From the IMG/VR virus record IMGVR_UViG_3300049460_000312, positions 1 to 64,000 of that record: a stretch of 64,000 nucleotides of DNA, one strand, 5' to 3'. The notes below the pieces were generated by a model. The model searched no databases, was not told where the DNA came from, and saw only the letters and a list, made by a program, of their open reading frames with translations. Position 1 is the first letter of the stretch, and each line of letters opens with the position of its first letter. The position numbers were made by a program, and so were the translations under genes. Below are positions 1 through 64,000 of the stretch, piece by piece.

Positions 1-496
1 ATACCAACGACTCCACGCGAACCAGCAGGCGACGCCATACGTCAGGCTGAGACACCCCCTGAGCGACAGAAATGAAGTACGACATCCCGGTCAGTCGATG
101 CTTGTACTCAAACACGTCGGCATTGACACTGGCGATACGGTAGCCCTTCGGTTTGACCGTCAGTTCGCTATAGCCGAGCTTCGCGAAGTCTTCGCTTTTG
201 GGTTCCGAGATAAAGAACACCGGCAGCCAGTACGACTTGGGCGCGTCCAGTGCAGCTTCCTGCAGCGCCTTGGCGACAGTGGAGCGTCGCGTGCCGTTCT
301 TGCCACCACCAAAGAGGTAGAGGAAGTTGCGCCAGTAGCCGTGGGCGTCAGTCGACTGCTTCTTGGCGAAGCGCCGGTTCTTCGTGTCAATCAGCACCAG
401 CCAGCCATTAAGATGGTTGGTGCGCAGGAATTCGCTTGCTGTCTTACCACCGAAGAAGCGCGCCATACGCCGCTCCAGTTCTGTTTCCAGTTTCAT
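1..496 (-). CDS. Hypothetical protein, partial (runs off the left edge); member of the tandem degenerate GIY-YIG-like family
   Basis: Not in the ORF track. Hand translation from ATG at 496 (upstream GGAAAGAG) gives an open frame MKLETELERRMARFF...GWLVLIDTKNRRF...DVFEYKHRLTGMSYFI to the window edge. Confidence 0.8.
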   Translation of the reverse strand, partial: MKLETELERRMARFFGGKTASEFLRTNHLNGWLVLIDTKNRRFAKKQSTDAHGYWRNFLYLFGGGKNGTRRSTVAKALQEAALDAPKSYWLPVFFISEPKSEDFAKLGYSELTVKPKGYRIASVNADVFEYKHRLTGMSYFISVAQGVSQPDVWRRLLVRVESLV

Positions 497-597
497 GTTA
501 CGGTCTCTTTCCTTTGGTTAATCGAAGGCGCGTGGTGAAACGCCATCATAAAGGACCTCCGAGTAGAAACTCTACCCAGAGGTCCAGTGCTCGTGCT

Positions 598-927
598 TTA
601 ACGCTCTTCTTCGAGGATATCGATGTCGCCGTCGTCATCCTCTTCACTCACGTCGGGGAACTCGTCATCCCCCGGCACGTCCGCGCCAGCCAACGCCGGT
701 GCTTCTTCGAAGGTGCTCACGTCGATCGTGACTTCCGACTGGAAAATAGCCGGATTAAGGGTGCGCATCGCTTCGATGACTTCCTCCTCGCGATCCAGGT
801 GCGTCGGATGCGAGTTGTTGGTCACGTCGTCAAACCCGTGCGTGTTAAAGGTAGCCGCAACCAGCCGCGCAGCGAGGTCGCCATCGGCTTGGTCGTCGGC
901 GGTAATGTCAATAGAAAGTCTGCCCAT
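598..927 (-). CDS. Acidic hypothetical protein
   Basis: 109 aa ORF, very D/E-rich C-terminus, RBS-like GAGG upstream, same strand as neighbours. Confidence 0.7.
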   Translation of the reverse strand: MGRLSIDITADDQADGDLAARLVAATFNTHGFDDVTNNSHPTHLDREEEVIEAMRTLNPAIFQSEVTIDVSTFEEAPALAGADVPGDDEFPDVSEEDDDGDIDILEEER

Positions 928-1010
928 GATGCAGGTCCTCTCGAAAGTGGTTGTAAATCGAAGGGTTAGATTCCCGGCTTATATGCGTCGGGTAGAGAGA
1001 GGTGCTTGGT

Positions 1011-1550
1011 TTAAACCGAGCGAGGAAAAGGGAAGGCGAGGCACCAGACCTGAACTGCTGGACTCTGCTCGTCTCCGTCGAACAACTTCTTGACTGCTAG
1101 CAACTGATGCGGTGGCAGGGAAGGTGCCATCACACATGTGTCGTCAACCGGTGTCTTGCAACCGATTCTTGAGACAAACGCGTAGGTAGCAAAGGGCGCG
1201 GCTTCCTCCAGGAGAGCCTTGCCGCCAATCACGAACGTATGGGCCTTCTGACACTTGGCAAGCGCTTCCCCTAGGCTATTGACGACAGTCGCGCCCGGCG
1301 CCTCGTACCCGAGGTTGCTGGTCACCACGATGTTGTGGCGATCCGGTAAAGGCCGAGCTTTTACCGGGAGTGACTCCCAGGTCTTACGACCCATAATCAC
1401 GTCGCAGAACATCGTGGTGCTTTTGAAGTAGGCGAAATCGTGACTAGAACGCCAGGGAATCCCGCCGTCTTTACCTATCACACCGTTCTGATCAGTCGCG
1501 TAGATCAGATACACCAGCGGCTTCTTGACCAGCTCACTCAGCTTGATCAT
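1011..1550 (-). CDS. folA: Dihydrofolate reductase
   Basis: Motifs IYATDQNGVIG..GGIPW, DFAYFK..T, VIMGRKTWESLP..RPLPDRHNIVVT, FVIGG. Confidence 0.97.
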   Translation of the reverse strand: MIKLSELVKKPLVYLIYATDQNGVIGKDGGIPWRSSHDFAYFKSTTMFCDVIMGRKTWESLPVKARPLPDRHNIVVTSNLGYEAPGATVVNSLGEALAKCQKAHTFVIGGKALLEEAAPFATYAFVSRIGCKTPVDDTCVMAPSLPPHQLLAVKKLFDGDEQSPAVQVWCLAFPFPRSV

Positions 1551-2245
1551 ATTCCACCTGTGGGCTGTTGCGGAGGCTCAGTGCGGGCGGACGCCGACGG
1601 ACACACGGGGAAACTGCCGGCGGCACGGTCGGTCACATGATACCCGACGAGTGGCTGGCCGTTCAGGATCAACCCACTGCGCAGGAGTGTCTTCCGCGGA
1701 AAGGCACTATGAAACGCCTGGATGGTGCTGGAAAGTCGCTCCTCCAGTACTGTTTTCATCGCTGCATTGAAGTAGCCTTCACGCAGAGCTTCTTCCACAT
1801 TGCCTAGCGCCTGGCAAAGCTCGATCGCGCGCTGCCGCATGCCAGGCATCCCACCGTTCATATTCGTGAAGTGGAAATCGGCGGTGTTGGAATGCTTCTG
1901 CCCGTAAGTCGCTTTCGGGTACTGATTGCGCCAGTAGCCCGCGGTGCTTTCTTCATAGGCCACAAAGCCATGAAAGCGGGGCTCGGCATCGACGCCGTCA
2001 TGCTCGCCGTTAACCAGATAGTGTCCTTTAATCTCGACCTGATGAAAGACCACTTCTTTGAGCTGCAGATCGGCGCCGGGCTCCAAACCATAGAAGGCGC
2101 TGTGCGAGCGCAACATCCGTTCGGGTGTGGAGTCGCTCGTGTAGCAGAAAGTCACGAGATAGAGTTGCAGGCCGATATGAAAGCGAGCATTCACTTTCTT
2201 CGAGTCGTCGCCTTCGAATTGAGGCAGGGCGGGTTCGTGTGGCAT
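1547..2245 (-). CDS. Hypothetical phage protein
   Basis: 232 aa ORF, ATGA overlap with the DHFR start, AGGAAAGG upstream. Confidence 0.8.
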   Translation of the reverse strand: MPHEPALPQFEGDDSKKVNARFHIGLQLYLVTFCYTSDSTPERMLRSHSAFYGLEPGADLQLKEVVFHQVEIKGHYLVNGEHDGVDAEPRFHGFVAYEESTAGYWRNQYPKATYGQKHSNTADFHFTNMNGGMPGMRQRAIELCQALGNVEEALREGYFNAAMKTVLEERLSSTIQAFHSAFPRKTLLRSGLILNGQPLVGYHVTDRAAGSFPVCPSASARTEPPQQPTGGI

Positions 2246-2281
2246 GGTCGTACTTTTCCTTTCCTTTAAATGGCGAATTGG

Positions 2282-2995
2282 TTAGATATCGCCGGTGGTG
2301 GTTTTACGAACGAATTCCTTGACTGCTTCCAGGTTAAGAAAGGCCACATGGGCCGAGATATTGCGTGCACACACGCCATCGGGTACGGAGCAACGTGCCA
2401 CCCGGGCGGTGTTCTTGTCGAAGATACGGCTGGGGGTAAGCGTTTTGGACCGTAACGCCACGCGCATGGTTTCCCGGTCGGCCTCGTGTTCGGTGCTTTC
2501 GGTGCGCAGCCAGCGACCAAATTGCAGATTCGCTTTGGAAACCAGCTTTTCTTCCGGCGTACTCAGCGGCGCAGCAACATATCGCTCCACCTTGTTAAAA
2601 GGAGAATAAACCCGGAACACGCCGTGCTCTTCTTCCATGGCTTCGCCACGCCGGGTCGCGACGCGGACCTTACCCTGGCTCGCCAGCCAGTTTTCCACCA
2701 GACCACGGGACTGCATGGGCATGACAAAGAACTGGTACTGCGGATGTATGTTCAGCAAGCGCCGCAAGACCAACGCCAGGGCCTTGTAACGCTGGTAGGG
2801 TTTCTCGCGTACCACCAGTTCGTAGAACTCGATGTCGCCACTGGTCGAGGTGTAGTACTGGTTCGTCGCCGGATGGTAAATCAAGATCCCTTCCCAGGCT
2901 TTCGGAATCTCCCGTTCCGGTACACCGTTCACTATCTCCCGCAAGTAGTGACTGATTTGGGACGGGCGAGTGAGTTTCTCATATTCGACAATCAT
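2282..2995 (-). CDS. Hypothetical protein, tandem degenerate GIY-YIG-like family
   Basis: 237 aa; EGILIYHPATNQYY and GVFRVYSPFNKVERYV beta-hairpin-like motifs. Confidence 0.75.
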   Translation of the reverse strand: MIVEYEKLTRPSQISHYLREIVNGVPEREIPKAWEGILIYHPATNQYYTSTSGDIEFYELVVREKPYQRYKALALVLRRLLNIHPQYQFFVMPMQSRGLVENWLASQGKVRVATRRGEAMEEEHGVFRVYSPFNKVERYVAAPLSTPEEKLVSKANLQFGRWLRTESTEHEADRETMRVALRSKTLTPSRIFDKNTARVARCSVPDGVCARNISAHVAFLNLEAVKEFVRKTTTGDI

Positions 2996-3014
2996 GGCGG
3001 TTACTACTATCGTG

Positions 3015-3045
3015 CGGCATAGCCGGAGGGATTACCCCTCCGACC
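3015..3045 (-). terminator. Hairpin with TATGCCG tail
   Basis: Minus strand GGTCGGAGGG-GTAAT-CCCTCCGGCT then ATGCCG, just after the stop of 3058..4398. Confidence 0.65.
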
Positions 3046-3057
3046 ATTTACCGGGTT

Positions 3058-4398
3058 TTAGAACCGGAAGACTTCGTTGTCACTCAGCAGACGTTTCGTT
3101 GACGCCGTGATGACTTTGGAGATCTCCAGACCGAGCGAGTCGTACAGGCCCACCAGCAGCCGGGCAACTCGCATGCGCTGGTTCAGTTCCTTGGCGAGCA
3201 GGTTCTGGAAAGTATGAAGCGCGGTGAAGAACGCTTCAAACGAACCATGGCCGCGCGACAAAGCGATGAACGCATTACGCAGATACTTCGACGGCTGGAT
3301 CAGCCGGGTGTTGATGGTGGTGAGATGCAGGTCCAGTCCTTCGGCTTCGAGCGCTTGCTCGACGACCTTCAGGGTCTTCGACGGCAGGGAAGCCGCTAGC
3401 GCCCGAATCAGCCAGAGCGACAGGTAGTAGTGTTCCGGCCGGATAGTGCGGGCCACGTGCGCGTACTCCACCCGGGTCGGATACTCTCCTTTACGATGCG
3501 GCACCTCCACCAGTCGAGCCAGTGCCATCGCATCAAACTCGCGCACAACCTTATCGTACGCTTGGTTATGCGTTTGCGACTGCTCGCGCGTCACCGTGTA
3601 GTACAGCGCCAGCTCACGCAGCAGATTCTTCGCTTCGTTGGTCAGCCCCACGATGTCGTCAGTGATAATCATGCTGCGGTAGGTGCCGAACTCCGTACCC
3701 ATAATCAGGTTCACGAAGTTAAAGAGCAACTCCTCGCGCGTAACCTGATCGAGGCCGCGTACCGCTGCATCCACACGTCGGAACTCACTTTCCAGCTTGT
3801 CGACATCGAGTGCCCCGTGATAACCCCGAAACTTCTCGAACAACTCCGCCTCACCCACGAAGTTGTAGTGTCCCTCGCGGACCAGGTCGCGATACGGCTT
3901 GTTGGCATCCAGCGGTTTGCCCGGATGGAACAGGCGCGAGAGCTTGGACGGATGCGCTTCCTGTTTGCCGGAGAGGTCGACGTTCTCCGCATCCTGATAC
4001 CGTCCGAGGGCTTGCTTGACGCTATCAGTGACGTTCGGAGCGAAGTCGTCAGCGTCGAGGAGATCTTCCAGCTCCGCATCTTCACCCCGCATCTCAGCCG
4101 CGATCATTTTGGAAAACGCCCCGGCTAGCTTCTGGATGTCATCTTCGCTGGGCGTGTCATCATCTTCCTCGCGGGACGAAACCAGCGTCACTGCTTTGGG
4201 CTGCATCGCGGAGGGATGTTCCTCCTGCCCGCCGTTAGGTTCATCGCCCGCTTTGGGTGGTTGCTTTGCCATGGTTTCCTCCAAGAACGCGGCCACTTCT
4301 TTCGACGTCATTAAAGGCCGTCGATCAGTTTTGACGCGCTTCGATTTCGGTGGTTTCTTAGCCACAGGACTCTCCCTTTCAAGCGGACTGGTTTTCAT
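3058..4398 (-). CDS. Hypothetical helical protein, probable paralogue of 4420..5541
   Basis: 446 aa ORF; low-complexity N-terminus, helical C-terminus alignable by eye with the neighbour. Confidence 0.85.
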   Translation of the reverse strand: MKTSPLERESPVAKKPPKSKRVKTDRRPLMTSKEVAAFLEETMAKQPPKAGDEPNGGQEEHPSAMQPKAVTLVSSREEDDDTPSEDDIQKLAGAFSKMIAAEMRGEDAELEDLLDADDFAPNVTDSVKQALGRYQDAENVDLSGKQEAHPSKLSRLFHPGKPLDANKPYRDLVREGHYNFVGEAELFEKFRGYHGALDVDKLESEFRRVDAAVRGLDQVTREELLFNFVNLIMGTEFGTYRSMIITDDIVGLTNEAKNLLRELALYYTVTREQSQTHNQAYDKVVREFDAMALARLVEVPHRKGEYPTRVEYAHVARTIRPEHYYLSLWLIRALAASLPSKTLKVVEQALEAEGLDLHLTTINTRLIQPSKYLRNAFIALSRGHGSFEAFFTALHTFQNLLAKELNQRMRVARLLVGLYDSLGLEISKVITASTKRLLSDNEVFRF

Positions 4399-4419
4399 CA
4401 GTCCGTGCTACCTTGCTGC

Positions 4420-5541
4420 TTACCAGGGCGCATCCTGATCGTGGATACGTTCCTTGGATTCTTCGACCAGATGCTCGTACGTCATGCCGATACGGTTCAG
4501 GTACTGGAAGTACGCACCTAGATCGCTGACTTCAGCCATCAGCCAGGCACGCAGATCGTTGGACATCTCGACGATCGCTTCAAGCAGATCCGACAGGCGT
4601 TTGTCTTCGCGGATATAGCCCGCACTGACATCGCGCAGCTTGGCTGAGCTGCCGACCATCTTCGTCATCGCCTGGGTGCTTTGCTGCGGCCAGCGCGTCT
4701 TCGGAATGTAGTCGTACTGCACATTAGTCGGAATAGCGCTATTGAAGAAGTTGCGCAGTTGCTTGATGCGCTTGATGAGCTTCGCATCATCTTCGGGCGA
4801 CTGCCAGGCGAAATGCACCGGCACATCACCGGTCTTTGCCGGCAACAGCGGTGCGAGCAATTCTTCCTTGGTCGCGCCTTGCGTCCAGGGCTTGTAGAAC
4901 TGGAAGCGCTCGCGGATCATCGGCACAAACGAGACGATCGAATCGATGGCTTCGACTTCATCTTCGCTCAGCACTTCTGCCGCGACACTCTTTTGCATCG
5001 GAAAGCGCAGACCCGGACGATGTGTGGTGTAGTCAGTCATCCCGAACTGCTGGGCCGGTATCAACACGGTGTTGATGATGCGCTCGCGCGCGTCTTCGTC
5101 GAGGATCTCGTAGTCATCGTAAATCTTTTCGAGCTTACGGACCTTCTTGATCACGTCCTGCAGGCGCGTGCCCAGTGCCCAGCGTTCGACGATGGGTCCC
5201 AGACGGATCATCGTCATGCGATCGATCGCGGCGTCGAGGGCCATGTGGTTGAAGAACTGGAAATTCTTCAGCGTCACAGCACTGCTCTCGCCGTCCACCC
5301 CGTACGGTGACAGCTTCATCGCGTTGGTGAAGGTGTTGTAGCCTTCCTGGTCCTTGAAGCACTGGCGGGCCAGTTCGTTGGACTTGTCCATCAGCACTTT
5401 GGAATACGGAGCTTCGTACTCCGGATTCGTTTTGTACGGCTCGAACGCCGGAAGCACCGGCGCCTGACCGTCCGTAGCGACGGCGATCACAGTCGTCTTG
5501 GATTCATCTGCGGGCTTATCGTTTTTCGATTGTTTCGTCAT
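4420..5541 (-). CDS. Hypothetical helical protein, probable paralogue of 3058..4398
   Basis: ORF 4420..5577; likely start MTKQSK at 5541. Confidence 0.85.
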   Translation of the reverse strand: MTKQSKNDKPADESKTTVIAVATDGQAPVLPAFEPYKTNPEYEAPYSKVLMDKSNELARQCFKDQEGYNTFTNAMKLSPYGVDGESSAVTLKNFQFFNHMALDAAIDRMTMIRLGPIVERWALGTRLQDVIKKVRKLEKIYDDYEILDEDARERIINTVLIPAQQFGMTDYTTHRPGLRFPMQKSVAAEVLSEDEVEAIDSIVSFVPMIRERFQFYKPWTQGATKEELLAPLLPAKTGDVPVHFAWQSPEDDAKLIKRIKQLRNFFNSAIPTNVQYDYIPKTRWPQQSTQAMTKMVGSSAKLRDVSAGYIREDKRLSDLLEAIVEMSNDLRAWLMAEVSDLGAYFQYLNRIGMTYEHLVEESKERIHDQDAPW

Positions 5542-5613
5542 TTTGCTGCCTTGAGAGAAATTGATCATGATGCTCAATCCGGATATACTAATACAACGCT
5601 GCTCGCAGTAAAA

Positions 5614-6330
5614 TCAGGCTCTAGCAAGCAGGTTCTCTCGGTACTCCATGGAAAAACGGTGGTTGTCCAGTCCCGCGGCAGCCACCACTATTTTGCGTTT
5701 ACCGGCCTCGCCTGCCGTCGTGGATAGAATACAGAACTCAGTGAGCCTGTTATCCATCCACTGACGACTGGCTTCCGCGATCTGATTACAGCCGACGTAG
5801 TACGTCGTCAGATCGATAGAGTGACGGTTTAGCGCTGCATCCAGGGCATTGCGCCACTTATGCAGGAAATCGGCGATCAAGTTCTCGGGGGATTGTGGTC
5901 GAGCACTGGTGATCGTAAAGCCTCGCGCATACTTCGGATACGTCACCTGGTAGCCCCAGGTATCGGCTTCCGGATCGAGCCGGGAGCGGCGCGTGTTCAA
6001 ACTCTTGTAACGCCTGAGTAAGCTTTCCAGCTTTTCAGCCAATCCAGGGTACAAGCCGTCCGGACGAAAGTACACTGTCCAGTCGTCGATCTGGGAAGCT
6101 TCCAGCGCCGCTTTCAGATCCATAGCCCGATCAACGTAATAGCCTAACACCGCCTTACGGGCGGTTTCCAGGCAACGGTGAGCGTTGACGGTATGAAGCT
6201 GATAGCTCAAGCGATTGCGGGTTTGCACCAGCAGCAGATAACCCACCCGACTCCGGTGCAGGAAGTGCGCGGGATCGAGGCTAGGAATCTGCTGGAAACC
6301 CAGATCGATCAGTTGTTTTTTGAGTGACAT
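5614..6330 (-). CDS. Hypothetical protein, tandem degenerate GIY-YIG-like family
   Basis: 238 aa; VGYLLLVQTRNRLSY...LKAALEASQIDDWTVYF and WGYQVTYPKYARGFTI. Confidence 0.75.
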   Translation of the reverse strand: MSLKKQLIDLGFQQIPSLDPAHFLHRSRVGYLLLVQTRNRLSYQLHTVNAHRCLETARKAVLGYYVDRAMDLKAALEASQIDDWTVYFRPDGLYPGLAEKLESLLRRYKSLNTRRSRLDPEADTWGYQVTYPKYARGFTITSARPQSPENLIADFLHKWRNALDAALNRHSIDLTTYYVGCNQIAEASRQWMDNRLTEFCILSTTAGEAGKRKIVVAAAGLDNHRFSMEYRENLLARA

Positions 6331-6342
6331 GGATAAAAGGCA

Positions 6343-6870
6343 TTACGCGGCCTGCGCAATACCGGCCAGTTCAAAGACTTCTGCCGGATTTTGTCCGTCG
6401 CAGTAGATGAGTTGAAAGGCTGCGTCGACATCCCGCAGTTTGATGTCGGTGTCGGGCACCGCTTTCTTCAGCACCAGCATATGCCAGAGCGCTGCCGAGA
6501 ACGGCTTGCGACCTGATGCCATTGCAGTCAGAAATTCTGTTGCGTCTTCGTTGAACTGTCGACTCTTGGACTGAGTGAACAAATGCAACACGGCAGGCGA
6601 GCCGTTCACTGCTTCCTGATAGGCACGAGCGATCGCGACCAGATCAGTCATCTCATCGGCCGGACCGGAGAAGGTCATGTCGTCCACACAGCCGAAGCAG
6701 CTGCTGGTCGTTTTGACTTCCGTATCGCTGATGCTCACGATACGGCTGTTGTAGTGCAGCTCCGCATCGACGAAATACTGGAGCATTTTCTCTTTGGGCA
6801 CCTGCTGGTCCGCACAGACGCTTTTGTCACGACCATCAGAAAACGTTCGAGTGAAGTAATGGTGGATCAT
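6343..6870 (-). CDS. Hypothetical protein
   Basis: 175 aa ORF, AAGGAG RBS, downstream of an early-promoter-like motif. Confidence 0.85.
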   Translation of the reverse strand: MIHHYFTRTFSDGRDKSVCADQQVPKEKMLQYFVDAELHYNSRIVSISDTEVKTTSSCFGCVDDMTFSGPADEMTDLVAIARAYQEAVNGSPAVLHLFTQSKSRQFNEDATEFLTAMASGRKPFSAALWHMLVLKKAVPDTDIKLRDVDAAFQLIYCDGQNPAEVFELAGIAQAA

Positions 6871-6911
6871 TTCTTGTTCTCCTTATAGGTACACTGGATG
6901 TTGTTCAAGTG

Positions 6912-6934
6912 GTAATATGTTGCCAGCCAAAATT
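6912..6934 (-). promoter_or_regulatory. Putative early (virion RNAP) promoter
   Basis: Minus strand AATTTT-N9-CATATTAC, similar to the phiKZ early consensus TATATTAC; motif recurs 5 times in the window. Confidence 0.6.
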
Positions 6935-6942
6935 AGATTGCG

Positions 6943-6977
6943 AGCATAAAGGCCAGGGTTGCCCCCGGCCTTTATTT
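6943..6977. terminator. Intrinsic terminator hairpin with TTTATGC tail
   Basis: ATAAAGGCCAGGG-TTGC-CCCCGGCCTTTAT. Confidence 0.75.
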
Positions 6978-7210
6978 CAGAAGAAGCCGCAATTCTGAGT
7001 TTTGTCGAGCAATGACACAGCATCTTCGACGAGAAGCTCGGGATGCAGCTGATATGCAATCACCAAATGACGAATGTGGCGTTCAGTAGTCTCTTCGTCC
7101 CAGTGAGGTGCTGATGGAAAGCGCGCCATCACTATCCGTTTGGCCAGTTTCTCGAACTCTTCGTACGGAAACTGAACTGGTCTGAACGGCACCGACTTAG
7201 GGGAGCTCAT
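6977..7210 (-). CDS. Small hypothetical protein
   Basis: Within ORF 6977..7312; likely start at 7210, overlapping the TAXI gene stop. Confidence 0.55.
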   Translation of the reverse strand: MSSPKSVPFRPVQFPYEEFEKLAKRIVMARFPSAPHWDEETTERHIRHLVIAYQLHPELLVEDAVSLLDKTQNCGFF

Positions 7211-8126
7211 ACCAAGCCCAGCCGCCGTGGTTCGAAGCGTCGACTTCTTGCCACTTCGGATGCGTGCCCGTCTTGTCCTGGATATTGCCGAGCTTCGCGT
7301 CGAAACATGCACGCATGTTCTTCAGCTTGCCGATCATTTCCTGCGAACGGTAGACACGCGTCACGAGCAACGCTTGCGTCGCTACCGACTGCACCCCCGA
7401 GGCGTTCAGATTCTGATACGAGAGCTTCGCGGGGAAGTACAGCTTCGAGGCCGACAGCTTGGTCACGAGGTCTTGCGGAATCGGCAGAATCTTGAATGCA
7501 GGCGGGAGCGCCTTGACCAGACCATGCGGGGCACCGCCAACGACGAGGATCGCATCGAGGTCACCCGAGAGCAGTTTCGTCTTGAGCGTTTCATTGTCCG
7601 CCACCGGCAGCACTTTGAAACCGAGTCCCGAGTTCGCTGCCACGACATTGGCCGAAGCAATCGAGCCACCCACGGCGCCGACGTTACGACCCTTCAGATC
7701 AGCGAGCGTATTGAACGTTACCGCAGTGCCACCGACATTGAAACCGGCCACCGAGAGGCCGCCTTCCTTCTTGACGTCAGCGCGGGCAATGAAGTGCAGT
7801 TCTTCCGGATGGAGCGCGATCAGCGTCTTGATATTGGCGACCTTCGAGGCGTCGACACGGCGTTCGAATTCGAGCATGTCCGATTGCACGATCGCAGCAT
7901 TCACCTGATTGCCGATCAGCAGCGTCTTGTTGTCGATGCCGCCCTTCGTTTCGCGTTCGACCCAGTCGCCGTTGCCGCACATCTGGTTGAGTTCGCCGAA
8001 CATCACGCTGTACGTCGAGCCGCCTTTCTTGTCACCCGTGGCGACGATGATCTTCTCCTGCGCGACGGCATTCAAGCAGATTGCCACAGCGATCATCGCC
8101 AGGATGGATTTGAACAGATTTTTCAC
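7197..8126 (-). CDS. TAXI-family (TRAP) solute-binding protein with signal peptide
   Basis: Signal peptide MKNLFKSILAMIAVAICLNAVA; IVATG..GGSTY, ETKGGIDN..LL, AAIVQSD, ALHPEELHFIAR, TLADLKGRNVG are typical TAXI motifs. Confidence 0.88.
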   Translation of the reverse strand: MKNLFKSILAMIAVAICLNAVAQEKIIVATGDKKGGSTYSVMFGELNQMCGNGDWVERETKGGIDNKTLLIGNQVNAAIVQSDMLEFERRVDASKVANIKTLIALHPEELHFIARADVKKEGGLSVAGFNVGGTAVTFNTLADLKGRNVGAVGGSIASANVVAANSGLGFKVLPVADNETLKTKLLSGDLDAILVVGGAPHGLVKALPPAFKILPIPQDLVTKLSASKLYFPAKLSYQNLNASGVQSVATQALLVTRVYRSQEMIGKLKNMRACFDAKLGNIQDKTGTHPKWQEVDASNHGGWAWYELP

Positions 8127-8156
8127 TTCTTTTTCCTTCGAGTTATGGTGAGGTAA

Positions 8157-8315
8157 TTACAGCTTGAAATTCGAACTGCTGCCCGACTCGCTCGACGGCT
8201 GAGCTTCGGTTGCTGCAGGTGCAGCGTCCGTCGGCGCTGGTGACTTGTTGGTCACGAAGTACAGGGCGCCGAGGATGACGAACATCGCGACACCACCAAT
8301 GATACTGGCTTTCAT
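8157..8315 (-). CDS. Small single-pass membrane protein (52 aa)
   Basis: Below the ORF-track cutoff; MKASIIGGVAMFVILGALYFVTNKSPAPT...FKL; ATGA overlap with the upstream gene and AAGGAG RBS. Confidence 0.75.
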   Translation of the reverse strand: MKASIIGGVAMFVILGALYFVTNKSPAPTDAAPAATEAQPSSESGSSSNFKL

Positions 8316-9064
8316 GCGAGCTCCTTCACGGGTTCGAGAATACTGCCCAATTGCACACGGCCGTCCGGGGTGTACGTGACCTGGTGTGTCGACGTCGACG
8401 TTTTGATCTGTTCCTTCGCGTACGACTCATCGGTGAGCGCCATGCGCAGATGCGCCAGCGACTGGGCGTGCTCGCGATCGATCTTGTCGAAGGCGATCGA
8501 TTCCTTGAACTTGGCCATCACGTCACTGCCCGAGTTCAGTGCCTTGCCGGTTGCGTTACCCAGCTGCGCCAGCTCGTACTTGGCGATGTACTTGTCGACG
8601 TTGCGGCTGAACGCTGCATGCTTCTCGCGGGAGTCCTTGAACTGGTCGACACGGAATACGAGCAGCGCTTCGTATTCTTTCAGCGTCTGCATCGATTCTT
8701 CGGCTTCTTCCGGATACTGCTTGACGAGTTTCTTCGTCTTCTGACTGAAGAGTTCCACGGCGGCGACCTGTTGTTCCAGCATGCCACGTGCATCTTCCAG
8801 TGCTTGTGCCCGTTCCTGACGCTGGGCGATCAGGGTGGCGCAGGGATCACGCTCCACGACTTCCTTCACAGCCTTGTACTTCAGGTTCGTGAGCCACGTG
8901 GAAAAGGCTGGCTGCAAAGCCAGGGCGACACTGCCAACAACAAAGGCAGCGATCAGGCCAATCAACCCTTGAATGACCAGAAAGATCGTGGGGGCAACCA
9001 CAACCGCAACTCCTCCAGCGATCCCGACCTGTATCAGTCGTTTAAATCTTTGTTTTTTGTCCAT
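8312..9064 (-). CDS. Membrane-anchored coiled-coil protein, PspA/IM30-like
   Basis: Two N-terminal hydrophobic helices, then DP..TL......ALEDAR..L and a long coiled coil resembling PspA. Confidence 0.6.
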   Translation of the reverse strand: MDKKQRFKRLIQVGIAGGVAVVVAPTIFLVIQGLIGLIAAFVVGSVALALQPAFSTWLTNLKYKAVKEVVERDPCATLIAQRQERAQALEDARGMLEQQVAAVELFSQKTKKLVKQYPEEAEESMQTLKEYEALLVFRVDQFKDSREKHAAFSRNVDKYIAKYELAQLGNATGKALNSGSDVMAKFKESIAFDKIDREHAQSLAHLRMALTDESYAKEQIKTSTSTHQVTYTPDGRVQLGSILEPVKELA

Positions 9065-9230
9065 GATAACGGATGATAGGTTAGTGGATTGAGCGTACTC
9101 TACTCAAACCATCCCTGAGGTCTGTTAAAAACTAATACACCGGCAAAAAAAGAGAAGGTGCTGGCCGAAGCCAGCGCGACTCGGCACGGAGGAGTAGTGT
9201 GCCTTATCCCTTCTCAAAGGGAGAACGGTA

Positions 9231-9596
9231 TTACACTTGCGGGTCAATCAGAAACTTCAAGCCCGGCGTACGCATGGCTTCTTCCAGGGTCATGTTCGTA
9301 TTGACACCCATCGAACGCAGCACGCGCCACATCTCGCCACGCTCCACCTCTTCTTCCGTGGCTGCATCATCTACCCACTTTTCTACTACCGTCTCAACCG
9401 TGACTTTGGTGCCAAACACCACACGCCCATTACAGTGCTCACAGTTCACCTGACGCATCGGGTCGATCAGACGTTCGATCACTTCTTCTGGTGCACTGGC
9501 GAGCGAGTAGATGCGGTAGGTGCCAACAGCGCCGACCTGTTCGGTCGTTTCACGATTGCAATGCGGGCAATCAAACTTGACGGTATCGTAAGCCAC
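9231..9596 (-). CDS. Zn-ribbon protein
   Basis: CPHC and CEHC pairs; GTG start with AGGAG RBS. Confidence 0.8.
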   Translation of the reverse strand: MAYDTVKFDCPHCNRETTEQVGAVGTYRIYSLASAPEEVIERLIDPMRQVNCEHCNGRVVFGTKVTVETVVEKWVDDAATEEEVERGEMWRVLRSMGVNTNMTLEEAMRTPGLKFLIDPQV

Positions 9597-9632
9597 ATTT
9601 TCTCCTAAAGGGTGTATAACAGGTACGACGTC

Positions 9633-10106
9633 CTACGAGCACAGCTGGACAATCGCCACGCCGTAACGATTGAGCGCACTGCGCTGCTGGTTCTGCTGTT
9701 CCATCTGACGCTCTAGCGCAACCATACTGTTCATGGCGGACAGCGTATCGGTATCCACCAGCTTCGCATCCAGATCATGCAGATACTTAGTGGCAGCTTC
9801 TTCCGTCACAAACATCCGGCTGTACATAGCGTACTGCTCAAAGTCCGGTCCCACACCGACACTCGCACACGAGATGCAATGGCGCCGACGCGCCGTCGCG
9901 ATGCTGTACTCGGTCACCGTGTGAAACACAAACGTCCAAAGACGACCACCGCGTTGGGTGATCGCTTTATACGGGCGCCCTGCCAGGGTAGCACGCACTG
10001 GCGCGAGCGCGTGGATCTGACCCGCGTACTTCAATGCCGCTACCATCCAAACTACCCGGCCCTGCCGAATATCTTCAAACTTTAACTTACCCGCCTTTGT
10101 CGGCAT
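9633..10106 (-). CDS. Hypothetical protein
   Basis: 157 aa ORF with AAGGA RBS. Confidence 0.75.
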   Translation of the reverse strand: MPTKAGKLKFEDIRQGRVVWMVAALKYAGQIHALAPVRATLAGRPYKAITQRGGRLWTFVFHTVTEYSIATARRRHCISCASVGVGPDFEQYAMYSRMFVTEEAATKYLHDLDAKLVDTDTLSAMNSMVALERQMEQQNQQRSALNRYGVAIVQLCS

Positions 10107-10122
10107 TGTTCTTTTTCCTTTT

Positions 10123-10365
10123 TTAGTGCGCAGAAACAGCCAGACCCCGGAGATATTCCAATGCTTCGTTCAGCACCAGATCGAGGTCCGTATAGGTTTC
10201 GGTGAAGTAGACCGGAAGGCCGAGGGTAACTGCCGCCATCGACATGAACCATCGGTCCTCGCCTTCGCCTTCTTCACAGCTGATATCGTAGCCCAGATCG
10301 TGAGCCCGAGCTATGGCATGGACTTCGTTCAACTTCTCGACGTGTTCGATCCAGTGGAACGTCAT
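10123..10365 (-). CDS. Hypothetical protein
   Basis: 80 aa ORF tightly packed between neighbours, GGAG RBS. Confidence 0.7.
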   Translation of the reverse strand: MTFHWIEHVEKLNEVHAIARAHDLGYDISCEEGEGEDRWFMSMAAVTLGLPVYFTETYTDLDLVLNEALEYLRGLAVSAH

Positions 10366-10367
10366 CG

Positions 10368-10733
10368 CTACTCTCCGCGGTGATACGCAGCGAGCTTGCG
10401 GCGATGCGCTGCACAGAGGTCGTACACTGGACCCGCAGGTCCCTCATCCGGGTCGCGGCAAGGCCACACGCGCGCGGGAATGAGAGCTTTGCAATGGTCG
10501 CACCAGTTCTGCACCATGCCGGCTTGTTCAGCAGCGCGGGCGGCCTGGATTTGAGCGTTATACTTATCCAGACACTCCTGACAGTAATCGTTGAGCTCTG
10601 CACCCATCGAATCTGTTTCGCCTTGAATTCTGGCGACTGCCGGCCGTGCGTGATGGTGATCGCAGGCCATGCTAGGCGGCAGAGGGTGGCGGTGACCAGG
10701 TAGAGTGGAAGTAGGTCCAGTGACAGCGGCCAT
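10368..10733 (-). CDS. Cys/His-rich putative Zn-binding protein
   Basis: CDHH, CQEC, CDHC, CAAH motifs; AAGGAG RBS. Confidence 0.8.
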   Translation of the reverse strand: MAAVTGPTSTLPGHRHPLPPSMACDHHHARPAVARIQGETDSMGAELNDYCQECLDKYNAQIQAARAAEQAGMVQNWCDHCKALIPARVWPCRDPDEGPAGPVYDLCAAHRRKLAAYHRGE

Positions 10734-10777
10734 CTGTTGTTACTCCTTGGGTTAGTTAAGAGAGAGGAATACAAAGA

Positions 10778-11323
10778 CTATGCGGTGACGCGACCAACGA
10801 CTTTGTGCAACGTCGCCAGCAAGTCCTGAAAGAACACTTCCTTCGCTACACGGGTCGTGGTATCGCCGGAAAAGTTCACAGCGTTATACCAGTCAGCAGC
10901 TTCCCTGAGCGGCATCAAACGGTTGACAAAAGCCATGCGATACTTCGACAGTTCGGAGTGCGGAGGATGCGCAGTCTCAGCTACTGTCAGGGTATTGGCC
11001 CAACTGGCTTCATGCGCTAACTGGCGAGAGAGCAGCCGGGCTTGGAGATCCTGGTAAATCCGCACGAGGGTTGGCCAACCGTCTTCGGTTGACACCACCA
11101 TCACGTAAAACGTGTCCCAGCGCTTGGCGCGGATGCGATCGTGATCGTCATGCATTTCATCAGCGGCATGACCTTCACACGACCAGACCGGTGCGATATG
11201 TGGCAGCTGGTTAAAGAGCTTGGTTACTTCCGGCATGCGAGGATCGGCATTCTTAAAGCCGCTCCTTTCCCACACGTCGTGTCGTGCTTTAAAGAATTCT
11301 ACTTGCAGTTCTGTGGCGAACAC
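10778..11323 (-). CDS. Hypothetical protein with SCEGH motif
   Basis: 181 aa; LFNQLPHIAPVWSCEGH. Confidence 0.75.
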   Translation of the reverse strand: MFATELQVEFFKARHDVWERSGFKNADPRMPEVTKLFNQLPHIAPVWSCEGHAADEMHDDHDRIRAKRWDTFYVMVVSTEDGWPTLVRIYQDLQARLLSRQLAHEASWANTLTVAETAHPPHSELSKYRMAFVNRLMPLREAADWYNAVNFSGDTTTRVAKEVFFQDLLATLHKVVGRVTA

Positions 11324-11350
11324 TGCGTCTCCTGGGTTAGTTGAGAGAGA

Positions 11351-11611
11351 TTAAACGAGATGCGCTTTCAGGCCGGCAATCGGCAGCGCCTCAGCATTCA
11401 ACAAGGCGCTGCGCTGTGACATACCTTCCGCATAGTGCACCGAGAAACACACGAGTACCGGGTAGTGATACTCGTGGTACGACGGACCGCCGATAAAATC
11501 TTCCGCAAAGGGCAGGACGATACCCATGTAGTGCTTGCTGGCTTCCTCGAATCCTTCGCAGTCACGGGCGAGATAGAACGCACCGCCCAGATGTTCAAAG
11601 GGCTGTTGCAT
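11351..11611 (-). CDS. Hypothetical protein
   Basis: 86 aa ORF, AGGAGG RBS. Confidence 0.75.
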   Translation of the reverse strand: MQQPFEHLGGAFYLARDCEGFEEASKHYMGIVLPFAEDFIGGPSYHEYHYPVLVCFSVHYAEGMSQRSALLNAEALPIAGLKAHLV

Positions 11612-11620
11612 GATCGCCTC

Positions 11621-12007
11621 CTAACTGTTGACGGCCGGATCGTCGAACTCTTCGGTATTCTGCACTTCAATCGACCAGCGACCCGCTGCGACTTCCACTG
11701 CGCGTTCCTCGACTTCGCCACCGAGTTCCTGCGCCACCCGATACAGCAGGCGCGGATGAAACACGTGGTCGGAGATCTGGGCGTCGTTGTATTCACCGAG
11801 GACAGCGAGCACCACATCACTGTCGACCTTCTCGACATGACCGTCGGGCGTGATCACGTAGATCTCGTACCACTTGGTGTAGTTCTCCAGCGTGAGGATA
11901 GGCACCGACGCGGGCTGACCCACGTAGAGTAGCTGATGGCCGCGAGGCGAGTAGTAGGCACGCGGTGGCGATACCTGAGTGGAGGCAATTCTGACGGGGG
12001 AGTTCAT
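11621..12007 (-). CDS. Hypothetical protein
   Basis: 128 aa ORF, AAGGA RBS. Confidence 0.8.
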   Translation of the reverse strand: MNSPVRIASTQVSPPRAYYSPRGHQLLYVGQPASVPILTLENYTKWYEIYVITPDGHVEKVDSDVVLAVLGEYNDAQISDHVFHPRLLYRVAQELGGEVEERAVEVAAGRWSIEVQNTEEFDDPAVNS

Positions 12008-12069
12008 TTTACCGGTTTCCTTTAAATGAAGACAATTTTATGAATCACTACGATTCATACGGAGTCTTT

Positions 12070-12333
12070 ATGAAATTCGAACTCGAACTTATCGACGGCT
12101 GGAAGAAGTTCTATTCCATGTACTCGATCTGGTTTTTTGCTGCGCTCGGTAGTCTGCCGGACCTTTTCAATCTCGCCATTCAAAACGGCTTGATCACGAG
12201 CGCTAGCGCTCCCGAACTGCTCACCCGCGCAATCAATCTCGTTGCGTTCGTGGGCGCGGCTTCCCGCCTGGTGAAACAGAAGGCGCTGGCTGCTGAACAA
12301 ACGGCTGAACCGCCAGCCGGTTCCGCAAACTAA
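12070..12333 (+). CDS. Putative holin (two TM helices)
   Basis: LIDGWKKFYSMYSIW...RLVKQ pattern typical of a small phage holin family; GGAG RBS. Confidence 0.65.
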   Translation: MKFELELIDGWKKFYSMYSIWFFAALGSLPDLFNLAIQNGLITSASAPELLTRAINLVAFVGAASRLVKQKALAAEQTAEPPAGSAN

Positions 12334-12339
12334 AGCGGT

Positions 12340-12375
12340 GGAAGAGGGGCTTTGGCTCCTCTTCCTTTTATGCCG
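12340..12375 (+). terminator. Terminator with TTTTATGCCG tail
   Basis: GGAAGAGGGGC-TTTG-GCTCCTCTTCC-TTTTATGCCG between convergent genes. Confidence 0.85.
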
Positions 12376-12376
12376 C

Positions 12377-12757
12377 TCAGGCTTGTTTGTTAATGCGTTC
12401 CTGCATCTCTGTCAGCTGATCAAGCAGAAATGGACTTGCCTTGCGCAGTTCGAGCAACGGCAGCGTGGCAAAGTACACAGTGAAATCGTTACGGTAATGC
12501 GGGTCTTTGTAGGCCGTCGGAAACGTGTCGCGCGGGAAAGCCCTTTCCTGGACATCGCGCGGTAATAGTCGAGACATATCCCGCATTGTCCGGGTGACAA
12601 TCGCGGCTACTCGGCTCGGGCTGAGATCAAACCGCTCGGCCACCACTTTGTACGACAGGCCTTCCATCACTTGCTTGGTGACAGCGATCCGACGTTCCAT
12701 ATTCGGTCCTTTACGCAGATGCTGCCAAGCTCTTTCATCAAACAAACATTCTGGCAC
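12377..12757 (-). CDS. HTH protein (sigma-region-4-like), paralogue 1 of 3
   Basis: RIAVTKQVMEGLSYKVVAERFDLSPSRVAAIV; GTG start with GGAGG RBS. Confidence 0.8.
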   Translation of the reverse strand: MPECLFDERAWQHLRKGPNMERRIAVTKQVMEGLSYKVVAERFDLSPSRVAAIVTRTMRDMSRLLPRDVQERAFPRDTFPTAYKDPHYRNDFTVYFATLPLLELRKASPFLLDQLTEMQERINKQA

Positions 12758-12765
12758 ACTACCTC

Positions 12766-12951
12766 CTAACGAGCTGTACGAGAATCAAATACGTGCGAGA
12801 CTCGTGACTCTGGTGTCTGCACAAAACCTGTAGGGCTGTCGGAAAGTTCTAAGAGGTCAGCAATCACGTAAACGAACAAACAAAAGAAGCCTACGCGAAG
12901 GACCATTTTAAGTCTGCGGCGCGTGCGGCGACGAACCCGATACGGCTTCAT
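12766..12951 (-). CDS. Small Arg-rich single-pass membrane protein
   Basis: MKPYRVRRRTRRRLK followed by a hydrophobic segment; AAGGA RBS. Confidence 0.6.
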   Translation of the reverse strand: MKPYRVRRRTRRRLKMVLRVGFFCLFVYVIADLLELSDSPTGFVQTPESRVSHVFDSRTAR

Positions 12952-12961
12952 CGAGAATTCC

Positions 12962-13399
12962 TTACAACGACAACGACACTGGCTCACACCTAAAGAACGA
13001 CATCGGTACAGGACCCTTCATGGGCTGGACGGTGAGCTCATCCACTTTCATAAGCGTAGGAACAATGCGGCGCAACACTACTTCTTCCTCGTCCCGCAAC
13101 TTCTTGAACGGACCCTCGAAGTACACAAACTCCGACTGTTCCAATTCCCGAGGGATCTCCAGCTCATCCAGGATCTTGGCCATCGGTTTGTGCAACAACG
13201 CCACATAGCGCACGATATCCAGCGGCGTCTCAACCGAGTACGACTCGGCGTTGAGTTTCAGTGCTCGCCTGAATTCTTCGGGGCGAAACCGATGCGCCAT
13301 GTCGATCCGCTCTTTAAGCGTGTAGGCCTTAATAAGCTGTCGTCGATAGCCCGGGTACTCGCGGGTGGGACGGCCCGGAATCCATGTCATGCTAGTCAT
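12962..13399 (-). CDS. Hypothetical protein
   Basis: 145 aa ORF overlapping the upstream stop. Confidence 0.75.
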   Translation of the reverse strand: MTSMTWIPGRPTREYPGYRRQLIKAYTLKERIDMAHRFRPEEFRRALKLNAESYSVETPLDIVRYVALLHKPMAKILDELEIPRELEQSEFVYFEGPFKKLRDEEEVVLRRIVPTLMKVDELTVQPMKGPVPMSFFRCEPVSLSL

Positions 13400-13799
13400 T
13401 CTTCAATACTCCTGTGGTAGAGTTGGCGCACTCGCTGGCCTGACGAACAATCTCGTCCAGGTGCAGAGTCACGAATTCTTTTTCGGCAATCAGATCCGGT
13501 AACTTAAGCCAGCGCGGCTGCAGCTTGTCGGTTGTCCTATCATAGGCGTGTGGGTACTTTTCCAGAGTGAAGGGATGCTCACCCTTGCTCTCCCACAAGA
13601 CCTCGTTAAGTGCTGCTTCTAACGAGTGTCGTACCGCAGTCACTGACAACGACATCGAGCGCGCTACCACGCCGATGGGGACACCCTCCAGAAGCTGTCT
13701 CATCACTTCCATATTACGGGCCAGACGGGGATTTCGACCGTTTATTGAGCGGCCGTGCATCTGTTCACCTGTCAATGTCCGACGCCTAAGAGTACGCAT
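13392..13799 (-). CDS. HTH protein, paralogue 2 of 3
   Basis: RNMEVMRQLLEGVPIGVVARSMSLSVTAVRHSL. Confidence 0.8.
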   Translation of the reverse strand: MRTLRRRTLTGEQMHGRSINGRNPRLARNMEVMRQLLEGVPIGVVARSMSLSVTAVRHSLEAALNEVLWESKGEHPFTLEKYPHAYDRTTDKLQPRWLKLPDLIAEKEFVTLHLDEIVRQASECANSTTGVLKND

Positions 13800-13895
13800 T
13801 TTTAGCCTTCCTTACAGTCTGTAAGCGATTTTGGAGAGTTCACCCATCGTATGGAGCCCTCGCTCCACTAACTTTTTTCTTAAGTGAGTAAAGCA

Positions 13896-15380
13896 ATGTC
13901 GGACGCAACGACCAACACCGTAAATCAAGAAGTTGACCCTGCCGCTGAAGTAGCAATTGCAGCTGAAACGGTCGACACGAGCGTCCCCGCAACTCCGGAA
14001 GCAGCTCCTGCTGAGCAAGCCGCCGTCGTCGTGGATGAAGAACAACCTGGCCAACCTACCGATGCTACCGTCGCTGAATCGACGGACGCACAGGTCGTCG
14101 AAGCCCAACCCGCTGCGGATACGCCTGCTGTCGAAGCAGAAGCCCCTGCTGTGGAAGCACAACCCGAAGAAGCTGCACCGGTCGCTGTCGAAGCTGACCC
14201 GGTCGCCGAACAGCCTGCGGCCGATCCGGCGCAAGCCGAAGCACCTGTGGTGGCTGACGAAGCTCCGGCAGAACAAGCTGAGCAACCGGCTGCTACGAAT
14301 GAAGCTGCTCCGGCAGTCATCGAGCAACCCGCTGTGGAAACCCCGGCCGAAGTTCCGGCTGAGCAACCGGCAGAAGTGGCACCGGTTGAAGTGGAAGCAC
14401 CGGCAGTCGAAACCCCGGTTGACGCAGCGCCTGCTGAAGAGCAAGCTGCTGTCGAAGCCCCGGTCGAGACCGCAGTGGCGGAAACTCCCGCAGAACAGCC
14501 GGCCGAACAGGCTCCGGTTGCCGAGGCACCTGCTGTGGACGCGCCGGGCGCTGACACGCCCGTCGACGCTCCGGCAGCTGAAGCTCCTGCGCAGGAAGCT
14601 GCTGCTGATGCGCCTGCAGTCGACGCTCCGGTGGAAGCACCGGCAGCAGACCCGGTCGCTGAAGTTTCGGTCGAAGCACCTGCGGAGACTGCTGATGAAC
14701 CCGTTGCTGAACAACCTGCCGCTCAAGACCCTGTGGTCGACGAGCAACCTGCTGCTGCTGAAGTTCCGGCGGCATCCGACACTGCTGAAGCTGCTCCTGC
14801 AGCTGAAGAAGCTCCCGCTGTGGCGGATGATGCAGGCAGCCAAGATTCGGCGCCCGTAGTAGAAACCCCGGTGGAAAGCGCACCGGCCCAAGAAGAGGCA
14901 CAACAAGATGCAGCCCCTGTCTCGGGAGACGCTCCTGCAGCTTCGGATAACGGCGCTGATGCACCGGTCGTGGCGGAAGAACCCGCGCCCGTTGCAGCTG
15001 ACCCGGCTCCCGCAGCTGACGTACCTGCAGCGACGGATACCCCGGCAGATGCTGGCGAAACGCAACCCGCACCGGGAAGCGACGCTGGCGATGCAGAGGC
15101 TCCGGCTCCGGTAGTGGATCAACCCGCTGCTGACGCTCCCACAGAAACGCCTGTGGAAACGCCGGTCGACACGCCCGTGGACACTCCGGTGGAAGTGGCT
15201 CCGGTGGAACCCGTCGTGGTTGTGGTGAAGGAAGAAATTTCCCACCGCTTCCTCGAAGAGATCCGCCACGAGCTGACGGCATTCGAACACGAGATGATGG
15301 CTCGCGTCTTCGGCATCCTCTCGCGTATCAAGCCGCATCATCGTGAGAAGCTGTTCGAGCACTTCAAGAAGCATCGCTAA
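13896..15380 (+). CDS. Acidic Ala/Pro/Glu-rich low-complexity protein with a short His-rich helical C-terminus
   Basis: About 450 aa of degenerate AEQPA/VEAPA/ETPV repeats; followed by a terminator. Confidence 0.85.
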   Translation: MSDATTNTVNQEVDPAAEVAIAAETVDTSVPATPEAAPAEQAAVVVDEEQPGQPTDATVAESTDAQVVEAQPAADTPAVEAEAPAVEAQPEEAAPVAVEADPVAEQPAADPAQAEAPVVADEAPAEQAEQPAATNEAAPAVIEQPAVETPAEVPAEQPAEVAPVEVEAPAVETPVDAAPAEEQAAVEAPVETAVAETPAEQPAEQAPVAEAPAVDAPGADTPVDAPAAEAPAQEAAADAPAVDAPVEAPAADPVAEVSVEAPAETADEPVAEQPAAQDPVVDEQPAAAEVPAASDTAEAAPAAEEAPAVADDAGSQDSAPVVETPVESAPAQEEAQQDAAPVSGDAPAASDNGADAPVVAEEPAPVAADPAPAADVPAATDTPADAGETQPAPGSDAGDAEAPAPVVDQPAADAPTETPVETPVDTPVDTPVEVAPVEPVVVVVKEEISHRFLEEIRHELTAFEHEMMARVFGILSRIKPHHREKLFEHFKKHR

Positions 15381-15408
15381 GCTGCGAAAAAAGAAGTAAG
15401 CGGTAAGT

Positions 15409-15446
15409 AAGCCTCCTGGGCGCGAGCCCGGGAGGCTTTTATGCCG
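15409..15446 (+). terminator. Terminator with TTTTATGCCG tail
   Basis: AAGCCTCCTGGGC-GCGA-GCCCGGGAGGCTTTTATGCCG. Confidence 0.9.
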
Positions 15447-15547
15447 CTTTACAACAGCACGTACATCACAAAGCCGAATAACGGTACGATCCACCAGACA
15501 TACCAGTACACTGATCGTTTACCTTTCTCAGCACTCATGATAGCTCC

Positions 15548-15943
15548 TTAGCCCGTCTTGAATAAGGCATGGTATTCTTCCATCGCCCCTTGCAGCTTGG
15601 TGAGCAGATCCATCAAGTACTCTTTCTCCGCTCGTAACTGCTGAACCGTCAGGGCACGCGGCACAAAGTACACACGTTCCACGATCACGTTCCGGTAATA
15701 CGCATTCGGGCACTTGTCGCGCGTCCAGGGGCTGGACTGACCCAGCCACTCAGCGTAGCGAGCTGCATCCTTAACCAGGTACTCGACGATGTGTTTGACA
15801 TGGTTCTTGGAGAAGTGGTATTCAGCCCCCGCTTCCTGATAATCCATGCCTTCTAGCACCCGGCGGACAATCTCGATATTGCGCTTATAAAGCTTGGACC
15901 GAATCGCGTAATACTTCAGATGTCGACGAGTGGCGTCATCCAT
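15548..15943 (-). CDS. HTH protein, paralogue 3 of 3
   Basis: RNIEIVRRVLEGMDYQEAGAEYHFSKNHVKHIV. Confidence 0.8.
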   Translation of the reverse strand: MDDATRRHLKYYAIRSKLYKRNIEIVRRVLEGMDYQEAGAEYHFSKNHVKHIVEYLVKDAARYAEWLGQSSPWTRDKCPNAYYRNVIVERVYFVPRALTVQQLRAEKEYLMDLLTKLQGAMEEYHALFKTG

Positions 15944-16319
15944 CGGAACGGTCCTTTGCCAGGTCTAAATCAACTTCGTGCAGGCGAATGTTACCCGAGG
16001 GCAGAAACTCCGGCTGCAGTGCGTCGGTGCGGGGCTCCAGCACCCCGTCCCGGGTCTGCAGCACCGGACGTCCAAAGATCACCACGTTTTCATCTTTGTC
16101 CATCGTGGGGGCTTCGTCGCAAAGCTTCTTCCAACCATCGGCCTGCAACACACGTAACGACAGCTCAACCAGTTCCGGATCATTGGCTGGCACCAGGCGG
16201 TGCTGATCCATCAGCGCGTCGAGACACAGGTTGTGCGTCAGAGAAGACTCGGTCGGAGTCCCGGAAAGGTTGGATGAAGTATTGACTTTCGCTTCTTCGA
16301 GTGGCATTTCAGGCTTCAT
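15936..16319 (-). CDS. Hypothetical protein
   Basis: 127 aa ORF overlapping both neighbours, AAGGAG RBS. Confidence 0.7.
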   Translation of the reverse strand: MKPEMPLEEAKVNTSSNLSGTPTESSLTHNLCLDALMDQHRLVPANDPELVELSLRVLQADGWKKLCDEAPTMDKDENVVIFGRPVLQTRDGVLEPRTDALQPEFLPSGNIRLHEVDLDLAKDRSDG

Positions 16320-17100
16320 GCGTTTCTCCTTTCATCCGAGCGAATAGCAGACCCTTATCGCGCTCGGGACGGCTTGCATCCAGAATCTTCATCGCGACTC
16401 GCCAGAAGTGATCGAATCCGGCGTTGTCATTCGTCTCGCCCCACTTACTGCGAGGACGGTGGATCACGCCTTCGTGTGTACCCGGCTTGCGCATCGGGTC
16501 ATTGCGTGCCCGAAACGTTTCCAGCGCCAGATGAAACACGTTGGTCAGCGCGATGTCATGCTTCGACAACTCGTAGAGGGCGTGCATATGCCGCTCAGCC
16601 ATACGGTTGATATGGTTCAGACTGCCATGCGTGAGGTCCGCGTGGCCCGCCATCTCCATATCCGTGAAATGATGTCCGTAGAGGCCGTACATGTCTTCCA
16701 GCAGTCTGCCGCTATGGACGACAGGAAAGGCTGCCGGCCACGTCGCTACCGTGTGGCAGGCTTTCAGGTAATCCAGGACGCTGTGATGGAATGCGAACTG
16801 GTCGTCGCTGTAGATCAGCAGCATTGCGGCGGCCATATAGCGCAGATCCGCAATCACTTCCTGTTCAGGTTGGGTTGCGTAGACCTGCGACTTTACAAAG
16901 CCGTAGCCTCGCTGTTGCAAACCCGGCAAAAGGATCTCGTCAGGGATCTGGTACTTCTGCTGGACTTCTCGATATTCGGTCACGTCAGCAAAGCCGTCTT
17001 CCTTCACGATCGCCTTGATGTCGTCAAGTGCTTGCTCAACGATCGGGTTCGTGCGCTTGATCGGCGTCACGGTGACGGTCGGTTGCGGTGCATATTGCAT
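16309..17100 (-). CDS. Hypothetical protein
   Basis: ORF 16309..17157; likely start MQYAPQ at 17100. Confidence 0.8.
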   Translation of the reverse strand: MQYAPQPTVTVTPIKRTNPIVEQALDDIKAIVKEDGFADVTEYREVQQKYQIPDEILLPGLQQRGYGFVKSQVYATQPEQEVIADLRYMAAAMLLIYSDDQFAFHHSVLDYLKACHTVATWPAAFPVVHSGRLLEDMYGLYGHHFTDMEMAGHADLTHGSLNHINRMAERHMHALYELSKHDIALTNVFHLALETFRARNDPMRKPGTHEGVIHRPRSKWGETNDNAGFDHFWRVAMKILDASRPERDKGLLFARMKGETHEA

Positions 17101-17196
17101 CTTAAAAACCTTTGGATAGAAGAGAGAAAAGACGAGTGCCGACTTGCACTCGCACAATAGTGGGTCGTGGTTAATTACGTCTCTATGCTCAGATTA

Positions 17197-17217
17197 GTAA
17201 TATGTTGTTATCGAATC
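17197..17217 (-). promoter_or_regulatory. Putative early promoter
   Basis: Minus strand ...ACAACATATTAC, directly downstream of a terminator. Confidence 0.55.
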
Positions 17218-17225
17218 TTTCATTG

Positions 17226-17265
17226 CGGCATAAAGACCCGGGTCACCCCGGGCCTCTATGTTGCC
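17226..17265. terminator. Terminator with TTTATGCCG tail (minus strand) and TATGTTG (plus strand)
   Basis: CGGCATAAAGACCCGGG-TCAC-CCCGGGCCTCTATG. Confidence 0.8.
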
Positions 17266-17270
17266 ACCTG

Positions 17271-17570
17271 TCAGACCGGGGTGAATTCCGCTTCAAACAG
17301 TTCCGTGCGCACGCCTTGAACATTACCGCGCCAATCGATAGTCACGACATGACGAGGCGTAATGCCAAACGTGAAGCCGTGAATGTTGATGCGATACTGC
17401 TCATCGCTATCCTTAGCCACCGCGTAGTTGCGGAATTCATCTGCCCACATCTGACGCACAGCCGCACTTTCTTTCGGCCATTTACTGAAATCGCGCGGTT
17501 TAAGCGCCTTAGTGAACTCCCTGAAGGTCAGTGCTTCGTAGAGGTTCCCTTGTTTGTCACGGTACTGCAT
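17271..17570 (-). CDS. Small beta-rich phage protein, related to the N-domain of 18040..19122
   Basis: MQYRDK..YEALTF...ELFEAEFTPV; AAGGAG RBS. Confidence 0.8.
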   Translation of the reverse strand: MQYRDKQGNLYEALTFREFTKALKPRDFSKWPKESAAVRQMWADEFRNYAVAKDSDEQYRINIHGFTFGITPRHVVTIDWRGNVQGVRTELFEAEFTPV

Positions 17571-17578
17571 TGCGCTCC

Positions 17579-18043
17579 TTAATGACGGGTAAAGATGCCG
17601 GTAACGCGAACTGTTTCCGGCTGGGGTTCGGTTTGCCGCCAGCGATAGCGTTGACCGCCCTCGATGATGATGCCCTGGTCGTACTGGTCTTCTGCCTGCA
17701 TGATTTCAAGATCCGTCAGGGGCCGCATTGCCTGCCACTGATTTTCGCCAACTCGCGCGAAGAGCCAGTGAAAGTGCAATCCCTCACCGAAACCTACCGC
17801 CATGTCCGGGTTGTCCTGCACCCGAATCAGCTTCATCTTGGGATCAAGACCACGTACTTCCTGACGACCCCACTGACCTCGCTCCTGTGCGTCCAGGCGC
17901 ATCGAACAGGTAGCGAAGTCACACAGCGGGCCGTCGACATGCACACAACTGCCGCCAGCTTTGTCCTTGTAGACGCCACAGAGCTTGACCGGATCGGGTG
18001 GAAATGCAACAAGCTGCTTAAGCCAACCCACTAGCCGCTTCAT
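17579..18043 (-). CDS. Hypothetical protein with a Cys cluster
   Basis: 154 aa; C..C.HVDGPLCDF..C. Confidence 0.75.
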   Translation of the reverse strand: MKRLVGWLKQLVAFPPDPVKLCGVYKDKAGGSCVHVDGPLCDFATCSMRLDAQERGQWGRQEVRGLDPKMKLIRVQDNPDMAVGFGEGLHFHWLFARVGENQWQAMRPLTDLEIMQAEDQYDQGIIIEGGQRYRWRQTEPQPETVRVTGIFTRH

Positions 18044-19122
18044 TGGAACTTCCCCGCTTCTTTTTGCTGCAACTGATGCGGAGTGAGCGGCTCCTGGGTA
18101 TTGATCCCCGGAATCGGCACAGGCCGGGCGGCAATGCTCTTGGCGAGGTCGCTGTGAATCGGATTGCCCTTGAGGTCGTGATCGACGGGCGCCATGACAT
18201 CAGGGACGCTCGTATTTTGTTGCTGCGCTGCGCGCTGCACGATCGACAGCAAGCTTTCGTGACCATGACAGATCTCGTTAGCAAACTGCTTGAACGCCTG
18301 GTACAGGCTATGACTGTCCGGCTGGCCGAGGTTCGTCATCAAGCGCTTGATGATTTCGTCCTGCTCTGTATTGCTGACCCGGTTGATCACCGATGGCTCA
18401 TGGAACTTCGAGGCAGCCATGCCGAGGCGTGCTACCCACGCCTGCGAGCCTTCCTCAGATTGACCGTTCAGGAACAGGCGGGCCTTGAGAGCGTCGGTAT
18501 CCAGCTTACTGAGCTTGGTGCGCGCGTCCTCCGACAGATCAGTCAGATAGGCCCCGTACGTCAGCTGGAAGTCGTGATCGATGTTATCGACCAGGGTGCG
18601 CAGATGTTCCAGTGCCGCAGCACGCTCCGCCACCGGGGCTTCAGCCACTGGCACGAGGTACTTGACCCAGTCTGCTTCGAAAGTGACGTCTTCGCCATGC
18701 GCACGCAGCTTGACATCGCAATCACCGCCCCACTTGGCACGATGGATCAGTTCGTTCAGCTTGTCCTGCACACCATCAGTCACGGCCCGCTTCGGCAGGA
18801 ACCAGCCGCCGTCTTCCGGCACCTGACCCTGTGGCAGCACCACCAGGGTCCCGTCGGGCATCGTCACCAGCAGGTCGCCGAAACCAAAGCGCAACGTCCG
18901 GCCGCCCTGGGTGATGAGGTACAGCTCGTAGTGCTCGTGCGTGACCGGACAGCCGTTGTAGGTGAACGACCAGGGTACACCGTCGACGACGCTTGCGCCC
19001 GACTGATTACGACCGATCATCAGGAAACGATCCCAATTCACGAATCCGGAGCGATGGCTGGGAGCAACCGTGACCTCAAAGTCCGGCAGATCGATAGCAT
19101 TAGACATTCTGCTCTCCTGCAA
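18040..19122 (-). CDS. Multi-domain hypothetical phage protein
   Basis: 360 aa ORF; DGVPWSFTYNGCPVTHE N-domain; start probably at MSNAID. Confidence 0.8.
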   Translation of the reverse strand: MQESRMSNAIDLPDFEVTVAPSHRSGFVNWDRFLMIGRNQSGASVVDGVPWSFTYNGCPVTHEHYELYLITQGGRTLRFGFGDLLVTMPDGTLVVLPQGQVPEDGGWFLPKRAVTDGVQDKLNELIHRAKWGGDCDVKLRAHGEDVTFEADWVKYLVPVAEAPVAERAAALEHLRTLVDNIDHDFQLTYGAYLTDLSEDARTKLSKLDTDALKARLFLNGQSEEGSQAWVARLGMAASKFHEPSVINRVSNTEQDEIIKRLMTNLGQPDSHSLYQAFKQFANEICHGHESLLSIVQRAAQQQNTSVPDVMAPVDHDLKGNPIHSDLAKSIAARPVPIPGINTQEPLTPHQLQQKEAGKFQ

Positions 19123-19333
19123 GCGGCTGCGAGTCCTCGCCGGCAGCCTGCGCTTCGTTGATGATAGCCAGGAAGCGCTCGCGCACTACCGGACGAGCAT
19201 CACGGAAACGATCGACGAGATGGCGCAGCATGGTCGCGTCTTCTTCAGTCCGATTGACTTCGCTCAGCCGAGCCTGCAACACGCTGTCGAAGGCTTCTTC
19301 ACGGAGAAGGGATGTCGCAACTTTGGTATTCAT
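19100..19333 (-). CDS. Hypothetical protein
   Basis: 77 aa ORF in operon-like packing. Confidence 0.65.
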   Translation of the reverse strand: MNTKVATSLLREEAFDSVLQARLSEVNRTEEDATMLRHLVDRFRDARPVVRERFLAIINEAQAAGEDSQPLAGEQNV

Positions 19334-19343
19334 AGCTTTCCCC

Positions 19344-19814
19344 TTAGAGGATGTTGACGACGGAGAATTCTGGGTGGAACCATTCCGGGTGTTGTTCGTA
19401 CACGCGCTCGATCAGGTAGTACGGGCTGCTCGACGTGTAAGCGTTCCGCCCTTCGTTGTCGATCACCAACGTCACGACATCCTTAAGCTTGCTCTGCACG
19501 AGCTGGTGCGGTTCGAGACGACGGGTTTCGACGCGCTCGTCAAGCTTCAGATGCGCCACACCGTGGCCACCGACACCTGTGTTGATCATCAGACGTGCAT
19601 TATCGCGCTGGCGCACCGTTTGCTGGGCCAGAGTCGACTTGCCGGTTTGACGCGGACCGCCGATCGTCAGAACACGGAATTCACGCAACTGCATCAGCGG
19701 ATTGGTGATCAGCTGTTCTTCGATCTGCTTCACGCGAGTCTTGGCTTCGCGCAGGAACACCCAGACGAGATCGTCCCAGGGCATTTCCTTCGGGGGACGG
19801 GAATTCGAATACAT
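19344..19814 (-). CDS. Small P-loop protein
   Basis: Walker A GPRQTGKS; LVIDN Walker-B-like strand; only 156 aa. Confidence 0.75.
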   Translation of the reverse strand: MYSNSRPPKEMPWDDLVWVFLREAKTRVKQIEEQLITNPLMQLREFRVLTIGGPRQTGKSTLAQQTVRQRDNARLMINTGVGGHGVAHLKLDERVETRRLEPHQLVQSKLKDVVTLVIDNEGRNAYTSSSPYYLIERVYEQHPEWFHPEFSVVNIL

Positions 19815-19867
19815 GGTTGGTCTCCAGCTTGTAGGAGTAGGAGGAACTGCAGTTCCTCCCTGTGTTG

Positions 19868-21685
19868 TTAAGCCGCCTGCTTCAGGCGTTCGCAGACTTC
19901 GGCGTACGTGGTCGGGCGCGGAAATGCGCCATTCACGTACATCGCGCGCAGCTCACCCGAGGACGTGATAATGTCCTGGATCGCCATTTGCTGTTCTTCC
20001 AGCTTGACGAAGTCGCCGCGCTCGTTCTTCACGACCTTCAGGAAACCCTTGGCGGACTTCTTGTTAGTGACGCCTTCGGTCTTCGGTGCCTTGAAGAGTT
20101 CGATCACTTCGTCTTCCACCCGCACGGCGGTGGCCTTCACGGCAAAGCCGAAGGTGTCGCGCGTGTTGTGCTGGTACGTGTAGGAGCCGATACCGAACAC
20201 CGTGTTGCAGGAGGCGAAACCCTTGACGTAGAGACGTCGGAGGATTTCATCCGCACGCTCGACCGTGATCGAGTCACCGTAAATCAGACCGACCCGTTCG
20301 TGCAGGACCTTGTAGCCGAGCGACGTCTTGGTGCCGCCGAAGATATCCCACAGCACTTGCACCGCACCTTGTTCTTGCGGCGTGAGCGGCCACTCGGGCA
20401 GCGGGACGATGCAGTAGCCATTGTAGTTCGCCGTGTACCACTTGCCTTGCAGACGCTCGTCGTCTTTGAGAATGGCGCGAACGATTTCGCCACCACCGAA
20501 GTTGACGAGGAAGTCCTTCGGCGCATCGCGCATTTCGTCGGTACTCGACGTGATGCGCAGGAAGTCGTCCTTGCTGTGGACGTAACGACCCGCGAGCACT
20601 TCAACAGGGTCGCCCGAGTCCGGACGGAACACCACCTTGGCCAAGCCCATCTCGTCCGGCTGGCGGGCGAGGATTTCGTTCTTCAGGCTGGCTGCGATCT
20701 CGGTGATCACCTTCCAGAAGTCGAAAGAGTCCGACACCAGCGAGACCACACCGGTCGGATGCTTCTTGGTCAGTACGTCGAAGATGAACTTACGCTCGCC
20801 TTGGGCGCGCAGCTCGTCCATATCGAGGCCGATCTTGTCGTTCGGATAGTGCGCGTGGATCTGCTTGAGCAGCTTGCTGACGTTGAACAGAATGTTCGAC
20901 GTCGCCACGGCGTGTTCGGTAGCGACCACCGAGCAGGCGACGAATTCCTTTTCGACGTTGGCCCCGTACATGTCTTCGACGTAGTCGATGGCCGGCAGCG
21001 TATCGGTGCCCTTGAAGACGATCTGATGACTCGAACCCACCCGTGCCGCATCTTCCGGACCGGAGAGTCCACGGAAGGAGAAGTCATGGCCCTGGATGTC
21101 GACAAACGAGCGATCCACGCCGGTTTTATCGGCCCAGTATTCGAACGTACGGCGATACTCGTAGGCGATGGTCGCGTTGGTGGTCATCTTCCACAGCAGC
21201 GCCGACATCATCGTTTCGAGGTAGTTCACCAGCCAGTAGAACGCCGGATGCGTGTTGTACGTGACGTAGGTCGGCACGTTGATATTCACCCGCTCACCTT
21301 CGGGAAGCCCCAGCACCACGAGCGGCAGGTAGCCGAGGTCGTGCAGTTCCTCGAAGCACTTCACATCCACCCGGTTATCGCCGAGGTAGTATTTCATACG
21401 GCGCGCATAGCGCTTACAGACGGCTTCCTTGGGCTTGCTGAAGAACGAGTTGTGCCAGAGGCCGTTGATCTCGCGCATCACGCCCTGCAGGCCGTAGTTG
21501 ACGATCTTGCCGTCCCAGAAGCGCGACTTTGACTTGTTGTCGACGAACAGACGGTCCGAGCGGTACGTGCCGTTGCTGTAGGTGAAGTTCGTGCCGTCCG
21601 GGTAGAGCGGGCGATGGCCGACTTTGTAGCCGTCGGTAGTGGTGGGGGCGAACAGATGAAACGAAGTATCGTGAGTTTGGTGCAT
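19868..21685 (-). CDS. nadV: Nicotinamide phosphoribosyltransferase-like protein (probable NARP1 Namat)
   Basis: TDGYKVGH..LYP, HDFSFRG, ATEHAV, SLVSDSFD, VFRPDSGDP, GLIYGDSIT, FGIGS, TRDTFGFAVKAT, KKSAKG. Confidence 0.95.
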   Translation of the reverse strand: MHQTHDTSFHLFAPTTTDGYKVGHRPLYPDGTNFTYSNGTYRSDRLFVDNKSKSRFWDGKIVNYGLQGVMREINGLWHNSFFSKPKEAVCKRYARRMKYYLGDNRVDVKCFEELHDLGYLPLVVLGLPEGERVNINVPTYVTYNTHPAFYWLVNYLETMMSALLWKMTTNATIAYEYRRTFEYWADKTGVDRSFVDIQGHDFSFRGLSGPEDAARVGSSHQIVFKGTDTLPAIDYVEDMYGANVEKEFVACSVVATEHAVATSNILFNVSKLLKQIHAHYPNDKIGLDMDELRAQGERKFIFDVLTKKHPTGVVSLVSDSFDFWKVITEIAASLKNEILARQPDEMGLAKVVFRPDSGDPVEVLAGRYVHSKDDFLRITSSTDEMRDAPKDFLVNFGGGEIVRAILKDDERLQGKWYTANYNGYCIVPLPEWPLTPQEQGAVQVLWDIFGGTKTSLGYKVLHERVGLIYGDSITVERADEILRRLYVKGFASCNTVFGIGSYTYQHNTRDTFGFAVKATAVRVEDEVIELFKAPKTEGVTNKKSAKGFLKVVKNERGDFVKLEEQQMAIQDIITSSGELRAMYVNGAFPRPTTYAEVCERLKQAA

Positions 21686-21714
21686 GATGGTGTTTGTGTT
21701 CTTGCTGTTATAGG

Positions 21715-22614
21715 TTAAAGCGGAAACCAGTGGACGCGCCGGAGTTGTTCGTGGTTACGAAACTTCTCGCTATGCAGACGCAATTCACTCGTGCAATCCG
21801 GATGGAACGAATCGGTGGTGTAGATACGATCGAATACGTCGAGTACCGGCTCAAGACCGTAGGAGAAAATCCCGTGCGAGACGAACAGGCTCAGTTCCTT
21901 GCAACCTTCATCACGTAGGATCTTGCCAAGCTGAATGAATGTACGACCACCGTCGCAGATGTCGTCGACGACGATCAGGTTCTTGCCCGTGACATCCCCG
22001 TCCAGACGCGCAGCCGAGACTTCCATCGTCTTCGGGTCCCGTGCCTTGGTGGCTGTGACGTATGGAATGTCGAGTGCTTCCGACAGCGCCTTGATCTTCT
22101 TGACTGCACCAGCGTCCGGTGCGACCAGCATCAGATCACGCGTGTCGAGGCTCAGGATCTGATGTTCGACTACCTGACCGAGCATCTGCTTTTGCGTCGT
22201 GACGAACGATTTGTTGATCACGGCGGCAGCCACGTCGCTATGCGGATCGAACAGCGACACCGATTCCAGCTGCATGGCGTTGAGCATTTGCGCGAACATG
22301 CTCAGCGACAAAGCTTCGCCGACATTGCAAACGCGGTCCTGACGGGCGTACGGCAGATACGGAATGAACACGTGGATCTTCGCGACCGGTGCGATACGGC
22401 GCAGCGCGTCGATGGTCAGGAAAAACGCCATCACCAGATCCGAATTCGTCAGGTGTCCCGTGATCTCAACGCGCTCGCCACGAAACGTCAACGAGAACAG
22501 ATTCTTCACCACGGCTTCCGGCAGACGGACATTCACTTCACCGCCCTTGAAGGTACTGACTTCCACCGGCAGGTTCTGCATGAACACGCCGTTACCAACA
22601 CTAACCTTAATCAT
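21715..22614 (-). CDS. prs: Ribose-phosphate pyrophosphokinase-like protein (probable NARP1 Adps)
   Basis: FKGGEVNV, PYLPYARQDR, DPHS, VAPDAGA, VVDDICDGGRTF, SHGIFS. Confidence 0.95.
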   Translation of the reverse strand: MIKVSVGNGVFMQNLPVEVSTFKGGEVNVRLPEAVVKNLFSLTFRGERVEITGHLTNSDLVMAFFLTIDALRRIAPVAKIHVFIPYLPYARQDRVCNVGEALSLSMFAQMLNAMQLESVSLFDPHSDVAAAVINKSFVTTQKQMLGQVVEHQILSLDTRDLMLVAPDAGAVKKIKALSEALDIPYVTATKARDPKTMEVSAARLDGDVTGKNLIVVDDICDGGRTFIQLGKILRDEGCKELSLFVSHGIFSYGLEPVLDVFDRIYTTDSFHPDCTSELRLHSEKFRNHEQLRRVHWFPL

Positions 22615-22696
22615 GTTTTTACCCGAATGAAAATCAGGCCTGCTATATGTAAAAAGGAAGGAGGGCTGCGGGGAACAGACACCTCCTCCACGAAAC

Positions 22697-23560
22697 TTAG
22701 GCGTCGCCGGGTGACGACTGGTCGAACGCGATCCACGGCTGGTCGTGGCTCTCGCGCGGCTGCCACGTAATCAGCGCAAGATCATCAGCACCTTCCGGCT
22801 TCGGGAGGGACTGATTGCCGTAGAAGATACCGTGCGAGACGATCGGTTGCTCACGACGCGGGGTATCGACGTAATGATGCACGTATTTTTTCGTCGAGAG
22901 ATGCGACTGCGGATCGGGATGAACGTGCTTGGTGAGGTGGAGATTATCTTCACCCGGCTCGGTCACATACACGTCGACATTCAGCAACGGCGAAATGTTC
23001 AGACATGTGAACGACTGCAGCGCCTGAAACAGCTTGAAGCGATTGACACGATAGGTGTAACTCGGCGTCGAAAGAATCACCCGTACGTGTTCAGGGTCAT
23101 TGGTGCTACCCCGTACGTAGAACTCTTTGACAAGCAGATTCGGACTGTCGTTCTCGCTGGGCTTGATCTTCACTGCCGTGACCAGCTCGCCCATGAAGTA
23201 CACCACGTTATCTTCTCGGTCGGCCCAGTTAAAGCCCGACAGGAACAACATGAGACAGTAGGCGTGCTTGCTGTCGATCACGAGATCCTGGCCTTCGCAT
23301 TGCAGCACGAAGTTAGCCTGGGTCTTGCTCGTGAAGCCATCCTTGTCGACCGGTAACCACTTCGGCACGTCGTAGCGGTCGTACTCGGCGTGCGCCTCGG
23401 CGTCGCTTTCCAGCTTCACGATCCGGAAATGCTCATCCGGTGTCAGGACGTTACCGTCCTTGTCCTTGTATTCCGAGAGACCCATGCTGATGGTCACCGA
23501 ACTATTGCGATCCATGCGCCGACGGGATTCTTCCTTTGCCAAACGTTCTGCTTTAGACAC
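22697..23560 (-). CDS. Hypothetical protein
   Basis: ORF 22697..23803; likely GTG start at 23560 with GGAG RBS. Confidence 0.8.
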   Translation of the reverse strand: MSKAERLAKEESRRRMDRNSSVTISMGLSEYKDKDGNVLTPDEHFRIVKLESDAEAHAEYDRYDVPKWLPVDKDGFTSKTQANFVLQCEGQDLVIDSKHAYCLMLFLSGFNWADREDNVVYFMGELVTAVKIKPSENDSPNLLVKEFYVRGSTNDPEHVRVILSTPSYTYRVNRFKLFQALQSFTCLNISPLLNVDVYVTEPGEDNLHLTKHVHPDPQSHLSTKKYVHHYVDTPRREQPIVSHGIFYGNQSLPKPEGADDLALITWQPRESHDQPWIAFDQSSPGDA

Positions 23561-23879
23561 AACCTGCTCCTTCAAGAGTTTCCCCGCTGAAGCGCCACTC
23601 CACGTGTTTCGCATCCATACGGTTTTTGAAATAGAACACCGGCGAGAGCACGTCGTCGAACTTGCGCGGCATGCCATGCAGATACGACCACGAGAACGTG
23701 GTGATACCTTTTGCACGCAGATGCTGGAGTAGCTCATCGATCCACAGATCCAGTGGACGGGTCTCGCTGGTGATGGGCGGGAAAACGACGGTGTACCAGC
23801 CATACGGGGTCGGCCGATCGAAGACGGGCTCTTCTTTCTTGCTGGTATTTACCGGCGTAAGTTTTTTCTGTTTCTCCAC
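23553..23879 (-). CDS. Hypothetical protein
   Basis: 108 aa ORF between thyA and the next gene. Confidence 0.7.
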   Translation of the reverse strand: MEKQKKLTPVNTSKKEEPVFDRPTPYGWYTVVFPPITSETRPLDLWIDELLQHLRAKGITTFSWSYLHGMPRKFDDVLSPVFYFKNRMDAKHVEWRFSGETLEGAGCV

Positions 23880-23886
23880 GACGACC

Positions 23887-24771
23887 TCAGACGGCGAAGG
23901 GATACTGGATGGGCGGGTGAAACGCCGTGTACTTCACTTCGAAGTCATTCACCGTGACCCACGACTCGACATCGGCCAGCGTCTTGATATCCGGGTTGAT
24001 ATCGATGGTCGGTTCAGCCAGGATCGGGCGATCCAGCTGTTCCTGGACCAGGTCCAGCTGGTTGCCGTAAATATGGCAGTTGACATTGCGGTGATGAGCG
24101 TACTTCGGGTTCTTGCCCGTGATCTGCGCCATCAGACGCAGCAGCAGCCACACCTGCACCATGTTCGCAACGGTCCCGAGCGGCCAGTCCGACGAACGCT
24201 GGGTCGAGTTCAGGTACAGGTCGTTACCCAGCAACGAGAACTGGTGTTCGTACATGCACGGACGCAGACATCCCAAGTAGAACATACCTGGGTTCCAGAA
24301 CGTGATAATTTCACCCCGATCGTCTTTGCCGGCCTTCAGGTTGTTGTAGACCTTGTGGAAGAGATCGATGGAATTGTCCGGATTCACATCGTCACGCACC
24401 GGCCAGTTCTTGGCGACTGCGCCGTAGATCAGACCGAGGTCATCCTCACCCTTGCGGTACGGACTGTTCAGCCACGCTTGGTTCTCGTTGGCATTGGCAT
24501 CCCACGACTTGGTGCCGAGGGCGCGCATCTGGGCGGCCGACGTCACGCCCTTGAGATACCCCAGCATCTCGGCGATCGGCAGCTTCACCGGTGCCTTGCG
24601 CGTGGTCACGATCGGGGCCTTGTTCGTCGTGGCATCATAGGTCATGTCGATATTGATCACCGTCCGACAGGCGATACCGGTACGCTCATTCGGGAGATCC
24701 ACCCCGTTGTCGTAAATGTGCTGCAAACCTGCGAGGTACTGCATTTCGGCGCGATCGATAGCGTGGGACAT
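23887..24771 (-). CDS. thyA: Thymidylate synthase
   Basis: ERTG, PIVTTRK, DLGLIYG, LRPCM (catalytic Cys), QRSSD..LG..AN, HIYGNQ. Confidence 0.97.
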   Translation of the reverse strand: MSHAIDRAEMQYLAGLQHIYDNGVDLPNERTGIACRTVINIDMTYDATTNKAPIVTTRKAPVKLPIAEMLGYLKGVTSAAQMRALGTKSWDANANENQAWLNSPYRKGEDDLGLIYGAVAKNWPVRDDVNPDNSIDLFHKVYNNLKAGKDDRGEIITFWNPGMFYLGCLRPCMYEHQFSLLGNDLYLNSTQRSSDWPLGTVANMVQVWLLLRLMAQITGKNPKYAHHRNVNCHIYGNQLDLVQEQLDRPILAEPTIDINPDIKTLADVESWVTVNDFEVKYTAFHPPIQYPFAV

Positions 24772-24862
24772 GGCTGTGATGACAAAAAAATAAAAGGTTG
24801 GAATTCGGGAGAAGCAGCGCGAAGCTGCTCCTCTCCACATACAACCTTCAGGCCGGTATTTT

Positions 24863-25288
24863 TTAGTGAGCCAAAATCCAGATCACCAGCGGTGCGATCA
24901 CCAGCACCACAAACAGGGCCGCCATCCCGCCTCTGATAAAGAGTTTGTCGTGCTGTTCTTCCCGACGTTTTCTTTCTTGCGCGATGTCTTGCTTGATCTG
25001 CAGCTCGATCTCTTCGCGCGAGGCGCGCGGATTGATGCGGCTCTTCGGGTCGTTGAGCTGGTTGTAAAGCTTTTGTCCCAACGCTTGCACTTCAGGACAT
25101 GGCTGTGTCGGCGCCTTGCCGAAGTCGGGCTGGCCTTCTTTCTTGCTGAAGATGCCATCCAGCGCGTGGCACAATTCTTCCTGCTTTTCCGGTGACATAG
25201 TCTTGGGCACGCCATCCGGAGTGAAACAGTAATACCCACCTTCACATCCAAGAGAGGAACACCCGCCAGGCTTGCATGTTGCTTTCAC
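24863..25288 (-). CDS. Membrane-anchored hypothetical protein
   Basis: N-terminal Cys cluster, C-terminal TM helix. Confidence 0.7.
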   Translation of the reverse strand: MKATCKPGGCSSLGCEGGYYCFTPDGVPKTMSPEKQEELCHALDGIFSKKEGQPDFGKAPTQPCPEVQALGQKLYNQLNDPKSRINPRASREEIELQIKQDIAQERKRREEQHDKLFIRGGMAALFVVLVIAPLVIWILAH

Positions 25289-25291
25289 TTC

Positions 25292-25771
25292 TTAGTTCTC
25301 CAAGTTATCCATCATGAACCGCACTTTGGGCAGCTTGTTGTCGTGGTCAAGGAACGCCAACCAGACCTGCCCGTCTTTGTAGCCAACCCAGATGTCGGCG
25401 ATATGCTGCATGACTGATGCACCGGCATCCTGGAATTCAGGTCGATCGCCGACGTAGCAGTGCATCTCGTGCTTGGCCTTGAACTCTTCATGATTCGGTG
25501 TCGGCGAATGACAGATAGCCTGCGCGATCAGCTGGAAGAGAGCACGTACACCCGAGTAGTCGAGTTCGAAGTCAGCGTTAGATAACTCGAAACCTGAAAG
25601 CTCTTCGGTAGTGGTGACGTTAAACGTCAGGATGCCGGTGTTGTGAACCGGCTTGGTAGTCAGCTTCGAGACCTTGCCGTCGACGATCACTTTCAACGGT
25701 GTCTTGAACATGTCGTTCTGTTTGAACAGTTCGAGCACACCTGCATCAGCCATGACTTGTGGAATACGCAT
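25292..25771 (-). CDS. Hypothetical protein
   Basis: 159 aa ORF, AAGGAG RBS. Confidence 0.8.
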   Translation of the reverse strand: MRIPQVMADAGVLELFKQNDMFKTPLKVIVDGKVSKLTTKPVHNTGILTFNVTTTEELSGFELSNADFELDYSGVRALFQLIAQAICHSPTPNHEEFKAKHEMHCYVGDRPEFQDAGASVMQHIADIWVGYKDGQVWLAFLDHDNKLPKVRFMMDNLEN

Positions 25772-25783
25772 GTCTCTCTCTCC

Positions 25784-26149
25784 TTAACGAGTCCGTTCCC
25801 AACGACTTTGTTCCCACCAACGACGGTCTCGCTTGTAACGCGAGCCACCACCTGTATCCGGTTCTTCCGTGGCATCCTGCGCCGGCATCGCTTCGTACGA
25901 GAACTCGATTTCGTTATCGACCAGCTTGGTGCCTTCCGGGAACTTTGCAAACACGCTCCCGTCTTCGTTCTGGAACACCCGGCCGATCACGAAACCTCGC
26001 ACGCCATCACGCTCGATCTTGCCAAACGCTTCCATGTCATAGCGCTCACGCGGCCAACCCTGTCCGATCGGGGCTGCAGTTTCCGGAGGCGGATTCTCAG
26101 CGGCGGCCTGTCGGGCGAGTTTCTCGCGGTGGCTTTTCTTACTGCTCAT
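25784..26149 (-). CDS. Hypothetical protein
   Basis: 121 aa ORF, GGAG RBS. Confidence 0.75.
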   Translation of the reverse strand: MSSKKSHREKLARQAAAENPPPETAAPIGQGWPRERYDMEAFGKIERDGVRGFVIGRVFQNEDGSVFAKFPEGTKLVDNEIEFSYEAMPAQDATEEPDTGGGSRYKRDRRWWEQSRWERTR

Positions 26150-26161
26150 TATTGTTCTCCG

Positions 26162-26482
26162 TTACTGGATATTGAGGAGGGTGCAAACTTTGTGGATGAG
26201 TTCGAAGAAGACGTTCTGGAAACCATGCCACGACGTAGTGGGGCGCGTGTACACATCGAGGTGGCCGACCAGGATGGCCTGACCCAACACAAAACCGACC
26301 ACGGCCATGGCGATGATGGTCAGTATCCAGTCAATCACTTTGTTCCAACGCTTCATCTTGCGATGCCGCAGGATCGTTCTGGCTTGCGCACGACGCAGCG
26401 AGTCGCGGCGCACGATGGTGCTCAGCGGGTAATCGAGGAGATTGAATTCGGTAATCGATTGCTTTTGCGAAGTGCGGAGCAT
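26162..26482 (-). CDS. Single-pass membrane protein
   Basis: Basic stretch then VIDWILTIIAMAVVGFVLGQAILV. Confidence 0.75.
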   Translation of the reverse strand: MLRTSQKQSITEFNLLDYPLSTIVRRDSLRRAQARTILRHRKMKRWNKVIDWILTIIAMAVVGFVLGQAILVGHLDVYTRPTTSWHGFQNVFFELIHKVCTLLNIQ

Positions 26483-26504
26483 GGTGACCTCATTGAAGTG
26501 ATGA

Positions 26505-26546
26505 CGGCATAAAAGACAGGCTACGGGTAAATCCGTAACCTGTCTC
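26505..26546 (-). terminator. Terminator with TTTTATGCCG tail
   Basis: Minus strand GAGACAGGTTACGGATTTACCCGTAGCCTGTCTTTTATGCCG. Confidence 0.85.
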
Positions 26547-26554
26547 GGGTTTGT

Positions 26555-27316
26555 TTACTGGGCGATACCCAGGTACTCCTCCATACTCGCGTGCGGCAAG
26601 CGAAGCATCGAGTTGCGGTAGTAGAGTGCATCAACTGACGAGATGCGGCTCAACACCACTTCGCCTGCTTCGAGATGCTGCTTCGAGAGACGCGTAATGT
26701 ACAACATGGCCTTGTGCTCGGATTCAAACTCTTGGGCCAAATCCGTGATATCCCAATGGCTGATGTCCGTCAACCCATGGTGCTTCACGAAATAATACAT
26801 TGCCCGGTTTGCATTCGGGATGGTTTTGAGCACGTAGTTGTTGAACGTCAGCATACGCTGACTGATGCGGGCCAGGATTGCCAATTCGGGAACCGTAGAG
26901 ATTTCCTCGAAGTAGAAGACAGCGCCGGTTTCCCGATGACACAGCTTCCACACGGTAAAGCGAATCTTCTCTTCACCGGGCAATACGCGATACGCCCCAC
27001 CGCGATTAGGACTCGGACGCTTATAAAGGACACCGCGTTCCGAGAGATGGCTGAGCACGGCACGTGAGGACAGGTACAGCGCATCCTTCGTGTCTTTGGT
27101 GATCTCGGCCATAAAGAGGAGCACTTCAGAAGGATTCGTTTTGAGCAATTCCTTCAGAAGGTTCGGGTAGTTGTTCTTACTCCGTTGTGCTCGACAATTG
27201 CGCATCGCACGCACAAAGCTTTTCCCCGTCGCTTGGTGCGTGTAAATGTAGATGCCTGGGCCACTATAGAGCACTTGGCCCGTAACCGCACGAAACTTGA
27301 AACCCGCGATTTGCAT
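26555..27316 (-). CDS. Tandem degenerate GIY-YIG-like protein
   Basis: PGIYIYTHQATGKSFV and TVWKLCHRETGAVFYF. Confidence 0.75.
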   Translation of the reverse strand: MQIAGFKFRAVTGQVLYSGPGIYIYTHQATGKSFVRAMRNCRAQRSKNNYPNLLKELLKTNPSEVLLFMAEITKDTKDALYLSSRAVLSHLSERGVLYKRPSPNRGGAYRVLPGEEKIRFTVWKLCHRETGAVFYFEEISTVPELAILARISQRMLTFNNYVLKTIPNANRAMYYFVKHHGLTDISHWDITDLAQEFESEHKAMLYITRLSKQHLEAGEVVLSRISSVDALYYRNSMLRLPHASMEEYLGIAQ

Positions 27317-27483
27317 GATAAGACGTCACAGACAGAAAGTGTTTTAAATTAATTAGCTGACTAGCCGACATAATGGTCCGTTCACGTCGACCCTACCCTG
27401 AACCATTGACGATTTAGCAACGGAGTGCGCAAACGCACGAAGATGCTCCCTAGGCCGCCAATGTTTTCATAGCAATAGATGAC

Positions 27484-28170
27484 TTAGCGCAGATGCGGAA
27501 ATACTTGTGACAATGCACCCGCTGCGCGGACTTCTTTCGAGCCGCGTTCAAAGAACGAGTCAAGCCGCGTGATGTTCAGGAGGTTGTCGCCGACGCCCTG
27601 ACTGGCCAGTCGGCGCTTCGCATCTTCGAGCTCTGCTTCCACCACATTTGACCAGACAAAGTTCTTGCCAGTCTTGTCAGCGCGCCAGCCGTCCGAGGAT
27701 TCCGTATCGGTCGCCCAACTCGTCGGATACGGGAGCATGACGATCGTAATCCGCTTCACTTGTCGCCACAGCAGGGCTAACAAGGCTTGATCACATTGCT
27801 CGCGCTTTTCCTTGATCGTCTGCAGCGTGAGTGCGTTGCTGAAAACGGTGAAGTAATAACCTGCGTAATCGTACGGCGAACGATCAGCGAGAATCAGATT
27901 CGGCTGATGGCGGCTGGCGGCATCGTGACTCACACCCCGGTAGAGGCGTTCGATGTTATCGGACATCACCTGATGCTGAAAATTCCGGTTGAATTCCGGG
28001 TCCTTCAATGCATCGCTTTCGTTGGTAAGGCCGTGCCTGGCATAGGTCTCGCGAGTAGACGAGTAATACGCCATTGTAGTCAGACCACGACCGGAGGCCA
28101 TCTTGGCACACGTATCCATCAGCGTGGTCTTGCCGACCGACCCTGCCCCTGCAAACATTAAGAGTTCCAT
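27484..28170 (-). CDS. P-loop nucleotide kinase (AAA_28/dNMP kinase-like)
   Basis: FAGAGSVGKTT and LADRSPYDY. Confidence 0.85.
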   Translation of the reverse strand: MELLMFAGAGSVGKTTLMDTCAKMASGRGLTTMAYYSSTRETYARHGLTNESDALKDPEFNRNFQHQVMSDNIERLYRGVSHDAASRHQPNLILADRSPYDYAGYYFTVFSNALTLQTIKEKREQCDQALLALLWRQVKRITIVMLPYPTSWATDTESSDGWRADKTGKNFVWSNVVEAELEDAKRRLASQGVGDNLLNITRLDSFFERGSKEVRAAGALSQVFPHLR

Positions 28171-28338
28171 TTCGAGTACGCTCAGTATGGTGACAAAAAT
28201 AAAGAAAGGAGAATTGACCAGCTGAAAGCTTAGTGTCATATAAGCTTTTTGCCGGTAAAAACTTCTTTCTCCCTGTCACTGAAGCGCATTGGAAATGTCA
28301 CGCCAAATAAATAAGAGGGCCCGTAGGCCCTCCCTCTC

Positions 28339-28851
28339 TTAGGTAGTAACTTTGTCGGAGGCTCCTACTTCCGGCGTAATCGACTTCAGGGTATTGGTCA
28401 GTGCCATCCGCATAGCTTGAATCCGCGAGTCGTTCAGTGGATCGCGCGGACCTGCTTCGATAATGCGCAGGGCGCTTCTCGGTAACTCCCAGGTGTAGTG
28501 CATCGCATCGCTCACTGCGTTTCGCAGTGTATTGTCGTAGCGGTCCCACTCCGCCCGAAAGTAATGGATCACCGTGCCGCAATAAAGTTTATCTTGCAGC
28601 GGTGCGTTGTCTGCGGTAACCGTTTCAGTCACTAGCGGTAACTTTTCGATGTTGCGCAAACGCATTCCTACCTTTTCGAGACTTTCTTGCTGTAGCGTCT
28701 GTATCATGGTGGCGCCACGCTCTACCACTCCACCTGGGAAGCAGTAGTGCGCAATGCGGCCATGTTCATTCCATACCCGTCCCAGACAGATCCGGCCATT
28801 CTTAACGATCACTACGCGTGCTGTGGCTCGCAGAGGAAGTTCTTTGGACAT
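28339..28851 (-). CDS. Nudix-fold protein with a degenerate Nudix box
   Basis: RATARVVIVKNGRICL, FPGGVVERGATMIQTLQQESLEKVG. Confidence 0.8.
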   Translation of the reverse strand: MSKELPLRATARVVIVKNGRICLGRVWNEHGRIAHYCFPGGVVERGATMIQTLQQESLEKVGMRLRNIEKLPLVTETVTADNAPLQDKLYCGTVIHYFRAEWDRYDNTLRNAVSDAMHYTWELPRSALRIIEAGPRDPLNDSRIQAMRMALTNTLKSITPEVGASDKVTT

Positions 28852-28914
28852 GACTTTCCTTCTAGGTTTATTAAGAGAAGCAATTCAGCTCAGGTTAAAC
28901 TACAACCCAAAGAT

Positions 28915-28933
28915 GTGATATGTAGTTAAATTT
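28915..28933 (-). promoter_or_regulatory. Putative early promoter
   Basis: Minus strand AAATTTAACTACATATCAC. Confidence 0.5.
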
Positions 28934-28955
28934 ATCTCTAAAAAAGAAAAGAACG

Positions 28956-28996
28956 GACATAAAACGCGGTGGGTTTCCCCACCGCGTTTATGCTGC
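28956..28996. terminator. Terminator with TTATG tails on both strands
   Basis: GACATAAAACGCGGTGGG-TTTC-CCCACCGCGTTTATGCTG. Confidence 0.85.
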
Positions 28997-29251
28997 CTAA
29001 CTACGATAACGATCGGGTCCGATGCGGCTGGAACGCGTGGATTCACGCTTAGGCAGATTGCTTTCTGCATCAAGCACGCCCACCAACTCCCGCAGCGTTG
29101 CTGCAGCTTGTTCTGCCTGGATGGCGGCGGCGCGTACCGTCTGGATTTCCAGTGTCGCGATCTCCCCGGCATTCGCATCAGTCAGAATGTTTGTTGCTTG
29201 CGCCAGATGACTACAGGCGTCTTTCAGATAAAGTTCTTTTCTGCGAGCCAT
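28997..29251 (-). CDS. Small helical hypothetical protein
   Basis: 84 aa ORF. Confidence 0.65.
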   Translation of the reverse strand: MARRKELYLKDACSHLAQATNILTDANAGEIATLEIQTVRAAAIQAEQAAATLRELVGVLDAESNLPKRESTRSSRIGPDRYRS

Positions 29252-29256
29252 GGTTG

Positions 29257-29526
29257 TTATTGAAAGAAGGGGGCTTTTTCTTTGATGAGTGTGTCGAGTG
29301 CACCGGTGTAGGCCAGCACGTCTTCTTCATACGTCGTGTCCGGATCGTAATAGTTCAGTTCCAGATTCAGGCGCTGAAGCAACACGGCGACTTTCTGACT
29401 GAGCGACTCGTTAAAGATGAGGGTGTAGGCGGTCTTCCAATCGTTCTCCGTGCGGGCAACGTCGGCGAGCGTCTTGGCTCGCCAGGAGAGTTTAACCAGC
29501 TCTTTGAAAATATCCTGACTGTCCAT
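29257..29526 (-). CDS. Hypothetical protein
   Basis: 89 aa; LNYYDPDTTYEEDV. Confidence 0.75.
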   Translation of the reverse strand: MDSQDIFKELVKLSWRAKTLADVARTENDWKTAYTLIFNESLSQKVAVLLQRLNLELNYYDPDTTYEEDVLAYTGALDTLIKEKAPFFQ

Positions 29527-29613
29527 GATGGGTACTCAGCTCTTTTGACAAAAAATAAGGCTAGGGGTTAAAAGAGTCCTGGGATCGCTCCCAGGACTTT
29601 ACTCAGCGCTTAC

Positions 29614-29949
29614 TTACGCCGTGGCTGCACGCCAGAGCGGGGTGCCCTTACCACGCGCATACAGCTCTTTGTATTCGTCGAGCTGGTAGCAGTAGTGGTT
29701 GCCTTCGATCTTCAGTTCGAGGTGAGTGGCGTTGATGCCCATCTTCTCGATCTGGCGCTTCAGACGCCGCCAGGTGGCGTAGTTCATGCCGCGCGCGAGC
29801 AGCTTCGGCTTGTCGATGATGACTGGCACACGCAGATTCACGCGTTCGTTGCTGGTCTTCTGGTCGACCCAGAGCACGCCGTGGCGCACGCTTTCGTCAG
29901 CGTTCGGGTTCACGCCCAGGTTGACACGTTGTTCGGTGAGAAAGTTCAT
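29614..29949 (-). CDS. Hypothetical (early) protein
   Basis: 111 aa, strong codon bias, AAGGAG RBS. Confidence 0.85.
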   Translation of the reverse strand: MNFLTEQRVNLGVNPNADESVRHGVLWVDQKTSNERVNLRVPVIIDKPKLLARGMNYATWRRLKRQIEKMGINATHLELKIEGNHYCYQLDEYKELYARGKGTPLWRAATA

Positions 29950-29960
29950 GCGGTGTCTCC

Positions 29961-30362
29961 TTAGTGCGTCGGGGCGAGTGCTGCGATGTTGTCGACCTTC
30001 GTGAGCACGTCGCCGCGTTCGGCGACGCGACGCTCTTCGCTGATCAGCTGAGCCGGCTTGATATTCGTGGCGGTCGCGAGCACCTTGCCGTAGCCGGTGA
30101 GCGCGGTGGGGATGAAGCCTTGGGCGCGGGCTTCTTCCCAGATGTATTCGAAGATGCGCGGCGTGAGTGCCGGCGGCTCAGTCGTGCCGATAAACACGAA
30201 GCGCACGTCCTGGTCTTTCAGACCTTGGGTCACGTGGCTCGCGCGCAGCGTGCCGTGTTCGCCGTAGATGTTGGCGTCCTTGTGGAAAGCGATCTTCAGA
30301 TCGACGACTTCGATGGACTTGCCGAGCAGGTTGCGGGCGATTTGGCGAGCGATGTTCTTCAT
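29961..30362 (-). CDS. Hypothetical (early) protein
   Basis: 133 aa, strong codon bias, follows an early-promoter-like motif. Confidence 0.85.
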   Translation of the reverse strand: MKNIARQIARNLLGKSIEVVDLKIAFHKDANIYGEHGTLRASHVTQGLKDQDVRFVFIGTTEPPALTPRIFEYIWEEARAQGFIPTALTGYGKVLATATNIKPAQLISEERRVAERGDVLTKVDNIAALAPTH

Positions 30363-30433
30363 GACAGATTCCTTAATTTAGATTTGGAAGGGTACAGCGA
30401 AGGGACAAATTGTTCACTCTTAATACTAAGAGC

Positions 30434-30453
30434 GTAATATGCCCGTGAAAATT
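30434..30453 (-). promoter_or_regulatory. Putative early promoter
   Basis: Minus strand AATTTTCACGGGCATATTAC. Confidence 0.65.
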
Positions 30454-30518
30454 GTTTGGTTTCAATTTCATCGGCATACTACGCCACCCACCTCGTAAGA
30501 GATGAGTGGCAGCTAAGC

Positions 30519-30665
30519 TTAGGTGGTCACGCCATACAGCGGACGCACCACACGCGGATGGTTATCGCCCTGGTCGTCCCAATGCGTGGTCAGACCATTC
30601 AACGCCACGTAAGCGATGAGCAAGCCGACGATCACGCCCGCAGGACTTTTGAGAAATTTCTTCAT
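30519..30665 (-). CDS. Small membrane protein (48 aa)
   Basis: Below the track cutoff; MKKFLKSPAGVIVGLLIAYVALNGLTTHWDDQG... Confidence 0.65.
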   Translation of the reverse strand: MKKFLKSPAGVIVGLLIAYVALNGLTTHWDDQGDNHPRVVRPLYGVTT

Positions 30666-30668
30666 GAC

Positions 30669-30875
30669 TTAGAAGCGGAACGAAAACGAAGAGGGGCGAG
30701 CGCGATACTGATACTCGTAGTCGTACGTCGAGTAGTACGTGGTCGTGCGGGAGGTCGGGATGAAGCAGAGGATCAGCACGATCACGAAGAAGGTGCCGAA
30801 GAACACCGGGTCCAGCAGGATCAGGCCGATGATGACCACGAGGATCAGCAGACCGATAACGGTATCTTTCTTCAT
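30669..30875 (-). CDS. Small two-TM membrane protein
   Basis: 68 aa, very hydrophobic, Tyr/Thr-rich tail. Confidence 0.75.
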   Translation of the reverse strand: MKKDTVIGLLILVVIIGLILLDPVFFGTFFVIVLILCFIPTSRTTTYYSTYDYEYQYRARPSSFSFRF

Positions 30876-30921
30876 TTATTATTTTTCCTGAAAAGGTTAC
30901 AGAAAGGGTACAGCGGCGGGC

Positions 30922-31146
30922 TTAGAAGGCCCAGGTCTTTTCCTCCGGAGCGCACAGGGTCGTGCCAAACACTACGTCGATCAGGGTGCAGAGCAAGCCG
31001 AACACCAGCAAGCCGCCAATGAAGATCACCACCGCCTGGAAAATCCAGCCGAGCAGTGTGCCGATACCCGCCGCGATGCTGGGGATAGCGATCAACACCA
31101 GTGCGCAAATGGCGATGACGAAGATGAAGCTTACGAAGCTGCTCAC
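30922..31146 (-). CDS. Small two-TM membrane protein
   Basis: 74 aa; GTG start with AAGGAG RBS. Confidence 0.8.
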   Translation of the reverse strand: MSSFVSFIFVIAICALVLIAIPSIAAGIGTLLGWIFQAVVIFIGGLLVFGLLCTLIDVVFGTTLCAPEEKTWAF

Positions 31147-31175
31147 GTTGAAACTCCTTCCGTTGTGTTACCAAA

Positions 31176-31488
31176 GCCCGTAATGCTTAGGACCCTGCAG
31201 GATATCCTAAGCAATACGGGCGACCCGTATTGTCATCGCTCGATAGGCTTGTCCTATAACGAGAGGTTTGCACATGTTACGTCCGCCGTCGTGTGCTACG
31301 GCCATAGCGTTTTGGTCAGTCTGGTGACTGTGTGATAGTTCTCTCAAACGCCGGAGCGTCAGTGGATCTTAAGTCCCGGGTGTCGTCTAGTGACACCTAA
31401 CTAGGGGATATTCGTAAAGCAGGTTCTCCTTTGCTTCTAGCGTTCGTTGCAAGGGAAGTGACTTATCGCCCCACTTCGTAGGCGTGCC
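31176..31488 (-). ncRNA. Candidate structured RNA / regulatory leader
   Basis: About 310 nt non-coding gap with at least 8 hairpins and two mutually exclusive stems. Confidence 0.55.
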
Positions 31489-31489
31489 G

Positions 31490-31921
31490 TTAGGCTGCGG
31501 CTGCAGCGGCGCCGAAGTCGGTCGCTTCAGCAGTCTTGGAGAAGCCTTCGATGAACTTCGCCTTCATACGACGCACCGTCAGGTTGCCAACGATGTCACC
31601 GATGTTCCAACCCACCGCCATCGCACCGATGTGACCGACGATGATCACGATGTAGTGCAGGGCCAGCGCCAGGCCCTCACCCAGACCGAGAGCGGCCAGA
31701 TAGGCGATGCCGAAGTGCATGCCGAGAGCGATTGCCGTGATCGCTGCGATGAACACCAGCGTCCAGAAAGCGATGCGCAGCCAGTAGGCCCAGAACGTGA
31801 GCGGCTCATTCTTCTTCGCGGCGCGCGCTGCCTTCTTCGCGGCCTTTTCTGCTGCCTTCGCTGCGGCCTTGTCGTTGTTAGCCGATGCGTTTGCGTTGTT
31901 TGCGTTTGCGTTTGCGTTCAT
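31490..31921 (-). CDS. Two-TM membrane protein with an Asn-Ala repeat N-terminus
   Basis: MNANANANNANASANN; AGGAG RBS. Confidence 0.85.
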   Translation of the reverse strand: MNANANANNANASANNDKAAAKAAEKAAKKAARAAKKNEPLTFWAYWLRIAFWTLVFIAAITAIALGMHFGIAYLAALGLGEGLALALHYIVIIVGHIGAMAVGWNIGDIVGNLTVRRMKAKFIEGFSKTAEATDFGAAAAAA

Positions 31922-32007
31922 GGTAAAACTCCTGATTTAGTGTTTGACTACAAAGGTTTGGAAAAGCCGAGATGGCGCCAGCTCATTGGCCGACGTCCTT
32001 ATTGCAC

Positions 32008-32116
32008 GCTGCGACAAAAACTAATTGCTTAGCTTCGGTCGCAGCTATGCTCTTATGCACACTCCCTACTTCGGAATGCACATAAGAGCAGCCTCTACAC
32101 CCGAAGGCGCAGAGGC
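32008..32116 (-). other. Three abutting RNA hairpins in an intergenic leader
   Basis: Stems 32008-32045, 32048-32090 and 32091-32116; G-U pairs and UUCG/GCAA loops work on the minus strand. Confidence 0.7.
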
Positions 32117-32128
32117 AGTCGTGGTAGC

Positions 32129-32479
32129 TTAGCTACCGAGGCCCAGCATTGCCTTCGACTGGCGGATGCTTTCACGAATCATGCGCTTGGCTTGCCAGGT
32201 CTGGACGATCATGATCACGACGCTCGAGGCGATGCCTGCAACCACTGACCACACCAGGAACGAGCACAGGCCTTTCGGGCTGAGGAAGCCATCCAGCACC
32301 AACACTGCGACCCAGGCCAGATTGACCTTGAGGCGATGCTTGAAGATGAACTCTGCAAACTGATCGAACTTGTCGCGCTTCTTCGCAATCGTGCCAGCGA
32401 TCAGTCCGACGGTGACGCTCACAACCGTCAGCGTTACGAGGAAGAAGAACACTGCGTTGAATGTGGTGAGGTATGCCAT
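32129..32479 (-). CDS. Three-TM membrane protein
   Basis: 116 aa hydrophobic ORF; AGGAG RBS. Confidence 0.85.
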   Translation of the reverse strand: MAYLTTFNAVFFFLVTLTVVSVTVGLIAGTIAKKRDKFDQFAEFIFKHRLKVNLAWVAVLVLDGFLSPKGLCSFLVWSVVAGIASSVVIMIVQTWQAKRMIRESIRQSKAMLGLGS

Positions 32480-32539
32480 GGTAAAACTCCTGATTTAAAG
32501 TTAGATTGTTGAGCCACTTGGTAGGTATAGCTCAGGTTG

Positions 32540-32560
32540 GTCATATGTGGTTGAAAATAA
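32540..32560 (-). promoter_or_regulatory. Putative early promoter
   Basis: Minus strand TATTTTCAACCACATATGAC, downstream of the structural-operon terminator. Confidence 0.55.
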
Positions 32561-32595
32561 ATAGATTTGAATTCTTTTGCTTAAAGGGATAATAG

Positions 32596-32635
32596 CGGCA
32601 TAAAGGGGTGCCTAAAGGCACCCCTCGTATGACCG
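32596..32635 (-). terminator. Terminator of the structural operon with TTTATGCCG tail
   Basis: CGGCATAAAGGGGTGCC-TAAA-GGCACCCCT. Confidence 0.85.
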
Positions 32636-32636
32636 T

Positions 32637-34004
32637 TTAAGCATCGGCTGCTTGATTGGCTTCATTGGCTGCAAAGAGTCGGATTGCCATATTCCGGTTA
32701 TACCGACCGGTAACAACCCCCGTCCCTTCCCAGCCCGTACCAATCTGGGTCGCTACCACCACAGCACTCACCTGACTCACCACCCCGTCGGAAAAGTAAG
32801 TGATGCGGGTTTGCATCCCCGGCCGGATTAACGACGGATCGCAGTTCTCCCACACCAGGTTGATATACACTCCTTCCTTGGCGGCCAAGCGGGACGCCTG
32901 GTACATGGTGTTGGCTGAGATCCGCTCCGGTGCGACTTGGACGTTGTTCAGTCCGCTTTTCAAGGGTGAAGAGATAAACTCGTTATTGAGTTTACCGCGC
33001 GACACCAGTGCCTTGTTGCCCGCCACCTGCACGCCCTGCTCAAAGAGCTTGCTCGCGTCCGCCACGCGAATACCGTTACCGGTAGTGCGTTTGTTCAGAT
33101 CGCTCTTATCATCGAAATGCAGTCCACCCGTGCAGACAATCGTCACCACCGAGCCTTCGACGATAAAGGTGTTATCCACCTGTGGCATCTTGTTCTCGGG
33201 CACAATCAGAATCATCAGCTGACGGGTCGCTTCCGCAAAACGCTGGTAGTTAAACGGCGGGAACACGTACCAGTAGTCGTCCTGGTAGTAGTAAGCAAAG
33301 CCCGCTGAATACACACCACCGCAGTGCTTGTGGATATAGCCCGGTGCATCAGCGGCCGTCACGCCATGCGGGATCACGATATGGTCGCGGATCACTGCAT
33401 CCACGGGGTCGACCATATCCACGCCGAGCGGCATGTAGGCGTCATCGATGTTCTGCGCGGCCTGCGAGGTCTGCAGCAGCAGGCTGCGAATCAGATCTCC
33501 TACGGCGGTCTTGCGATAGATACCACCGACACTGCGCATGGAAAACTGCTCCATGGGCTTGGAGAACAGCTGGAACTCCAGCACTTCGAAGTCCTGCACA
33601 TCCATCGTGAATTCGTCGAGGTAGTCGCGGGTGTTGGCTTCCATCGACGGATTATTAGCCTGCTTGAGCACCGCCCGAAAGCGCTGCTGTCCGTAGCTGT
33701 CGGAACTGACTTCTTCCGCACCATGTAGGTCGGTCGGTGAATCCGAGAGCGTGATCTCCAGCTCGTTGCGTGACGGGGCGATCTTGTAGGCAAACTGGCC
33801 CGAGGGCACCAGCACGATCAGCGAAACCTCATCCGTGTACTGCAGCATGTACTCACGCATGATGTCATGGTTAAGCACCCGCAGTACCTGGACGTCACCG
33901 AACGTGGTGTGAATGGTCGCGTCGATATAGTAGTTGGGCTGCCCCGTGCGGGCATCGATCACCCGGCGGACTTCATCGCCCAGGGGAGTCTCCATGAAGT
34001 CCAT
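32637..34004 (-). CDS. Putative virion structural protein (phiKZ gp101-like by position)
   Basis: 455 aa; beta-rich, GGVYSAGFAYY, WENCDPSLIRPGM; position in the jumbo-phage structural block. Confidence 0.7.
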   Translation of the reverse strand: MDFMETPLGDEVRRVIDARTGQPNYYIDATIHTTFGDVQVLRVLNHDIMREYMLQYTDEVSLIVLVPSGQFAYKIAPSRNELEITLSDSPTDLHGAEEVSSDSYGQQRFRAVLKQANNPSMEANTRDYLDEFTMDVQDFEVLEFQLFSKPMEQFSMRSVGGIYRKTAVGDLIRSLLLQTSQAAQNIDDAYMPLGVDMVDPVDAVIRDHIVIPHGVTAADAPGYIHKHCGGVYSAGFAYYYQDDYWYVFPPFNYQRFAEATRQLMILIVPENKMPQVDNTFIVEGSVVTIVCTGGLHFDDKSDLNKRTTGNGIRVADASKLFEQGVQVAGNKALVSRGKLNNEFISSPLKSGLNNVQVAPERISANTMYQASRLAAKEGVYINLVWENCDPSLIRPGMQTRITYFSDGVVSQVSAVVVATQIGTGWEGTGVVTGRYNRNMAIRLFAANEANQAADA

Positions 34005-34685
34005 TTACTTCTTCCCCTTCTTGAAGAACGTGGCCATCGACGGACGCGGCGCGGCATCGTACTCGACGTTCTTGCCCGAGTAGTCGATAAAGTGCGCTTC
34101 CGCATCCGGATCGTACTTGGGCTGCACGATCTTGAGATCGATATTGCGCACCGCCAGCATGCCCTTGTCAGCCATCTCACGGCGACGGTCATCGACCTTC
34201 GACATGGCAGCCAGCATTGCCCGGCGACCAATCGCGGTCGAGTTCGAGAGCTTGAAGTGCTTGGTAATGAAGTTGCTGTCGTACGCGAACTTGGCGTGTT
34301 CGTAGACGATGTTGGCAAACTGATCGAGCATCAGCAGATCGTCATACGGGGGATTGCGCGGGTGATACGCGTTCTGGATATGATCCTTCCACGCATACAG
34401 GTGCGCCATGATCGCTTCGTAGATCTTGGGTGCGTCATCGCGCTTGAGGAGCGAGATATTGGCGCCCGCACTCCACAGCTCCGCCATCCGGTGGATCGGC
34501 AACGATAACAGACGCGGCTCCCACTGCATCGCGTGATCGTGGTGGATGTCGCCCGAAGTTGGCAGGCCGTCTTCCATCAGCTGGTCAATTGAGAGCGTCT
34601 GGATATACGGAATGCGACAGGGGTAGCGCACATACCACAGAGCGTAGCGGGTATCGCGATTTTCGGGCCTGATATACTGCGCCAT
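34005..34685 (-). CDS. Conserved jumbo-phage protein (gp100-like by position)
   Basis: GLPTSGD, PPYDDLLMLDQFA; synteny. Confidence 0.65.
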   Translation of the reverse strand: MAQYIRPENRDTRYALWYVRYPCRIPYIQTLSIDQLMEDGLPTSGDIHHDHAMQWEPRLLSLPIHRMAELWSAGANISLLKRDDAPKIYEAIMAHLYAWKDHIQNAYHPRNPPYDDLLMLDQFANIVYEHAKFAYDSNFITKHFKLSNSTAIGRRAMLAAMSKVDDRRREMADKGMLAVRNIDLKIVQPKYDPDAEAHFIDYSGKNVEYDAAPRPSMATFFKKGKK

Positions 34686-34748
34686 GAAAGTATTCTCCAA
34701 TTCAAAAAAAGTGCGAGGAGTGGGTAGCGACCCCGCACCCCTCTGACA

Positions 34749-36122
34749 TCAGATAGCGCGAATTACTGACTTGATGAGAATCAGCAATACGGGGATAAAG
34801 TAAAACGAGTTGACGTTATCCCAGCGTACCGAGGCTTCCACCAGGGCACGCATCCGGTCGTAGGCAATCTCCTTGCTGTCCAGATAATCCTGCACGGCGA
34901 GTTCCAGATCACTCTGCGCACTCTCGGTGGTGCGGTCGTTATCGTAGAAGGCCTTCGAGAAGACGTAGTAACCGTCCGTGAAGGTATCCTTGATGCCGAC
35001 CTTGGTGGGATCGCCGTCTTCGGCCTGCTGGGCAGTGCTCATCAGGGAGGCCAGCGTCTTGCGAGGCGGCACCGTAGAGCGCACCGGCACGAATTCACCC
35101 GCAGCCTTGACGTTCTGCTCGAACTGGTTATCCACCCGCACCATCGGATCGTTCGGATAGATCACGTGCTCCACGCCCGAGTACCGAATCCCTTCCATCA
35201 TCGGCTCGTAGGTGAACGTACGGGCGCCGACGTAACCCACTGTCTGGAACGCATCGGCCAGCAAGGCCCGGTTACGCTCCATCAGCACCGTCCAGATGCT
35301 GTCGGACGCCATCACCTGATCGTCGTCACAGTTCAGCTGCCGCAGATTGGTGAGTTCCCGGGCATCCCACGTGGTGAGGTGCTGGAACACCGCACGCACC
35401 AGGAAGGCATCGTACGTGACGTTAGGCTGGTCGGGCAGAATCAGCGTGGCGTATTCGCGGCTGTAGTACCGCTTGAAATACTGGGTGACGAGTGTGCCAT
35501 ACTGACGGCGCAGGAACTGCAGGTTCTCATAGTCATCGGACACGAGTACCGGGTTCTGGCCGTGCGCAATGAAGTCCTTCTCGAAGTACGTGGTCTGGAC
35601 CGTCTTGCGCTTCAGGTTGTCGAGCCACGCCGGCTCGCCAAAGTTCACCAGCGAGTAATCGATCGAGTGCACGGCTTCGCGGAATACCGAGAGCCGCTTC
35701 ACATCGGTGATCTGGAAGATCGCACGGCGACCATCCAGCAGGTCAGCCACGAACATGTCCCCCTTGTTGGGGATCACGAACGGATAGACCGTGGCGGTGC
35801 CCTGCTCAGCCATTTCGTTGGTTTCGTTGTCCTGGCTCGCCTGCAGAGCGGAAGTGACTTTCACCTCCATCGCATTGATCAGCTTGTACTGCTGATAGGC
35901 GGGGTCCAGACCCAGCTCCAGGCCCTTGGGTTGCGTATCGCGTCCCAGCACCTGACTATAGTAGTCAATGGTCCAGGACATGCCCTCGACGTGCGAGAGC
36001 AGGGTTTCCTTCGGATTGTACTTCAGGTCCACCGCGATATTCTTCGCGTCGGGCTTGGCAATCGTCAGGACCGGTTTGGGCGGCAGTTGCGGGACGTCCT
36101 TCCGCGGTTGAATAATAGGCAT
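34749..36122 (-). CDS. Putative virion structural protein (gp99-like by position)
   Basis: 457 aa; VEGMSWTIDYYSQVLG, IPNKGDMFVAD, FYFIPVLLILIK. Confidence 0.75.
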   Translation of the reverse strand: MPIIQPRKDVPQLPPKPVLTIAKPDAKNIAVDLKYNPKETLLSHVEGMSWTIDYYSQVLGRDTQPKGLELGLDPAYQQYKLINAMEVKVTSALQASQDNETNEMAEQGTATVYPFVIPNKGDMFVADLLDGRRAIFQITDVKRLSVFREAVHSIDYSLVNFGEPAWLDNLKRKTVQTTYFEKDFIAHGQNPVLVSDDYENLQFLRRQYGTLVTQYFKRYYSREYATLILPDQPNVTYDAFLVRAVFQHLTTWDARELTNLRQLNCDDDQVMASDSIWTVLMERNRALLADAFQTVGYVGARTFTYEPMMEGIRYSGVEHVIYPNDPMVRVDNQFEQNVKAAGEFVPVRSTVPPRKTLASLMSTAQQAEDGDPTKVGIKDTFTDGYYVFSKAFYDNDRTTESAQSDLELAVQDYLDSKEIAYDRMRALVEASVRWDNVNSFYFIPVLLILIKSVIRAI

Positions 36123-36124
36123 AG

Positions 36125-37714
36125 TTAGACCTCGGCTACATTGACCCGATTGCGGTCATACGTTTCGATAAAGAAGATCATGACCGTATTCCACTGAATG
36201 GATGTGTGGTCCGACAGGTGACCGGTGTTGGTGGTCTGGGTGCACTGGCGGATGCGCGTGAAGAACTTCTCGCCTTCCGCGCGAGTGATATAGTTCGTGT
36301 TGCCCAGCGTCTGCGGCAGCTTCTTGTACTTGACCAGGTCCGGACAGAGCGCCGCACCAATCAGCGTGAGGCCATTGGCGTCATCGCGCGAGGAGTCCCG
36401 CGCCCGGGGCGTCAGATACGACGGGTCCATCACAATCGACAAACGCACGTAGTAGGTCCGACGCAGATCCGGCTCGAAGTCCAGAATCACGTTGAGGTCC
36501 GCATCGACGTGGAACAACGAGTGGTGCAACGGCATATGGTTGTCATACACCGTGACGTTCACGAATGACTCACAATACTTGTTGAGCCACTGATACTCGT
36601 GCTTCAGGAAGGCGATGAATTCGGGACGGAACTCCCACTTCTCATCGATCTCATTGAAGTTCATGATCGTGCGGTTATTGGTGCCGTCCGGATTGACTGC
36701 GACCCCCACCAGCGCCGAGAGCACCTGCAACGTCGCCTTGGGCACTGAGCGCGGATAGAACTCATGAAACTCCGGCAGGCGGATACCGCTACGGATGGTG
36801 GGCTTGGCAAGCCGATCCACTTCAAACGCACCCAGTGCTGTCAACGACCGGGGACTGCGGGACTCGAAGGTCTGGAAGTCGTCCTTCGGCTGGTACATCA
36901 GGTACTTCTCGTCGATCAGCTGATTGTGAATCAGTACCGGATAGTCACCGGCGGTGGCAATCGGGCAGTCGAAGAAGATCTTGTACGAGAAGGCCTGTCG
37001 GAAGGCTTCACCATCGTTACCCTGCTTGCTGGGCTCGTCAGGCAGGTCCTGGAACTCCCACTGACCCGTCACCCGGCCCTGCTGCTCAGCGACCGCCCAG
37101 CGCTCCTCTGTGCCGATCTGGGTGGCAATCTTGGTGACGTTTTGCGTAAAGTGATCGGCCAGGTACTTGTCAAACGTATCCCCGTAACCCGCCTGGGTTT
37201 CACGCAGCGTCCAAATATGCTCCAGCAGCGGGAAAAACTCCTGCGGAATCGGGAAGTGGTAATTGATGATGTGGGTGCGAATGTCGCGGTTGGTCGACAC
37301 GCGGCTGCGGATCTCGTCGCGCCAGCGGCGCGCGTTGTTCGCATCGGTTGATCGGTATTCGAACTCCATGGTGAGCACCACCGGCGAATACACGGGCCGC
37401 AGATACACCATCAGGGATTCGTCGTAGAAGTATTCCGGGAATTCCATCTGGTGCACGGCCGTCGCGAGCAGCTTGTCGGTGAGGTGTTCCTCGCGCAGGT
37501 TGACTCGCCACATTGGTCGAGTGTTGACCTGGTTAAAGCCCTGCGACTCATCCATCGTGGAAGCCGGCTGGGCCACGACTTCGCTGTCGCCCGGAAACAG
37601 GATCGGCAATGCACCCAGTCCCGTCCATTCCTGCAGCTGGCGTGTGATGTCCAGCACCACCGGCCGGATGACGGAGTCCCGGATTCCGTCGTTGGTAAAG
37701 AGTACCTTAGGCAT
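36125..37714 (-). CDS. Putative virion structural protein (gp98-like by position)
   Basis: 529 aa; IRPVV.DI, LRPVY, YPVLIHNQLI. Confidence 0.75.
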   Translation of the reverse strand: MPKVLFTNDGIRDSVIRPVVLDITRQLQEWTGLGALPILFPGDSEVVAQPASTMDESQGFNQVNTRPMWRVNLREEHLTDKLLATAVHQMEFPEYFYDESLMVYLRPVYSPVVLTMEFEYRSTDANNARRWRDEIRSRVSTNRDIRTHIINYHFPIPQEFFPLLEHIWTLRETQAGYGDTFDKYLADHFTQNVTKIATQIGTEERWAVAEQQGRVTGQWEFQDLPDEPSKQGNDGEAFRQAFSYKIFFDCPIATAGDYPVLIHNQLIDEKYLMYQPKDDFQTFESRSPRSLTALGAFEVDRLAKPTIRSGIRLPEFHEFYPRSVPKATLQVLSALVGVAVNPDGTNNRTIMNFNEIDEKWEFRPEFIAFLKHEYQWLNKYCESFVNVTVYDNHMPLHHSLFHVDADLNVILDFEPDLRRTYYVRLSIVMDPSYLTPRARDSSRDDANGLTLIGAALCPDLVKYKKLPQTLGNTNYITRAEGEKFFTRIRQCTQTTNTGHLSDHTSIQWNTVMIFFIETYDRNRVNVAEV

Positions 37715-37773
37715 GGTTGACTCGTGAAATAAGAGAAATCGGTGTCCTTTTTGGACTCACAACAATTTGGCGA

Positions 37774-37843
37774 CATAAGTACCCCTCCCAGAACGCTCAA
37801 ACGGCTCTCTAAACCGTTTGTAGCGCTCGGGAGAGGGATTATG
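37774..37843 (-). terminator. Long imperfect hairpin (terminator or processing site) bounded by CATAA/TTATG
   Basis: About 30 bp interrupted stem between head-protein and downstream structural genes. Confidence 0.6.
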
Positions 37844-37849
37844 CCTGCA

Positions 37850-39529
37850 TCAGGACGAAGCGCGCTGAGCGGCTCTGAGAGCCTTCAGCGTGAGGCCGTA
37901 GCTTTCCATCGCGGGATTGCTAAACTCGGTGTTCTGCTTGGCCAGGAACTTGACCGAGACAATCCGGTCCTTCGGGTCTTCCAGGGCCGAGAGTTCAGCG
38001 AGCGAAGCCACCACCATCGCACAACGGATATACATCCAGGCCATGGCCAGATACGGTTGCTGGATCGTACCGGCGATCGACGAGGCCACCTTGAAGTACG
38101 CGCCAATAAAGCCCCAGAAGGCGGGATCAGCTTTTTCCTGGGCTTTCTTGTTCAGAATCTCCAGGGCCTTGCCGATGTCTTTACCGAACTTCTCGTTCTT
38201 CTTGGCGAGCGCACCCAAGATCTGCATGTCGTTGAGCAACTCCACCGTCTCGTCCAGCATTTTCAGCAGGTCGCGACAGTTAGGCACCGGCATCGACGTT
38301 TCCGTCGCTTTGGGCGCGCTCTTGTCAAACACCAGCGAGGCGCCATAGTGCTTGAGCGCTTCAATGATGCTGTCGGCTTTGTCTCCGCCGTTCTTCTTCG
38401 GGCTGTGGGCCACCAGATAACGGTTATCCAGCAACGGGGCGAGCGTGAGGAACTTGCGATCCGGATAGGCGTTCAGTGCATGCTGCGGCGTCTGACCAGG
38501 TTTGGGCACCAGAGCGGCGTCTTTCCAGGTGAACGCCCAACGCGACTCAATGCCATCGCGCATCTTCTCCAGATAACCCACGTCCGGCTCACCTGAGCTG
38601 TGCAACGACTGCAGCGCTTCGAGCAGATTCTCGGTCACAGGCACGCAGTAACCTTCCGAGGCGCCATACACCAGCCGCATCGCAGCATTCTGCACCGCCA
38701 TGGCTTCCTCGAACTCGCCGATCGAGTTGATCGACTTGCCACCCACCTGAAAGAAGCGCGCATACTCACCGTACTCAAACAGCTCCACGAGTGGGAAGTC
38801 ACGCTTTTCCAGCAGCGGACGAATCTTCAGCAAGCGCTCACGCAGCATCTGGGCCAGCCCCACGTAATGCTTGAGCGCCTTGGAGGTGGTCGTGAACGCT
38901 TCCGGCACCTGCTTGGACATGCCGAAGACAGCCTTACGGAACAAGCCGGCCGCCATCTCACCAAAGCCTTCCGTTGCGGCCTGCACCGCAAACATTTCCG
39001 GTTCGGTGGTGGGTAACGGCTGCACTTCAGCAAATCCACTGGATTCCCGATAGGTTTCCTGAGCGACCTTCTTCGGCACTACGATCCCGTGCACTTCCAC
39101 TGAACCAAACACGTTGGGACCCAGACGAGCCAGTGCTACCGGATCTTCACCCGGGGTCGCTGCTGCAACCGAAGCAGACAACGGCTTCACGGCCACAAAC
39201 TCCGCATCGCCATCCAGACGCAGATTGCCCTTGTTATCCACGTAGGCTTCTAGCGCCCGCTTATCAGCCACGGCATAGACCGCACCCTTGTGTTCGTGTT
39301 GCAAGGTCTTGAAGTCATCGACCATTTTCTGCTGGTGATCGGTCAGCTGGACTTTCTCGTCCGACACGACCGCGCCCGTGCTAGGGGCGCCGCCGGTGAG
39401 GGCTTCGAGTGAGCCCTGGATCTCGTGCAGGTGGTGGTAACGTTCCTCGACTTCGGTATCGAGGATTTCACCACGCATGACTTCCTGCATCAGATCGGGA
39501 TTACCACTTGCATCGGAGGTAGCGTACAT
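37850..39529 (-). CDS. Internal head protein
   Basis: 559 aa; SLE/ATE protease-type sites; in the internal-protein cluster. Confidence 0.75.
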   Translation of the reverse strand: MYATSDASGNPDLMQEVMRGEILDTEVEERYHHLHEIQGSLEALTGGAPSTGAVVSDEKVQLTDHQQKMVDDFKTLQHEHKGAVYAVADKRALEAYVDNKGNLRLDGDAEFVAVKPLSASVAAATPGEDPVALARLGPNVFGSVEVHGIVVPKKVAQETYRESSGFAEVQPLPTTEPEMFAVQAATEGFGEMAAGLFRKAVFGMSKQVPEAFTTTSKALKHYVGLAQMLRERLLKIRPLLEKRDFPLVELFEYGEYARFFQVGGKSINSIGEFEEAMAVQNAAMRLVYGASEGYCVPVTENLLEALQSLHSSGEPDVGYLEKMRDGIESRWAFTWKDAALVPKPGQTPQHALNAYPDRKFLTLAPLLDNRYLVAHSPKKNGGDKADSIIEALKHYGASLVFDKSAPKATETSMPVPNCRDLLKMLDETVELLNDMQILGALAKKNEKFGKDIGKALEILNKKAQEKADPAFWGFIGAYFKVASSIAGTIQQPYLAMAWMYIRCAMVVASLAELSALEDPKDRIVSVKFLAKQNTEFSNPAMESYGLTLKALRAAQRASS

Positions 39530-40716
39530 TACTTCTTCACCTCTTCATACTTGGCGATGGACTGGGCACACCAACGCAGCAACGACTGCATGATGCGAAC
39601 GGTGTAGCGCAGATGCACGATATAGCTGTTCTGGCCGAGGGCGGTGATATTGCGCAGGGCGACCACCGAACTCTGATCGGGTTCTTTGGTCCGGGCAAAC
39701 GAGGCATCACGCAACACGCTCTTGAGGAGCTCTTCGTCGCGGGCAAAGCGGATCACGTCTTCACACACGGTGAGTGAGGTCCGGCAGATCGCGCGAATCT
39801 CGTCCGGTGACAGCAACGGGAAGAAGTTCACCCGCAGCGCAACTTCCGAGTCACGCCGGATACCGCAGTGAAACGTGAAAGTACCGTTATCGCGCACTTC
39901 GTCACTGATGACACCGACCAGATGGTTCTGGCCAAACATCGCCTCCGTAGCGTAGTACGAGTTACCGGGGGCTTTCTTCTCACTGAAGATGGCCGACTGG
40001 GTGCCGGGGTCGACCGGCTCCATGTCTTCCTCGATCCCAGCCTTAAGCTGCTCGTGCAGTGCGCGGGCTTCCTGCATCACCCGACCGTAGTTCTTCTCTT
40101 TGGCTGCTGACACCAGCTTGGCAGTTTCCGAGACGGCGGAGAACTTCTGCTGAACCTGGAAGTTGTGCGCAATGGTGCGGTAGAGTTCGTGCGGCTTGCT
40201 GGGGGCGGCGCCATCGAGATGCAGCGCGTTCATCAGCGAGCGATCCTTGATCACCAGCTGTGAGGCCACTGAGGCGGAGATGGAATCCGCATGACCGATG
40301 TAGGACTTGATCACCGGAATCAGTTTGCGGGCAGTCGCCTTGTGCATGCCGAAGAAGTCAAACAGCGTCTTGAACACCCGCTCGACAATCGCGTACAGGT
40401 ACAGGATCACTTTCTTCAGACGGCCTGCCTTGGGCTTGTCGTCGTCATCCTCGCTCTCCAGCGCAAAGCTCGGAATCTCAAAGCGCTCGATGTAGCACTC
40501 CACCGCCACATCCAGAAACTTGCTCGACGTCGCATCGGCTTCGGCGTAGTCCAGGCCTTCGAGCTTTTCGGCGGCAGCCAGGGCTTCCGCTGCATAGGCG
40601 ATCGCTTCCTCGACGTGGTCCGGATCATCGATAGGGTGTTGTTCCTCAGCGCGAGGATAACTCAGCGCATCAGCCGACCCACCCATGGTCGAAAATCCTG
40701 CTTGAAACGTATCCAT
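39529..40716 (-). CDS. Internal head protein (phiKZ internal protein family)
   Basis: Acidic propeptide ending ALES, followed by an amphipathic helix. Confidence 0.8.
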   Translation of the reverse strand: MDTFQAGFSTMGGSADALSYPRAEEQHPIDDPDHVEEAIAYAAEALAAAEKLEGLDYAEADATSSKFLDVAVECYIERFEIPSFALESEDDDDKPKAGRLKKVILYLYAIVERVFKTLFDFFGMHKATARKLIPVIKSYIGHADSISASVASQLVIKDRSLMNALHLDGAAPSKPHELYRTIAHNFQVQQKFSAVSETAKLVSAAKEKNYGRVMQEARALHEQLKAGIEEDMEPVDPGTQSAIFSEKKAPGNSYYATEAMFGQNHLVGVISDEVRDNGTFTFHCGIRRDSEVALRVNFFPLLSPDEIRAICRTSLTVCEDVIRFARDEELLKSVLRDASFARTKEPDQSSVVALRNITALGQNSYIVHLRYTVRIMQSLLRWCAQSIAKYEEVKK

Positions 40717-40793
40717 GATGGTATCTCTTTAATAGACAAAAAGGAGTAAGGGAGCGCAAGCCCCCTTACTCCTCCAGGTTGTCGACTGAGTGC

Positions 40794-42182
40794 TTATTTC
40801 TGAGCCGGCTTGGCCTTCGACACTTCGACCGATTTCTCGACGTAGCGGATGAAGGATGCCGCGTTCTGGATGTTCACACGCAGCAGTTGCGGGACAACCA
40901 CCGTCGCGATGGCCGTGAGCGTCTTCAGATACAGCTCGACCATCTTCACCGATGAGCCGCTCTCACCGACCTTGGCAAAGCCTTCGATCTTGGCGAGGCG
41001 ATCTGCCAGATGATTCTGGTCAGCGTTCCACTTCTTGACGAGTTCGAGCATGTCGGTGGCGAGCTTCTTCTCGACCACAGGAATGCTACCACCTTCGACG
41101 AGCGGCACTTCAGCAGGCGCGACACCCGCTTTCACCACGCCGCCTTGATCCATCGGCTTGGAGAACGCCAGGTACAGCTGCAGACCGCCGATCTGCGGCT
41201 CGGTCATGCCGCCTTCGAGTTGCGCGTTGCCCGTGAGCTTGCCCTTCAGTTCGTTGGCGATAGCGTCGGGGATCTTGGTGTATTCGAACACGTGCTGACG
41301 CAGGCCCGAGAGGATCTTCGAGAGTTCGACGTACACTTCCAGCGAATCGTCTTCGCCTTTGCGAGCGGTCGCCGACAGCGCGTTCAGGAACGAATCGTTG
41401 AAGAAGCCGTAGAGCGTCTTGGTGGCGAATTCACCGTAGCGGCGGAACTGGGCGTTCGCATCACCGGCGTTCTTCACCATGCGTAGCGACTTGATAAACG
41501 CTTCGTCGTCGATCACGGCATTGCCATCGATCTGGTTGATCATGCCGATGGCCTTCTCGGCCTTGGCCGTCAGGCCATTGAACTTCTGGGCGATGCTGCG
41601 CACCACGCCAACGATCCAGGCGATGATCTTCTTGATGCCAGCCATCAGGCGTTCGAGGATGGTCTTCGACTTCGCTTTCGCGGCGTCACCGATCGCACCC
41701 ACTTGACCGTCCGGACCCTTCTCGGCGAGCTCGCCGTCTTCCAGGGCCGCGAGGCTACCGGAGAGGCCGGCACGCAACGAGATCTGTTCGAGGGCCATCG
41801 CATAGCCAGCAGCCGCTGCGTGGTTGGCCTGACCCGACTTCACCGCCAGATCACAGATGTAGGCGAGCTCTTCGAGCGCAGCGCCTGCCGAGACGGCTTC
41901 TTCCAGATCCGTGTTGACCGTGTCCGAGGTGGATTCGATCTGTTGCACGTCGTTGTCGAAACACTCGCCCGACAGTTCGTCGTTTTCAGCGGCCAGCGTC
42001 GAATTCTTTTCCATCAGCTCCGCCACCGCGTCCGTATCGGACTCGATCTTGGTTTCGGTGACAGGGGGTGCATTGGGGCCGGCTTCCAGTTCAGCCACGG
42101 CGTCAACTGCGGAGACGTCCTGACCCGCCTCTTGCTGCAGCTCTTCGAGCGCGGCAGTAATGAAAGGACTACGATTTTTCAT
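40794..42182 (-). CDS. Internal head protein (phiKZ gp93-97-like family)
   Basis: AALEE/ALE sites, acidic propeptide, ILERLMAGIKKIIAWI helix. Confidence 0.85.
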   Translation of the reverse strand: MKNRSPFITAALEELQQEAGQDVSAVDAVAELEAGPNAPPVTETKIESDTDAVAELMEKNSTLAAENDELSGECFDNDVQQIESTSDTVNTDLEEAVSAGAALEELAYICDLAVKSGQANHAAAAGYAMALEQISLRAGLSGSLAALEDGELAEKGPDGQVGAIGDAAKAKSKTILERLMAGIKKIIAWIVGVVRSIAQKFNGLTAKAEKAIGMINQIDGNAVIDDEAFIKSLRMVKNAGDANAQFRRYGEFATKTLYGFFNDSFLNALSATARKGEDDSLEVYVELSKILSGLRQHVFEYTKIPDAIANELKGKLTGNAQLEGGMTEPQIGGLQLYLAFSKPMDQGGVVKAGVAPAEVPLVEGGSIPVVEKKLATDMLELVKKWNADQNHLADRLAKIEGFAKVGESGSSVKMVELYLKTLTAIATVVVPQLLRVNIQNAASFIRYVEKSVEVSKAKPAQK

Positions 42183-42268
42183 GGTGTCTTATCCGACTAC
42201 AGGTTATCAAAAGAGGCTCCGCGTAGATACGTACCTCACGGGAATTTGAGCTCCGATCACAATATAGC

Positions 42269-42304
42269 CAGCATAAAAGCGGCAGGCGCGTGCCCGCCGC
42301 TTCT
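42269..42304 (-). terminator. Terminator with TTTTATGCTG tail
   Basis: CAGCATAAAAGCGGCAGGC-GCGT-GCCCGCCGCTT. Confidence 0.8.
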
Positions 42305-42331
42305 ACACTTACTACTTAAGCCGGAGGCTTA

Positions 42332-43744
42332 TTACTTCGCACCACGTGCTGCCGCTTTCGCTTCCGAGATCGAGAAACGAATCCAACGCGACGCGCCGAA
42401 GTGGTTGAAGTACAGGCCATGAGCCGAACCGAAGGTCGTGCCCGCCACCAGATCCGACAGCAAACGCATCAGATGCGAATACTTCGAGAGCAGACGACGT
42501 GCGCTTTCGGCGTCGTCGCCGCCACCGCTGCGATGCGGGCGCGTCTTCGAATCGTCGCCGATTTCAAACAGGGCGTTGATTGCCATGTCGATCGCGCGAT
42601 CAGCCTTGCCAGCCGTTTCCTTCAGCTTCGTGACGTCTGCAGCCGAGGCACACTTGATGCCAGCCGAGAATTCGTGCTTGCCTTCTTCGAACGTGACTTG
42701 CTGGCCTTCCATGCCGCCCGATCCTTCGACCGTGAGGCGTTCCGGCAGATTCACTTCGACGACAACCGACGAGTGCTGGAACTTCGAACGACCGACTTCT
42801 GCCAGCGGCTTGGCCGAGGTGATCGCCGCGTTCATGCGGTTGACGACATCCTTCGGCTCGCTCAGCACCCATGCCTGGCTCAGCGAGTGCATGTCGCTCG
42901 ACACGCGATTCACGATCTTCAGCAGTTCGTTGAATTCAGCGATCGAGTTTTCGACAGCAGCGATCGGGGACTTGGTCGAGGAAGGTGCGTAGAAACGCTC
43001 CTGCACCGCCTTTTCCCACTTCGCGTTCTGGAACGGCTTGCCGGCGACGCTCGCCAGGATGCCTGCTTCTTTTTCCAGCTTCGCGTAGATGGCCGTGGTG
43101 CCGCGGAAGTAGTCGGCGAAGCGCTTGAGCTTTTCCGCCGTCAGTTCGAAGGCCTTCTTCATGAACTTCGCTGCTGCCGCATAGACTTTCTCGGCGCGCT
43201 CGCGCAGATTGTCGATGAAGCTTTCCGTGGCGACGCGTTGGTCGAAACCAAACGCTTCGAGGGCAACCGATTCCGACAGCGGCTCACCCACACCTGCGGC
43301 GTCGATCGCCGTGGTCAGCAGGCTCACCGTTTCCGGCGTCAGGCCATCACCGCTAGCAGCCGGCACGGGCTCGCCCGCGTCTTCGCCTTGCGTGACTTCT
43401 TCAGCCGATTGCTCGGCCGGTGCCAGGCTGGCTTCAGCCTGTTCTGCGATTTCTTCGAGCGCAGCAGCCATACGGCAGTAGCGCATCGACATCGTCTGCA
43501 GGTGTTCCAGGGCCAGGGTATGTTCCTGGCTTTCCGCGACCGTGTCGATCTCGTCGTGCTCGGCGATATCGGCATCTTCGCCAAAGGCCTTGTCGACCTT
43601 GACGTCGTCGACGTTCACTTCCGTCAGGCTCTTGTCTTCCGTGAAGCCCGGCTTCGGTTGCAGCGTCGACAGCTCGGTGACTTGAGCAATGTCCACAGTA
43701 CCGGCTTCAGCTTCCAGTGCTGCAGTGAAAAGGTTTCGTTTCAT
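42332..43744 (-). CDS. Internal head protein (gp93-97-like family)
   Basis: AALE, ALE, ATES sites; amphipathic helix after ATES. Confidence 0.85.
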   Translation of the reverse strand: MKRNLFTAALEAEAGTVDIAQVTELSTLQPKPGFTEDKSLTEVNVDDVKVDKAFGEDADIAEHDEIDTVAESQEHTLALEHLQTMSMRYCRMAAALEEIAEQAEASLAPAEQSAEEVTQGEDAGEPVPAASGDGLTPETVSLLTTAIDAAGVGEPLSESVALEAFGFDQRVATESFIDNLRERAEKVYAAAAKFMKKAFELTAEKLKRFADYFRGTTAIYAKLEKEAGILASVAGKPFQNAKWEKAVQERFYAPSSTKSPIAAVENSIAEFNELLKIVNRVSSDMHSLSQAWVLSEPKDVVNRMNAAITSAKPLAEVGRSKFQHSSVVVEVNLPERLTVEGSGGMEGQQVTFEEGKHEFSAGIKCASAADVTKLKETAGKADRAIDMAINALFEIGDDSKTRPHRSGGGDDAESARRLLSKYSHLMRLLSDLVAGTTFGSAHGLYFNHFGASRWIRFSISEAKAAARGAK

Positions 43745-43825
43745 GTTGATCTCAGTTCTTGAAGTCGATGGAGGCTTCAGAGTGAAGCCTGTCGTAAGAT
43801 AGGCCTCACTCCTCACTCAGGCCGA

Positions 43826-45127
43826 TTACTCAGCGCCCTTGTCCTTAGCGGCCGGAGCTGCTTCGGCTGCCTTCTCGCCCCGGTGGGCTGCGATCGCGGC
43901 CATGCAGTACTGCAGAGCGATCGTCGAGGCCGACGTTGCGTACGCGTAGGCGGCGACTTGCGGGCCCTTGATAATGCGCGGCACCACGGCTTGCATAGCC
44001 TTGAGCTGGGCGCTGTCCGATTTGCCGGCCTTCGCCTTGCTGGCTGCCGAGTCGAGCTGACGGTTCAGGTCGTCGAGGGTCTTCAGGTTCGACTGATAGA
44101 TCTTCACGAGCTGGCCGAGGCCGACCACGTATTCTGCGATCGCCTTGATCTCGTTGCCGTCCGGCGCCGCGATTTCTGCTTGCGCCTTGACTTCGTCGAG
44201 CTTCTTGACACCGTGATTCCAGTGGTTCAGGGCTTCGACGTTTTCCGGCACCGTGAAGAACGCGCGGTAGCCACCGAAGAACGGCTTGGTGACGAGCGTC
44301 TTCGTGCCAGCAGCGGCGCCCGCAGCCTGGGCTTGTTCCGCCGTCGCGTCTTCGTCGTACTCACCGCCAGCCTTCGCCAGCGCTTCGAGGAAACGGTCCA
44401 TCACGCCATCAGCCGACGACGAACCATTAGCCACGACGTCGATACAGGTGCGTGCTTCCTTCGTGAGTTCGACCGACGCCTTGCCGCCCTGGTCGTTCGC
44501 GAATTCCGACACTGCGAGCATGACTTCGCCGACTTCGACGTTCTTGTACGTCGCGATCTTTTCGAGCAGGCCCTTGTCGGTGATCTTCGCTTCGCCCTTC
44601 GTCGCGAGCGTCTTCGTCGCTTCGATGACCTTCTGCGCTTGGTTGGCGTTCTTCACGATACGATCGGTGAACTTCGCCCACGTCTCACGCACCCAGGCAG
44701 CGATACGCTTGCCGAAGTTGCGCAGCATTTCCCAGACCTTGGCGGCGAACGCCTTGATCTTTTCCAGGACCTTGCCCTTGTCGGGGTTGCTGCCCTGGTC
44801 GCCCGTCAGGGCCACGGCGCCGCCGCTGGCTTCGACGAGGTCGTTCGATTCGAGCGCGACGTTCACAGCCTTCTGAACAAACGGCTCCATCGGTGCTTCC
44901 ATTTCGCCCGGTGCATCTTCCACCAGGCTGATGATGTCTTCCAGGCCTTGTGCTGCATCGGTGATCTGCTCGACGTCGCCGTCGATGTCGCCAGCTTCTT
45001 GCGGGAAGTCGACGCCAGCGGTTTCTTCGCTGAAGTCGCCATCCACGGGTTGCTCAGGCGCGATGGAGGCGTTCACTTCTTCAGCGAACTCTTCCAGGCC
45101 GAGCATGGTTTTTGCAAAGGATGTCAT
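43826..45127 (-). CDS. Internal head protein (gp93-97-like family)
   Basis: GLEE, GLED, ALES; VLEKIKAFAAKVWEML helix. Confidence 0.85.
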   Translation of the reverse strand: MTSFAKTMLGLEEFAEEVNASIAPEQPVDGDFSEETAGVDFPQEAGDIDGDVEQITDAAQGLEDIISLVEDAPGEMEAPMEPFVQKAVNVALESNDLVEASGGAVALTGDQGSNPDKGKVLEKIKAFAAKVWEMLRNFGKRIAAWVRETWAKFTDRIVKNANQAQKVIEATKTLATKGEAKITDKGLLEKIATYKNVEVGEVMLAVSEFANDQGGKASVELTKEARTCIDVVANGSSSADGVMDRFLEALAKAGGEYDEDATAEQAQAAGAAAGTKTLVTKPFFGGYRAFFTVPENVEALNHWNHGVKKLDEVKAQAEIAAPDGNEIKAIAEYVVGLGQLVKIYQSNLKTLDDLNRQLDSAASKAKAGKSDSAQLKAMQAVVPRIIKGPQVAAYAYATSASTIALQYCMAAIAAHRGEKAAEAAPAAKDKGAE

Positions 45128-45205
45128 TTTCCAGTATCCGATTTTGGTGTGCAAGGTTCAGACAGGGGAGGCCGCAGCCTCCCCTGCCCTACTCACGTAT
45201 TACGT

Positions 45206-47416
45206 TCAGGCCTTAGCGACGGCCGTGCTCTTTTCTTCCGCTGCGCCACCGAGGCTGGCAGCGACGTAGTCGAGCGCGTAACCGAGGCTGCGCGGCAGAG
45301 CGCGATTGACCGCGTGGATCGGCAGCTTCGGTGCGGTCATCAGCAGCGAGTTGCAGAACACGGCAGCCTTGCGGAACTTCTCGCTCTTGATGCCGGCTTC
45401 GTCCATGATCTGGCCGAGCGCGCTGTTGGCCATCGCGGAGATGGTGTCGTTGCGCTTCTTCAGCTCAGCGTTCAGTTCCTTGATGCCACCACGACCGCCG
45501 TCGACTGCTTCCTTTGCAGCCTTGGCCAGTTCTGCCACTTGCGCGCAGATCTTGCCCGCTGCTGCCTGGTCGAGTGCCGGCACGCTGGCCGAACCTGCAT
45601 CAGCCGATGCGTTCGAGACGCTGCTCGTCATGCCGCGGATGCCTTCGGCCGTCGACGGGATGGTCGAGACCAGCACCTGATTGTCGAGCAAGGCGAAGGC
45701 GAGGATCTTGAGAACGTTCTCGTTGCTGCCGATTGCCACGTCGGCCGGCTTGAACGAAGCACGGTGACCGATTGCTTCCATCTGCGTCGCCCACTTGCCG
45801 AGCGCTTCGGAGATCTTGCCACGCAGTTCTTCTTCCTTCTCCGGCGTCTTGAGCATCTCTTCGGCGAAATCGATCGCTTCGAGGTACGGTGCATACGTCT
45901 TCGGATCGTTCATGGCTTTCGCGAACGCTGCGAGGTCGTTCAGGTACTTCGACAGGTCGTCGACGGCCACGCCACCCGCGGTGAGCTTCTTCGCGAGCGC
46001 CTTGCTGTCGATCTGGCCTTCGACCATCTTCGATGCCTTGACACGTTCGGCGAGCTTGTTCGCACGCGCTTCGACTGCCGAGAAGGCATTCGTGAGACGC
46101 TTGTACGTTTCGACGATCCACTGACCGAGACGCGCGAACGCTTCCTGCATGGCCTTGATCACGCGCTTGATGAACGCAACGATCTGGTCCTTCGCGCCAT
46201 TTGCGCCATCGATCTTGGCCGACGGCGTTTCCAGGTCTTCCAGAGCCGGGATCAGCAACGGCTTGACCTTCAGCGACTTCGTGACGGTGTTCAGGTTGTT
46301 GCGGAGCAGCGACGCGCCGTACAGGTCCAGACCACCACGCTGAGCAGCCGCGTCGAGAATGGCCACGCAGCCTTCGAGCGATTCCGTAGCATCCGTGAGC
46401 TTCGAGACGTCGTCCTGCACGTCTTCTTCCTGGTCTTCGATTTCGTCGACCGCGTCCATTTCGCCTTCGACTTCTTCGGCTTCAGCATCGCCGAGGTCAG
46501 CGTCTTCACCGACTGCATCGGTCGGCTCACCGGTCGAAGCAGCGTCTGCAGCGGCAGCGTCCGAGGCCGAAGCCGCAGCGTTGTCATCAGCAGCTTGCGC
46601 CGCATCAGCAGCAGCAGCCGGATCGGTTGCTGCGGCGTCGTCGGCCGGCGGGGTCGAACCATCATCAGCCGGCGGCGTGCTGCCGTCGTCTGCCGGAGGC
46701 GTCGCATCGTCACCGGTTGCAGCGGCGCCAGCGGCGTCGCCTGCAGCGGCGTCAGCGTCCGGTGCAGCGGCACCATCAGCGGGCGGCGTTGCATCGTCAG
46801 CTGCCGGGGGCGTCGCGCCATCGGCCGGCGGCGTAGCATTCGCATCGTCACCCGCTGCAGCAACGGCGGCGGCATCCGCGTCTTCCGTCGATTCTTTCGC
46901 GACCTTCAGGTTCTTGCCGCCCTTGCCCTTGGCGGTTTGCACCGCGGCTTGTTGCAGCAGGCGATCGAGCTGTTCGCACTTCGCCTTCAGTTCCTTTTGC
47001 AGGTCTTCGATCTGGCTGCCCTTGATGGCACCGTAGATGCCGCCGAAGAGCGTACCGAGCAGCGCGCCCTGGAAGATCGTGCCAAAGCTGGCTGCTTCGA
47101 TCTTTTCCTTGAAGTCTGCCGACGAGAGCTTGCCTTCCTTGACGGCTTTCTTGCCGTTGTCGACCGCGGCGTCCTTGATGGCTTCCGTGATCTGCTTGAT
47201 TTCCCGCTTGAGCTTGTCGGCTTCGTTGGCACCCACACCGCCTGCCACCGTACCTGCACCGGGGATCACCCAGCCAGCGCCACCGATCACAAAGCCGAGC
47301 AGACCGCCGACGAGACCTTCATTGGCCGGGTTGAACGTGGAGACCTGAGCCACCTGGGGCAGGTCATCCGAGAGTTCTTCCAAGGCGGCGACGCCCAGTT
47401 TTGACTTAAACTTCAT
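45206..47416 (-). CDS. Internal head protein with an extra glycine-zipper module and a repeat linker
   Basis: AALEE, ANEG, STED, SLEG, ALED sites; GxxxG helices; AD(D/G)xTPP repeats. Confidence 0.85.
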   Translation of the reverse strand: MKFKSKLGVAALEELSDDLPQVAQVSTFNPANEGLVGGLLGFVIGGAGWVIPGAGTVAGGVGANEADKLKREIKQITEAIKDAAVDNGKKAVKEGKLSSADFKEKIEAASFGTIFQGALLGTLFGGIYGAIKGSQIEDLQKELKAKCEQLDRLLQQAAVQTAKGKGGKNLKVAKESTEDADAAAVAAAGDDANATPPADGATPPAADDATPPADGAAAPDADAAAGDAAGAAATGDDATPPADDGSTPPADDGSTPPADDAAATDPAAAADAAQAADDNAAASASDAAAADAASTGEPTDAVGEDADLGDAEAEEVEGEMDAVDEIEDQEEDVQDDVSKLTDATESLEGCVAILDAAAQRGGLDLYGASLLRNNLNTVTKSLKVKPLLIPALEDLETPSAKIDGANGAKDQIVAFIKRVIKAMQEAFARLGQWIVETYKRLTNAFSAVEARANKLAERVKASKMVEGQIDSKALAKKLTAGGVAVDDLSKYLNDLAAFAKAMNDPKTYAPYLEAIDFAEEMLKTPEKEEELRGKISEALGKWATQMEAIGHRASFKPADVAIGSNENVLKILAFALLDNQVLVSTIPSTAEGIRGMTSSVSNASADAGSASVPALDQAAAGKICAQVAELAKAAKEAVDGGRGGIKELNAELKKRNDTISAMANSALGQIMDEAGIKSEKFRKAAVFCNSLLMTAPKLPIHAVNRALPRSLGYALDYVAASLGGAAEEKSTAVAKA

Positions 47417-47558
47417 GGTTTTCTCCATTCGAATGGAATTGATCTTGAGGATTCGCGCGAATCTTGAATAGGACAAACTTGCCGCCAGCATAAGGCGGCG
47501 GTGTCGTTCTATACAATGGGTTTTGCCTGGGCGACGTATTTACATCGCCCAGTGATGC

Positions 47559-48158
47559 TCAGCGCGTGTTATGTTCGCCAAAGAGCGTGTAGAGCGTGGT
47601 CACCATATCGGTGAAACCGCCCTGCTGCGAGAGCCAGCGGCAGATCACATTCGACAGGTTGTTGTTCGTTTGCACCTGGCTGCGGAAGCTGTAGCCATCC
47701 GGCAGTTGCGGAAAGAGCGCGTCTTCGAAAGTCGGTGGCGCGTTCGGGTCGTTAGAGCCCGGACCGATCAGGTGTTCCCACATGCTCACCGGCATCTGGC
47801 GCTTACCGTTCACGATAAAGCGCACGGTATCGCTGATGAAGTCAGCGTGGGTTTGCGTGAAGGTCGGGGATTCCTTTTGCACTGCGGCCCACAGACCGAA
47901 GTTGCTGACGCCGAAGGCTTGCCCGGCGATGCGGATCACACGTTCGCGGAAATCGAAGTCGGTGTGAATCACCTGGCGACGCACGAGTTGGTTGTACACT
48001 TCCACAACCGACTCGTTGGCCACCACGTGGTCGACGGCTTGCGGATCGAGATCGAAGACCGACAGGATCGGGCGGGACTTCCACGTCTGGAAGGTTTCGC
48101 TCGAATTGGCCTTCGACCCGAAGAAGCCTCGCACGTACAGTTTGAGGTCATCGCGCAT
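47559..48158 (-). CDS. Conserved jumbo-phage protein
   Basis: 199 aa ORF in the head operon. Confidence 0.75.
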   Translation of the reverse strand: MRDDLKLYVRGFFGSKANSSETFQTWKSRPILSVFDLDPQAVDHVVANESVVEVYNQLVRRQVIHTDFDFRERVIRIAGQAFGVSNFGLWAAVQKESPTFTQTHADFISDTVRFIVNGKRQMPVSMWEHLIGPGSNDPNAPPTFEDALFPQLPDGYSFRSQVQTNNNLSNVICRWLSQQGGFTDMVTTLYTLFGEHNTR

Positions 48159-48161
48159 GGA

Positions 48162-49061
48162 TCAGTCCTCGTTGAGTTCGGCGATCTCGCGAGCGAGGTC
48201 TTCCGTGAGGGACTGCAGGTAGCTGATCTCGCGCTCCAGCGCCGGATCTTCCTTACCCTGACGGGCCCGTTCCATTTGCATCAGGCGCAGCTTGGCCATC
48301 TGCAGTTCGGTTTCGGCTTCCTTGGCACGGGCCACCTTCGCTTCCACCGCATGCATGCGCAGGCGGCGGATCGGGTTCCAGGCAAAGTTGCTGATGGAGA
48401 ACATGAACGGATCGATCTTCGCTTCGCCGACCGTGTTCTTCAGGTTCGAGTAGTTCGTGTCGTCCGCGAGGATGTCGGGGATCTGGTCGAGACGGTCAAC
48501 CATTTCGCCAGCCGGCTTGGTGAGCACGGCGATGGCCGAGCAGAACGGCAGCAGGCCCTTGGTGAACCACTCGATTTCCGCCGGGATCATGTCCGTGGTC
48601 GGAATCGGTTCCATCTTCTTCTCATCGCGTGCGGCTGCGATTTCACTCTTGAGCGCATACGTGAAGAGTTTGATGGTAAAGCGCGAGGCGAAGGTGATCG
48701 CGTCGACGAGTTGCACCAGGTTGGCCTTACGGTAGTTCAGGCCCTTGGCGGCGATCTTGTCTTCGAACTCACCCTGCACGATGGCTTCGAGCGCGTCGAT
48801 GGTGGCAGTGATGTTGCCGATGTTGGTGGCCAGATAGCCAAACACACCCTTGCCGCCGGCGCCTTTGACGACGCCTGCGAAGGTCGACTGGACCTTGCGC
48901 ATTTCGTCGCTCTTGAATTTCGAGCCGAACATTTTGTCGGTGCGAACCAGGACGTCCTGCATCTGGGTGAACTGGGTGCGGGCAAACCGCAAATCTTCCA
49001 GGAGGCCGGACTTGCCGAACATCGAGGAGATCTGTTGTTGGATATAGGTCGTGATCTTCAT
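48162..49061 (-). CDS. Virion head/inner-body protein (gp90-like by position)
   Basis: About 300 aa; WNPI and a C-terminal coiled coil DPALEREI.YL. Confidence 0.75.
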   Translation of the reverse strand: MKITTYIQQQISSMFGKSGLLEDLRFARTQFTQMQDVLVRTDKMFGSKFKSDEMRKVQSTFAGVVKGAGGKGVFGYLATNIGNITATIDALEAIVQGEFEDKIAAKGLNYRKANLVQLVDAITFASRFTIKLFTYALKSEIAAARDEKKMEPIPTTDMIPAEIEWFTKGLLPFCSAIAVLTKPAGEMVDRLDQIPDILADDTNYSNLKNTVGEAKIDPFMFSISNFAWNPIRRLRMHAVEAKVARAKEAETELQMAKLRLMQMERARQGKEDPALEREISYLQSLTEDLAREIAELNED

Positions 49062-49146
49062 GTTTTTACTGAGTCGCTTTCGGCGAGACAAAGATGAACG
49101 GTACAAACAATAGCAGGGGACGCGCCCCCGCTATCGTTCTTCTCTT

Positions 49147-50460
49147 TTACGCGCGGAACGAGGAACCTGCACGGAACATGTTGAGCACGTCGCCGATGTC
49201 CACGCCACCGTTCTTGTTCGAAGCCTTCAGATCGCGCTCCGAGAGTTCGGTGTATTCCGGGATGTCGCGGGTGTAGACCCGCACACGGCCCCATTGCTTG
49301 TCGATGATGAACATCAGCATGCCGTAGCCTTGCTGGAAGAGCTTCTGACGCGTGTTGAAGTCCTTCAGCTTGCCGTAGATCTTCAACTCCAGCGCTTCGG
49401 CGGTGGCCGAGGACATCACCACGATGTTCGAAGCGTTGTTGGCCGAGACCGAGGCGGAGAGCGCGGCCGACAGACTGTTCTGGCGGCGTTTCTGCATCAT
49501 CTGCAGGTAGACGCCGGTCTTGTCGTTCTTCAGGTTCTTTTTGTGCGCATCGATCAAGTCCTGGCAGAACACGAGGTCACGCCAGAAGTCGATGCCACCC
49601 AGACGCCACTTCTTAAAGCGTGCGCCGAAGCTGATGTCTTCCGAGCCCGAGGCGAGAATCGCCACGAGCGGGGCCGTGCCCATGTACATCGCGTTCAGAC
49701 GGATCACGACCGGCACGGTGACTTCGCGGTCGTTGTCCTTGATCGTGACGTTGATCATGCGACCGACGCCCATGTTCACCGGATCACTGATGTCGACGGC
49801 TTTGCCGAAGGTGACTTCGCTGCGATCATCGAGGGCGGCTTGCGCGCCAGCCTTGGCACCGGCCTTCGCTCCCGATGCAGCGTCGTCCAGATGGGTCGAG
49901 AACGGCGTGGGCGTACCCTTACCGACGGGCTGTTGACCCTTGATCGACCACGGCGCCAATGATTCCAGTGCCGGCGTCTTTTCGACGTCAGCAGCGCGCG
50001 CGGCGGCGGCTTCGACATCCTTCTTGATCGCGGCTTCGAGGTCTTTCAGCTCAGCCGGCAGTTCGCGCACTTCGCCGTCAATGACGAGGCGATCATCGAA
50101 CTCTTCGAGTGCTGCGGAGGCGATTCCGCCGATGGCACCGATGGCCGAACCCGCGGGGCTGCGACGGGTCGCGAACTTGTCCAGACGCTGTTGGACCGAG
50201 GCATTGCCAATGCTAATGTTGTGCATTGAAAACGCCCGCAGGTAGTACCCGGCGAAGATCGATTGTGCCAGTTGAAGCGTTTCCGGCAACAGGTCGGCGT
50301 TGCGCAGATCTTCGTCCACCAGGCACATCGGCTCGATCGTGCCTGCCTGGGCGTAACCCACCAACGAGTCACCCTTGGGCAGGTCTGCCAGCATTTTAAA
50401 GCCATGCTCGATGGCAGCACCAGCTACCTTCAGCCCGGCATTTGCTGCAAGTGTGTTCAT
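49147..50460 (-). CDS. Virion head/inner-body protein (gp89-like by position)
   Basis: IEPMCLVD, SIFAGYYL, IDFWRDLVFCQDLI; ALE sites. Confidence 0.75.
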   Translation of the reverse strand: MNTLAANAGLKVAGAAIEHGFKMLADLPKGDSLVGYAQAGTIEPMCLVDEDLRNADLLPETLQLAQSIFAGYYLRAFSMHNISIGNASVQQRLDKFATRRSPAGSAIGAIGGIASAALEEFDDRLVIDGEVRELPAELKDLEAAIKKDVEAAAARAADVEKTPALESLAPWSIKGQQPVGKGTPTPFSTHLDDAASGAKAGAKAGAQAALDDRSEVTFGKAVDISDPVNMGVGRMINVTIKDNDREVTVPVVIRLNAMYMGTAPLVAILASGSEDISFGARFKKWRLGGIDFWRDLVFCQDLIDAHKKNLKNDKTGVYLQMMQKRRQNSLSAALSASVSANNASNIVVMSSATAEALELKIYGKLKDFNTRQKLFQQGYGMLMFIIDKQWGRVRVYTRDIPEYTELSERDLKASNKNGGVDIGDVLNMFRAGSSFRA

Positions 50461-50490
50461 TTTTTGTTTCCCAAAAAGAAGGATTTGACG

Positions 50491-51672
50491 ATGTCTAATA
50501 TGTTTACTGATGTCTGGGGGAGGACATTCACCCAGGGCGGAACGGTAAACGGGGTAGAGGACGTGTGGGCGCGCAGCGCAGTGGGTAACCCGAGCACAGC
50601 GGTTACGGAAACGTTGTACGGTATCAACCACCGCAGTCTGAACAACAGTATTCCCATTAACAAGGACTACTACGGTCTGGCCTTTTTCACAAAGCCCGAT
50701 CTGCGCTTCACCACGGACAACCTCCTGAAGCTCCGGAAGTTCACACCCATGCTGACCTCGCGCGAAACTTCGCTACCGCGCGCAATCCGCGCGATGCTGG
50801 ACTTTCGCCACAACACTCATAATGAAGATAGCTACAATTGTAGCCTGATCGACCCGAAGCAGATCTTCATTCCGCTCCTGACCAACCAGTGTGTGAGCAT
50901 GTCGGGATGGCCCGACATCGAGGCACCCACCTTCAAGAGCGATGCGGGCGTGTACGGCGAGGAATGGTCGTTCGTTGACGGGATCACCGAACTGTACCGC
51001 ACCTGGGATACGACGATCAATTTCCGCAACATTCCCGGCGACCCGATCACCGCGTTGTTCTGGTACTGGGTCTCGTACGCCTCAGCGGTGTTTGAAGGCA
51101 CCCTGACGCCGTACGCGGATAACATTGCGGAGAACGTCATCGACTACCAGACGCGGATCTACCGGGTAGTCCTGGATTCGAGCAAACGCTTTGTTCAAAA
51201 GATTGCGTGTACGGGCGCGGCGTTTCCGATTGGCGTGCCGCTCGGCATGTCCTTCAACTTCGAGACCGATACGCCGATTAACCGTCTGGACCAGATCCCG
51301 ATCAGTTTCCGCTGCATTGGCGCGGAGTATCTGGATGACATGATCATCCACGATTTCAACGCCGCGGTGGTGATCGGTAACCAGGATATGGCCGATGACC
51401 AGCGCCAGAACGCCGGACTCGTCAAGGTGCCGTACGAGTTCATCTACCTCTTTAACCACCTGGGCTATCCGCGCATCAATATCCAGACCTTTGAGCTGGA
51501 ATGGTGGGTGTATAACAACACCTATCTGGAGATGACGGGTAACAACAGTGATGGGGCGACGATGCCTGAGGTGGATCTCGCGGATGTGGATGCGGGTGAT
51601 CTGAACACCTACACGGGCATCCCGATGAACAACACGGGGCCAGGCGCACCGTCGGGTGTTCCGACCAAATAA
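50491..51672 (+). CDS. Virion structural protein (gp88-like by position)
   Basis: GINHR, GLAFFTKPDL, FIPLLTN...SGWPD, FRNIPGDPI, IDYQTRIYR. Confidence 0.8.
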   Translation: MSNMFTDVWGRTFTQGGTVNGVEDVWARSAVGNPSTAVTETLYGINHRSLNNSIPINKDYYGLAFFTKPDLRFTTDNLLKLRKFTPMLTSRETSLPRAIRAMLDFRHNTHNEDSYNCSLIDPKQIFIPLLTNQCVSMSGWPDIEAPTFKSDAGVYGEEWSFVDGITELYRTWDTTINFRNIPGDPITALFWYWVSYASAVFEGTLTPYADNIAENVIDYQTRIYRVVLDSSKRFVQKIACTGAAFPIGVPLGMSFNFETDTPINRLDQIPISFRCIGAEYLDDMIIHDFNAAVVIGNQDMADDQRQNAGLVKVPYEFIYLFNHLGYPRINIQTFELEWWVYNNTYLEMTGNNSDGATMPEVDLADVDAGDLNTYTGIPMNNTGPGAPSGVPTK

Positions 51673-51685
51673 TCAGGTAACCAAT

Positions 51686-54622
51686 ATGACTGCAATTTTC
51701 TCTGACATCCAGAGCTCACTCACCCAGGTCCGCTACAACCCGACACGTATGCAAGGGGTGATTCTGCGGGCGGTGCGCGACGTGTACGACGGCAAGTACG
51801 ATATCGTCGACCCGAGCAATCCGTTTGTGCATCTGGTGGAAGCGGCAGCCACCGTGGGCTCGTCGGTCATGACTGAGTCGGCCGCCAATAACCGCAAGCA
51901 GTACGCCAAGGTCGCGCAGAACATGCTGGACCTGTATCGCCACATGCACTACGGCGACTTCACCGACATCTTTGCGCTGCCGTCCTCGGCCGGTTTCGTG
52001 ATTGGCTTTGACAAGGACGAGCTGATCGCGCGCATGGTCCAGGTGCCGGGCACCGAGATCCGCAAGATCGTGATTCCGCGCAATACGACGATCTCGATCT
52101 CGGGCACGCTCTTCTCGCTGCAGTATCCGATCGAGCTGCGCCAGCTCGCCCACGGTGGTTTGCAGGTGGTGTACGACGTCTCCAAGAAGACGCCGCTGAA
52201 GAACATCGACACCAACGTGATCGACTGGAAATCGATGCGGGGCTCGTCCGGGCAGGAACAGATTCTTTTCCCGGTGATGCTGGATCAGTTTAACATCATC
52301 ACGCTGAGCGACGTGGTGAACAGCACCCAGAAGTTTTCGCTCTCCACGACCATCAGCGACCAGTTCTACTTCTGTCGCGTCTGGCAGGAGACGACCGATG
52401 GTGGCTGGATCGAGATGGCGACGACGTATAGCCAGGACATCTACAGCAACAACGGACCAGTGGCAATTGTCAAGGTGGTCGACAAGCAGGTGACTGTCGA
52501 GATCCCGATCGTGTTTGTGAAGACCGGCCAGATCACTGGCAAGGTGCGCATGGACGTCTACCAGACCAAGGGTCCGCTCACGATGGATCTGGGGGGCTTT
52601 GACTACAAGCAGTTCGTGGTCAACTGGCTGGCACTGGATGTCAACGAGCGGGACCAGTTTGTCTCGCCGCTGAAAGCCATGACCTCGACGCAGGTATATT
52701 CGAGCGCCATGACGACCGGTGGTCAGGACGCCATGACCTTCGAGGCCCTGAAAGATCGGGTGATTGCCAATGCCTTCGGTGACACCGTCATTCCGATTAC
52801 GCCGGCCCAGGCTCAGAAGAAGCTGGAACGCGATGGCTACAACATCGTGAAGAATCTGGATCACGTGACCGACCGGGTGTTTGCTGCGGCGCGCGCGATG
52901 CCAGACCCGACCGACACCGATCTGATCACGCCGGCTTCGGCCGGTATCCATACGCTCTCGGATACCATCGAGCATCTGAGTGCACTCTCGACCACCTACA
53001 GCAACAACAACGGGGTGAGCCTGACGGTCACGCCTAATACGCTCTACAAGGTGAATGGCGGCGTGCTGGAAGTGTGTTCGGATTCGGAAGTGCAGCTGCT
53101 CAACTCCTTGCCGGGCGATAAGAAGGCGACCGCGATCACGCAGGGTGGGTATTTCTACTCGCCGTTCCACTACGTGTTCGATACCGATAACAACACCTTC
53201 GATTCGCGGGCTTACTACCTCGACTCACCGGTGGTGAATGCGCGCAGCTACGTGGATGAGAATGACCTCACGTTGCTGACGGTGGCCTCGGGCTCGGCCG
53301 TGCTGCAACGCACGCCGTCGGGCTGGTCGCTGACGGTCGCGACCAACTCCAGTACCGAGTTCCAGCAGCTGGATGATGAGAACGTGCACGTCACGCTCGC
53401 CTACCAGCCGGATCGCTCGGGTGACTACGCCTACACGTTGGGTCGGTTGCTGGGGACGACCACCGCAGGGGAGCGGGTGTTCCAGTTTGACATCAAGACG
53501 TCCTACGACATCGATGCGAGCAACGCGATGGAGTTGACCAACTTCATGATGTACGAGAACACCCAGCAGTTCCTGCGCACGCAGCTGGAGCAGAGCTTCG
53601 ATCTCTTCTGGTCGGTCTCGGCACCGATGCCCTCGGGCTGGAAAGCCGCCTCGTTCGATCCACTGATCGGGACTTTCCTGTTGCCGGAAGGCACGGTCGG
53701 CGTGGCACGGGAACGGGTCGACCTGATTCTGGGTTACTCGCTCGCTAACCTGTGGACACGGGCACGCACGGTGGTCGGTGAAAACGACTACGCAGTCTGG
53801 GACGTGGACGTGCAGGCGAGCTACGAGAAGGATGTGTACCAGACTGATCCGGTCACGGGCGCAGCCTTCACGATTGTCAATGGTGAGCTGGTCTACACCA
53901 AGCTGCACTCGGCGGGTGAGCTGCAGTTCGAAGCGGATGGTGTCACCCCCATCTACAAGTATCGCAAGGGTGACATCAAGAAGGACGTGTACAACAACCC
54001 GGTGATCGTGGGAGGGCGGAAGCTGGTGCGCCAGATCGATCTCTTCTTGCTGGAAGCGCAGTATTTCTTCGCGACCAACAAGGTGACGACCGATTACCGC
54101 AAGCAGCTGGTGGATACCATCGTGGGCTGGATTGCCAATGAGCTGAAGAGCTTGTCGACAATGTTGCTGGACAAGACCTCGATCTACTTCTATCCGGTGC
54201 AGAATGTCGGCTCGGTGGATGTGATCTACGGCGCGGGTCTGAAGTCGACGATCGATGCGGGTCAGTACTTCAACCTGAAGCTCTACGTGAAGGATTCGGT
54301 CTACAAGAACGATAAGCTGCGTGAAGCGCTGACACGGGCGACCGTGGTGGCTTACAGCAACTGTCTGAAGTCCAAGACGGTGTCGAACTCGCAGATCGTG
54401 GATGCGCTGAAGACTACGTATGGCGATGACGTACTGGCCTTTGAGCAGGAAGGTCTGGGCGGGGATGCAGCGTTGTCCATCTGCACCATGGTGGATGACT
54501 CGGCACGCCTGACTCTGCGCAAGAAGCTGGAGTATCGTCCGGACCAGACGTTTGCGTTGCGCGAAGACGTGAACATTGAGTTCGTGGCGGCGGAACGTGC
54601 TGGTGTGGTATTTGACCAGTAA
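51686..54622 (+). CDS. Large virion structural protein, putative baseplate wedge (gp87-like by position)
   Basis: About 980 aa; DPSNPFVHLVE, LYRHM, TGGQDAMTFEALK.RVI. Confidence 0.8.
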   Translation: MTAIFSDIQSSLTQVRYNPTRMQGVILRAVRDVYDGKYDIVDPSNPFVHLVEAAATVGSSVMTESAANNRKQYAKVAQNMLDLYRHMHYGDFTDIFALPSSAGFVIGFDKDELIARMVQVPGTEIRKIVIPRNTTISISGTLFSLQYPIELRQLAHGGLQVVYDVSKKTPLKNIDTNVIDWKSMRGSSGQEQILFPVMLDQFNIITLSDVVNSTQKFSLSTTISDQFYFCRVWQETTDGGWIEMATTYSQDIYSNNGPVAIVKVVDKQVTVEIPIVFVKTGQITGKVRMDVYQTKGPLTMDLGGFDYKQFVVNWLALDVNERDQFVSPLKAMTSTQVYSSAMTTGGQDAMTFEALKDRVIANAFGDTVIPITPAQAQKKLERDGYNIVKNLDHVTDRVFAAARAMPDPTDTDLITPASAGIHTLSDTIEHLSALSTTYSNNNGVSLTVTPNTLYKVNGGVLEVCSDSEVQLLNSLPGDKKATAITQGGYFYSPFHYVFDTDNNTFDSRAYYLDSPVVNARSYVDENDLTLLTVASGSAVLQRTPSGWSLTVATNSSTEFQQLDDENVHVTLAYQPDRSGDYAYTLGRLLGTTTAGERVFQFDIKTSYDIDASNAMELTNFMMYENTQQFLRTQLEQSFDLFWSVSAPMPSGWKAASFDPLIGTFLLPEGTVGVARERVDLILGYSLANLWTRARTVVGENDYAVWDVDVQASYEKDVYQTDPVTGAAFTIVNGELVYTKLHSAGELQFEADGVTPIYKYRKGDIKKDVYNNPVIVGGRKLVRQIDLFLLEAQYFFATNKVTTDYRKQLVDTIVGWIANELKSLSTMLLDKTSIYFYPVQNVGSVDVIYGAGLKSTIDAGQYFNLKLYVKDSVYKNDKLREALTRATVVAYSNCLKSKTVSNSQIVDALKTTYGDDVLAFEQEGLGGDAALSICTMVDDSARLTLRKKLEYRPDQTFALREDVNIEFVAAERAGVVFDQ

Positions 54623-54623
54623 G

Positions 54624-54663
54624 CGGCATAGAGGCCGGGGTGTAACCCCGGCCTTTTATGCTG
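54624..54663. terminator. Bidirectional terminator with TATGC tails on both strands
   Basis: CGGCATAGAGGCCGGGG-TGTAA-CCCCGGCCTTTTATGCTG between convergent genes. Confidence 0.9.
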
Positions 54664-54677
54664 TCGTGCCGTAGAAC

Positions 54678-56108
54678 TTAGGCGAAGAGGGCTTCCGCAT
54701 CCGCCGGCTGCATACCGAGCGTCTTCGCTTCAGCGAGAACCTTCTCGCGCAGCTTGGCTGTGACGGTCTGTTGCAGATTGACCTTCAGGCTCACCACATT
54801 GCGCAAGAAGCTCAACAGCTGGCCAATCACCGAGTACGAGAACGCGATCCGTTGCGTGGTCGGGATGATCACTTGCTTGTTGAAGTTCTTCAACGCTTCG
54901 AGCGAGGCCTTGGCAGTCTTCTCCAGTTCCTTGTCCGGCGTGTAGAGCTCCATGCGGTAGAGCGACTCGGTGAGTGTATCCATGCCAGCCAGCAGCTTCT
55001 CCTGGTCGTGCATGTCCGACTCCAGCATCTCACGGCCATAGACAAACGCAGCCATCATCTTGGGCGAATTCGCCAGACGCTGGAAGTCACCCCACTTCTC
55101 GACACGGTAGTCCGGGTTCAGCGCCTTGAACGCAATCACGGCCTTGGCGTGTGCATCGGCTGCGGCCACGATCTTGCTGAAGTGATCGCCCGTCACCGCA
55201 GCTTCGACGCCGTCGTAGTCCTTACGTGAGACCGCGCGCTGCAGGTCACCCAGCAGGATGTTCACGTTGACGATACTGTCTTCGTGCGTCGCCATCAGCG
55301 GACTGATAATATCCGGATCGCCCAGGAACTTCGTCACCACCGGCAGGCGCGCGAGCATGGCGTTCAGCTCCACCAGCAACGCTTCGTTGAAGATCTCGGG
55401 GGCTTTCATCCCGTCGATCGACTGCAACAGCTTGGCGGTCTGAGCGGCTTTGGCTTGCGCTGCGGCCTGGACGTCCTGGTCGTGCTCGGCCTGCTTGGCG
55501 GCTTCGTCGGCCTGACGTTGTAGCACCGTCGCGCGTTCCTTGGCCTGGTTGATGATTTCCTGGGTTTCCTTCTCATAGCCCAAGAGCGCGGCACCCACCT
55601 GCTCCACTTCGGTCTTGGCAGTGCCCAGCAGCTTCACGTTGTCCGGCGTCGTGATCTGCTTTTCCATCACGCGCTTGACCACGCCTTTGAACCAGCCGAC
55701 GATCTTGCGATACATGTCGACGATGAAGTCTTTGATCTTCTGCAGAATCCCGCCCTTCTTCTCCTCAACTTCTTCCAGGGCTGCACTGTACATCGTACGG
55801 CTCGGATGCTTGGTGAAGAATTCGATCGGCCGGTCGTCATGCAGGAAACCCGGCATCAGGCTTTCGCATTCCAGGGCGATGGTCTGGTCCATCCCTTTGT
55901 TGCCCTTGATCGTGTCGCCGAGCAACTCCAGGTCGCGCAGCTGGACTTCCAGGTCTTCGACCGCAACCGCGATCAGGTCGATGTCGTCACGCAGCTCAGG
56001 CACGTCACCGTCATCGCCTTCCTTGAAGGCCTTGACCGTGGCAGCCGGGGCGGCTTTCGGTTCCATGCTGTCATCGGGCAGCAGGAATTCGTCATTCAAT
56101 CCGGACAT
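54678..56108 (-). CDS. Internal head protein
   Basis: FTKHPS...AALEE then an amphipathic helix; paralogue of 56197..57525. Confidence 0.8.
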   Translation of the reverse strand: MSGLNDEFLLPDDSMEPKAAPAATVKAFKEGDDGDVPELRDDIDLIAVAVEDLEVQLRDLELLGDTIKGNKGMDQTIALECESLMPGFLHDDRPIEFFTKHPSRTMYSAALEEVEEKKGGILQKIKDFIVDMYRKIVGWFKGVVKRVMEKQITTPDNVKLLGTAKTEVEQVGAALLGYEKETQEIINQAKERATVLQRQADEAAKQAEHDQDVQAAAQAKAAQTAKLLQSIDGMKAPEIFNEALLVELNAMLARLPVVTKFLGDPDIISPLMATHEDSIVNVNILLGDLQRAVSRKDYDGVEAAVTGDHFSKIVAAADAHAKAVIAFKALNPDYRVEKWGDFQRLANSPKMMAAFVYGREMLESDMHDQEKLLAGMDTLTESLYRMELYTPDKELEKTAKASLEALKNFNKQVIIPTTQRIAFSYSVIGQLLSFLRNVVSLKVNLQQTVTAKLREKVLAEAKTLGMQPADAEALFA

Positions 56109-56196
56109 GGTGGATGTTCTCTCAATGAATCAATGGAATAAAGCTCCAGCGGACCGATCAGTCCACTGGAGCCGTGTGTTACGGGTAGCGTCGTAC

Positions 56197-57525
56197 TTAG
56201 AACGCGATCTGGAAGCCTTTGCCGCCGAGCGCCTTCACGAGCTGGGCCTTCTGCTCTTGCGAGAGACCGGACCCTGCATCGGTGACCGCCTTCTCGAACG
56301 CATCGACCAGCCCCATCAGGGCCTTGCCGACTTCGTTGATCGAACCCACCGCATCCGAACGGACTTTCCACAGGCGCAGGATGTCTGCGCCGAGCTTGGC
56401 GAGACGGCGATAGAGTGCGGCGATCTTCTGGGCGTAGGTGCCCTGCTTGTCCGCCGGGACATCTTCCGGGATCATTTCCAGGATGTCTTCGATCTTGGTC
56501 TCAGCACTCATCTGGATCACGTGCTTGACACCCGAGGCCATTTCCTGCACCAGTTGTTGCACATCGACGCGCTTGAAGTCGTTCGCAGCCTGCGCCACGT
56601 TGTCGTACAGCTGACTGAATGGTACGGCCTTGTCGTCGCCCATCTCGGACGATTCGTGGTCGTTGATCGTCATGTTCTTTTCGAACGCATCCAGCTCGTG
56701 GGCAATGCCATCGATGCCTTCGATCGCCTGATAGAACTCTTCCGAACGGCGCGTCTTCATCGCCACATCCGCAGCCTTGTGGGCCTTGAAGAGGATCTGG
56801 GCAATCGCCGAGTCACTGTCTTGCTTGAAGAGTTCCTTCACTGAGACGATGCCCTTGGCGAGCCGGAAGTGCACCGGGTTCTGGTGCATCTGGTCTTCCA
56901 GACGTTCCACCGAGGCATGCAGGCCACCGAACTGGTCCGCGAGGGCCGACGCATAAGCTTTGGAGTCGCCATCGATCCAGCGTGCCACTTCATCCGCGGC
57001 TTCAGCCGGATCATCCGGCAGACTGGTGATATAGGCAATCGCGTCCTTGTTGCGACGCTCAGCGACGAACTGTTGCAGGTTCTCGTCCAGGTCAGTGGCA
57101 CCCGGTTTGGAGAACCTGGCGGTGAGCCAGCTGAGGAAACGCTTGTACAACTCCGCCACGAAGGTCCGCACCTTGATCACAATGGCCTTCAGCGTGTCTA
57201 CAACGGCCTTCACGCCATCGTTCAGCCCTTCCAGGGACGGACGGTGCGTAAACACCGCGTGGCCGCCTGCGCGCTTCAGGAAGCCCGGGTGGAGCTTGTC
57301 GAGTTCGCGGGCCATATCGAGGCTGATGCCCTCGCAGGCCATCTTCACACCCATCTGCTCCAGCGCACAGGCTGCGTCGTCGAGCACGTCGAGGTCGTCC
57401 TGCACCAGGAACTCACCCGGCAACTCCATGTCGGCATCGTCCGCATGGTTATCCGTACCAGAGAGCGGCACGTGCGAGACTTCGAGTTCCGGCTCATCTT
57501 CCAGGATGAGAATTTTCAAAGACAT
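56197..57525 (-). CDS. Internal head protein
   Basis: PGFL...FTHRPSLEG then an amphipathic helix. Confidence 0.8.
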   Translation of the reverse strand: MSLKILILEDEPELEVSHVPLSGTDNHADDADMELPGEFLVQDDLDVLDDAACALEQMGVKMACEGISLDMARELDKLHPGFLKRAGGHAVFTHRPSLEGLNDGVKAVVDTLKAIVIKVRTFVAELYKRFLSWLTARFSKPGATDLDENLQQFVAERRNKDAIAYITSLPDDPAEAADEVARWIDGDSKAYASALADQFGGLHASVERLEDQMHQNPVHFRLAKGIVSVKELFKQDSDSAIAQILFKAHKAADVAMKTRRSEEFYQAIEGIDGIAHELDAFEKNMTINDHESSEMGDDKAVPFSQLYDNVAQAANDFKRVDVQQLVQEMASGVKHVIQMSAETKIEDILEMIPEDVPADKQGTYAQKIAALYRRLAKLGADILRLWKVRSDAVGSINEVGKALMGLVDAFEKAVTDAGSGLSQEQKAQLVKALGGKGFQIAF

Positions 57526-57536
57526 GAGTCGCCCCT

Positions 57537-57989
57537 TTATGCCGTCGCGAAGTTGTCTTCGATGACGTTGCAGATGTGCAGGTAGACGCGGCCAATCGCG
57601 GTGTTGTTCGCGTTGCAGAAGGCGATCGTTTCCGGCGAGAAGAACTTCGGCACACCAAACACCGAGCAGAAGAAGTCACCCGGCACCTGATCCATGCGCG
57701 GGCATTTGTGAATGGCTTCGTAGCGCAGCAGCCAGAAGTTGCGGGCGAAGTCGAGCGCGAGCGCCGTATCGAGCACCGACACTTCATTGAGTGCCGACAC
57801 GACGCGCTTGGTGAACGATTCCACCGTCATGCGGTAATGGGCTTCGGCGTCGTCGACTTCCGAGGAGGGCAGCACCGCGTTGCAGGCGCAGGCATAGCCG
57901 ATGGCGACCGCGGCGATGCGGTGACGCTCTTGCACGGGGCCAGTCAGCGACTGCATCACGTTCACGAAGGGAAACAGTTTTGCGTTCAT
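57537..57989 (-). CDS. Conserved jumbo-phage protein
   Basis: 150 aa ORF in the structural block. Confidence 0.75.
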   Translation of the reverse strand: MNAKLFPFVNVMQSLTGPVQERHRIAAVAIGYACACNAVLPSSEVDDAEAHYRMTVESFTKRVVSALNEVSVLDTALALDFARNFWLLRYEAIHKCPRMDQVPGDFFCSVFGVPKFFSPETIAFCNANNTAIGRVYLHICNVIEDNFATA

Positions 57990-58054
57990 GGTGAACCTTG
58001 TAATTCTGAATGGGGTAGTAAAAGCCAGGGATAATCCTATCCCTGGCCTAAGCT

Positions 58055-59326
58055 TTAGCGGGTGCCGAGTTGGGCGGCGCGCACGAACAGATCGTTCGCA
58101 GCCAACGACTCCAGACGGTCCGTGTACTCACGGGAAGCACGAGCATCCATCTTGCCGCGCCGGAACATGTCGATGAACTTAACAATCGTGGGCGTATCGA
58201 AGTCGCCCGCGTAGTTCTGGATGATCTTGTCCGTGAGTTCGATGCTGGCGATTTCCTCGACCAGTTCTTCCTTGGGCAGATCCATCAGCTTGATCTTCTC
58301 GACAAACTGGTTGCGCATCTTCGTCGCGTTCTGCTTGAAGGTGGTCGCATCCGGTTCACGCGCAGCTTCTGCCGCGCCCTGGTACGTCAACCAGCCACCA
58401 CCGAGCATCAGACCGACACCGACCGGTCCGAGCAGCGGCGTTGCCAGCAGGCCCGCGAAGGCCCAGGCGAGACCCACGAGGATGCCGTAGCTCTTGCCAT
58501 TGACCGACACGAACTTCGAGCGCATCGTGACAATCGCCCGACCTGCACCATGGCGTGCCGCGAAGATATCCGCGAGCTCTTCGGCGGTATCCATCGAGAA
58601 GTAACGCTTGTTGTCCATCCGGCGCGGTTCGATTTGCACGGCGCTGGCGAGGATCTTGATCGCTACGTCGGCGCTCGTGGTGTCTTCCACCGGCTGGAGC
58701 CATTCGACGCCCTCCATGCCCATGTCCTTGGCGGCCTTGGTGAGGATCAGCTTGACCTTCTTGTCCGGCTGGCCGTTGGTGAGTTCGGCCCAGGTCCGCT
58801 GCATCACCACGTTCACGACGATCGAGTCGGCGAGGAACTGCAGGAACGTGTAGGCGTGCCCGACTTCGTGCAGAATCACCGCAGCCGTTTCTTCCGGGGT
58901 GAAGGTGCGCGCGAACAGGAACAGGCTGCCGATGTAGAGCTTGTGCATGATCTCGGAGAACGCACCACCGACGCGGGCGTTACTCGGGTCGATCCAGCCC
59001 TTCTGCTCCAGGTTGTAGAGCGAGAGCTTGTCCGCATCGAAGTGCTTTTCGAGGAATTTGTTGAACTGCGCGCGATTCAACACATTGCCACGGGTAAGCG
59101 ACGGCACGGCGACTGCCGCGTTGTCGTAACCGTTGAGCACCAGCGCATTGGTAAGGATGCCGGTGTGCTCGTAGATACACTTGTCGACGCGAACGCAGAA
59201 CTTGTTCACCGCGTCTTGGGACTTCTCGCCGGAGTCGCGCAAATCCTTGACGATCAGCGTAAGGGCCTTGAAAAAGGCGTCGGACTGGAAAGCAATGCTT
59301 TCATTCCCGAGGAAGAGGAGGTTCAT
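58055..59326 (-). CDS. Virion protein with a zincin metallopeptidase motif and a TM hairpin
   Basis: ILHEVGH, EELADIFAARHG, hydrophobic GILVGLAW...GGGW. Confidence 0.8.
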   Translation of the reverse strand: MNLLFLGNESIAFQSDAFFKALTLIVKDLRDSGEKSQDAVNKFCVRVDKCIYEHTGILTNALVLNGYDNAAVAVPSLTRGNVLNRAQFNKFLEKHFDADKLSLYNLEQKGWIDPSNARVGGAFSEIMHKLYIGSLFLFARTFTPEETAAVILHEVGHAYTFLQFLADSIVVNVVMQRTWAELTNGQPDKKVKLILTKAAKDMGMEGVEWLQPVEDTTSADVAIKILASAVQIEPRRMDNKRYFSMDTAEELADIFAARHGAGRAIVTMRSKFVSVNGKSYGILVGLAWAFAGLLATPLLGPVGVGLMLGGGWLTYQGAAEAAREPDATTFKQNATKMRNQFVEKIKLMDLPKEELVEEIASIELTDKIIQNYAGDFDTPTIVKFIDMFRRGKMDARASREYTDRLESLAANDLFVRAAQLGTR

Positions 59327-59510
59327 AAACTGTCAGCCATGAATTGTTGAAATTGACGCCGGCACCCGCGGTTCCCGTTAAAGAAAAACCACTGGGTCTA
59401 TTCCTTTGACTAGCGGGCATATGGCCTGCGCTAACCATCACAAGAATACCCTTACAAACGCAGCGATAGAGTCATACTAAAAGGCACATCCTGCGGTGCG
59501 AGCACAAGTT

Positions 59511-61388
59511 ATGTCCACGAAAAAACCTGAGATTAGCAAGGATGACATTGCCGGAATTGAATGCCGGCATGTTGTGTTTATCCCGCCGTCCAAAGACTCC
59601 CCGGACGACTACCACCTGATCAAGGAAGTCATCCACACCAAGGACAACAAGCGGATTCCGAATGTTCGGATCGTGAAGAACTACCAGCGCCCTTTCTGGA
59701 TTGCCAAGGAAGGGTTCCGGCGCTACAAGCAGAAGAAGGAATGGGAAGACGTCTCGAAGCTCAAAGAGTTCCGTTGCCCGCAGTCGCAACTGGTCGATCG
59801 CGCTGCCAAGGCGTTAGGGATTTTCAAGCCGCCGCGTAGTCTCAAGCAGCTTTCGCGCAGTCCGTACTTGTATGGGTCGGACATTCTCTCCACCTCGGTG
59901 ATCAAGCAGGAAGTCTACCGGGATCGTTGGCCGGATCTGAACACCCCGTCGAGCATTGCAGCATCGGATACGGAAACCGACATGATCAAGGGGCATGGCC
60001 GGGTGATCATGCAGACCGTGTCGTTTGGTAGCAAGGTCTACACCGCGGTGGTGCGGGACTTCCTGGAACAGATCGGTGGTGACGACAAGTACAAGATCGA
60101 GAAGTGCAAGGAAGGGCTCCTCAAGTACCTGGACGTGGATGAGCCCGTCTTTAAGAAGGATGGCAAGACACCGGAGCTCGATAAGAGCGGCAAGCCGAAG
60201 GTCACCAACGTCTACCGCGACCGCAAGCTTGACTGGGAAATCGAACTGGTGTCGGACGACGGTCAGGCGGTGTGGAAAACCTTGCAGAAGTGTCATGAGT
60301 GGCAGCCGGATTTCTTGACCTTCTGGAACATGGACTTCGACATCGGCAAGATGAAAGAGTCGCTGGATTTCCACAAGATCCCATTGGCCGATGCCTGGTC
60401 TGATCCGTCGGTCGCGCCTCAGTACCGTTTCTACGAATACCGCCAGGGTTCGAGCCAGAAGGTGACGGCCTCCGGTAAGGTGACGCCGATTGCCCCGCAT
60501 GCACGCTGGCATACGCTGTACACGCCGGCCTCGTTCTATGTGATGGACGCGATGTGTGCGTACAAGCAGGTGCGGACCGGGAAACAGGAAGAGCGCTCGT
60601 ATTCGCTGGAGTTTATCCTGAACAAGCACCTGAAGCGGGGCAAGCTCAAGTTTGACCAGGCCGATGGACTGGCCAAGGCCGACTGGCATATTCACATGCA
60701 GCGTCACCATCCGATCGAATACATCGTTTATAACGTGTTCGACTGTATCGGTATTGAGATGCTGGATGAGAAGACCAAGGACTTGTGCGTATCGGTGCCC
60801 TCGGGTGCGGCGATGTCGGACTACTCCAAGTTCAACTCTCAGCCGCGGCGCGTGGTGGATAAGCTTCACTACTTTGTGCAGGCGCGGGGGAAGATCATCG
60901 GGACCACGTCGGACGAGATGGCTACCGAGTTCGATGCCCGTACGATCAATCTGCGTAACTGGATCGTGATGCTACCTGCGCATCTGGTCGCGGATAACGG
61001 CCTACGGATCATCAAGGAGTATCCAGAGATTGCGAGTAACCTCCGACTCCACATTGGCGACCTGGACGTCTCGGCGTCTTATCCGAATGGGGAATCGGTT
61101 TTCAACATTTCCAAGGAAACGACGAAGAAGGAGTTGCTCACGATCGACGGGGTCTCGGAGTCGGTGCGCCGCATGCAGGGGATTAACCTCTCCGGAGGTG
61201 CGACCAACGCCGTGGAGTTCTGTACCGGGATGTTCCACATGCCGCAGATGACTCAGTGGCTCGAAGCCTACAAACGTCAGGACGATCTCGCCTCGGTGGC
61301 GCGTGATCTGGCCGAGTGGGTGGACGACAGCGCGGCGGCCGCTGAGGCGGTGTTGCTGGTGGCCGAAGAAGAGTACGAAGGCGACTGA
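59511..61388 (+). CDS. Split family B DNA polymerase, exonuclease + motif A subunit (phiKZ gp82-like)
   Basis: ExoI SDTETD, ExoII WNMDFD, ExoIII YNVFD, PolB motif A DLDVSASYPN; no motif C (DTD) downstream. Confidence 0.85.
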   Translation: MSTKKPEISKDDIAGIECRHVVFIPPSKDSPDDYHLIKEVIHTKDNKRIPNVRIVKNYQRPFWIAKEGFRRYKQKKEWEDVSKLKEFRCPQSQLVDRAAKALGIFKPPRSLKQLSRSPYLYGSDILSTSVIKQEVYRDRWPDLNTPSSIAASDTETDMIKGHGRVIMQTVSFGSKVYTAVVRDFLEQIGGDDKYKIEKCKEGLLKYLDVDEPVFKKDGKTPELDKSGKPKVTNVYRDRKLDWEIELVSDDGQAVWKTLQKCHEWQPDFLTFWNMDFDIGKMKESLDFHKIPLADAWSDPSVAPQYRFYEYRQGSSQKVTASGKVTPIAPHARWHTLYTPASFYVMDAMCAYKQVRTGKQEERSYSLEFILNKHLKRGKLKFDQADGLAKADWHIHMQRHHPIEYIVYNVFDCIGIEMLDEKTKDLCVSVPSGAAMSDYSKFNSQPRRVVDKLHYFVQARGKIIGTTSDEMATEFDARTINLRNWIVMLPAHLVADNGLRIIKEYPEIASNLRLHIGDLDVSASYPNGESVFNISKETTKKELLTIDGVSESVRRMQGINLSGGATNAVEFCTGMFHMPQMTQWLEAYKRQDDLASVARDLAEWVDDSAAAAEAVLLVAEEEYEGD

Positions 61389-61395
61389 GTCGCAA

Positions 61396-61440
61396 CGTCA
61401 TAAAGGAGAGCGGGGGTGACCCCGCTCTCCTCTTATGCTG
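61396..61440. terminator. Bidirectional terminator with TTATG tails
   Basis: CATAAAGGAGAGCGGGG-GTGA-CCCCGCTCTCCTCTTATGCTG. Confidence 0.9.
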
Positions 61441-61449
61441 TCGTGCCAT

Positions 61450-62292
61450 TTACACATCCAGAACGTTGGTCGACGGATAGGCTCGACCCGCACCCCAGAT
61501 CAAACGCAAACCACCATTCAGACCCGGTGTATTGGTGGCCGCCCGTGAGGAAGAGGAACCGCCGCCGAATTCACCCGAACCGGTTATCTGCGAACCCGGA
61601 TTACCATTGGTAGAGCGTGTTGGGGTCGCGACCGCGGTCGTACCCAGCCCCAGCAGGCCAGTGCCACCGCCACGACCCGCATTGACGTTATCGTTATACC
61701 CGCTGCCGCCCGTGCCGCCTGAGCCGGCGCCCGTGCCCGCGGCAGGTGCTGTAGCAGTGCCGATGTCCGTACCATTACCACCCTTGCCGTTATAGCCACC
61801 GGCCGCACCGCCGCCCGCTGCTGCATAGTCAAAGGCGACACCGTCGCCACCATTACCCCCACCATCGCCCTGATAGGTGCCGCCTTTGCCGCGTGACGAA
61901 TCGTTGGCAGTGTCCCCACCCGCATCGCCACCATTGCCTGCAAACAAGCGGGTAGCCCCGCGCGCCAGGTAGGTGTCGCCGCCTTTTGTACCGATCGCGG
62001 CACCCGTGGCCGTGACACCGACTTGACCCACCACGACGGTTAGATGTTCGCCCGGGGTCACGGGGATTTGGTTCTTCCAGCCTAGGCCACCACCACCCCC
62101 TGAGGACCCCCAATGGCCTGTATCCTTGAAAGTGTTAATCCAGCCACCCCCGCCTGCACCGATACCCACCCCGCAGAGGAAGTAGACACCGCCCGGCACC
62201 ACGAAGTCATACGTACCCGGCGTGGTAAAGGCCATCTGACCCGGCCCAGCCGCGACAGTCTTAGGCTTAATTGTTAAGAGCATTTCCAACAT
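61450..62292 (-). CDS. Glycine-rich virion/tail-fibre-like protein
   Basis: FTTPGTY.FVVP.GV, GAGGGG, IPVTPGE.LT..VG; start MLEMLL. Confidence 0.8.
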   Translation of the reverse strand: MLEMLLTIKPKTVAAGPGQMAFTTPGTYDFVVPGGVYFLCGVGIGAGGGGWINTFKDTGHWGSSGGGGGLGWKNQIPVTPGEHLTVVVGQVGVTATGAAIGTKGGDTYLARGATRLFAGNGGDAGGDTANDSSRGKGGTYQGDGGGNGGDGVAFDYAAAGGGAAGGYNGKGGNGTDIGTATAPAAGTGAGSGGTGGSGYNDNVNAGRGGGTGLLGLGTTAVATPTRSTNGNPGSQITGSGEFGGGSSSSRAATNTPGLNGGLRLIWGAGRAYPSTNVLDV

Positions 62293-62303
62293 AGCTATCC
62301 TTT

Positions 62304-63155
62304 TTACACATCCGGCACGTAATTGGGATAAGTGCGGCCCGTACCCCAAACAATCCGGCAAGCACCGGTCTGGGCAGGATCATTGGCGAAACCCGGTCCG
62401 CCTTCGCTGGCACCACCACCGTATTCACCTGAGCCGGGATACTGAGAACCAGCCCCGCCCTTAGTATTAGCGGCCGTACCTGCCCCAGCGCCATTTGAGC
62501 CAGCACCCAGAATACCTACACCACCGCCGCGGCCACCGGCCCCAGAACCACCCCGTAGCACGCCAAAGCCGCCACCGCCACCGCCACCGGTGCCGTTGGC
62601 ACCCGGTGTGCCTGCGACGTTAGCGCCACCGGCCCCACCATTGCCTGAATAACCACCCGCACCACAACCGCCGCCGGCATATTCCCAGTAATAGACAGCC
62701 GGTGTACCTGAGTCACCGCCGCCATCGCCGATACCGCCCGCATTGGTATTCAGAATCGTGGCACTTTCTGTTTGACCGCCCCCCGTGCCGCCATTAGCTT
62801 GCAGCAGCACGGTACTGCCGCGCAGAATTTTCGTAACACCGCCATTACTAGCACGACCTGATTTCACGCTGGTGCCGCGATCACCTACGATAATGGTGAG
62901 CGTTTCTCCGGGCGTCACTGGAATTGAGGTTTTCCAACGCAGTGAACCGCCGTAGCCTGCCGAACCCCACCCACCGGTGGAGCCTGGGCTACGATCCCAG
63001 CTGCCGCCACCGCCACCCACCCCGACTGCTGAAATAGAAAACACACCTGCTGGCACTACCCAGGAGTACGTACCGGGTGTCGTAAAAGCCACCTGATTAT
63101 TACCAACCGTCTGGCTAGTGCCTGTACCCTTTATCTGCAATAAGGCTTCTAACAT
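62304..63155 (-). CDS. Glycine-rich virion/tail-fibre-like protein (tandem paralogue)
   Basis: Same motifs; start MLEALL; ends RIVWG.GR.YP. Confidence 0.8.
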   Translation of the reverse strand: MLEALLQIKGTGTSQTVGNNQVAFTTPGTYSWVVPAGVFSISAVGVGGGGGSWDRSPGSTGGWGSAGYGGSLRWKTSIPVTPGETLTIIVGDRGTSVKSGRASNGGVTKILRGSTVLLQANGGTGGGQTESATILNTNAGGIGDGGGDSGTPAVYYWEYAGGGCGAGGYSGNGGAGGANVAGTPGANGTGGGGGGGFGVLRGGSGAGGRGGGVGILGAGSNGAGAGTAANTKGGAGSQYPGSGEYGGGASEGGPGFANDPAQTGACRIVWGTGRTYPNYVPDV

Positions 63156-63196
63156 TGCCGTACCCCGTTTGACTAATTCTTCGACATAGGATTTTG

Positions 63197-63284
63197 CGGC
63201 ATAAAGGAAAGAGAGGTGATCCCCTCCTTCCTTGTCTCCAAAAATTGACGGCATAAAAAGATCGAGCGGTTGCCCGCTCGATCT
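63197..63284 (-). terminator. Two tandem terminators, each with a TTTATGCCG tail
   Basis: Hairpins at 63197-63233 and 63249-63284. Confidence 0.8.
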
Positions 63285-63700
63285 AGTAATTGCATGATGG
63301 TGAAGCTGCACCCTGCCGCCGTAATCTCCTCGTACGTCGGGACCCTACTCGCCTATCCTGCAATCGGGGCACTCGGGAGAATGTCCTTAGGGTAGTGATC
63401 TTTTTCGCGTGGTAGCTTATCCGCCCAGGGGACGGGGTAATGCAAGGGGGTTAGGTGGCTTCGTCCTATCGCAGGATACTGCGCACCTGAACCGTACAGA
63501 TTGTCAAAGAAAGCGCTGCGTCATCCCGACGTGGGCGCTACTTGGTGGATTCTTCAGGACGTGATTGGGCTCCGGAATGATTACTTCTAAATGGCATGCC
63601 CTGCCTGCGTGTCAGTCTCGGTGTCATTGCTTTTGCTGTGTTCCCCGATGGGATTTAATCAGCCTGTGTCGACGTTTGAGACCTTACTGCGTTTCCACAT
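63285..63700. ncRNA. Candidate structured non-coding RNA
   Basis: About 400 nt with no credible ORF and several nested long-range inverted repeats. Confidence 0.5.
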
Positions 63701-63719
63701 AACATACAGCGATAGGCTG

Positions 63720-64000
63720 TTATTTTTTACCCTGCTCTTTCTTCATGTCCTGCAGCAGGTCATGGAGTTCCTGGGCCTGCTCCGGTGCACGCTTCTCCAT
63801 GATCTCTAGCATCAGGTCGCACATGTACGGGGGCTGGTTGATAAACTCGGTAAAGGACATGTGAAAGGCGGTGCCAATCTTCAGATCGGCAAACGCTTCC
63901 AGACGCTCGCGCAAGCGAGAGGCCACGATCGCATCTTCACACCAGTGATGTCTCACCAGCGCAAAGTGGTCGTCGGTTGCGGCCCGATGGTCGTAGATAC
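63720..64000 (-). CDS. Hypothetical jumbo-phage protein, partial (starts beyond the right edge)
   Basis: Frame is open to the edge: IYDHRAATDDHFALVRHHW...SFTEFINQP. Confidence 0.75.
   Translation of the reverse strand, partial: IYDHRAATDDHFALVRHHWCEDAIVASRLRERLEAFADLKIGTAFHMSFTEFINQPPYMCDLMLEIMEKRAPEQAQELHDLLQDMKKEQGKK

Follow-up and report, generated by a model that had tools for sequence, protein, structure and literature searches.

Transcriptional riboswitches and attenuators share a recognisable organisation, in which a conserved folded domain is followed by two mutually exclusive helices that share one strand, a U-rich tract and the ribosome-binding site of the next gene, and in the SAM-II, preQ1 and fluoride classes the sensor is built around pseudoknots. 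In giant phages of the phiKZ group, small RNAs derived from 5'-UTRs by premature termination are described (PMC11512511), including sRNA005 of 201phi2-1 and a phiKZ sRNA upstream of gp182. Long-read end mapping in 201phi2-1 revealed 132 terminators and 11 small RNAs, of which eight arose by premature termination in 5'-UTRs, and those authors argue for undiscovered antitermination. The sRNA005 and gp182-associated RNAs are under 250 nt, lie upstream of a tail gene, begin at a mapped start site and end at a terminator just before a gene. Other RNAs with some similarities are tmRNA and the pseudoknot domains of plant-virus 3'-UTRs, which reach 300-400 nt with several H-type pseudoknots, and the large ornate phage-associated RNAs ROOL and GOLLD, the functions of which are unknown.

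Here we consider an element of a phiKZ-like (Ripduovirus-like) Ralstonia phage. The stretch of DNA analysed, referred to below as the window, constitutes the first 64,000 nt of a complete 283,373-bp virus record with terminal repeats (IMGVR_UViG_3300049460_000312), and the DNA derives from rhizosphere and soil metagenomes. The neighbouring genes encode phiKZ-like virion proteins and the nearest isolates are Ralstonia phages FLC1-1B/FLC4-3B and RP12/RP31 (genus Ripduovirus). The element fills the 343-nt gap (31147-31489) between two minus-strand genes, 31490..31921, encoding a 143-aa membrane protein (phrog_32185), and 30922..31146, encoding a 74-aa protein with two TM helices (phrog_32022). 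It extends over positions 31173-31501 and is single copy in the phage genome. Like the riboswitches it carries a conserved folded domain supported by covariation, followed by mutually exclusive helices, although the presumptive sensor is much larger (about 250 nt with three pseudoknots), the element lies between two genes and starts inside the upstream ORF, the U tract is weak or absent in some members, and the genes that it may regulate encode small membrane proteins of unknown function. The element shares the phage group and the position of a structured, terminator-like end just before a gene with the giant-phage sRNAs, and it lies elsewhere in the genome. It resembles tmRNA and the plant-virus domains in length and in its string of H-type pseudoknots, but no tRNA-like domain or tag reading frame is present and ARAGORN detected no tRNA or tmRNA in the window. 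In contrast to ROOL and GOLLD it is smaller, is not near tRNA genes, is tied to one gene pair and carries a clear switch-like platform, although its self-complementary apical loop could, in principle, support self-association.

A preliminary description, made from the sequence alone, had reported consecutive hairpins at positions 31176-31488 (minus strand) ending in a 17-bp stem followed by TTT, with an alternative pairing that excludes this stem. That observation is confirmed: each of the hairpins is present in the sequence, and the stem 31176-31192 / 31205-31221 and the alternative pairing of 31212-31220 with 31224-31232 are exactly there. The folding energy, one of the points on which the proposal had been set to stand or fall, is only modestly unusual relative to dinucleotide shuffles, with z-scores of -2.26 for the minus strand and -2.86 for the plus strand, and the comparative evidence therefore carries most weight.

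By blastn, the gap is 85% identical to the FLC phages, against 79% for the gap plus flanking genes, and it is the only stretch that still matches at the DNA level in RP12/RP31. The annotated gaps are 342 nt in all four isolates. Using the neighbouring 455-aa virion protein as a guide, which yielded a graded series of relatives from 79% to 33% identity, metagenomic contigs were retrieved, and an nhmmer search located the element in every contig whose virion protein is at least about 50% identical (contigs L012 to L022). In total, this gave 14 distinct sequences, 13 in addition to the window, with gaps of similar size (about 260-380 nt) at the same place. A covariance model of the 5' domain found the element once in the window's own genome and gave no match to the whole genomes of the more distant jumbo phages FLC9, LucasX and RSF1. 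Pattern scans of IMG/VR with three conserved words returned only RP12 itself, and a pattern scan of GTDB genomes gave six hits in unrelated bacteria, scoring 11-18 bits with the 5'-domain model, which we take to be chance. None of the 4227 Rfam 15 families matched the window at the gathering threshold; at E<=10 the region yielded only chance miRNA/snoRNA hits far below threshold, and at E<=1 nothing was detected in the element for five homologue loci. No paper describing the element was found in the library searched.

The components of the element, in 5' to 3' order on the minus strand, are as follows.

31486..31501 (minus strand): P0, hairpin GCCG[CAGCC-UAA]CGGC, with the stop codon (31490-31492) of the upstream 143-aa gene in its loop.
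31455..31483 (minus strand): pseudoknot a with P1; the 5' flank GCCU (31480-31483) pairs with the P1 loop GGGC (31468-31471), and P1 is GAAGUGG (31471-31477) with UCACUUC (31455-31461).
31412..31441 (minus strand): P2 region, with a small hairpin GCU-AGA-AGC (31433-31441), a purine-rich loop AAAGGAGAA and the conserved (C/U)UUACGA (31412-31418).
31379..31404 (minus strand): pseudoknot b with P3; CUAGU (31400-31404) pairs with the P3 loop ACUAG (31387-31391), and P3 is GGUGUC (31392-31397) with GACACC (31379-31384).
31347..31360 (minus strand): P4, hairpin GACGC-UCCG-GCGUU, followed by a conserved purine tract (UUGAGAG here, UUGAAAGG in most).
31317..31330 (minus strand): P5, hairpin CAGUC-ACCA-GACUG, then the conserved ACCAAAACGCU-AUGG.
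31270..31302 (minus strand): pseudoknot c; stem S1 is GCCGU (31298-31302) with ACGGC (31285-31289), and its loop GCACA (31292-31296) pairs with the downstream UGUGC (31270-31274) to form S2, across a linker that is A-rich in most homologues.
31239..31263 (minus strand): variable region, hairpin CUCG-UU-AUAGG-ACAAG-CCUAU-CGAG, containing the conserved motif (C)UAUCGAR (31239-31246).
31224..31232 (minus strand): strand A (CAAUACGGG), which pairs with strand B to form the putative anti-terminator hairpin.
31176..31221 (minus strand): terminal stem, terminator-like; the 5' strand 31204-31221 includes strand B (31212-31220), the apex is CCUGCAGG, and the 3' strand 31176-31193 includes strand C.
31173..31175 (minus strand): short U tract (UUU); homologues have UUUU to UUUUUU, and it is absent in RP12, L013 and L022.
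31144..31161 (minus strand): Shine-Dalgarno GGAAGGAG (31154-31161) and GUG start (31144-31146) of the conserved 74-aa 2-TM protein gene (30922..31146).

Covariation, also named beforehand as a test, supports most of this architecture. RNAalifold applied to 10 full-length homologues gave 28 of 53 pairs with compensatory changes, most densely in the terminal stem, where most of 18 pairs show such changes (for example alignment columns 309:336, with CG 5, GC 3, GU 1 and AU 1). For the 5' domain (P1, P2, pseudoknot b and P3; 13 sequences), 94.5% of cells are paired and 11 of 21 pairs show changes on both sides; none of 500 column shuffles reached this level, and when the partner was slid by 1-3 columns pairing dropped to 27-43%. 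P1 is 97.8% paired, with double changes at 4 of 7 pairs, and has the consensus GAAGYR/YRCUUC, while P3 is 100% paired with double changes at 4 of 5 pairs. In pseudoknot b, where (C/U)UAGY pairs with RCUAG, pairs 88:102 (C-G 6, U-A 3) and 93:100 covary, and the pairing takes the forms CUAGU:ACUAG, UUAGUC:GACUAG and CUAGCU:AGCUAG. In the P2 region, pair 46:51 of the small GCY-NNN-RGC hairpin is C-G in 6 sequences and U-A in 5, and CUUACGA is nearly invariant, but the rest of the pairing is ambiguous.

The remaining helices, P0, pseudoknot a, P4, P5, S1 and S2, were counted on hand-registered strands and are 86-100% paired, exceeding column shuffles, although these counts are inflated because registers were chosen that pair. 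Pseudoknot a varies as GCCU:GGGC, ACCC:GGGU and GUCU:GGAC (93% paired; 1 of 1000 shuffles as high). P4, which often has UNCG-like loops and is followed by GAAAGG, varies as ACGC/GCGU, GCAC/GUGC, GCGG/CCGC and GUGA/UCAC (100% paired, 4 of 4 columns with double changes, 0 of 1000 shuffles as high). The closing pair of P5 varies (C-G, G-C, G-U, A-U) and the module is absent in four deeper-branching members, L016, L018, L019 and L020, so that the RNA is modular; in the conserved sequence following P5 the consensus is CAAAACGYU-AUGG. In pseudoknot c, the loop of S1 pairs with a segment 8-17 nt downstream, and S2 is present in all 14 sequences (including GCACGUG:CACGUGC, GUGCAU:AUGCAC and UGCGUG:CACGCG), with double changes in 7 of 7 columns and 0 of 1000 shuffles as well paired. 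The hairpin of the variable region occurs only in the window, FLC and RP12 sequences; this region is deleted in L022, and UAUCGAR is retained in 11 of 14. UAUCGAR was considered as a promoter word and rejected because it occurs only once in the window. Moreover, six SNVs seen in related metagenome populations (31161, 31223, 31238, 31283, 31315 and 31331) all lie at unpaired positions of the model.

Of the hairpins in the preliminary description, GAAGTG/CACTTC, GGTGTC/GACACC, CAGTC/GACTG, GCCGT/ACGGC, the terminal stem and the alternative pairing are supported by covariation, while CTCG..ATAGG/CCTAT.CGAG is limited to the window/FLC/RP12 subgroup. Two of the proposed helices are not conserved: GCGTTT/AAACGC is not supported, since GCGT belongs to the covarying local hairpin ACGC-UCCG-GCGU, and AAGCAAAGG/CCTGCTT is ambiguous because it competes with the covarying GCY-NNN-RGC hairpin. 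The core consists of three H-type pseudoknots rather than a chain of simple hairpins, and these pseudoknots, together with the hairpin enclosing the upstream stop codon, had been missed.

The possibility that this is not an RNA element, but a DNA-level signal such as an origin, packaging site or protein-binding palindrome, a missed small gene, or chance hairpins, receives some support from the plus strand folding as well as the minus strand, from the terminal stem with its palindromic apex being a near-perfect DNA inverted repeat, and from small ORFs placed in the gap by gene callers in L014 and L015. However, 23 G-U wobble cells in the 5' domain would be A-C mismatches on the other strand, which places the RNA on the gene strand, the pseudoknots covary, and the shuffle and slide controls exclude chance. 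No conserved ORF exists and each sense frame carries 2-13 stops in every homologue, which also rules out read-through or frameshifting into the gap. These explanations are essentially excluded.

P0 was found in 13 of 14 homologues as a 4-7 bp hairpin around the stop codon with different sequences, including GCAGCC[UAA]GGCUGC, CGCUAA[GUAA]UUAGCG, UGCCGC[..UAA]GCGGCA and UACUGC[UUAAU]GCAGUA, and its core is 98% paired against 54% in shuffles. The structure thus starts inside the upstream coding sequence and is intercistronic rather than a free-standing leader. The upstream protein ends in alanine-rich tails in nearly all homologues (AAAAAA, VAAA, AKAAA and others), the GCN codons of which (window 31490-31520) form the 5' strand of P0; either the RNA structure shapes the protein's C-terminus or an Ala-rich degron-like tail was co-opted for pairing. 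The N-terminus of the same protein (window 31880-31921) is an Asn/Ala repeat (MNANANANNANA...) which varies in length in related metagenome populations, with a 6-nt deletion at 31898 and a GTT insertion at 31903.

The location of P0 raises the possibility of a post-transcriptional device within a polycistronic mRNA, either an RNase III/E processing site or exonuclease block that uncouples the stability of the two cistrons, or a translation-coupling switch in which the ribosome stopping in the P0 loop would melt P0 and pseudoknot a and refold the RNA. The stop codon lies 7-10 nt before pseudoknot a, the terminal stem is long and near-perfect at 17-19 bp and is retained in the homologues lacking a U tract, and in L022 the SD lies 7 nt behind the stem. 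Nevertheless, about 300 nt separate the stop codon from the platform, no conserved pairing of strand C or of the stem with the SD was found, and U tracts are enriched after the stem in most homologues, and we consider this reading unlikely.

The terminal stem occurs in 12 of 14 homologues, with 8-19 contiguous bp in the helix search or 16-21 bp when up to two mismatches are allowed. Its tail is U-rich in about 8 of 12, and a consensus scan for intrinsic terminators did not call the stem in the window, where the tail is only UUU. The apex (31197-31204) is always self-complementary and conserved as CCUGCAGG, CCUAGG, UCUAGA or AUGCAU, and it is retained in L020 although the stem there is shortened. 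It might mediate loop-loop self-association or protein binding, but statistically this is weak because only about two independent changes are involved.

In the window, strand A (CAAUACGGG, 31224-31232) pairs with strand B (CCCGUAUUG, 31212-31220), which is also the base of the terminal stem where it pairs with strand C (31176-31185). The same arrangement recurs with other sequences: UAAUACGA/UCGUAUUA in L014, CGGACA/UGUCCG in L015, UGCUGC/GCAGCA in L019, GCUGAC/GUCAGU in L022, CGGGUCC/GGACCCG in L012 and CGGGCCC/GGGCCCG in L013. Tested against shuffled upstream sequence, 11 of 12 homologues carry such a hairpin, with a combined Fisher p of 4e-9; the sequences are related, and this figure is an upper bound on the significance, but at least six variants are distinct. 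A thus covaries with B, and B with C, and a three-way change is visible, which is the signature of two alternative structures both under selection. The full terminal stem is, however, much more stable than A:B (-12 kcal/mol for A:B in the window). The A:B hairpin shows no conserved sequence or bulge and Rfam gave no T-box hit, so that the element does not qualify as a T-box leader; nor does it qualify as a group I/II intron, given the absence of an Rfam hit and the upstream ORF ending with its own stop codon and the downstream ORF having its own SD and start in all 14.

The downstream gene invariably belongs to the same family, encoding a 2-TM protein of 55-90 aa with the C-terminal motif E-K/R-T-W-x-F/Y in an alignment of all 14. 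Only 25-35 nt lie between the stem and the start codon, leaving little room for a promoter. Elsewhere in this genome the usual intergenic module is a GC-rich hairpin with a tetraloop directly followed by TTTATGC(C/T)G, 30-55 nt before a start codon, with thirteen cases (for example at window 26513 and 42277, minus strand). It resembles the TATG late promoters of phiKZ and is probably a terminator fused to a late promoter; TTTATG is also conserved before the same genes in L012, L014, L015 and L019. This module is absent after the terminal stem. A similar one, with a hairpin at about 32093-32119 followed by CTTATG, begins a leader of about 160 nt upstream of the 143-aa gene (window 31922-32128, minus strand; the same place in L012, L014, L015, L019 and L021), and a transcript could start there and run through this gene into the element. 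The leader also contains a motif GGCUUUUC(Y) about 45 nt before the start, which is conserved in all clade members examined but is not a genome-wide word, and could be a second conserved RNA or promoter element.

Most homologues, however, carry a conserved UUUUCUAC(A/U)A about 22 nt before the downstream start codon, which may be a separate promoter, part of the RNA, or only the U tract with a conserved spacer; GGCTTTT/GGCTTTGG was rejected as a general genome motif. If it is a promoter, the element could be a stable non-coding RNA with a function of its own, such as a decoy, scaffold, ribozyme or anti-defence RNA, constituting the 3'-UTR of the upstream gene or cut out of it, with the terminal stem simply its terminator and protective 3' end. 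The size and complexity, with three pseudoknots and invariant loops, are more typical of large ncRNAs than of most leaders, the apex motif is retained even where the stem is shortened, and intergenic sRNAs are reported in 201phi2-1. Against this, a plain terminator would not need the A:B alternative, the structure begins inside the upstream ORF, linkage to the same two genes is strict in all 14 cases, and the element is single copy with no homologue found outside this clade or away from this gene pair. This is the main rival and remains possible, but is less likely than the reading that follows.

The interpretation offered earlier, a riboswitch- or attenuator-like leader or a standalone phage ncRNA of no recognised family, is partly supported, in that a structured minus-strand RNA with mutually exclusive stems and no Rfam match is established while the choice between the two is not. 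We consider it somewhat more likely than not that the element is a cis-acting, intercistronic regulatory RNA of about 330 nt, transcribed with the upstream membrane-protein gene and controlling read-through. The analysis itself demonstrates a conserved, pseudoknot-rich RNA structure, with the invariant unpaired motifs CUUACGA, CAAAACGYU-AUGG and UAUCGAR and alternative helices at its 3' end supported by covariation, joined to the upstream ORF and placed directly before a conserved small membrane-protein gene; its transcription, the sensing of a signal or binding of a ligand by the 5' 250 nt, and the control of read-through or, less likely, of processing or translation, are inferred from sequence alone. 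In this view, when A:B is held in place by the state of the sensor domain, the base of the terminal stem cannot close next to the U tract and the polymerase would read on into the 74-aa 2-TM gene and the small membrane-protein genes behind it; otherwise transcription would end, or the RNA be sealed, at the terminal stem. The signal might be a small molecule, an ion, a protein, or the terminating ribosome at P0, although no ligand and no link between the sensor domain and strand A could be derived. Pairing of UAUCGA with the 5' strand of P3, of the purine tract GAAAGG with the U tail, and of the terminal loop with the CUAG strands was also examined, but the complementarity seen in some members is not consistent. 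In the nucleus-forming phiKZ group, to which these phages belong, transcription is separated from ribosomes, and if this holds by analogy for the present phage, a co-transcriptional signal would therefore have to be a diffusible ligand or an imported factor.

The general kind, a cis-regulatory switch RNA, is already known, while the size, the triple-pseudoknot build, the overlap with the upstream stop codon and the occurrence in nucleus-forming jumbo phages set this element apart as a distinct new family. Large RNAs with several covariation-supported pseudoknots are rare, and almost none are known from these phages, whose gene regulation is poorly understood. The element offers a well-defined, testable case of putative RNA-based control of transcription read-through by a phage, possibly by its own unusual polymerases, which would carry an unidentified signal and point to a cluster of uncharacterised small membrane proteins as its targets. 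The isolates FLC1-1B, FLC4-3B, RP12 and RP31 carry it and grow on culturable Ralstonia, so that experiments are feasible.

Five consecutive small predicted membrane proteins (116, 143, 74, 68 and 48 aa; window 30519-32479) flank the RNA, for which PHROGs, Pfam and the Atlas gave only "unknown, membrane", and no endolysin or holin annotation was found nearby. They are candidates for lysis or membrane-remodelling functions; holins of phiKZ-like phages are not known to have been identified. A more speculative and, on present evidence, unlikely extension is that the element represents a new class of large riboswitch working inside the phage nucleus, in which the triple-pseudoknot domain would bind a diffusible metabolite or signalling nucleotide and, through the A/B/C switch, time the expression of holin-like small membrane proteins, acting as an RNA-based clock or checkpoint for late events such as lysis.

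Downstream on the same strand (window 19868-28851) lies a block of nucleotide/NAD-related genes encoding a NAPRTase-family protein (19868..21685), a PRPP-synthetase-like protein (21715..22614), thymidylate synthase (23887..24840), an AAA_28/dNK-like kinase (27484..28239) and a NUDIX hydrolase (28339..28851), and the Prs-like plus NAPRTase-like pair recalls phage NAD+ reconstitution pathways. Finally, the distant clade member L020 carries a second large gap of 415 nt (L020:6725-7139), which starts with a strong terminator-like hairpin (AAGGAAGGGAU..AUCCCUUCCUU) and gives a weak hit to the 5'-domain model (19 bits, E = 0.004-0.007), and it could be another structured RNA or a degenerate paralogue.

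What the first reader, a model, noticed from the sequence alone, without database searches (positions are those of the whole stretch)
63285..63700. Second candidate large ncRNA with nested long-range pairings and a possible pseudoknot
Seen: about 400 nt lacking a credible ORF, bounded on the minus-strand 3' side by two tandem terminators. Inverted repeats: GTAATC 63321-26 / GATTAC 63579-84; ACGTCGGGA 63334-42 / TCCCGACGT 63524-32; ACCCTA 63342-47 / TAGGGT 63388-93; AGGTG 63453-57 / CACCT 63484-88. TATCCTGC 63354-61 / GCAGGATA 63471-78 crosses those stems. Inference: a folded phage RNA. A double terminator suggests an abundant transcript.
Basis: partly seen in the sequence, partly recalled or inferred. 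Interest (0 to 1): 0.6.

Follow-up and report, generated by a model that had tools for sequence, protein, structure and literature searches.

The report
Conserved structured RNA gene of jumbo phages
The 560-base gap between two genes of this soil jumbo phage holds a non-coding RNA gene of about 440 bases. Its folded shape is kept by compensating mutations in 17 related phages, it matches no described RNA family, and its job is unknown.

Summary
The window is the first 64 kb of a 283-kb phiKZ-related jumbo phage from a rhizosphere metagenome, akin to Ralstonia phages RP12/RP31 and FLC4-3B/FLC1-1B.

The evidence comes from comparison. The same non-coding element lies downstream of the same small gene in 16 further phages and contigs. 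A covariance model of its 100-nt core finds all 17, five of them never used for training. All 20 core base pairs show compensatory changes: 90% of cells pair, against 58% when shuffled and 34-43% when slid.

The element has:
- a conserved upstream box and TATG start motif;
- a closing helix made by the invariant 5' GUGGAAAC;
- a GNRA-type hairpin;
- a conserved unpaired 15-mer;
- a hairpin with an AGUA/GAA internal loop;
- a variable 3' part;
- a terminator.

It has no conserved ORF, no Rfam match and no tRNA or tmRNA.

The 9-bp pair, the 6-bp pair and the 'pseudoknot' are not conserved. Verdict: a real, new structured phage RNA family of unknown function.

The parts
63717..63731 (-). Upstream A-rich box GGTAAAAAATAACAG, at about -33 to -19 from the predicted start. 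It overlaps the stop codon of the upstream 110-aa gene. Candidate promoter element.
   Evidence: Coordinates. It is kept next to the RNA in the relatives. In L062 it lies after the gene's stop, and in L063 it is duplicated next to the RNA behind an inserted ORF. It resembles the phiKZ middle-promoter box AAanTTACc at -24 (PMC4666361). Similar GTAAAA(A)TTAC boxes occur at about 8 other places in the genome.
63706..63720 (-). Small hairpin ACAGC-CTATC-GCTGT between the box and the TATG.
   Evidence: A hairpin of different sequence sits at the same place in most relatives (GGGT-AGC-ACCC in RP12, GCATT-AGATAT-AATGC in L056, GGG-TACTT-CCC in L062).
63698..63706 (-). TATGTTATG, two overlapping TATG motifs. 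The predicted transcription start is the G at 63698.
   Evidence: The second TATG is kept in 16 of 17 homologues. phiKZ non-virion RNA polymerase starts at the G of TATG (PMC4666361; PMC12809450). The start itself is inferred, not shown.
63544..63698 (-). Domain I. P1 is GUGGA 63698-63694 with UCCAC 63549-63545. P2 is GGUCUC 63683-63678 with GAGACU 63619-63614. P4 is GCUG 63663-63660 with CAGC 63638-63635. P5 is UCCC 63653-63650 with GGGA 63645-63642. Variable hairpins follow.
   Evidence: RNAalifold on 6 sequences gives 28 pairs, 10 with compensatory changes. The near-twin L055 has GGUCCC/GGGACU in P2. The strain SNP 63614 A>G turns G-U into G-C. P1 complements are found in nearly all members (GUGAAAU/AUUUUCAC, GUAGA/UCUAC, AGGAAC/GUUCCU). 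P4 (ACUG/CAGU) is recovered in the distant group.
63513..63538 (-). Helix H1 (GCGC 63538-63535 with GCGC 63516-63513) enclosing hairpin H2 CGUC-GGGAU-GACG (63531-63519). The loop is a GNRA tetraloop in most relatives.
   Evidence: All 8 pairs have compensatory changes. H2 is 100% paired. Loops are GGGA, GUGA or GAGA in 13 of 17, GGGAU in the window, L055 and FLC4-3B, and no such hairpin was found in L064.
63497..63512 (-). Conserved unpaired block UUUCUUUGACAAUCUG (family consensus YUCUUUNACAAUYYG).
   Evidence: It is the best-conserved sequence of the family apart from the 5' end. It is unpaired in the consensus structure.
63450..63489 (-).
   Evidence: Each of the 17 sequences folds to the same architecture on its own. 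All 12 pairs have compensatory changes.
63285..63449 (-). Lineage-variable 3' extension. It holds a hairpin at 63435-63421 and the helix ACCCUA 63393-63388 / UAGGGU 63347-63342.
   Evidence: It is present in the window, L055, FLC4-3B, FLC1-1B, RP12, L059, L062, L063 and L065, and short or absent in the others. The helix is kept in FLC and RP12.
63249..63284 (-). Intrinsic terminator: an 11-bp GC-rich hairpin, a U run and TTTATGCCG. This is the predicted 3' end of the RNA, about 444 nt from 63698.
   Evidence: I6. Every homologue ends with such a hairpin plus TTTATGYYG. The SNP 63282 T>C keeps the pair as G-U.
63197..63233 (-). Second hairpin plus TTTATGCCG module, probably belonging to the downstream Gly-rich gene (ATG at 63155) as a backstop terminator and TATG start.
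   Evidence: I5. L055 keeps TTTATGCCGCAAAATCC here without the hairpin.

Best explanation
SHOWN. The gap holds a conserved, non-coding, structured element read on the window's minus strand. It is single-copy. It lies downstream of the same small gene (phrog_12109) in 17 RP12-like jumbo phages and contigs. Its helices are kept by compensatory mutations while most of its sequence drifts.

INFERRED, anatomy and expression. It is a stand-alone RNA gene. Transcription starts at the G of the second TATG (63698), driven by the phage's own RNA polymerase with the help of the A-rich box at about -25. It ends at the hairpin and U run at 63284-63255, which gives about 444 nt here and 290-470 nt in relatives.

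INFERRED, fold. Domain I is closed by the 5'-terminal GUGGAAAC helix. The core is a GNRA-type hairpin, an exposed 15-nt strand and a hairpin with an AGUA/GAA (loop-E-like) internal loop. An optional 3' domain follows.

INFERRED, weakest step. It acts in trans as a folded RNA that binds one or more proteins, as a scaffold or decoy, during middle or late infection. It does not act as an mRNA, a leader or an antisense RNA.
For: Homologues. blastn finds the stretch in FLC4-3B, FLC1-1B, RP12 and RP31. A diverged copy lies in contig L021. All 12 of 12 contigs fetched through the neighbouring protein carry it.

Core model. R2 finds all 17, five of them outside its training set (E 2e-8 to 0.05), and one copy per genome.

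Covariation. 20 of 20 core pairs have compensatory changes. 90.4% of cells pair, against 58% when shuffled and 34-43% when slid, and 0 of 500 shuffles reach the observed score.

Independent folds. Each sequence folded alone gives the same 3' hairpin.

Strand. G-U pairs number 29 against 11 A-C at paired cells.

Domain I helices covary.

Not coding. Stops interrupt the frames and single-base indels are frequent.

Independence from neighbours. An extra ORF separates it from the upstream gene in L021, L057 and L063, yet the box and TATG stay with the RNA. Downstream genes differ, or the convergent DNA polymerase follows directly. Every copy ends in a terminator.

Selection. Between the window and L055 the RNA is 86-99% identical while the adjacent protein gene is 69-82%.

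Promoter logic comes from phiKZ.
Against: - No expression data. No RNA run holds the stretch, so the start, the end, abundance and timing are all inferred.
- No terminator lies between the upstream gene and the element in the window, so read-through from the operon is likely. The RNA could be a processed or unprocessed 3' UTR.
- The single sequence shows no thermodynamic signal.
- The pair counts were made on alignments fitted to the model, which leans towards the structure.
- Domain I is too variable for one model to span the family.
- No protein partner, target or activity is known. 'Binds protein' rests only on motif types (GNRA loop, AGUA/GAA loop, exposed strand).
Confidence: 0.62

Rival explanations
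1. It is a cis-acting structured 3' untranslated region of the upstream operon (phiKZ gp078-gp077-like genes and the 110-aa gene). In this reading it stabilises the message, blocks 3' exonucleases, or insulates the convergent DNA polymerase gene from read-through. It would have no function of its own in trans.
For: It has the same strand as the upstream genes, and the window has no terminator between the stop codon (63720) and the element. It always lies 3' of the same operon. It often sits at a convergent junction with the DNA polymerase gene.
Against: A plain terminator does this job at about 55 other places in the genome, so 300-450 nt of covarying multi-helix structure is far more than needed. 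The box and TATG travel with the element when an ORF is inserted upstream. The invariant 5' block begins exactly at a TATG and forms the closing helix.
Confidence: 0.16
2. It is a base-pairing regulatory RNA. The exposed, conserved 15-mer (YUCUUUNACAAUYYG) is a seed that pairs with phage or host mRNAs, and the rest is a stabilising scaffold.
For: The block is unpaired in the consensus and is the best-conserved internal sequence. Small RNAs are known in phiKZ-like phages (PMC11512511; PMC13282480).
Against: Complementary sites in the phage genome are at chance level: 47 against 37 expected 9-mers, 12 against 8.7 10-mers and 2 against 2.0 11-mers, none at an evident start site. The RNA is much larger and more elaborately folded than typical seed-type sRNAs. 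The host transcriptome could not be tested because the host of this metagenomic phage is unknown.
Confidence: 0.1
3. It is a DNA-level or replication element: an origin with a structured primer transcript (as ColE1 RNA II or the T4 origin transcripts), or a recombination or packaging signal next to the DNA polymerase gene.
For: It lies next to the DNA polymerase gene and at the border of an accessory-gene hot spot. It sits in a local mosaic. 52 of about 70 differences between FLC4-3B and FLC1-1B over 5.3 kb fall in it. The block shared at high identity by the window and L055 starts inside it. A conserved promoter precedes it.
Against: G-U exceeds A-C nearly threefold at paired positions, which points to a single RNA strand rather than duplex or cruciform DNA. 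The transcript ends at a terminator rather than running into an unwinding region. Genes converge here instead of diverging. GC skew shows no switch.
Confidence: 0.07
4. There is no function. It is a decayed gene or neutral spacer whose similarity among relatives reflects recent common descent, and the inverted repeats are chance.
For: The inverted repeats and folding energy of the single sequence are within chance.
Against: Compensatory changes occur at every core pair across 17 sequences whose flanking protein is only 59-99% identical. The model detects members it was not trained on. Conserved islands reach about 80% identity in sequence that is otherwise 30-50% identical. No frame is preserved.
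Confidence: 0.03

Closest known systems
Large orphan structured RNAs associated with phages and prophages (ROOL, GOLLD; from my own knowledge)
   Same: It is several hundred nucleotides long, with multiple covarying helices, GNRA-type loops, phage-encoded, no coding capacity, and a function not deducible from context.
   Different: No Rfam 15 model reaches its gathering score on the element in the window or in the 15 related loci scanned. A permissive scan (E up to 10) of the window region and of 12 loci gave no recurring family on it. It is shorter than ROOL and GOLLD, which I recall as roughly 580 and 800 nt. It is not next to tRNA genes. It is confined to one clade of nucleus-forming jumbo phages.
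Small RNAs of phiKZ-like phages found by cap-selective long-read sequencing (201phi2-1 sRNA005, the phiKZ sRNA upstream of gp182)
   Same: They are non-coding RNAs conserved by position and fold among related giant phages, of unknown function (PMC11512511).
   Different: Those are under 250 nt, derive from the 5' UTR, and lie upstream of a tail gene. This one is 290-470 nt, intergenic, downstream of the gp077-like operon, and has its own start motif and terminator. The core model finds nothing in PhiPA3.
phi29 packaging RNA (pRNA; from my own knowledge)
   Same: It is a phage-encoded, stably folded, protein-binding RNA with its own promoter, and so a precedent for a phage RNA acting as a structural part of a machine.
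   Different: No sequence or model similarity (no Rfam match). The size and helix layout differ. Nothing links this RNA to packaging.
Bulged-G (loop E / sarcin-ricin) internal loop motif
   Same: The internal loop reads 5'-AGUA-3' opposite 5'-GAA-3' between two helices in nine members (window, L055, FLC4-3B, FLC1-1B, RP12, L059, L061, L063, L065). This is the sequence signature of that motif, as I recall it.
   Different: It is only a sequence signature. The other members read AGGA/GAU or similar, and the window has an extra C (CGAA). No three-dimensional evidence.
phiKZ promoter classes (late TATG with +1 at G; middle box AAanTTACc at -24)
   Same: TATG is conserved immediately before the invariant RNA 5' block. 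An AAAAATAAC box lies at about -25.
   Different: The box is not identical to the phiKZ consensus. Recognition by this phage's polymerases is untested.

Membership tests
Any described RNA family (Rfam 15, 4227 models, including RNase P, 6S, SRP, tmRNA, group I/II introns, ROOL, GOLLD, pRNA, riboswitches) | A covariance-model score at or above the family's gathering score | tested here: not met
   No match in the window at gathering. On 63100-63800 at E up to 10 there were only three chance-level hits of 14-18 bits. There was no match on the element in 15 related loci at gathering, nor in 12 loci at E up to 10.
tRNA / tmRNA | Cloverleaf or tRNA-like domain with a tag reading frame, as detected by ARAGORN | tested here: not met
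   0 genes in the whole window.
Structured non-coding RNA (general) | Base pairs kept by compensatory changes across homologues, above controls | tested here: met
   20 of 20 core pairs have changes on both sides. 90.4% of cells pair, against 58.0% shuffled (0 of 500) and 34-43% slid. The same holds on the 12-sequence alignment. Independent single-sequence folds agree.
Structured non-coding RNA (general) | Folding energy of the sequence itself lower than shuffled controls | tested here: not met
   z = +0.89 for 63285-63698 on the minus strand; 81 of 100 shuffles fold at least as well.
Stand-alone RNA gene | Its own transcription start | not testable with these tools
   Only motifs are available: a conserved TATG (16 of 17) and an upstream box that stay with the element when ORFs are inserted. 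No RNA run is available.
Stand-alone RNA gene | Its own intrinsic terminator | tested here: met
   An 11-bp GC-rich hairpin plus a T run at 63284-63255. An equivalent hairpin ends every homologue.
Protein-coding gene or small ORF | A reading frame kept open in homologues | tested here: not met
   In the conserved core, five of the six frames have stops in 13-16 of 17 sequences and the sixth in 7. The longest ORFs differ in place and strand. Single-base indels are frequent.
GNRA tetraloop hairpin | A four-base loop G-N-R-A closed by a Watson-Crick helix | tested here: inconclusive
   GGGA, GUGA or GAGA in 13 of 17 members, with a covarying 4-bp stem. The window, L055 and FLC4-3B have a five-base loop GGGAU. 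No such hairpin was found in L064.
Bulged-G / loop E motif | AGUA opposite GAA between two helices, with the characteristic non-canonical pairs | tested here: inconclusive
   The sequence signature is present in nine members, and an AGGA/GAU variant in most of the others. The geometry cannot be tested.
Seed-type base-pairing sRNA | A conserved exposed seed with complementary target sites above chance | tested here: inconclusive
   An exposed conserved 15-mer exists. Complementary sites in the phage genome are at chance. The host was not testable.
phiKZ-type late promoter | TATG with initiation at its G | tested here: inconclusive
   The motif is present and conserved, and its properties in phiKZ come from PMC4666361. 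Initiation was not measured. TATG is short and common.

The most novel reading that the evidence does not exclude
The RNA is the core of a so far undescribed ribonucleoprotein, or a self-assembling RNA particle, specific to RP12-like nucleus-forming jumbo phages. It could be a decoy or sponge against a host RNA-targeting or RNA-sensing defence, or a factor in RNA handling around the phage nucleus. Local sequence turnover with preserved helices fits an arms race. FLC4-3B and FLC1-1B are 99% identical overall, yet about 50 of their differences fall in about 300 nt of this RNA.
Probability: 0.15. Interest if true: 0.85.

Novelty: new member of a known kind. Interest (0 to 1): 0.62.

Why it matters
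Large structured non-coding RNAs that are neither ribosomal, RNase P, tmRNA nor introns are rare, and several of the known ones come from phages and still lack a function. This adds a well-supported new family: 17 members, every core pair covarying, and absent from Rfam 15.

It occurs in nucleus-forming jumbo phages, where RNA biology (own polymerases, export from the phage nucleus, escape from RNA-targeting defences) is an active question. Two cultured phage pairs carry it (RP12/RP31 and FLC4-3B/FLC1-1B on Ralstonia), so its expression and function can be tested directly. FLC4-3B is being considered for biocontrol of bacterial wilt.

The work also gives a draft of the phage's transcription punctuation: hairpin plus TTTATGCYG modules, and candidate early and middle boxes.

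Tried and rejected
- Rfam at gathering and at permissive thresholds, on the window and on relatives: nothing on the element.
- ARAGORN: nothing.
- The exact 17-mer TATGTTATGTGGAAACG in IMG/VR gave only RP12 and two chance matches, L005 and L007, which do not align beyond the 17-mer. A relaxed two-block pattern in IMG/VR gave only RP12. A two-block pattern in metagenome contigs gave nothing.
- Relatives with the gp077-like protein below 50% identity (L010-L020, L022-L049) show no sequence or model match. Some carry an ORF of about 150 aa at that place.
- Whole-genome model searches found nothing in FLC9, PhiPA3, LucasX and RsoM3USA.
- RSL2 and RSF1 gave 18- and 14-bit hits. They cover only a GNRA hairpin and UUCUUUAACAA, in a different context, without the 5' block or the 3' hairpin. 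I rejected them as members, but they remain unresolved.
- RNAalifold on the MAFFT alignment of all 17 core sequences recovered only the GNRA hairpin, because the variable stems were misaligned. This was solved by model-based realignment.
- The domain I model R3 does not reach distant members, with or without filters.
- Strain contigs from four metagenomes gave only four SNPs in the element, too few for covariation but consistent with the helices. No RNA runs were found.
- A tertiary pairing between CAGUAAAACC and UUUUAC of the unpaired block was rejected, because changes in L060, L062 and L063 are not compensated (reading).
- A sigma-70 reading of TTGACA in the unpaired block was rejected. The spacing is wrong and varies, and RP12 grows in rifampicin (PMC5468394).
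- GC skew is uninformative.
- The large protein-representative search, structure prediction and complex prediction were not used. No protein claim depends on them.
No alternative genetic code was used. Read laying was given 1001 letters.

Full report
**Setting**

The window is bases 1-64000 of a single 283,373-bp virus record with terminal repeats, recovered from a rhizosphere metagenome. Its nearest cultured relatives are the phiKZ-related Ralstonia jumbo phages FLC4-3B and FLC1-1B and RP12/RP31 (PMC11530567, PMC5468394).

The finding lies between two minus-strand genes:
- Upstream is a 110-aa protein (phrog_12109) that ends at 63720. It follows homologues of phiKZ gp077 and gp078.
- Downstream is a glycine-rich protein (phrog_4474). 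Its real start, by comparison with its paralogue at 61450-62250, is the ATG at 63155, not the GTG at 63311 that the ORF finder lists.
- The non-coding gap is therefore 63156-63719.

**The observation**

All five inverted repeats are at the stated coordinates. Two terminator-like hairpins lie on the minus strand at 63284-63259 and 63233-63204.

The repeats do not exceed chance:
- Perfect inverted 8-mers number 3 against 1.06 in dinucleotide shuffles (fraction 0.14).
- 9-mers number 1 against 0.21 (fraction 0.14).
- Without the terminators the RNA folds no better than shuffles (z +0.89).

**Homologues**

blastn finds parts of the gap in FLC4-3B, FLC1-1B, RP12 and RP31, in the same place, inside intergenic stretches of 470-540 nt. 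A metagenome contig, L021, has a shorter and diverged copy after an inserted 97-aa ORF.

The word search with the neighbouring 110-aa protein gave 33 clusters at 51-99% identity. I fetched twelve with their DNA, and all twelve carry the element just downstream. That makes 17 sequences, 290-470 nt from the TATG to the first terminator.

The following are shared by most or all members (exceptions are noted with the individual parts):
- An upstream box (G)TAAAAAATAACAG.
- A small hairpin of variable sequence.
- TATGNTATGTGGAAAC.
- A two-tier hairpin ending in an A-rich tail (CAGCAAAAGC or CAGUAAAACC).
- A short hairpin with a GGGA, GUGA or GAGA loop.
- The block YUCUUUNACAAUYYG.
- A hairpin with an AGUA...GAA internal loop.
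- A variable 3' part.
- A GC-rich hairpin followed by TTTATGYYG.

**Structure**

A covariance model of the 100-nt core was seeded on four close sequences and rebuilt on the 12 sequences it found.
- It detects all 17. Five were never used in training: L056 2e-8, L062 2e-5, L065 3e-5, L064 5e-4 and L063 0.05.
- It finds one copy per genome.
- On the resulting alignment all 20 pairs show changes on both sides. 90.4% of cells pair, against 58% in column shuffles (0 of 500) and 34-43% when partners are slid.
- These alignments are fitted to the model. Independently, each sequence folded on its own gives the same stem A, internal loop and stem B hairpin.
- G-U pairs outnumber A-C 29 to 11, so the folded strand is the window's minus strand.

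In domain I, RNAalifold on six sequences gives P1, P2, P4 and P5 with compensatory changes.
- The window's near-twin L055 has a double change in P2 (GGUCUC/GAGACU to GGUCCC/GGGACU).
- A strain SNP at 63614 turns a G-U pair into G-C.
- P1 pairs the invariant 5' GUGGAAAC with a complement 130-200 nt downstream. It covaries across the family: GUGAAAU/AUUUUCAC, GUAGA/UCUAC, AGGAAC/GUUCCU.
- Domain I is too variable for one model to span the family.

- AGGTG/CACCT is stem A, so it is supported.
- ACCCTA/TAGGGT is a helix of the 3' extension shared with FLC and RP12.
- ACGTCGGGA is the 5' arm and loop of the local GNRA-type hairpin. Its far partner occurs only in the window and L055.
- GTAATC/GATTAC is disrupted in L055.
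- The 8-bp 'pseudoknot' partner lies in an insertion specific to the window lineage. In L055 it changed without compensation.

These window-specific complements to core elements could be alternative pairings, but nothing supports that.

**Not coding, not a leader**

In the conserved core, five of the six frames have stops in 13-16 of 17 sequences and the sixth in 7. The longest ORFs differ in place and strand, and single-base indels are common.

The genes downstream differ among relatives: Gly-rich proteins, a GNAT acetyltransferase, a nucleotide kinase, an SNase, or directly the convergent DNA polymerase. Every copy ends in a terminator. The element is therefore not a 5' leader.

**Transcription signals (inferred)**

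In phiKZ the non-virion polymerase starts at the G of TATG, and middle promoters carry AAanTTACc near -24 (PMC4666361; PMC12809450). RP12 grows in rifampicin, so the phage polymerases do the work.
- Here the second TATG is kept in 16 of 17 sequences. It places +1 at 63698, the first base of the P1 helix.
- The box AAAAAATAACAG spans -30 to -19.
- The box and the TATG stay with the RNA when an ORF is inserted (L021, L057). In L063 the box is duplicated.

Hairpin plus TTTATGCYG occurs about 60 times in the genome. In L055 the second module before the Gly-rich gene has lost the hairpin but keeps TTTATGCCG. The 'double terminator' is therefore better read as a terminator followed by the next gene's terminator-and-start module.

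**What it is not**

- No Rfam 15 family matches at any threshold tried, in the window or in relatives.
- There is no tRNA or tmRNA.
- The exposed 15-mer has no complementary sites above chance in the phage genome.
- GC skew shows no origin-like switch.
- The core model finds nothing in more distant chimalliviruses. In RSL2 and RSF1 it gives only partial hits of 14-18 bits.
- The published small RNAs of phiKZ-like phages are shorter and lie elsewhere.

**Evolution**

Along window-FLC-RP12 alignments the gap shows islands of about 80% identity in a background of 30-50%.
- Between the window and L055 the RNA is 86-99% identical, while the adjacent protein gene is 69-82%.
- Between FLC4-3B and FLC1-1B (genomes 99% identical) about 52 of some 70 differences in 5.3 kb fall within the RNA's 5' 300 nt, and helices such as P4, P5 and H1 are kept by compensating changes.
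- The locus is thus a mosaic junction where the fold, not the sequence, is preserved.

**Verdict**

This is a real, conserved, structured non-coding RNA gene of RP12-like jumbo phages, and a new family relative to Rfam 15.
- The anatomy and the covariation are shown.
- The start site, the independent transcription and the timing are inferred from motifs.
- The proposed mode of action is the weakest step. I propose a folded RNA acting in trans through protein binding, as a scaffold or decoy. That rests on motif types only.

Noticed in passing
whole genome (G000); in the window at 6950, 12367, 15438, 17234, 26513, 28987, 32604, 42277, 54655, 63205, 63257: A GC-rich hairpin immediately followed by TTTATGCYG recurs about 60 times. 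The stem base is often extended as CGGCATAAA...TTTATGCCG. It looks like a combined terminator and TATG start module that punctuates the transcription units.
   Followed up: partly
G000 near 6950, 17234, 194381, 203171, 277854 (minus strand): The motif CAACATATTAC follows several terminator modules. It may be the early-promoter box of this phage group.
   Followed up: no
G000 98098, 103490, 108490, 110814, 201899, 241935, 259137: Boxes GTAAAA(A)TTAC(A/C) like the one before the RNA. They resemble the phiKZ middle-promoter motif AAanTTACc.
   Followed up: no
window 61450-62250 and 62304-63155 (minus strand): Two tandem paralogous glycine-rich genes (phrog_4474, with a weak hit to a minor tail protein family). 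The ORF finder's starts (62361 and 63311) over-extend both.
   Followed up: partly
between the RNA and the convergent DNA polymerase gene, in L055-L066, L001, L002: An accessory-gene hot spot. Different relatives carry a GNAT acetyltransferase, a nucleotide monophosphate kinase, an SNase, Gly-rich proteins, an F5/8-type-C protein, or nothing at all.
   Followed up: partly
L001 2501-2900 against L003: FLC4-3B and FLC1-1B are almost identical over 5.3 kb except for about 52 differences packed into the RNA's 5' 300 nt. This is a recombination patch or fast turnover with the helices preserved.
   Followed up: partly
L057 3518-3810 and 3870-4173 (minus strand); L058 4701-4806: Group I introns (Rfam RF00028: 83, 49 and 24 bits) lie next to an HNH ORF in the DNA polymerase region of metagenomic relatives.
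   Followed up: no
L002 about 2262 (RP12): RP12 has an extra hairpin plus TTTTATGC in the middle of its element, about 313 nt after the TATG. Its RNA may end there, and the conserved 3' extension may be a second short unit.
   Followed up: no
L081 2476-3050 (RSL2 193975-194549, minus strand): A 575-nt intergenic gap in RSL2 (and at the same place in RSF1) gives a weak partial hit to the core model, covering only a GNRA hairpin and GUUCUUUAACAA. It is either a distant relative or chance.
   Followed up: partly
window 31023-31483; G000 68671-69156, 111936-112392, 121148-121681, 122552-122996, 133785-134203, 214210-214645, 227094-227585, 230076-230482: Further gaps of more than 400 nt between the longest ORFs. 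None resembles this RNA by blastn or by the core model. Some of these may not be true intergenic gaps but artefacts of my greedy ORF selection.
   Followed up: no
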